Positions 1 through 64,000 are shown, counted from the stretch's first letter. The stretch is DNA of 64,000 nucleotides from Macrostomum lignano (GCA_002269645.1 NIVC01000906.1:310001-374000); one strand, 5' to 3'. The notes: generated by a model not told the origin, from the letters alone. A program made the numbers and translations.

Positions 1-998
1 CTGCCAACGATTTCATATGTAAAATTGAGTAAAGCAGGAAAATTCCAAGCAGTCTATAAAGTGTTGCTTTTAACAACTTTTGAGAACAATTTTCTCCGGT
101 TACATTGATGTATTGACAAGGTGGGAAGCCGTACAAAATATTGCCAGGTAGCTAATTAGAGCTTTCAATCAGGAACTGCAACAATAAGCTAAATAACAAG
201 CACTATAGAACAGTTTTCACAAATGACTTTCTACATCAATTGGCTGCACCGGAGACTTTAACGGGGCGTCCGCACCACATGCCAACAAAATGCATAATTT
301 ATCGTGGCTGGCTAAAAACAAAGAAAACTCTCGCCCCTGTGCCAACTTAGTCAAGGAGATTTTCAACAAAAATTCGGAGAGAGATTGTGGTGGCAATTTT
401 TTTACTGCTAGTTCGAATACTTTTGAAGACTTTCTAAGAAATGAGGCGAAGTGTCTCAGAACTGATTAGAGAAAAAATGATGTAGCTAAAAAAACGGACA
501 CTTTTGGAGAAGCGCTGCTCAATCCAGACTGTGCCTTTATAGGCCACCTCGGTTCACTCAAACAGTCTCTCGTAGCTTCTTTGCTAAATAAAATACGGCG
601 GTACTGCGCCGGCAGAAGAACAGAATTTGCGGGGCTCCACCGGCCCAGCCAGAGAGAGGCGAGAGCTGAGCGGGTTTTTCTTCTGGACCTGGGAGGGAAA
701 CAAAAACTTCCCAACAACGGTTGGCCCGACTAAGCCACATCTGCCCTCCTCTCAGACGCATCGTGCCTCATCTGCTAATAAGTTTTTTTTGGCCAGGTAC
801 GCCTGCGCCATAGCGAGAGAACAAACTCATGCTCACTCGATCGCGGATTGGACGACGAGGGTTTGAAGCGTTTGGCAGTTCGGGCAGAGACTGGGCTGCA
901 AGATTTATGGCTGGGACATTGTGCCCGCGGCCAGAGTTAAAACCAACCGACTTAGGCTCTGGCAAGCAAAGAATTGTACGCTCAAAAAATTGTTGACA

Positions 999-3900
999 AT
1001 GCTAGCTTCTGGTCTGCTGCTTGTGTTGCTGCTTCTAGGGGCTGGGTCGCTCGCCATCGGGCAGCTGGAAGACTGCCAGCGGTTCTTCCCGAGTAGCCAG
1101 TGCCAGTGCAGCTGGAAGTACGAATTTGGTCAGGGACATCTGGCTGCCGACTGCGGCTTCGCGCCCGGAGCTGCCGAGAGCCTGCGCCTGCTGCTTGGCT
1201 GCGCAGGCGGCGTGGCCGAAAACCTGGTGATCTCCCTGACTCGGATCGGACCGCAGGTGCTGAACCTGGTTGATCAGCTGCGCAGGATTCCCCGGCTGAA
1301 GTACCTGGATCTCAGCGACAATCGGATATCCAGCCTGCCAGCCGGTGCGTTTTCCTCACATGGCTTCCCCCAGCTCAAACACCTGGTGCTCGATTCGAAC
1401 AGGCTCGAATCTTTGGGACCGGGCAGCCTCGCACTGCAGGGACTCGAGCTGCTCAGCCTGGCGAGAAACCGCATCACGCGGATCTCCTCAGCCGCCTTCC
1501 ACGGCGTCAGGCTCAACAAGATCAACTTGACCAACAACTCCTTGGACTCACTGACCGCCTGGCCGCTGCTGATTCGGCGACAGAATTTCGACAAGCGACT
1601 CGTGCTGGTGCTGGACAACAACCGCATCGCCAATTTCAGCTTGGAAGGCGGCGATTTCGACTTCTTCACTGACGGCTGCGGCTCGAGGCTACAGCGGGTG
1701 TCACCTCGAGCCTGGTGGTCGCACTGCCACCTGTCGGAGATCAAACTGGAGATCAGCTTGTCGCAGAACCGAATCGTCAGCCTGACGGACCTCCTGGACG
1801 GTTGGGAAATCGATGGCGAGGTGATCAGACAGCTGGGCGAGCGGAGTGCTCTGGTGTTCTCAAATCTGGCTGGCAACCCGCTCAGCTGCGACTGCAGAGA
1901 CTACCGACTGTACAACTCGTCAGCGGGCAATGTCAGCAGCTTGCTTTTGAAGTACACGGTGCTGCCACCGTGTCACAGCCCCCCGAATCTACTTGGACGT
2001 ATAATCTACTCGGCCGGCTACCGGCTCGAGCTGGACCCGCGCTCGGATCTGGTCTGCACCGACCGGTGCGTCGGCAACAGGTGCGTCTGCTCAGTTGAGC
2101 CCTGGCGACGCGCGGTGAGCGTTGACTGCTCGGGGGCTCGGCTGGACCGGCTGCCGCACCGGCGTGAGCTTCCGCGCCTCGGCGATGGCTTCGCCTACCG
2201 GTTCAACTTCAGCGGTGGCCAGCTGCCCGCCAGCCTGCCGGGCATGCCCGACGTGTTTCGCAACGCTGAGTCGCTCGACTTGAGTGACACCGGACTCGAG
2301 GAGCTGCCGGTGAAATTTTTGAGCCGCCTGGAGCGTCTGGAACTGCTGGACTTGCAGGCGAGTGGCTGAGATTTTTGGCCCGAAATCCACGTACCCGCTG
2401 ACAAAGTCCAAGAATTTTAAATATCAAATCAGCTTCTTTATTTGCCCATCATTTTCAACAAATGAGCTTTGTATCCATATGCAATGTCACTCCCGGGTTT
2501 GTAGCCATATGCAATGTCACTCTTGGGTTTGTAGCCATATGCAATGTCACTCCCGGGATCGTAGCCATATGCAATGTCACTCCCGCGTTTGTAGCCATAT
2601 GCAATGTCACTCCTGGGGTTTGTAGCCATATGCAATGTCACTCCTGGGTTTGTAGCCATATGCAATGTCACTTCCGGGTTTGTACCATATGCAATGTCAC
2701 TCCTTGGTTTTTAGCCTTAGATTGTAGCCATATTGTTTAGCATGTTGCTAAGTTAAACAATGGCCGAAATTTGAGCCCGCATGGAACGAGAGTCTCCCGG
2801 CCATGGCACACATACGAGGGGCATCCCAAAAGTCCGTCCAGTCACCGAAAAAACGCAACAGTGCAACAGGAAAGTTTAAAAACTTAACCGTGAGCGGTTG
2901 AGCTCTTTACTCGTCGTTTATGGTAAAAACGGCACATACCGAACGGACTTCTGGGATGCCCCTCGTACTTTCACCCGGACACAATCGCAATCAGAACCTT
3001 ACTGAATCGAAAGCAAGCAACCCCGTCTGCTTTCAGAACAACCGCCTTGCCCGGCTCGATCCCCGGGTCGCCAGCCTGACGCATCTCTGGCGGCTTCGCG
3101 ACATCCGTCTCCATGGCAACCCGTGGCGTTGTGACTGCGCCGGCACGGCCTGGCTGCCGGACTGGCTCGCCAGCCGCGGCTCCGATGCCGACGCTCGCTG
3201 CGCTTCGCCACGTCGCCTGACTGGCCGGCAGCTGCGGCGCCTGTCGCCACGGGACCTCTGTCCGGACACTCCGCCGAAGTCCGCTTCTTCTTCGACTTCG
3301 TCGTCAATGTCGTCCGCCTCGGAGGCCTCGCGGCGTCGCCTGTTCATCGCCCGCCTGCTGGCCTGCGGCGTCGGGGCGTCGCTCCTGTTGGTGGCAGCCG
3401 CGGCGGCCGCGGCCGGCCTCCTGCTGCTGCTGGCTGCCTCCGTCCGGGTGCGCCTCTACGCCCGCTGGGGCTTCCACCCGCTGGACAGGGACGACTGTCC
3501 GGGCGAGGGCAAGCGCTGCGATGCCTGCCTGCTGTTCCACCCGACAGACGGCGACTGGGTGTCCGGCGAGCTGGCCTCCGAGCTGCTGCGCCGCGGGCAC
3601 TCGCTGTGCTGCCACCAGCGCGCCCGCTTGCCGGGCCTGCCGGCTTTCCCGACTGTCGCCGAGGTCGTCGCCACTAGTCGACGAGTTGTCGCCGTGGTGA
3701 CGCCGAGCTTCGCGGCCGACGCGGAGATGCGCGGGCTGTTCGCCGCGGCCGCCGACTGCCTAGGAGAGCCGCTCTCCCGCCGACGCCTCGTCTGCGTGGT
3801 GGCGGTGCCGCCGCAGCCGCCGACGCCCGCCAAACCGACATCGTTGTCCACGTCGATGCTGTCCCGCTGGCCGACCCTGCCAGGCGGTTCGGGCGCCGCC

Positions 3901-4371
3901 GCCGCGGTGGTGCTGCGGTTCGGACAGCGCGACTTCTGGGACCAGCTGTTCTACCGGATGCCGGTTCAGCGGCCGGCGTCGGCAGCGGCCAGATTTCGGT
4001 TCCGGCGGCGGCCTCCCAGCGGCCAGTCCGACTCCGCCGGTTTCTCTACGCCGGAGCAGGTGCCGCCAAGCTGGTTGGACGGCGGCAGCTGTGGCTGCCA
4101 GCGGCCTCACCATCATCAGCATCAGCAGCAACTGCTGCTCTCAGATCCCAGGAGAAACTCTCTCCGGACTCTGCAGAGTCTGCGCTCAGCCCAGTCTCAG
4201 CAGCAGCTGTTGTTGGCCAGTCAGCTGACCGCCACGGAGAGACCGATTTGGGCGACCATCGGCTACGAGCACCGACAGCAGCAGCGGCAGCGGCGACCGG
4301 CTTCTCCGGTGGAGCCTGAGGGGCCAGGAACAGGCCTGGAGGTTCTCGAGTGCAGCGAGGCGTCACTCTGA
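999..4371 (+). CDS. Toll-like receptor, multi-cysteine-cluster type (LRR-LRRCT-LRRNT-LRR-LRRCT-TM-TIR), ~897 aa; join(999..2357,3037..4371)
   Basis: Signal peptide [21 protein letters not shown]; LRRs ([22 protein letters not shown]); internal NPLSCDC and CVCS..VDCSG clusters; GNPWRCDC; hydrophobic TM; juxtamembrane [14 protein letters not shown]; TIR box1 CDACLLF, box2 HQRARLPG, box3 [10 protein letters not shown]. The phase-0 splice CAG|GCGAGT...TTTCAG|AAC rebuilds an intact LRR (LELLDLQNNRL). Confidence 0.88.
2468..2712. repeat. 30-bp minisatellite (~8 copies) in the TLR intron
   Basis: Unit GTTTGTAGCCATATGCAATGTCACTCCCGG. Confidence 0.9.
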
Positions 4372-4506
4372 TGCCGGCAATCCTGGCCTGCGTGCTCTGG
4401 GATCCGCCTGCAGTAACTCTCCCGTCTCTTCTTCCACCCTTTCCATCTCTTCCTCATGCGGCTGATTCTCTGCCTTCGTGTCTTCTCTGCAGGTCCTGGT
4501 ATCTCC

Positions 4507-5243
4507 CCCCTCTCCTGCTCCCCTCTCCTGCTCTCTCCTGCTCCCCTCTCCTGCTCCCCTCTCCTGCTCCCCTCTCCTGCTCCCCTCTCCTGCTCCCCTC
4601 TCCTGCTCCCCTCTCCTGCTCTCTCCTGCTCCCCTCTCCTGCTCTCTCCTGCTCCCCTCTCCTGCTCTCTCCTGCTCCCCTCTCCTACTCTCTCCTGCTC
4701 TCTCCTGCTCCCCTCTCCTGCTCTCTCCTGCTCCCCTCTCCTGCTCTCTCCTGCTCCCCTCTCCTACTCTCTCCTGCTCCCCTCTCCTGCTCCCCTCTCC
4801 TGCTCTCTCCTGCTCCCCTCTCCTGCTCCCCTCTCCTGCTCCCCTCTCCTGCTCTCTCCTGCTCCCCTCTCCTGCTCCCCTCTCCTGCTCTCTCCTGCTC
4901 CCCTCTCCTGCTCCCCTCTCCTGCTCTCTCCTGCTCCCCTCTCCTGCTCCCCTCTCCTGCTCCCCTCTCCTGCTCTCTCCTGCTCCCCTCTCCTGCTCCC
5001 CTCTCCTGCTCCCCTCTCCTGCTCCCCTCTCCTGCTCCCCTCTCCTGCTCCCCTCTCCTGCTCCCCTCTCCTGCTCCCCTCTCCTGCTCCCCTCTCCTGC
5101 TCCCCTCTCCTGCTCCCCTCTCCTGCTCCCCTCTCCTGCTCCCCTCTCCTGCTCCCCTCTCCTGCTCCCTCTCCTGCTCCCCTCTCCTGCTCCCCTCTCC
5201 TGCTCCCCTCTCCTGCTCCCCTCTCCTGCTCCCCTCTCCCCCT
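4507..5243. repeat. ~13-bp polypyrimidine minisatellite
   Basis: Unit CTCTCCTGCTCCC with 10-13 bp variants. Confidence 0.92.
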
Positions 5244-5742
5244 CTTCTGATCCCCCTCTCCCCAATCTCCTTCTCCCTCTCTTCAATCGGTATCTCCATG
5301 TCCCCATTTTCTCTGCTCTCTCACTCTCCCCCATCCCCCTCCCTCTCAGTGTCTGGATTCTCCCACAATCTCTCCCCAGTCTCTGTTTGTCTCCACCAGT
5401 CAATATTCGTTTCCTCTTTGCTTACGCTTTGCTGCTCTTTCCAATTCAAAATGCTTCAGTTTGCTGATTGCACAGCTAGCTAACAATCAAACGAACCCAT
5501 GTACAAATTATAGTAACAAAACCTTTTGAATGCAAAGCTATGAAGAAATGAAAAGTGTACAAGAGTTCATGGGTTCTGCTTTCGCTTCTTTTATTGGACA
5601 ATGATGAAATATTTCCTAATAATTTTTTATTTACAAATAAAATAAGCTGAACATTCGCTCAAGAGCTTTGTTGGCAATTAAATTAGTAGTGAGAGTTTTC
5701 TTACTTGTTATTTATTTGTTTTGTTCTTCACTCACTTATGTC

Positions 5743-6488
5743 GGATTAGCTACTGTCTAACAGGATTAGCTACTGTCTAACAGGATTAGCTACTGTCTAA
5801 AAGGATTAGCTACTGTTTAACAGGATTAGCTACCATCTAACAGGATTAGCTACTATCTAACAGGATTAGCTACTATCTAACAGGATTAGCTACTATCTAA
5901 CAGGATTAGCTACTATCTAACAGGATTAGCTACTGTCTAACAGGATTGGCTACTGTTTAACAGGATTAGCTACCATCTAACAGGATTAGCTACTATCTAA
6001 CAGGATTAGCTACCATCTAACAGGATTAGCTACCATCTAACAGGATTAGCTACTATCTAACTGGATTAGCTACCATCTGACAGGATTAGCTACCATCTAA
6101 CAGGATTAGCTACCATCTGACAGGATTAGCTACCATCTAACAGGATTAGCTACCATCTAACAGGATTAGCTACTATCTAACAGGATTAGCTACCATCTAA
6201 CAGGATTAGCTACTATCTAACAGGATTAGCTACCATCTAACAGGATTAGCTACCATCTAACAGGATTAGCTACCATCTAACAGGATTAGCTACTATCTAA
6301 CAGGATTAGCTACCATCTAACAGGATTAGCTACTATCTAACAGGATTAGCTACCATCTAACAGGATTAGCTACTATCTAACAGGATTAGCTACCATCTGA
6401 CAGGATTAGCTACTATCTAACAGGATTAGCTACCATCTAACAGGATTAGCTACTATCTAACAGGATTAGCTGCTGTCTAACAGGATTA
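5743..6488. repeat. 20-bp minisatellite (~37 copies)
   Basis: Unit CAGGATTAGCTACTATCTAA. Confidence 0.93.
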
Positions 6489-7164
6489 TTGAAACATCCA
6501 GGTTTTACTGCACGCCAACAAAAATTGGCCAGGATGTAACAAATTTCTGTCTTCGCTCAGCAGCTCAAACTAAGCATTCTGTTGCATGTTGGATAAAATT
6601 AACAATTCGATTCGCGAACCAGGGTTTGACAGGGATCGAGAATAGCCACTTTGATCAAATGCCCGTGACTAAAGATGGGGAAGATTCTGGGAGAAATGGA
6701 GAATAAGCAAGCGAGGGCAGTGTCAGGGAAAGCGGACAAATCAATTTCTTCGTTTCGCTCCTCCTCTCGGCCTCATTTTATTGGCAACGGAAACCATTTT
6801 TTTTACAGCCGACTTCCCGCCCTGCCTGCCCGCTGGTCGATGGGTTAAGTGGACCAAAAATCTGCCCAGGGGGTGGGGATGAGGATTGAGAAGCTGACTG
6901 CTTGTAGCGGATCATGGGCACTTATATTCACCAGAGTGAGAATATATAGATCAAGGATTTCTGGGAATACAGGAGTCGGGCATCATGCTGACGAAGTGGA
7001 CAGGTCAGGATTGAAAATTGACACCTGATGAGCTGAGATTGGAGTTGGGAGTGTGCGCGGCTCTCCGAGCGGATGAGTTACCCGATCTCATGGCTTATCT
7101 TGGGAAGGGGGGGGACTGCTCACGGAGTGCTTAATGGATCATGGGGGATTCTCTGGGGATCTCC

Positions 7165-7950
7165 GGATCTAATCTCAACTGGAATACAGCTAGATCTAGT
7201 CTCACTGGGATTGGTAGATCTACATGTAATCTAACTGAGATAGGTAAATCTAATCTCAATAGGATAAGTAGATCTAATCTCAATGAGATAAGTAGATCTA
7301 ATCTCAATGGGATAAGTAGATCATACTCGTATCTCAATGAGGTAAGTAGATCCAATCTCACTGAATTAGGTAGATCTAATCTAATTCCACTGGGATTGTT
7401 AGGCCTAATTTTAATGAGTTGGGTAGATCTAATCGCACTGAATAAAGATAGATCTAATCTCAATGAGCTAGGTAGATCTAATATTCCAATGAGAAAGGTA
7501 GATCTAATCTTAATAAGATAGGTAGATCTAATATGAAAGAGATGGTAGATCTAATCTCAATGATTTAGGTAGATCTAATCTCAATGATTTAGGTAGATCT
7601 AATCTCAATGATTTAGGTAGATCTAATCTCAATGATTTAGGTAGATCTAATCCCAACGATTTAGGTAGATTTAATCTCAATGATTTAGGTAGATCTAATC
7701 TCAATGATTTAGGTAGATCTAATCTCAATGATTTAGGTAGATCTAATCTCAATGATTTAGGTAGATCTAATCTCAATGATTTAGGTAGATCTAATCTCAA
7801 TGATTTAGGTAGATCTAATCTCAATGATTTAGGTAGATCTAACCTCAATGATTTAGGTAGATCTAATCTCAATGATTTAGGTAGATCTAATCTCAATGAT
7901 TTAGGTAGATCTAAACTCAATGAGAAGAAATAGGCAGATCTAATCTCACT
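7165..7950. repeat. 24-bp minisatellite
   Basis: Unit AGATCTAATCTCAATGATTTAGGT; homogeneous 7540-7920, degenerate on the left. Confidence 0.9.
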
Positions 7951-8416
7951 TAGATGGTTATAGTATTTAGGTTTACAGTAATCCAGTTGCAATCTATATA
8001 CAATGCTTTACACAGAGATAAACGACTCGCATATTTTCACACACGTCTGCCCAGCTGTCAATCACACTGTTAGGTGTGTGGTAGTTCGCGAAATCGTGTG
8101 TCCAGTTATCGTGACCCTGAACTGGCGTGATCTGCAGCTTGCTGGCTCCGCGGGGGACACGCGCTGTCACTGCAACTCCGCTAGTTAAAATCCAGCTCAT
8201 ACGGAATTAGCTGAGCAGCGGCCAAGTGGCACTGGAGTGGCGAGGAGGGCCTTGGTGAGATCATTCATTGATCACTTTTCACCTATTCTATTTTATTGCT
8301 TGTGCAACAATATTCGAATGGAAAGGCGGAATGCACAGCTGATCTGCTCGACTTTGAGCCTTCGCTTGCCAATGCGGGGGAAGAGGCAATGCAGCGTATC
8401 TAACTCTGTGTCCAAG

Positions 8417-8935
8417 GAGATTAGACCTACCAATTTTATTGAGATTAGATTTATTTCTTGTGAGATTGAACTTGCCTACCCCATTGAGATTATCTATCAA
8501 TTTCATTAAAATTAGATTTACCAATCTTATTGAGATTAGATCTGCCTATCCTTTTGAGAATAGATCTAACCAATCCCTGCATGTGAGATTAGATCTAACT
8601 AATCCCAGTGAGATAAGATCTAACCAGTCCCAGTAAGATTAGATTTAAATTTAAACAATCCCAGTGAAATTAGATCTAACCATTCCCAGTGAAGTTAGAT
8701 CTTACCAATCATAGTGAAATTAGATCTATAACCAATCCCAGTGAGAATAGATCTAACCAATATTAGTGAGATTGGGGCTAACCAATCTCAGTGAGAATAG
8801 ATCTACCAATCCCAGTGAGATTAGATCTAAATGTACCTATCCCAGTGAGATTAGATCTTACATGTACCTATCCCAATGAGATTAGATACAATTCTACTTT
8901 GCACCCACAAGCTAACCTAACTGATCTAATCCTAC
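8417..8935. repeat. Degenerate ~24-25-bp minisatellite, inverted relative of the 7165 array
   Basis: Core GAGATTAGATCT is the reverse complement of AGATCTAATCTC. Confidence 0.8.
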
Positions 8936-10039
8936 AATGTACATGCACCGCGGCCTCATACTGAGATCGCATCTATATTTACATCAAATCTCATTGAAAC
9001 TTGCAAGTTTACCCAGCAGTTCAGCCACTAGGATGAAAATGTACTTTTACATGCAAATAATTTGTCCCAATAAGCGCAGCAACAATGGACTGCACTGGAC
9101 TGACTGACAGGGCCAGTTTCCAGCCATCACTCGCGAAGCTAATGAGCTGAGGTCCGCTAGGACAGAGCACTGTAATCTCGGATTCGTCTGGTGCTTTTGT
9201 TGATGCCAAGATGGAACCAGCGTACAAGGTTAACTCGTAGAAAAGTTTCCGGCTCATCCAAATACAATTGCCAAGATACAGCAGCTGGTTTCATTACTGC
9301 CCTGTTGACAAGGCGATAAAAAGCTGGCGTTATTTCAATAAACTGTAATCATTTGCCGCACTTGCTACTGAGTTAAGCAGAATATATAACCGGGACAGAT
9401 AACGATATGTAGCGTAAATAACTTTACGAAGCAGGAAATGTAAGCCAGTTGATTTCATAATTTGATATTAACAAAAACAAAGAAAATGAATAAATAAAAG
9501 CAGTTGCCTTAAATTTCTATTTTCTAATATCTTTCTTGCTTATCCATTTTGTACATGAAAAATTCAGATTGCACTCTGAGCCATGGCCTGCTTTATTTAT
9601 AAGCGTGCGATTTCTCTATGCTTTAAATTACACTCGAAACAACAGTAGCATATAACGGGCATATTGTTCTGAATTTACAAAAAACCAAAAGAAAATAACT
9701 ACAATCGAACAGCGAATCAGTTATACTACTGGTTGCCAGGGGCCTTTAGAAAGCAAGCTAATGTAAAAATCATCACGAAAACAAGGTTTTAATGTCATTA
9801 TAGTTAATGCATTGATTTTATTGACCTGATTACACGTGTGACAGAATACAACAGTTAATACTGACCAATGTGACGACTTAGGTAGTAACAAGCGGCACTG
9901 CTACACAACCCGATGTAGCAGTTAAGTCTTAAGCAGCTGCTGTAAGCGATTCATGAGCTGGACAATTGCCAGCTGTGTCCAAGGCGGGAGAGGCGCCCTT
10001 CAAGCTGCATTAGGCGCATCCAAAATTTTATTACGCGTG

Positions 10040-10441
10040 CATAGGGTTCCATTAGGCGCCCAAAGGGTTTCATTAGGCCCTCGTAGGGTTTCATTAGGCA
10101 CTACCGTAATAGGGTTCCATCAGGCGCCCATATGGGTTACATTAGGCGCCAATAGGGTTCCATTAGGCGCTCATAGGATTCCATTAGGCGCTATTGGGGT
10201 TCCATTAGGTGCCCATAGGGTTACATTATGTTCCCATAGGGTTACATTATGTGCCCATAGGGTTACATTATGTGCCCATAGGGTTACATTATGTGCCCAT
10301 AGGGTTACATTAGGTGCCCATAGGGTTATATTAGGTGCCCATAGGGTTACATTAGGTGCCCATAGGGTTACATTAGGTGCCCATAGGGTTACATTAGGTG
10401 CCAATAGGGTTACATTAGGTGTCCATAGGATTCTATTAGGC
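10040..10441. repeat. 21-bp minisatellite
   Basis: Unit TTAGGTGCCCATAGGGTTACA. Confidence 0.9.
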
Positions 10442-10877
10442 GACCCGGCCACAGCCTTGGAAAAGTACACATGCATTATGTAAAATCAACAGTTTTGTCA
10501 TATTGTAAAAATATTAACCCAAAGCAAAGCATAAAAACATTCATTTTTTTTCATTCAATTGTTAAATTCTACACAGCAAAACAAAGTTGAAGAAAAACAG
10601 CAAACTTGTAGAAACATCTGATCAATTGAAAAAAAAATGAAAAATGAACAAATCTTTAAAAAATTCTTAAGAAAATATCGGCCAAGAATTCCAAGAAACA
10701 ATAACAAGATTTTTGGCGCGAGTTTAAAATTCTAAAAGACCAATTCTACAAAGCAAACGCGACAATACAAAGGACGAGACTTATATGAAAATTGTGAATA
10801 AGTGTGCTTCGTAAATTTGCATTTTGCGCCATACTAGTTTCCAGGCGCCTCTAGAATAGCTGGGGGCATCTCCGGCC

Positions 10878-35280
<24,403 letters not shown>

Positions 35281-36012
35281 TATATATTAATGATCTTCAA
35301 AGCCAGGGACAGTTGAAAATATTAATAAATACTTATATTGCTTTCTGTAAGACTGTCAGTACTTGTTGTTTTAGATTTCTGTTCTAATAATCTAGTTTAA
35401 GCTGTCAAATTGTCAATTGTACTTTACTAGGACAAGCAGACTGCTAAGATGTTAAAAGTAGAAGTGCAAAGGTCACGCAAAAGATGTATTGATTAATAAA
35501 CAGTTGTAGAAACAGGACGCAAGCAAGCAAGCACCACCCTACAATGGCTACATCAGTTGTCTTCGCAGTTGATGTACTGGCAAGAAGGAATTTTTGCAAT
35601 GTGATTAAAAACTTGTTTGAATTCCTTGAATTTTACATGAAGCAAGCATAGCAACACTATACAGCAAAAATGTATACAGTTAGTTTTGCAGCAGCAGTAG
35701 CTAATAGTCAATAACTTATACACTTTCGTCAGCTGTCAATCAGCGAACTGTGCATGTACTGGACAGAAAACGTTGGTAGGATAGTTTTGAGTTTCTAATA
35801 AAAACGATTTTTAATGTACATAAAATAATAAATCTTTTCTGTAAATAAACTTTCAAATGAATAAGATACTACCTTATATATGAATTAAACTTTGATTAAG
35901 AGAGAAATTAAAGAACACAGAGCCTTGATGCGAAAAAAGTTCAAAGTATTTGTTTTTCCTAAAACACCTAAACGAATCTTATTTGTGTATGTCGACATAA
36001 TTGTCATTAAAA

Positions 36013-36135
36013 GACCGTTTTTATCGGACACTATTGGCACAAGGACTTCTAGACTAAACTAAACTAGACTAGACTAGTCTAGAAGTCCTTCTAGTCTAGA
36101 AGTCCTTGTGCCAATAGTGTCCGATAAAAACGGTC
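36013..36135. repeat. Perfect 44-bp inverted repeat (hairpin) with 35-bp spacer
   Basis: 36013-36056 is the exact reverse complement of 36092-36135. Confidence 0.9.
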
Positions 36136-36373
36136 CGATAAAAACGGCAACTCCAAAAATTGAATATTTATAAATAATAAACGATTATATTTCATCCTAA
36201 TCAGCAGCAAAATCGGATGGCCGGATGCTTGTCCTCAATTCTGGGGATGATCAAGCACTCAAGAATGCATGTGTAAATCGCCCCAAGAATTAATTACCTA
36301 TGTTTAAATTAAGATTTTGAAGCTCAATTTACAAAAAATGTGTTCTTTTAGATTTTAGAGACTAGCTTACAAT

Positions 36374-36828
36374 CAGCGCGGTTTCGGAACATTTTTCAAA
36401 GTGGGGGGCTATTGGTGGGGGACACATTGTATTACATTTTTGTAATTTAAGGGCCACCCTAAACCTGCTTTTATGTCAGTTTGAGACATTTTGACAACCA
36501 GACCCAATATTCAATTCGGTGTTGGTAGTCTGAAAATGCTCTAATTTTGAACTGATCTAAACATTGCGCAACTGTACTGCACTAGCCATCAATTTATTTC
36601 GTAAATTTCATTAATTTTTTATTAAATTTTTTTTAAAAAGTAGATTAGTATATCCTGAATGAATGAAAATTCCAGGGGCAAAACCAATTAGTTAATTTTA
36701 TGAATCTCTTGGTTGCCTCCTTCAGTTCCTCTTGGCGCTGTGTGTTGTTCTTTTAGTTGATGGCATTTTAGTCATTTTGGTTGCAGCGCTAGCAGCGGTT
36801 TAAGTAATGGGATTGCGGCAGACTCGAA
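36374..36828. mobile_element. Truncated second copy of the left end of the 37174 hAT element
   Basis: Begins CAGCGCGGTTTCGGAAC and is co-linear with 37174-37580 (e.g. TTCAAAGTGGGGGGCTATTGGTGGG, TTCAGTTCCTCTTGGCGCTG). Confidence 0.6.
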
Positions 36829-36829
36829 A

Positions 36830-37173
36830 ACAACAACAACAGAATACGCGTTCAGCGTCACAAGGTGCACCTCAAGGCCAGGTCGCGAATGAACGCCACG
36901 CCGTCGGCCGAATCCGGGACGCCGACAACGCGGAAGCTCTGTCGCCTGTCCTTCAGCGCCTCGGCACAAAATTGCAGCCTCGATGTCGTCCGGCACGCAG
37001 AGCACGACGGTCTTCTGCGTGTTGACCTCCAGGCCGACACTCGCCGCAACAGCAACTAGCTTGTCCAGTTGTCGCTGGGCGCCCTCGAAAGTTAAGGACA
37101 GCAGGGCGAGGTCGTCGGCGTATCCAAGCACGCTGAACCGTCTCTCCGGTTGACGTCCACCCACGCGTCGCCG
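36830..37173 (-). mobile_element. Non-LTR retrotransposon (RTE-like) reverse transcriptase fragment, 3' part
   Basis: RRFSVLGYADDLALLS...GLEVNTQKT (YADD motif); directly continues the 38706-38880 fragment across the hAT insertion. Confidence 0.8.
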
Positions 37174-38705
37174 CAGCGGTGTCGGAACATATTTCAAAGT
37201 GTGGGGGGCTATTGGTGGGAGGGCGCATTGCACATGATTTTTTAAATCTAAGGGCACCCTAATGTCAGTTAGCGACATTAATTGTGACAACCAGGCCAAT
37301 ATTCAATTCTGTGTTGGAAGTGGCCAAAAGTCTGAAAAATGTTCGAATTTTCAACTAATTCAAACATTGCGCAACGGCGCTGCACTATCAATCTATTTAG
37401 TAAATATCTCAAATGAATGAAAATTGCCAGGGCAAGAGACCAGTATTTTTCTGAATATCTTGGCTGCCTCCTTCAGTTCCTCTTGGCGCTGTTTCTTTAT
37501 TCTTTTATCTGACGGCATTTTAGTGTTTTTAGTTGCAGCGCCAGAAGCGGTTCAAGTCTTAAAATTGCGGCGGACTCGGAATTTGGATCAGGGACGCCAA
37601 AGTAAAACGATAAATACTAAAACAGGGGTTGGCAAACTCCGGCCTGAGGGCCAGATGTGGCCTGCAAAGCCTCTCTATCCGGCCCTTGGGTCCTTTGAAT
37701 CTTCACAATAGCAATCCGGCCCGCTCTATGTTTGTGTCTCTTCTCAGGTCTCTCTTCCCTCACCTCTCTCTTCTCATATTCTCCTCTTCTATGCTCTCTC
37801 CTTTCCTCTCCTCTCTCCTTTCCCCTCATCTCCTCACCTCTCCTGACCTCTCTCCCCTCCTCTCATCTCCTCCCCTCTCTCCTCTCCTTTCCTATCCTCT
37901 CCTCTCATCTCCTCACCTCTCTCCTCTCCTCACATCTCACTTCTCTCCTCACCTATCATCTCCTCACCTCTCTCCTCTCCTCTCCGCTCTCCTTTCCTCT
38001 CATCTCCTCACCTCTCCTCAATTCTCTTCTCTCCTCTCATCTCCTCACCTCTCTCCTCTCCTCTCCTTTCATCTCACCTCTTTCCTCTCCTCTCCTCTCC
38101 TCTCCTCACCTCTCTCCTCTCCTCTCATCTCCCGTTTCCTCTCCTTTCTCTTCTCCCTTCCCTCCTCTCTCCTCTCCTTATCTCATCTCTCTTATATTTC
38201 GACTCTCCTCTCCTCATTCATCTCCCCTCTTCTCTCTCCTCTCCTATTTTATCTCTCTTCTCGTCTACTCTCTTGTCCTTTGTTCCTTCGCCTCTCCTTT
38301 CTCCTGCGCTCGTATTTCTTTTCTCTATTTCCCATCCTCTCTCCCTATAGCCCGCAGTCATCGGGGACTCCTGGGTGCGCGTTTCGCTTAAGGGGCCCAG
38401 CGAAGCGGACCCAGAAGGGCAGTCATGCGCTGTTCTCAATCTGGCCCTTCAGGTAAAAAGTTCGCTGACCCCTGCACTAAAAGCACTAGGCTTAGGCACA
38501 TTAGATAAAAACTGTAGTGAAATGGGATTGAGAACAACATGAACTATTATATCAGCTGGTACCCTAGCTTCTAAGACTCAGAAAAGCCAAAGCCAAAAAC
38601 CGGCCGACACTTGCTTGAAAATCAAAAAGGGCACTTGCAGGATAATGCTAAAAAGTGGGGCGGGCTGCAGCCCCCCCACGCCCCCCCCCGGTTCCGACAC
38701 CCCTG
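37174..38705. mobile_element. Non-autonomous hAT-like DNA transposon inserted into the LINE RT
   Basis: TIRs CAGCGGTGTCGGAAC (37174-37188) and GTTCCGACACCCCTG (38691-38705); perfect 8-bp TSD CGTCGCCG at 37166-37173 and 38706-38713. Confidence 0.8.
37623..38474. mobile_element. hAT-like MITE nested in the larger hAT element, TC-rich interior
   Basis: Ends CAGGGGTTGGCAAACT / AGTTCGCTGACCCCTG; flanks TACTAAAA / CACTAAAA (7 of 8 TSD match). Confidence 0.7.
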
Positions 38706-38880
38706 CGTCGCCGCAACAGAAAGCCATCGTCGTTGGTAGGAAGAGCGGTCCGCAGCACCCAGTCAAGCACCAGAACGAACAGGAACGGCGCAAGCGTATC
38801 TCCCTGAAGCACCCCGGAGGATGTCTCAAAGAAGTCCGATAGGCCGTCCGTTTGTTGAAACAGCAACAGCAGCTGCTCAA
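38706..38880 (-). mobile_element. Non-LTR retrotransposon RT fragment, 5' part
   Basis: DFFETSSGVLQGDTLAPFLFVLVLDWVLR (QGD.L.P.LF motif). Confidence 0.8.
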
Positions 38881-39728
38881 CAGCAGCTGATTTGTTGAAA
38901 AAGAGAGGGAGCTTCGCCGAGCGGATTGTTACAGCTCCAAAGGGTCCGTGAGGAAACGGAAAGGGAAGGGGAAGGAAGCGGTAACGCCGAAAGTGGAAAG
39001 AAAAGCAAAGCGAAAACGGAAAGTAGAAAAGTGCATCTCAGGGCTCAAAACAGTCTCTTATTTTTAAGCCCTCAGATCACGCGTCACGCGATCACGTGAG
39101 CGTGATGCGTGACATCGAAGGCCGTGACTTGTCACTGACCTCAGTTACCAAGCAACCCTAGGATTACGTTACTAGTAAGCCGCGCTGTGATTGGGCGAGA
39201 AATTGGGGTGGGGCGCAGCGGAGAAAAATTATTTATGATGGGGATTACGTAACAGGCAAGAAAAGCTAGAAAGGAGGTTGGGTTGGTGCGCTGGGGAGTG
39301 GGGTGGGCGATAAAATTAGTCATCGCAGGAATCACAGGGAAAGAAGGAAGGTTGTGCAAAAGTTAGTGACGTGCCAACATCAGTACAGTATCGTTTGTGT
39401 ACACGCAAGGTGCAATGCATGATGCATCGTTATATAATATCAAATATTGAATCTTAACTTAGCAATCGAAGAATTAACACGAACATGGGTAACTTGAGGG
39501 GTAATTTCACCCTGAAAATTTATTTCTATATTTTTTCGAGTGCGTGCATGGTTTCATATCGAATAATCGAGTAATTAGGTTTTTTTTTAACATCAAGTTC
39601 TTACCTACGTAAACTGTCTAACTTAGTGTAAGAAATCATGGGGCACAGTTTGAAATGTCTTAATTACATGTACATGAACGTGTCTGATCCTCCTGCCAGA
39701 GATCCCATATTATCTGAGTTCAATCTTC

Positions 39729-42508
39729 TCAGTCGTCAGCAGCAGCCTCTGCAGCTGCATCCGCCTCAGCGTCCCTCCGAGCACTGTCTAGCAGGCTGTG
39801 AATTCGCTGACCAATCTGCTCAAAGTTGAACGGCCGATTGCGCACCCAGAGCTGGTACGGATTCATCATCGGCCTGCCGTCCAGTCGGTTTCTCAGCTCA
39901 TTGCACCGAGCAACGTAGCGCTCAAAGTCGCGGACGAAATGCTTTGCGGCCCTGCGGCGCATCTCAACAGGCAGAGGCGATTGTTTCGGATCCAGCTGGT
40001 CGCAAACCGCCACCCGCAGGGTCTCGTAGCTGAGAAAGTCGCTGTACAGTTGTTTCCACTCTAGCAGCTGGTTCTGATCGAATGCCGGCTCGTTATCCCA
40101 CGGCATTTCGTTGAAACGAGCTTGCAGCGAGTGCAGCACGTTAGCCAAGGTGTGAGTGGGTTCCCAGGCGTTGCCGAGCCAGGTGCCCAGGATGCTGAGA
40201 CAGACGCAGCCGTTCTCGTAGAAGTTCGGATTGAATCGCACTGTGCCACGGCCGGTGGTTATGAGGGCTACTCGAGGCGGCCTGGAAAAGTTTGTATATA
40301 ATATGCACTAAATGAATACTTTAGGCTGTGCCTGTCTACATGACTGTGCATGTACTATTCAGGGGGTCGGCAAACTCTGGTCGCCGGGGAAGCCTCTCTA
40401 TCCGGCCCTCGGGTCCTTTGAAACTTTACTATAGCAATCAGACTCGATCAAAGTTTGTGCCTCTTCTCAGCTCTCTTCTCTCTTCATTCATCTCTCCTTT
40501 CTACTCTCTTCACTCTCCTCTCGCCTCTCATCGATCTTTCCTCTCCATGAGCTAGATTTTTTATGGGATCTTTGAGGTAAAAACCGACCCCTGATGTGCA
40601 TGGACGCTGACTGCGCATATATTGGAGCCTGCAGGCTGCAGGATCCTCGGACAGGATATCGTATCTCGAGATCTATCCCCGTCCAGACTTGTCCTGAGAT
40701 CCTATCCCCGTCCAGACTTGTCCTGAGATCCTATCCAGACTTGTCCTGAAATCCTATCCCGACTTGTCCTGAGATCCTATCCCGACTTGTCCTGAGATCC
40801 TATCCCGACTTGTCCTGAGATCCTATCCAGACTTGTCCTGAGATCCTATCCAGACTTGTCCTGAGATCCTATCCAGACTTGTCCTGAGATCCTATCCAGA
40901 CTTGTCCTGAGATCCTATCCCGACTTGTCCTGAGATCCTATCCAGACTTGTCCTGAGATCCTATCCAGACTTGTCCTGAGATCCTATCCAGACTTGTCCT
41001 GAGATCCTATCCCGACTTGTCCTGAGATCCTATCCAGACTTGTCCTGAAATCCTATCCAGACTTGTCCTGAGATCCTATCCCGACTTGTCCTGAAATCCT
41101 ATCCAGACTTGTCCTGAGATCCTATCCCGACTTGTCCTGAAATCCTATCCCGACTTGTCCTGAGATCCTATCCCGACTTGTCCTGAGATCCTATCCCGAC
41201 TTGTCCTGAGATCATATCCCGACTTGTCCTGAAATCCTATCCAGACTTGTCCTGAGATCCTATCCCGACTTGTCCTGAGATCCTATCCCGACTTGTCATG
41301 AGATCCTATCCCGACTTGTCCTGAGATCCTATCCAGACTTGTCCTGAGATCCTATCCCGACTTGTCATGAGATCCTATCCCGACTTGTCATGAGATCCTG
41401 TCTTGCCCTGTCTCGACACCGTTCGAGCACTGATAGTAACCGGATAATGTCTAGCTAACAAATAAAATGCGCATTTAGACATATAGTTTACATAAACATG
41501 TACATTGAATCGGTACATTAGTTAAAAAAGCTTGGAAATGCATCCTCCATTTAGAATTCTTAATGGATTTCTTAAAGTTGTTAAACTTTCTTGTAGCGGC
41601 AGTGGTCATGTTTTCTTAACATGTGCACTTCCTTATAGTACAGTTTAGCAGCTAGACTGGAATCTGTAAGGGGCGCCAATATTAGTATTTTGGTGGGCGC
41701 CCCTGTCTTATGCTTGTCGCTTCTATCTCTTTTGGTGGGCGCTGCTGTCTTTTGACAGGCGCCCCTGTCTCATGCTTGGCGCCCCTGTCTCTCTTAGTGG
41801 ACGCCCTTGTCTCATGCTTGGCGCCCGTGGCTCATGCTTGGCGCCCCTGTCTCATGCTTGGCGTCCCTGTCTAATGATTGGCGCTCCTGTCTCTCTTGGT
41901 GAGCGCCCCTGTTCCTGTCTATTCGGCTAATACTGGATGCTACATCCAAGAGGTGGCAAAAGGTGAGCTCCTGTCATTCATCGAGCTTATGGTTTGCCTC
42001 CTTTTTATCTAGGTATCTGAGGAGTGCAACCTGCGACGCTGCTGCAGTTTATGGCCAAAGTTTTTTGCGGAACTGTATACGTTAAACAGCTACAAAAACA
42101 CACGGTACAATGCCCCGATAAAAATGGTAATAATTATCTTATTTACTTTTCCGGATATTCTGGCGGCGCGCGAACAGCAAAATGAAAGAATCCGCCTTCG
42201 TACGGCGTATCGGGTTGGCCACGGATCAGGTAGTCGATTCGAGAAGTGTCGTTCTCGTTGGGAAACACATCGGCACCAGGGCGCCGCTCCTCTGGCATGA
42301 GATTGCGCAGATCTGACAGAATACGGGCTACACAGCTTGGTCCGTAGCTGCTGATACTGAATTGAATTCTGTCAGGGTGCCACTCGTCAGGCCTTTGCAC
42401 GATAGGAATAGGAGCCACTGGTGGCAGACCTCCGAGCTGTTCAAACATTTGCTGCAGCGCTTCAAATGGAAACTGGATTAGATTTTCATTGTCCATATCT
42501 TCAGCCAT
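39729..42508 (-). CDS. UBE2Z: Ubiquitin-conjugating enzyme E2 Z (USE1)-like, ~304 aa; exons 42508-42147 and 40281-39729
   Basis: Motifs GQPDTPYEGGFFHF, PPEYPEKPPRV (phase-2 splice AA|G), TTGRGTVRFNPNFYENGCVCLSILGTW with the catalytic Cys, and NEPAFDQ match the UBE2Z subfamily. Confidence 0.88.
40360..40593. mobile_element. Short, internally deleted copy of the 37623 hAT MITE family
   Basis: CAGGGGGTCGGCAAACT ... AAAAACCGACCCCTG; shares AAGCCTCTCTATCCGGCCC and GGGTCCTTTGAA with the 37623 copy; no TSD visible. Confidence 0.55.
40665..41400. repeat. 23-bp minisatellite (UBE2Z intron)
   Basis: Unit ATCCTATCCAGACTTGTCCTGAG. Confidence 0.93.
41690..41915. repeat. ~20-bp degenerate minisatellite
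   Basis: Unit GCGCCCCTGTCTCATGCTTG. Confidence 0.75.
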
Positions 42509-43243
42509 ATTTTGTTTGGTATCTAAAAACATTAGTAAAATTAAGTAAATAAACAGCTTTTAAAATGGACTTTTCAGACTATAATTTTAATTACTTTTTT
42601 CTCTATCGTCCACCTATGATTGACCAACAAGCATCCTACAAAAATTGTATCATCTAAAATTTTTTGTGACATTAGGCTATATCAAGTAGAAGTATACATG
42701 CGTTTTTATTACCCATGCAGAAGTCAGAACCCTAGCCTGACTCTCAGTATACTGACCTTTTAAAAGTATTTAATATTAATTTGAGTAAGATATTTCATTA
42801 CTGATGGTTGCACAAATACCAATAGGCCTACTATTGGATTTCTTGGCCTCCCAAAGCTAGCGTAGTGGTAGAATATTGTAGAGGTACTTACTTCTATTTG
42901 CAAATAATTGAGATGTCCTTCACCTTTAATTTTAATTATAGTTTGTATCGTCAAAGATTACTCAAATATACAGACAAACAAAGCAAGTCTCTCATGCAAC
43001 TTTTATAAATCAAATACACAGATTATTTTACTGTGCGCATTGCTCTAATGGTTCTTGGAAGATCCGAGTGACTAAGTTACTGCTCTTTCTTTCTCCGCAA
43101 ATGTCCTCGCTCTTGATATTGCATTAGAGTATTTGAATTGTAACGAAAGCGAAAATTTTCGCTTTTACAAATTAGATATTTAACAAAAACATTAACATCT
43201 TTACATAATTGTCGTATTAACGTTAGTTTTAAATAATTTAAAG

Positions 43244-43507
43244 TGAGGCTCTTCACGGCAATCGATTCCAGAACCAGAATCGGTTCGGATTTCCAAGAAA
43301 AAAAGCAGTATAACTTTTTAACTTTGTTGAATGTTTGACTGCCTTAACAGCCTCACTCTGCACAATTTTTCACTTTCTTCTTGGCTATTGCCATCCAATA
43401 ATCACAATTTTAAAGCACTAAAATCCCTCTAGTTTAGGAGACAAAAAGTTATACTTTACAAATTGGTTCTGGTTCTAGAACCAGAACAAGCAATATGAAG
43501 AGCCTCA
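43244..43507. mobile_element. Putative MITE
   Basis: 12-bp inverted ends TGAGGCTCTTCA / TGAAGAGCCTCA with subterminal AGAACCAGAA motifs; possible 3-bp AGT duplication. Confidence 0.35.
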
Positions 43508-44779
43508 GTGAAAAATACTGTTACATTTTAACGATACTTAAAACTTTGTTTTACGCAACTAAGAAATAGCACTATTTTAACTTGCAATTAGCAGATTTAA
43601 TTAGTTTCCCATCTAATACCTATTTAAATCGTCGTTATTCATTATTTATCAGCATTTAATTAGTATTTAATTAGTTTCCTATCTAATACCTATTTAAATC
43701 GTCGTTATTCGTTAAACGTAAAGTTCTTTCGAAGTATGTTCATGTTCTTTTTTTCACGCTTTAAAATATCGCGCGCTTGCAAAATACTACATCTTTTTAC
43801 AAAAAACGCTCTTTCAAATACCTTTATAATTTTACAAATAATCGTAACTCGCATCGGAACTCGTGTAAAAATTGAACCTTTTGAACAAATTTAACCTTTT
43901 GAACCTAATCGTAATTAAACAACTAATGCTAAAATATCTTAAATACACAGAAATATACTGGCCAAACAGCCAACAGGCTTCTTGCCTGAGCCAACTTACT
44001 ACTACTACTATTACAGTCCTTTTTTTTACGAATATCTTTCCTTCGTTTTAACTGCTTAATATTGCCAGCAATCTAGTTAGATTCGAAATTTGATATTGAA
44101 TGATTAGTACCTATGAACTCATTTTAATCACCTACTGCCTCCAGTAGCCTACTGGATGAATTTGTTGCTCTCCATCAAGTTCACACAGTACTTGTTTTAT
44201 ATTCCTTATTTAAATACTTTTCGTTTTGTTACTTGTTAGCCATTAAAGTTCGTTCGAAGATTCGTAAAAAAATTTTAGCTGCTCAAAATAATACAAAATT
44301 TTAATATTTTGTCCTATATTTTTACAAAACTCGTACTTGTACTAAATGTACACTACTCTTGAATTACATGACTTATACTGGCCAAACAGAAAGGCACTTT
44401 TTGCAACATTTTAATACATAATACATATTCATAATAGGCCTACATAAATTATATAATTATGATTTCCTAATGCTTAAAAAAGCATCCTTAATTTTAAAGT
44501 GTCCTAAAGATGTGTCAAAAATGTGTTGGCAAAAGTTATACAGGTAAGCCTACTACAACTATTAATTCTACTACTATTATAAGTTTTATTCTAGGCCTAA
44601 CTAAGCTGTAAAGATGATTGCCTTCTAGTGAGGTATCAGGTGGTTTCATTGCCTACTCTGACCTTTTGTAATGCACATGCCCTATCAGGCTAGGGGCCTA
44701 TGCCCTATTGGGATAAGGCAAGATGAGAATATTATGACATATAACAACAATAACACAACAACAACAAAATACACTGTCA

Positions 44780-45110
44780 GGATGGCAAAAGTCAGCATCA
44801 CAGGGTGCGCTTCATGGCTTGGGGGCAAACAAAGGCCATGCTTCTAGCAGAGTCTGCCACATTGACTTGCTGTTTGAGTAAGTCTATTAGCATCTAGGTC
44901 TCGGCGTTCTGGAGCAGGACAGTCTCATTTACCACCTGGAACAGCGCCACCCTCTGGTGGTCCAGTAGCCATAGGGCCTCAAACTGCAGAACTGCCCTCA
45001 TAGAATGAAAGGCAGCATAGGCAAGCCTGTGATAGCATCGCAGCATCTGGAACCAGACCGCCAAGGTACTGGTAGATAAACTGCTGACATCACAGGAGCT
45101 TGGTCGCATG
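44780..45110 (-). mobile_element. Decayed fragment of the same RTE-like LINE family
   Basis: AAFHSMRAVLQ...ETVLLQNAET*ML resembles the post-RT VLL.xxETW motif; aligns to the LPRC segment of the 36830 copy with CpG-to-TpG changes. Confidence 0.55.
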
Positions 45111-46899
45111 CAACTCACAAACAATTTCAGCCTGTCAGTCACTTCCCTTCCTTCCATAAGAACCAAATTATGCTTTGCTTGGCTTCTTCATTTTTTCCAT
45201 AGTGCCAAAACAGTAGGTAACCTAAAATGACTGCTGTAAAAAAATAAAATAAGCATATTTGATCGCACTGCCATTAAAAGTTGTGGGACATAAGTGCTGT
45301 CTATGGCCTAAAGTATGGTGACTTAACTGCCTTTCGTTTGGAAAAAAATGTTTGTCTACAAACTTTCCAAAAAACCCTCATACAATAGCAAGCATTTTCC
45401 AAATAGCAAACATTCACTAGACAGCAAGTAGCTAGTGCAAATATTTTGTCCACTAATGCAATAATTGCTTTCTCAAGTAGGCCTTGAATAATAATCCATG
45501 TCTCAGTTAGCACAATAATCCTCTTTTCATTTAGTGCATTAATCATTTACTCATCAAGTCAAAGTGCAAAAATCAATGTCTTAGCTAGTGCAATAGTCCC
45601 TTTCTAAGCTAGTGCAATAATCCTTGGTTTATCAAGTGCAATAATTGTTGGTTTATCAAGTGCAATAATCTTTGGTTTATCAAGTGCAGTAATCCATCTT
45701 TTCAAGTAGTCCATTAATAAAAGCTTTCAATTTCAATAAAAGAATTTCCTATATACTCATATATGCGCAACAGTTGGCTGAGTCGGCTGATCCGGCCGAC
45801 CAATTTAGCGGCCAAACAAGGAAGTCGCAAAAATGCCCACTCAAAAAATACCCAAGTAGTAGAACTAAGTAGCTGATGAGGCATTTTGACTTAATAAGAA
45901 AAGTCATAGTTACACCTTTTGTTTACCCAAAGTAGCATTAATTTTGCTTTATGCTACTTATGCTAGGGTTTTTTTACATGTAAGTCACATTTTTGGCCAA
46001 AGACTAGGTCACATTTTTGTTAAAACTAAGTTGCATGGCCGACCAAATTTTGGAGGTTGAGCATGTATGTATATACTATATAAATGAGTTGTCCAGGTAT
46101 GTATGTATATATGTAGCTATATAGCTATACGATAGATTTAAAAAAATGGCTCAGCCAATTTTCTTCAAACTTGTACCATTCAATTAGAATTTTTTCTGTG
46201 ATTGTACATGCATCGTGGCTAAAAAATTGGTTGATGCTAAAGGGATTAAATATTCAAAAAATATGCTTTTTTGCAAAGGTCAAGCAGCTTTTTTACTTGA
46301 AATACATTTTAAGAATGCTAGAGAAAAAACTGACTAGTTAAATTCTGATTTTGAAATAGATTGCCTCACACCAGGCTTTTTATTTATTCAGTCTATGTAT
46401 TGGCTGAATTTTGACACTGAATTGAATTGCATCACAGTATTGAAAATGCAGTGTGGAAACATAGCACAAGACTTGATTTATATTGTGTAACCATATTGCT
46501 AACTTTAATAGAGACTGGTACTGACTTGCCTGAGAAATTTATTATCATAACTGACTTGGTGAGTGTTGAATTATAAATTCATACAACTTGAATTTATACA
46601 ACTTGAGTTAGATTGTATAAATTCATTTATAAATTCAATGAGAGATAGCCTAGATGTTTACATACTGAACTGCTAATGCAGCAACCTAGGTTTGAATCTT
46701 AGTAATGTACTAGAAATCTAGTGCCCCCCTTCAGGGTAGACAATAAGAAAAGGGCAAAATTTATTTATTTTAATTCTGGCAGTGATTGGTATGGTGTCAT
46801 TGGTAACAATAAGCATGATGTCAAAGTATGACTACACTTAAAAAACTTTCAAACCATTTATAAAATTGCAAATCCACATTGCAGCTACCAATAATTCCC

Positions 46900-47760
46900 C
46901 AATCAGGTTTGCAATAATCTCCAATCAGGCTTGCAATTATTCCAGTCAGGTTTAAAATGATCCTAGTCAGGTTTGCAATTATTCCAGTCAAGTTTGAAAT
47001 GATCCCAGTCAGGTTTTCAATTATCCCAGTTGGGTTTGAAATGATCCCAGTCAGGTTTGCAATTATCCTAGTCAGGTTTGAAATGATCCCAGTCAGGTTT
47101 GCAATTATCCCAGTCAGGTTTGAAATGATCCTAGTCAGGTTTGCAATTATCCCAGTCGGGTTTGAAATGATCCCAGTCAAGTTTGCAATTATCCCAGTTG
47201 GGTTTGAAATGATCCCCAGTCAGGTTTGCAATTATCCTAGTCGGGTTTGAAATGATCCCTAGTCAGGTTTGCAATTATCCCAGTTGGGTTTAAAATGATC
47301 CTAGTCAGGTTTGCAATTATCCCAGTCAGGTTTGTAATTATCCCCCAATCAGGTTTGAAATGATCCCTAGTCATGTTTCCACTGATCCCAGTGAGGTTTG
47401 CAATTATCCCCCAATCAGGTTTAAAATGATCCTAATCGAGTTTGCAATTATCCCCCAATCAAGGTTGAAATGATCCCAGTCATGTTTTAAATGATCCCAG
47501 TGAGGTTTGCAATTGTCCCCCAATCAGGTTTGAAATGGTCCTAGTCAGATTTGCAATGATCCCAGTCAGGTTTTCAATGATCTCCCAGTCTGGTTTGCAA
47601 TGATTGCCCAGTCAGGTTTGCAATGCTCCCTTATTTAGGCTTGCAATAATCCCCTAGTCAAGTTTAAAATGATCCCCCAGTCAGGTTTACAATGTTCCCA
47701 TTCAGGTTTGCAATGATCCTAGCAGGTTTGCAAGAATCCTAGTCAGGATCCTAGTCAGAA
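46900..47760. repeat. 21-bp minisatellite with alternating (42-bp) structure
   Basis: CCAGTCAGGTTTGCAATTATC alternating with CCAGTCAGGTTTGAAATGATC. Confidence 0.88.
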
Positions 47761-48271
47761 TCCTACACACATTTTTTGTAACCCCTAGCTTAAAAATTGG
47801 TGCCCCAAACTTGGTTTGCCCCCCCCCCCCTAAAATAAAATTCTTTATTCATCACTGATAATATGGTATTATATATATTATATCAATTGCCCAATTTGTT
47901 AGATTTTGAGTTTCATATATGCAAAATAACATTTAGCATTAGCACGTATATTCATGATTCATGAAGTTATGCTAAAGTCTTTGACAATATTTTGCTCATT
48001 AATTTATAGAAATTTATGTTTTTGTATTAAGGAACACCTTTAGGTAAGTTAGCCATGTTATTGACAAATTTACTTAGCTTGTTCTATCCTACATGTTATA
48101 TATACTTTTTAGTATATATACTTATACTTTTATAGTAACCCTATATAATTTTTCTAAATGTCAGTTTGTCATTAATTATCCTTGGTAGAAGATCCTAAAA
48201 AAGGTTGAAATATTTAGCAGTCTGTGTGCTTTAATTTTCAGTTAAAAAATTACTGTTAATCAAGTTAAACG

Positions 48272-49401
48272 ATGGCAGCCAGCGGCGATCCATTCTATGA
48301 ATATGTGTCCAAACTAGCCGGCTCCGTGGTGGTGCATCCACTAACCTTCTCCCGCATCCTGGTGCAGCTGGGCTGGGAGCCGGACCCGCCTAGCCTGGGC
48401 AAGAATCTGTTCCGTCGGCAGAAGCTGTTCTATCCGAACATGTTTCGCCACGTCGGCCGGGTCCGAGACGAGGTTGGCGGCGTGTTTCCGCTGTGGACCA
48501 CCGGCCTGCTGGCCAAGCTGACCAGTCAGGTGATTCGCGAGCTGACCCTCCGAGGCGTTGAGGCAGCCTGCGGCGGCGGCGGTGCCAGCGAGAAGAACTG
48601 GGAGCTCAATGCGAACTCGCTGAAGCAGATGGCCCAGCGCTGCTGCTACTCCAGCGTCGGTCGCTCCCTGGCGGTGTTCGCCTCCTACCCGCTGCACTCC
48701 GTCATGGTCCGCCAGATGGCCGCCGCCGTCTCCCACGATGCCATCTATCGCGGCAACATTCTGAGCGTCATTCGCGAGATCTTCAACGAGGAAGGCATGC
48801 CGGGATTCTTCCGCGGCGTCACCGTGGCGATTGTTGGCGACCTGCTGGCGCTGTGGGCCACCAGTTTCATAGCCTATGCCGTTAATCAGTACATCATTGC
48901 CGACCGGTCCGCCCCGGATGTCAAGCAGGTGAGAGAGCCTGGGACAGAGCGATCACTTGAGAGGAATTTTCGCGTTACCTTTCGCGTGAGTACAGTTACT
49001 CACAGTTACAGTTATGATCTCCTCGCTAACTGCAGGTGGACTGTCGCCTTTATTTGCGGCAGCATCCACAGCCTCCCTGTGAACTTATGAATAACTTTGA
49101 AATGCTACGCTAAAAAAGTATATAGTCGCGCATACACGACTTGTAAACCTCGCCCACTTCAAACTCTTAGGTGAGCCCAGTCATCGCCTCGTTCCTAGTG
49201 AGCTCCTGGACCTATCGCTACGGCGTGGTGTCCACCAACCTTTGCATCCGTGGCAGCTCCGGGCTCAGCTTGTGCGTGCCGTACACCGACAGCGTTGAGT
49301 GCTGGCAGACGCTTAAACTGGCTGGCGGCCTGTCCCGCGGCGACAGCCTGTTCTTCCGGGTGGCCCCGCAGAGCGCCATGGCTGCTACCAGGCGGCGCTG
49401 A
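48272..49401 (+). CDS. MTCH2: Mitochondrial carrier homolog (MTCH1/2-like), ~295 aa; join(48272..48928,49171..49401)
   Basis: HPLTFSRILVQLGWEP..GKNLFRRQKLFYPNMFRH, YPLHSVMVRQMA, EGMPGFFRG and the C-terminal LSRGDSLFFRV are MTCH-like. Phase-0 GT-AG intron. Confidence 0.85.
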
Positions 49402-49852
49402 GTCATGAAAATGAATAACAAAATATTTAAACTAAACAAGTTAGTAAGTTTGCGCCCAATTGTGGACTTTGTGAGTTTTAGAATAATTTGTAGCTATGAA
49501 AAATTCGTAACAAAAAGGTACTGACCTATAATGTTCAGCAGTCCTTTTGCTCTCTTCGTTATCCCGTTCAGATTGATTACTACTTTTATTATTACATATT
49601 AGTTAGCTAATGAAATGATATGAATAATATTACATTGTTGTAACTCTGAAGAAGTGCTTAATTTTCAATAGCTGCCACAGTTGTTAGAATAACTAGATGC
49701 GTCAGTTGCTAAAAAATGCGCTTTTTATTGCCTTCAGTAGTAAAATTAGCTAGAATTTGCAGGTCCTGTGCGTCTGCATAGCGAGAATTAAAAAAAGGAA
49801 GTGACACCCCGGCCCCCAACCAGGCTGATATTCCTTTTGCTTTTGCCCGCTT

Positions 49853-50385
49853 GTCTGACTTTGACCTCTCTCCTTACTGCTCTCTCATTGGCTGAGCCAG
49901 ATTGGGCCTGCCTTCTAGACTGAGTTTCGTCCGTCTGACTTTGACTTCTCTCCTTAATGCTCTCTCATTGGCTGAACCAGATTGGGCCTGCCCCCTAGAC
50001 TGAGTTTCGTCCGTCTGACTTTGACTTCTCTCCTTACTGCTCTCTCATTGGCTGAGCCAGATTGGGCCTGCCTTCTAGACTGAGTTTCGTCCGTCTGACT
50101 TTGACTTCTCTCCTTAATGCTCTCTCATTGGCTGAGCCAGATTGGGCCTGCCCCCTAGACTGAGTTTCGTCCGTCTGACTTTGACTTCTCTCCTTAATGC
50201 TCTCTCATTGGCTGAACCAGATTGGGCCTGCCCCCTAGACTGAGTTTCGTCCGTCTGACTTTGACTTCTCTCCTTAATGCTCTCTCATTGGCTGAACCAG
50301 ATTGGGCCTGCCCCCCTAGACTGAGTTTCGTCCGTCTGACTTTGAATTCTCTCCTTACTGCTCTCTAATTGGCTGAGCTAGATTT
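49853..50385. repeat. 80-bp tandem repeat (~6.5 copies)
   Basis: GTCTGACTTTGA recurs at 49853, 49933, 50013 and onward. Confidence 0.92.
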
Positions 50386-50988
50386 TAAAAAACTAGCTGC
50401 TGAGAAAGAGTAGACACTTCACACCTTTAATTGCGAACACACAATGCTGACCTAAAGTGAACTATCTGACATATCTGGTTATTCTAGTATCTCTAACAGC
50501 TACTGGTGAGGACTATTTTATGAGCCATTATTCATCGTTAGTTCTGTGTGGAAATCAATATTTATATATTTTGCTTTAATAATAATAATATTTGCTAATT
50601 AGACATTTAACTGATTTAGCTATAATATTTCGTATTAATTGTTTCATTTTTCAAATAATTGGTATGCTCCTGTCCGGTTGCTGTACCGTTATGTTGGCTA
50701 TTTTGGTGTCATTTTTCCGTAAATAAATTGACTAGACCAACCTGCGCTTAGCATTGTTTAGTGAAGTAGGGCAAAAGCTACGAAATTAAAGTCATCTGAA
50801 ATTTTTTAAAATTCTTATTTGAGTAGGCTATGAGAAAGCGAATTGTTTCTAGGAAGAAACTGTCTGTCTTAATAAGCGAGCAATTCGAGTGCGTGTAAGT
50901 TTGGACACAATTTTCACTGCAAAATGCATTGGCTGGGTCTAGATGGGATTTTTCATCACGTTCAAGTCACGTTTTGAACTACCTTTGA

Positions 50989-51260
50989 CAACAGGGGTTG
51001 TAGCCTAGTGGTTAGAGCGTGGAACTCACGACTGAAAGGTCGGGGGTTCGATTCCCGATCCTACTGGAACAATTTGTGTCCTTGAGCAAGACACTTAACT
51101 CTGCATTGCTTCAGTTCACCCAGCTGTAAAATGGGTGCCAGCATTAGCTGGGGTAACTGAGGGTGTGTGTGGCGACCCCCCTGCAGTCCTTGGACTGAAC
51201 AGCCGTACGCAGCCTTCAGATGCGCCGCGCAATGGCTGCGGCTGAGCTGTCGGTTTCACC
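50989..51260 (+). mobile_element. tRNA-derived SINE, copy 2
   Basis: Same head, core and GC-rich tail as 27287-27563. Confidence 0.75.
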
Positions 51261-51567
51261 TCTGCCAATAAGGAGTTACAATTAAATTATATTTAATGGC
51301 GCAACAGACGCTACACGGGTGCGTATTATTAAGCTAACAATTGTCATTTGCACAAATTCCTAAGTTGTCCTATGCAGACTACTCGTACAAGATAGTACGT
51401 AGTAATTCTAATGCTGCATTTACTCAGAATGGCAGTTTTGGCCGCAGACATATTGTTTATACATCGGCTTAGGAGTGAAGAAATTGGCTTCAACTTTATT
51501 TGGGAATTTATGTAGTTTTAACAGAACAAAATAAAGTTAAAATCCTCATATCTAGCTGAAGCCGGAC

Positions 51568-52388
51568 ATGCCAGACTCAAAAAAAGCCGAGCGGACCAAC
51601 ATGGAGGAGATCGCCCTGCGCGGCGGCCTAAACGAGAACGCCTACGACAGATTTCATCGCACGGTAGAGGTGCAAATCTTTCCGCAAAACCTGCGCGTCA
51701 CATGGGACGACAACGGCTGCTGTGTGAGCTTCGCCGTTCTGTTGATAGCGGCTCTGGTTGGTTTAACAGTGTCTGGCTATTACCTGAAGCAGATCCATCT
51801 TAACGAAGCTCAGGTGAATTCCTCGGAAACTTTGGCCTTATTCAGCGAGACTCACCTGCTAATTGTTGCTCTGTTCTGCGGAGGCATTCTGCTCGGCTTC
51901 TTTGTGATGTGCCTCTGCGGAGTCAATACCCAGGTGAGAGAGTCCAGTGAATTGAGACTTGACTCACACACAGCCCCCCTGCATCTAATAAAAGTGCATG
52001 TACAAGTATTGTACACGAAAGATCAGTTTTTTTTAAGAAATGAGGTTTCCCACCGGCCTTGTTTTGCAAAGGTCCCATTTCAATCGACATCCCGCAGCTC
52101 ATGGCGGCCAAGAAGCGCCGGTTCGGCTCGCTACGCAAAAATCGGATTCTGCTGTCGCTGATGCGCGGCCAGAGCGCCTGGGACGAGCCGGAGTTTCAAC
52201 GCCGGCTGCGCCAGCAGGACAGGCGGATAGACCGGGTGCAGGACACGGTGGAGGCCCGGCTAGAGAACTGGCTAAACCAGCGGGACGCCCGGGTCCGCTA
52301 CATGCAGGAGGCCCGGATTCGCATTGCCAAAGAGCGGGCGCGCAAAGAGATGAAAGCCAATAAGCACGTTGGATGCACTGTACTGTGA
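51568..52388 (+). CDS. Uncharacterised 2-TM protein with charged helical C-terminus and CaaX box (CTVL), ~218 aa; join(51568..51933,52098..52388)
   Basis: Two coding-like GC-rich segments joined in phase 0 (CAG|GTGAGA...CCCGCAG|CTC); two hydrophobic stretches; ends KANKHVGCTVL*. No family recognised. Confidence 0.65.
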
Positions 52389-52477
52389 AAATGCAAATGC
52401 TTAGCATACAGTAGCCTTCGGGATTGACTTTGAGCTGAGCGAGATTGTACATAAGCTACTCGTAGATTGGATCAGAA

Positions 52478-52865
52478 GGAATGTACACTCGGTGGATTGG
52501 CTCAGAGAGAGTGGGACTGCACACTCGGTGGATGGGCTTAGAGAGAGGGAATGTACACTCGGTGGATGGGCTCAGAGAGAATGAATGTACACTCGGTGGA
52601 TGGGCTCAGAGAGAGGGAATGTACACTCGGTGGATGGGATCAGAGAGAGGGAATGTACACTCGGTGGATGGGCTCAGAGAGAGGGAATGTAGACTGCATC
52701 GATTGGCTCAGAGAGAGGGAATGTACACTCGGTGGATGGGCTTAGAGAGAGGGAATGTACACTCGGTGGATGGGATCAGAGAGAGGGAATGTACACTCGG
52801 TGGATGGGATCAGAGAGAGGGAATGTACACTCGGTGGATGGGATCAGAGAGAGGGAATGTACACT
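52478..52865. repeat. 34-bp minisatellite
   Basis: Unit GAATGTACACTCGGTGGATGGGATCAGAGAGAGG. Confidence 0.9.
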
Positions 52866-53469
52866 AACGATTATATTGATTGTCTCAAAAAATATTGTGC
52901 AGTACTCCGTTACCTTTCCTGTATTTTTTTGGTAAACCCTAGCTTATATATGTAAATAAATACAGTTTGCATCGTATTTTTATTTTAATTGGCTTTGGTA
53001 AAGAGTTTTAAGCTATTCATAAAAAGCTTATTTCTATCCAACTCAAAGGTTTGACACACATGTATAAATATATTAACTGCTTTTACATAAATTTCGTTGC
53101 AGAAATCCAACTAATTGATATTAAAAAAGACCAACATTAAAACTTAACAAGACAAAAACTAGTTCAGTTACAAGAAGTAAAATTAGTGCTAAATATACTA
53201 CTGCTAAAAGATCTTATAAGTAGGGTTAAAAGAAACCTAAATACGCAGGTTGTGCAGCCTACAGAAACTGAAGCATAAATACAGCAGATAAAACAATGCA
53301 ATTAAGAAGCTGCTACGCTCGTAAATGAAAATTCAAACTTCGCAACTATTTTTGTCAGCCAAAACTACAAAAGGTGCAGCGCGAATGAAGTAACTTGCGA
53401 AGGCAGCGAATTGAATTGTTAAAATTAAAGTTTAAAGAAAAATTGTCAGCCAGTAATCTTTTGAGAGTC

Positions 53470-53990
53470 GGCTGGCGCCCTCTAATTGGTCAGGGACTGA
53501 GAGGGAGTCACCTGGCGCTCTCTGATTGGTCAGGGACTGAGAGGGAGTCACCTGGCGCTCTCTGATTGGTCAGGGACTGAGAGGAAGTCACCTGGCGCTC
53601 TCTGATTGGTCAGGGACTGAGAGGGAGTCACCTGGCGCTCTCTGATTGGTCAGGGACTGAGAGGGAGTCACCTGGCGCTCTCTGATTGGTCAGGGACTGA
53701 GAGGTAGTCACCTGGCGCTCTCTGATTGGTCAGGGACTGAGAGGTAGTCACCTGGCGCTCTCTGATTGGTCAGGGACGGAGAGAGGCAGCTGGCGCTCTC
53801 TGATTGGTCAGGGACGGAGAGAGGCAGCTGGCGCTCTCTGATTGGTCAGGGACGGAGAGAGGCAGCTGGCGCTCTCTGATTGGTCAGGGACGGAGAGAGG
53901 CAGCTGGCGCTCTCTGATTGGTCAGGGACTGAGCGAAGCGGCTGGCGCTCTCCGATTGGTCAGGGACTGAGCGAAGCAGCTGGCACTCAG
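53470..53990. repeat. 38-40-bp minisatellite just 3' of the IMPDH stop
   Basis: Unit TGGCGCTCTCTGATTGGTCAGGGACTGAGAGGGAGTCACC. Confidence 0.9.
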
Positions 53991-54019
53991 GCTGTGGTCA
54001 GGGACCACAGCCAATCTGC

Positions 54020-62797
<8,778 letters not shown>

Positions 62798-64000
62798 CTA
62801 AAATTGGATTCCAAAAATTCAGCAATAACATGTTTGTTAAATTGAATGTTTGTGTAATTTGTTTATACTTCATTCTAATTTTAAGGTAATATTAATAATA
62901 ATTGATTATACCTGCCCTAATGAGCAGATGTACAACTGACAGCTCAGCCCCAGCTATTGCGCAATGTATCTAAAACTTACTGGTACTGATGTCTAAAATA
63001 TTAATTTGCATAATTTTGTTCATTTGACTCTAATTTTTATTCTAATGTGCTAAGAATATAAGGTTCTGTTATACTGTATAACTTCAAGCTTGTTAATTTT
63101 TAGCATGGTTATCCCATTTGTTCTTGGGCTAGGTCCCTTATATATAGGCTTCACATATTCAGCTTTCTAACACCCTCTCTATACTCTTTCTACTATACTT
63201 AATGTTTGCACAGATCCAAAAATATAGCACTGCATAGTTACAAAAATATTTGTCCAATTTCTGCAAGTCTAACAAAAAACATTCATAGGCTTTTGTTGCT
63301 AGTACTGCTTTGGCTTGGCCAAACTAGTCCAAACGGTGACTAAATTGGCTTGGGACAAAACAGTCTATAGGCAAAATTATCTAGGGTTAAAACAAATGTG
63401 GCCAAAACAGTTTAGAGGCAAAACAACTGGTTACTGCTTATCTTTCTAACAATTTTCTATCTATTATTTACTTTTTAGATAATCTACATTTAGATCGATG
63501 TTTTGGATTATACAAAAACTTTTTATATATATTGATAAGTACATAAAATTATAAAGATAGCCCTTGATAAATTAAAATATAATTGTTTATTCACACTTTG
63601 TGTGCACTAAAACTGTTTACCTTATATTGTAATAGATAAATCAATTTATTTTATTTCAATGAGTTAAGTTGATAGATCTTAATAATTTGGCTAGGCCTAT
63701 ATTTTTATAAATTTAAATTCTTATATTATTATTTTCTCTAATAACACAATTTTTTACATAAAAGGTTTATATAATCAATGTGTATAGTTGCTAATAATTA
63801 GTTTTTTTAAGTAAAAAAATTATATTTTATTATACATTTTATTAACTTTTTAAATAAATTATAAAATAAAAACTAAAACAATAATGAAATAATAAGGGCA
63901 TATAATTAACTTATATGAAATTATAAAGAAAATTTTTATAGGTCCTAGGTTTATGCAATCTTATAATTTATATTTATAGACAAAAGTTTATAAGAAGAAA

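Follow-up and report, generated by a model that had tools for sequence, protein, structure and literature searches.

Toll-like receptors (TLRs) in the canonical sense combine leucine-rich repeats (LRRs), a transmembrane (TM) helix and a TIR domain in one chain (Orus-Alcalde 2021; Brennan & Gilmore). Maps of their presence and absence serve inference about the evolution of innate immunity, and in these maps the flatworms, with Macrostomum lignano named among them, stand as a case of loss across a whole phylum (PMC8609888, PMC10279657). M. lignano was scored with 0 TLRs in a survey that inferred a loss early in Platyhelminthes (Orus-Alcalde et al. 2021, PMC8609888), no TLRs were recorded across the flatworm phylum by Saco et al. 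2023 (PMC10279657), and two reviews likewise describe flatworms as being without them (PMC7958881, PMC6043800). A preliminary description of the locus discussed here had stated that surveys of platyhelminths report no full-length TLRs, and these four sources bear it out. In the planarian S. mediterranea, 20 TIR proteins were identified in silico, 0 of them with LRRs, and a MyD88 gene has been reported (PMC7958881), so that an adaptor exists within the phylum. A paper on acoel immunity does not treat flatworm TLRs (PMC12849515). Known flatworm proteins share their phylum and domain families with the Macrostomum gene described below, yet they carry either LRRs or a TIR domain and never both. Unlike them, this gene encodes LRRs and a TIR domain in a single reading frame, on either side of a TM helix.

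The gene was found in a stretch of 64,000 nucleotides of DNA, referred to here as the window. We consider it, with a probability of roughly 80%, to be a genuine Macrostomum gene with the canonical architecture of a multi-cysteine-cluster (mcc) TLR. All of its parts lie on the plus strand. Exon 1 (999..2357, aa 1-453) starts at the first ATG past an upstream stop, immediately ahead of a hydrophobic leader, and its 453 codons encode the signal peptide, the N-terminal cap, LRR block 1, the first LRRCT, the second LRRNT and the first part of LRR block 2. Exon 2 (3037..4371, aa 454-897 plus the stop) supplies the last LRRs, the second LRRCT, a linker, the TM helix, the TIR domain and a tail. Joined, the two exons give a product of 897 aa, and a check of the open frames, splice consensus and translation found the coordinates and length of the two-exon model first proposed to be exact.

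The predicted intron (2358..3036) is of the GC-AG type and in phase 0, with the splice deduced from consensus and LRR continuity. Its donor is CAG/GCGAGT and its acceptor CTGCTTTCAG/AAC (also written ccccgtctgctttcag/AAC), and it houses a minisatellite of 8.3 copies of a 30-bp unit (2468-2716, TRF). GC-AG introns typically match the donor consensus everywhere except position +2, and the donor of the TLR gene meets the consensus at every position but that one. A candidate GT donor one codon downstream (GCGA/GTGGCT) was rejected, its consensus being poor and the added residue upsetting the LRR register. Joining at the predicted junction reconstitutes a perfect LRR, LELLDLQ/NNRLARL, and the 24-residue repeat period runs unbroken across it. 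The need for a rarer GC donor is a counterpoint to the TLR reading. An in-frame TGA lies 10 nt inside the intron (2367-2369), and intron retention would shorten the protein. A deduced splice, a donor that is GC and not GT, and a stop so soon after read-through would also fit a wrong gene model, in which separate transcripts yield, for instance, a secreted LRR-only protein ending at this TGA and a distinct TIR gene. Such a division is very improbable. Taken separately, exon 2 lacks both a signal peptide and a plausible start (translation from the ATG at 2920 gives a hydrophilic leader), and it opens inside an LRR whose missing portion exon 1 supplies exactly, leaving the repeat period intact; by itself exon 2 still encodes LRR, LRRCT, TM helix and TIR, and the donor departs from consensus at +2 alone.

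The joined reading frame is more than chance, given the odds of an open frame and a frame-specific GC3 like that of the neighbouring genes. Base composition puts the chance that the frame stays open at 2e-6 in exon 1, at 7e-4 in exon 2 and at about 1e-9 over the two together (897 codons). GC3 is 0.78 in exon 1, against a GC2 of 0.45, and 0.82 in exon 2; across the gene, the in-frame GC3 of 0.78-0.82 stands well above the GC2 of 0.45-0.60.

From its N-terminus, the protein is laid out as signal peptide, LRRNT, about 8 LRRs, LRRCT-LRRNT, about 4 LRRs, LRRCT, TM helix, TIR domain and a Q-rich tail. Every element that had been claimed, namely LRRs, internal CT/NT cysteine clusters, a second LRR block, LRRCT, TM and TIR, is therefore present. 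The predicted signal peptide (aa 1-21, 999..1061) coincides with the second-highest hydropathy peak of the protein and with a helix at aa 3-13 in the AF2 model. It is followed by an LRRNT-like cysteine cluster (C26, C35, C37, C52 and C68; 1074..1202) with a CxnCxCxnC pattern spanning aa 26-52. C35 and C52 occupy nearly invariant columns of a Toll alignment, AF2 confidence is low in this cluster, and Pfam returned no LRRNT match to it. LRR block 1 comprises about 8 repeats (aa ~73-292, 1215..1874) and includes an irregular insertion, aa 217-245. It is recognized by Pfam as LRR_8 (5.6e-22, 77.7 bits with a cut-off of 27), LRR_4 (6.6e-17, 61.6 bits) and LRR_1 (26.1 bits), by LxxLxLxxNxL motifs at aa 100, 126, 149 and 172, and by AF2 strands at aa 76, 100, 128, 151, 174, 200, 249 and 284. 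The AF2 model, with pLDDT of 80-95 across aa 80-200, holds about 12 LRR repeats altogether.

The cysteine modules that divide and close the repeats were compared with 24 Toll-type receptors, mostly protostome. The internal LRRCT (aa 293-353, GNPLSCDC...C325...C353; 1875..2057) contributes C297, C299, C325 and C353, of which C297, C299 and C353 fall in invariant columns; AF2 confidence is low over aa 307-351. Directly after it comes the internal LRRNT (aa 357-377, CVGNRCVC...VDC; 2067..2129), with C362, C364 and C377 invariant, C357 nearly invariant, and pLDDT of 84-91. LRR block 2 follows, its first part (aa 378-453, 2130..2357) overlapping a Pfam LRR_14 match at aa 426-474 and its last part (aa 454-480, 3037..3117) traced by the LRR period, with N455 and L478 in invariant columns. 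Residues 419-521 match the LRR and LRRCT ends of TLR3, LRRC15 and FLRT in a search of PDB sequences. In the membrane-proximal LRRCT (aa 481-528, NPWRCDC...C508...C528; 3118..3261), C485, C487 and C508 are invariant and C528 is the fourth cysteine; this module aligns with the LRRCT of LRRC15, LRIG1 and the Nogo receptor in the PDB. All 12 cysteines expected of the internal and C-terminal cap modules (three modules) are present, nine of them in invariant columns. There are at least two LRRCT, with an internal LRRCT-LRRNT pair dividing the LRRs, which is the mark of mcc or P-type receptors. The mcc layout assigned at the outset agrees with this alignment of the internal LRRCT-LRRNT and proximal LRRCT cysteines. 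Among the Pfam models named in the preliminary description, the LRRs were recovered (LRR_8), whereas the TIR and LRRCT models stayed below threshold (LRRCT E=0.059), as did LRRNT.

Known structures lead to the same family. The Aedes Toll5A ectodomain gives a single match of 410 residues in the PDB sequence search (E=1.9e-14). With the full-length AF2 model, which is modest (pLDDT 64.9, pTM 0.43, fold-match TM-scores about 0.2) and like the TIR model was built from TLR alignments with a possible bias to TLR folds, five of the top six Foldseek places go to Drosophila Toll (4lxr, 4lxs, 4bv4), C. elegans TOL-1 (8suf) and Toll5A (7b1d). The ectodomain is Toll-type.

Only two hydropathy peaks occur in the protein, at aa 1-21 and aa 555-588. 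The latter is the highest and corresponds to an Ala/Leu-rich TM helix (aa ~555-588, 3340..3441), which lies in a continuous AF2 helix at aa 548-597. Hydropathy and domain order together predict a type I topology with an N-terminal signal peptide. Beyond the membrane, the TIR domain (aa ~611-765, 3508..3972) was located by a TLR-only TIR HMM, by homology search and by AF2/Foldseek. It scores 50.8 bits with this HMM (E=7e-18; the best of 1000 shuffles reached 10.1 bits) and covers it end to end (positions 8-149). In an exhaustive phmmer search, 84 of 84 matches are TIR proteins, the top 10 of which are above the Pfam TIR cut-offs, and phmmer on the PDB finds the TLR15 TIR (3.4e-7, the best) and TLR1 (1.9e-4). 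The TIR model has five alternating strand-helix units (pLDDT 71.8), and every one of its 50 leading Foldseek matches is a TIR domain (7nuw at 5.5e-7, also 7ylg and 4w8h). The domain misses the Pfam gathering score, with 18.8 against 21.3 bits for PF01582 and 20.6 against 28 for PF13676; this score is a threshold of generic models, the usual automated criterion and not a structural one, and falling below it helps account for the LRR-only label that pipelines would give the protein. Taken together, the family HMM, the reciprocal search, the search of PDB sequences and the predicted fold mark the cytoplasmic domain as a genuine but divergent TIR. The TIR that had been claimed for this locus thus passes the more sensitive tests in spite of Pfam.

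Box 1 of this TIR (CDACLLF) retains its Asp, box 2 its Cys, His, Arg, Pro and Gly, including the Pro-Gly of the BB loop, with the Asp replaced by Ala, and the FW of box 3 and the SRR..VV..S.F strand are kept. Boxes 1-3 are accordingly a partial match. Lost are this box 2 Asp, which belongs to the RD motif (now RA), and the Trp of SEW in the helix past the third strand, both nearly invariant in the TLRs compared, and a Pro/Ala-rich insert, in which model confidence is low, separates the fourth and fifth strands. The protein ends in a low-complexity tail rich in Arg, Gln and His (aa 766-897, 3973..4368, from the translation) to which no Pfam domain matches. Judging by protein lengths, several of the arthropod Toll-family matches may have long C-terminal extensions as well.

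The product is predicted to be a type I membrane protein with a short ectodomain, in which ~8 and ~4 LRRs are parted by LRRCT-LRRNT and a second LRRCT comes last, followed by one TM helix and the divergent but complete TIR. By analogy with the Toll/TLR family, the ectodomain would dimerize upon ligand and so pair two TIR domains. For mcc Tolls the ligand is typically a cystine-knot protein like Spatzle, microbial molecules not being bound directly. Once paired, the TIRs, with their conserved BB-loop Pro-Gly, could nucleate a MyD88-type adaptor and, through it, a kinase/NF-kB or MAPK cascade. This canonical mechanism is offered tentatively, at a little under even odds. Some Drosophila long Tolls are reported to act in tissue morphogenesis, and the protein might have TLR architecture without canonical signalling, its divergent TIR no longer recruiting MyD88 and the whole serving as a recognition or adhesion receptor at the cell surface or as a decoy. 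Several observations lean that way: the sub-gathering Pfam scores and the two substituted, nearly invariant positions; an ectodomain with its best sequence matches among LRR proteins of the adhesion type, for example chaoptin, artichoke and LRRC15; best single-sequence TIR scores that belong to insect proteins of the Toll10/Tollo type (40-46 bits for Toll10, Tollo and Toll); and a very long branch in a neighbour-joining (NJ) TIR tree. The box 1 Asp, the BB-loop Pro-Gly, the SRR..VV..S.F strand, the FW of box 3 and the full coverage of the TIR HMM weigh against it, and we consider it unlikely. It would in any case touch function alone and leave the assignment to the TLR family unaffected.

IMPDH in the window is identical to the M. 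lignano protein at 510 of 515 residues (99%), against 73% for other animals. The window is also collinear and syntenic with NIVC01000978.1, a contig of M. lignano, at a nucleotide identity of 93-98%, a match that covers ~46-64 kb of the window only, so that the compared flank stops about 42 kb short of the TLR. These two results uphold the Macrostomum-like flatworm source that had been surmised. An Rfam scan of the window found no spliced-leader or other marker RNA. The partial reach of the contig match, along with best protein matches that are arthropod, would suit a contaminant or assembly chimera with the TLR end taken from another animal. This is the remotest of the alternatives. Arthropod proteins reach no more than 21-31% identity, which is not that of a contaminant from a sequenced taxon; GC3 resembles that of the neighbours; and dense minisatellites of 8-40 bp occur alike in the TLR intron, in its 3' flank and over the whole window up to the IMPDH end, in a sequence free of N runs and gaps. 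The best explanation is an intact host-encoded Toll/TLR gene of the mcc, Drosophila-Toll-like protostome type in the genome of M. lignano, a sibling species or a homeologous copy.

Public collections hold nothing close to it. A word-index search at full length, which was swamped by abundant LRR matches, returned no close or near-identical protein in 5.8 G sequences; its best full-length matches were arthropod, and it gave no flatworm relative, an ortholog in other flatworms not being found. Exact look-ups of both exon ORFs gave no record, and an exhaustive search of 1.84 G representatives of 15 G proteins gave no similar protein (best E=4.9e-10). This want of any protein or transcript record in the searches made, the divergent TIR, the 100-200 aa ORFs in other frames of this GC-rich DNA and the less extreme open-frame odds of exon 2 could all reflect a recently inactivated or unexpressed relic, a decaying TLR gene still open. 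We think this quite unlikely in view of the joint odds for 897 open codons over two exons, the complete set of cap-module cysteines, the preserved TIR core motifs and a strong frame-specific GC3 typical of neighbouring expressed genes. The missing record, for its part, reflects annotation gaps. UBE2Z, a housekeeping gene in the same window, is equally missing from public protein sets, which is a matter of incomplete annotation. The best protein match to its last exon is 40-45% identical, a value that by itself would point away from Macrostomum, a reading set aside on the strength of IMPDH. The survey method draws on predicted proteins, with a TIR HMM step first. Most likely, the surveys missed the gene because it is absent from the predicted proteomes searched, and it also falls short of the cut-offs of generic TIR models.

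Vertical retention of a TLR in Macrostomum is the likeliest history. A bacterial LRR-TIR acquired by transfer was rejected on account of the intron, the signal peptide and the animal-type LRRNT and LRRCT caps. We lean slightly toward the view that a functional, canonical Toll receptor was preserved in Macrostomum, an early-branching flatworm. In that case, the inferred basal loss of TLRs in platyhelminths is wrong and the loss came later, after the split of Macrostomorpha, and the role of Toll in immunity, regeneration and development becomes testable in a transgenic, RNAi-amenable flatworm. The short ectodomain and divergent TIR could then represent a fast-evolving, flatworm-specific TLR lineage of a sort that could escape standard domain searches in other 'TLR-less' phyla. 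More generally, a complete LRR-TM-TIR gene would show that reported absences may stem from incomplete gene sets and the thresholds of generic HMMs. The novelty lies in a Toll-type receptor gene in a phylum thought to be without TLRs, the kind of molecule being already known.

Among described receptors, the nematode C. elegans offers TOL-1 (8suf), the sole mcc TLR of a lineage whose pathway is reduced. The TOL-1 ectodomain ranks third among the fold matches and is also a PDB sequence match, but its TIR is dissimilar, with the nematode TIR HMM and pairwise scores at about 0 bits. The TIRs of vertebrate TLR1, TLR6 and TLR10, chicken TLR15 and Hydra TRR-2 are the best solved-structure TIR matches in both sequence and fold. 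Unlike the mcc protein of Macrostomum, vertebrate TLRs have a single cysteine cluster (V-type) and the Hydra TRR is without LRRs, and identity is 16-22%. Phylogenetically, the neighbours to be expected are spiralian TLRs, including Arenicola marina TLR14 and the mollusc and annelid expansions. One of the 84 exhaustive matches is Arenicola TLR14, and it pairs with the Macrostomum TIR as a weak sister (43% support) in the NJ tree, which is without MyD88, IL-1R or SARM outgroups; the collections searched contain no close spiralian ortholog (best E=4.9e-10 in the exhaustive search). Arthropod Tolls, Drosophila Toll (4lxr, 4bv4) and Toll5A (7b1b/7b1d) among them, share the domain order of the Macrostomum protein, align with its cap cysteines, provide its best ectodomain fold matches and have a box 3 (FWEKLRYAMP) resembling its own. 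Their TIR family HMM is the highest scoring, at 53.8 bits, with the others at 31.8 and 0.5. The Macrostomum protein, with 897 aa and ~12 LRRs, is nevertheless shorter than arthropod Tolls of 1,100-1,500 aa, is 21-26% identical to them, and is set apart in its TIR by the altered RD and SEW motifs and by the Pro/Ala-rich insert.

Two long open reading frames on the plus strand (921-2369 and 2920-4371) combine into a single predicted receptor gene. The first carries a hydrophobic leader that starts at its first ATG (999), and a predicted phase 0 intron at 2358-3036, with donor CAG/GCGAGT and acceptor ccccgtctgctttcag/AAC, joins exon 1 (999-2357) to exon 2 (3037-4371) in an uninterrupted frame of 897 codons ending at 4371. 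The donor is GC instead of GT while all its other positions match the consensus, the usual pattern of GC-AG introns. The predicted junction restores a leucine-rich repeat (LRR), LELLDLQ/NNRLARL (LxxLxLxxNxLxxL), and leaves the 24-residue period unbroken. An alternative GT donor 3 bases downstream was rejected, as it would insert an extra residue and break the LRR register; intron retention would terminate the protein at a TGA (2367-2369). Judged by base composition, a frame this open would arise by chance with a probability of 2e-6 in exon 1 and of 7e-4 in exon 2, and in-frame GC3 is 0.78-0.82 versus a GC2 of 0.45-0.60.

Hydropathy of the product peaks only twice, at aa 1-21 and aa 555-588, and LRR_8 (5.6e-22), LRR_4 and LRR_1 all score above their Pfam cut-offs. 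By sequence pattern, the cysteines form an LRRNT-like N-terminal cluster (C26, C35, C37, C52) and three capping modules: an internal LRRCT (C297, C299, C325, C353; 'GNPLSCDC...'), an internal LRRNT beginning three residues past it (C357, C362, C364, C377; 'CVGNRCVC...VDC') and a second LRRCT (C485, C487, C508, C528; 'GNPWRCDC...') followed by a Ser-rich linker and the membrane helix. An alignment of the product to 24 receptors of the Toll family (arthropod, nematode, and metagenome or SRA-assembly sequences) is invariant at C297, C299, C353, C362, C364, C377, C485, C487 and C508, among other columns. A full-length AF2 model resting on this alignment (mean pLDDT 64.9, rising to 80-95 in LRR block 1 and the LRRNT2/LRR block 2 region) displays about 8 + 4 repeat strands, a single long helix at aa 548-597 and then an alpha/beta domain. 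Ranked by E-value, its top PDB fold matches are Drosophila Toll (4lxr, E=2e-10; 4lxs; 4bv4), C. elegans TOL-1 (8suf) and Aedes Toll5A (7b1d, 7b1b), and the solved ectodomains of the multiple-cysteine-cluster (mcc) type occupy five of the six best ranks. With TM-scores low (~0.2) and the underlying alignment composed of Tolls, these matches are supporting evidence, not proof, of an mcc-type ectodomain. A comparison by sequence only aligns aa 86-495 with the Toll5A ectodomain in a single stretch (E=1.9e-14). The preliminary description had proposed a spliced frame with signal peptide, LRRs, cysteine clusters, membrane helix and TIR in an mcc layout; the frame and each of these parts were found, and the cap cysteines and predicted fold point to that layout.

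Pfam recovered the LRRs but left the TIR domain below gathering (PF01582, 18.8 versus 21.3 bits; PF13676, 20.6 versus 28), and four further tests were therefore applied, all of which bear out its identity. Exhaustive phmmer with aa 596-775 against 1.84 G cluster representatives returned 84 matches at E<=1e-3 (top E=4.9e-10), in every one of which an ad hoc HMM recognised a TIR; ten scanned from the best 14 all exceeded Pfam TIR cut-offs, seven of them also having LRRs. Named matches include Branchiostoma TLR1, Arenicola TLR14, an Antedon LRR-TIR protein, a Bracon Toll-type protein and 'protein toll'. A family HMM was trained on the TIRs of 34 TLRs picked via their LRRs and is thus independent of the query TIR; with it the cytoplasmic tail reached 50.8 bits (single-sequence E=7e-18; HMM positions 8-149), against a maximum of 10.1 bits among 1000 shuffles. 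In the PDB, phmmer with the sequence alone placed chicken TLR15 TIR first (3.4e-7), then TLR1 (1.9e-4) and TLR6 (1e-3); 20 of the 21 listed matches are TIR, the sole exception being a CheY-like receiver domain at E=0.33. Finally, an AF2 model of aa 590-783 (pLDDT 71.8, pTM 0.69) contains five alternating strand-helix units, the TIR topology, and its 50 best Foldseek hits are TIR domains without exception, with TLR1, TLR15, Hydra TRR-2, IL-1RAPL and MyD88 at the head.

The product is accordingly predicted to be an mcc-type receptor with type I topology and LRR-TM-TIR order. By analogy with its family, a ligand, typically a Spatzle-like cystine-knot protein for mcc Tolls, would drive ectodomain dimerisation and bring the TIR domains side by side; the paired TIRs would then recruit a MyD88-type adaptor through their BB-loop surface. 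MyD88 has been reported in planarians (PMC7958881). The TIR alignment retains the box 1 Asp ('CDACLLF'), 'LC.H.R', the BB-loop Pro-Gly ('RARLPG'), a 12-residue strand segment and a 10-residue box 3 segment. This TIR has lost the 'RD' Asp and the 'SEW' Trp, and a Pro/Ala-rich insert of ~30 residues separates the fourth and fifth strands. With the RD and SEW positions altered and the branch of this TIR long, a TLR that acts outside the canonical pathway, as an adhesion receptor or a decoy, is a real possibility. Within the TLR family, single-sequence scores prefer insect Toll10, Tollo and Toll (40-46 bits), and clade HMMs give 53.8 bits for arthropods, 31.8 for deuterostomes and 0.5 for nematodes; the arthropod scores may be inflated by a common Ala-rich composition. 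In a neighbour-joining tree, the query sits on a very long branch and pairs weakly (43%) with annelid TLR14.

The Macrostomum source is secured by an IMPDH gene in the window (minus strand, exons within 62862-54023), whose conceptual product shares 510 of 515 residues with an M. lignano IMPDH in UniRef, is 93-96% identical to two more M. lignano models that differ mainly in exon usage, and is 73% identical to the best non-Macrostomum animals. NCBI places an IMPDH copy on M. lignano NIVC01000978.1, where IMPDH, a small gene and a mitochondrial-carrier gene follow in the same order as in the window, and ~46-64 kb of the window is collinear with NIVC01000978.1:111519-142079 at 93-98% DNA identity, a match that excludes the TLR end. 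Such identity is too low for one allele within one assembly; the window is therefore a homeologous or haplotypic copy, or sibling-species DNA. The TLR gene has a GC3 like those of IMPDH, UBE2Z, the mitochondrial-carrier gene and the LRR exons of scrib. Nearly all introns in the window, that of the TLR gene included, are packed with dense minisatellites of 8-40 bp, as is the 3' flank of the TLR gene. Examination of GC3, minisatellites, IMPDH and synteny gave no sign of contamination or chimerism in the window.

Other features accompany these genes. One IMPDH exon occurs in two versions (60468-60638 and 57041-57256), of which public M. lignano models contain the first, the second or both; it looks duplicated, and possibly mutually exclusive. 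An IMPDH intron holds a 254-aa ORF that is GC-rich and hydrophobic at its N-terminal end (58191-58955, minus strand), with no Pfam match and no gene call at the matching position of the M. lignano record. Minisatellites comprise 46 tandem families of 8-40 bp units, tens of copies each, crowding introns and intergenic DNA (for instance 2468-2716, 4507-5261, 5743-6488, 7227-7923, 17927-18650, 21102-22000, 22506-25100, 40573-41540 and 60792-61990); a CT-rich 13/36-bp array begins 136 bp past the TLR stop codon. A large inverted repeat (31234-32095 and 32954-33815) has arms of 862 nt that are 96% complementary and separated by 858 nt. It is possibly an element of the foldback type, and staggered matches between its arms suggest internal tandem sub-repeats of ~150 nt. 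A reverse-transcriptase fragment at 36772-37299 (minus strand; RVT_1 E=1.3e-5, sub-gathering) is presumably a retroelement remnant. Within 11362-26473 (minus strand), LRR exons at 20677-21111 and 25844-26473 agree with the earlier scrib assignment; the putative PDZ-region ORFs of that gene (11362-11847 and 15598-16093), searched as mechanical ORFs, had no Pfam match.

As the preliminary description stated, surveys of flatworms have reported no full-length TLRs. Orus-Alcalde et al. (2021) counted zero TLRs in the M. lignano genome and placed TLR loss probably early in flatworm evolution (PMC8609888); Saco et al. (2023) likewise detected no TLR in Platyhelminthes (PMC10279657), and reviews concur, with the 20 TIR proteins of S. 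mediterranea all lacking LRRs (PMC7958881, PMC6043800). No report of a Macrostomum TLR was found in the literature, and neither word-index nor exhaustive search of collections including M. lignano proteomes yielded a close protein relative. The 2021 survey passed predicted proteins through a TIR HMM, an LRR HMM and then BLAST and SMART (PMC8609888). The simplest explanation is that the TLR gene is missing from predicted protein sets. A UBE2Z-like gene in the same window (39729-42532, minus strand, two UQ_con exons) finds a best public protein match only 40-45% identical, which shows the gene sets of M. lignano to be incomplete in this region; the sub-threshold generic TIR score is a further obstacle to detection. 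Taken together, the reading of this locus as a flatworm TLR, probably a retained one, is supported: the gene adds a new member to a known family and places it in a phylum, in practice even in a species, for which TLRs had been described as absent.
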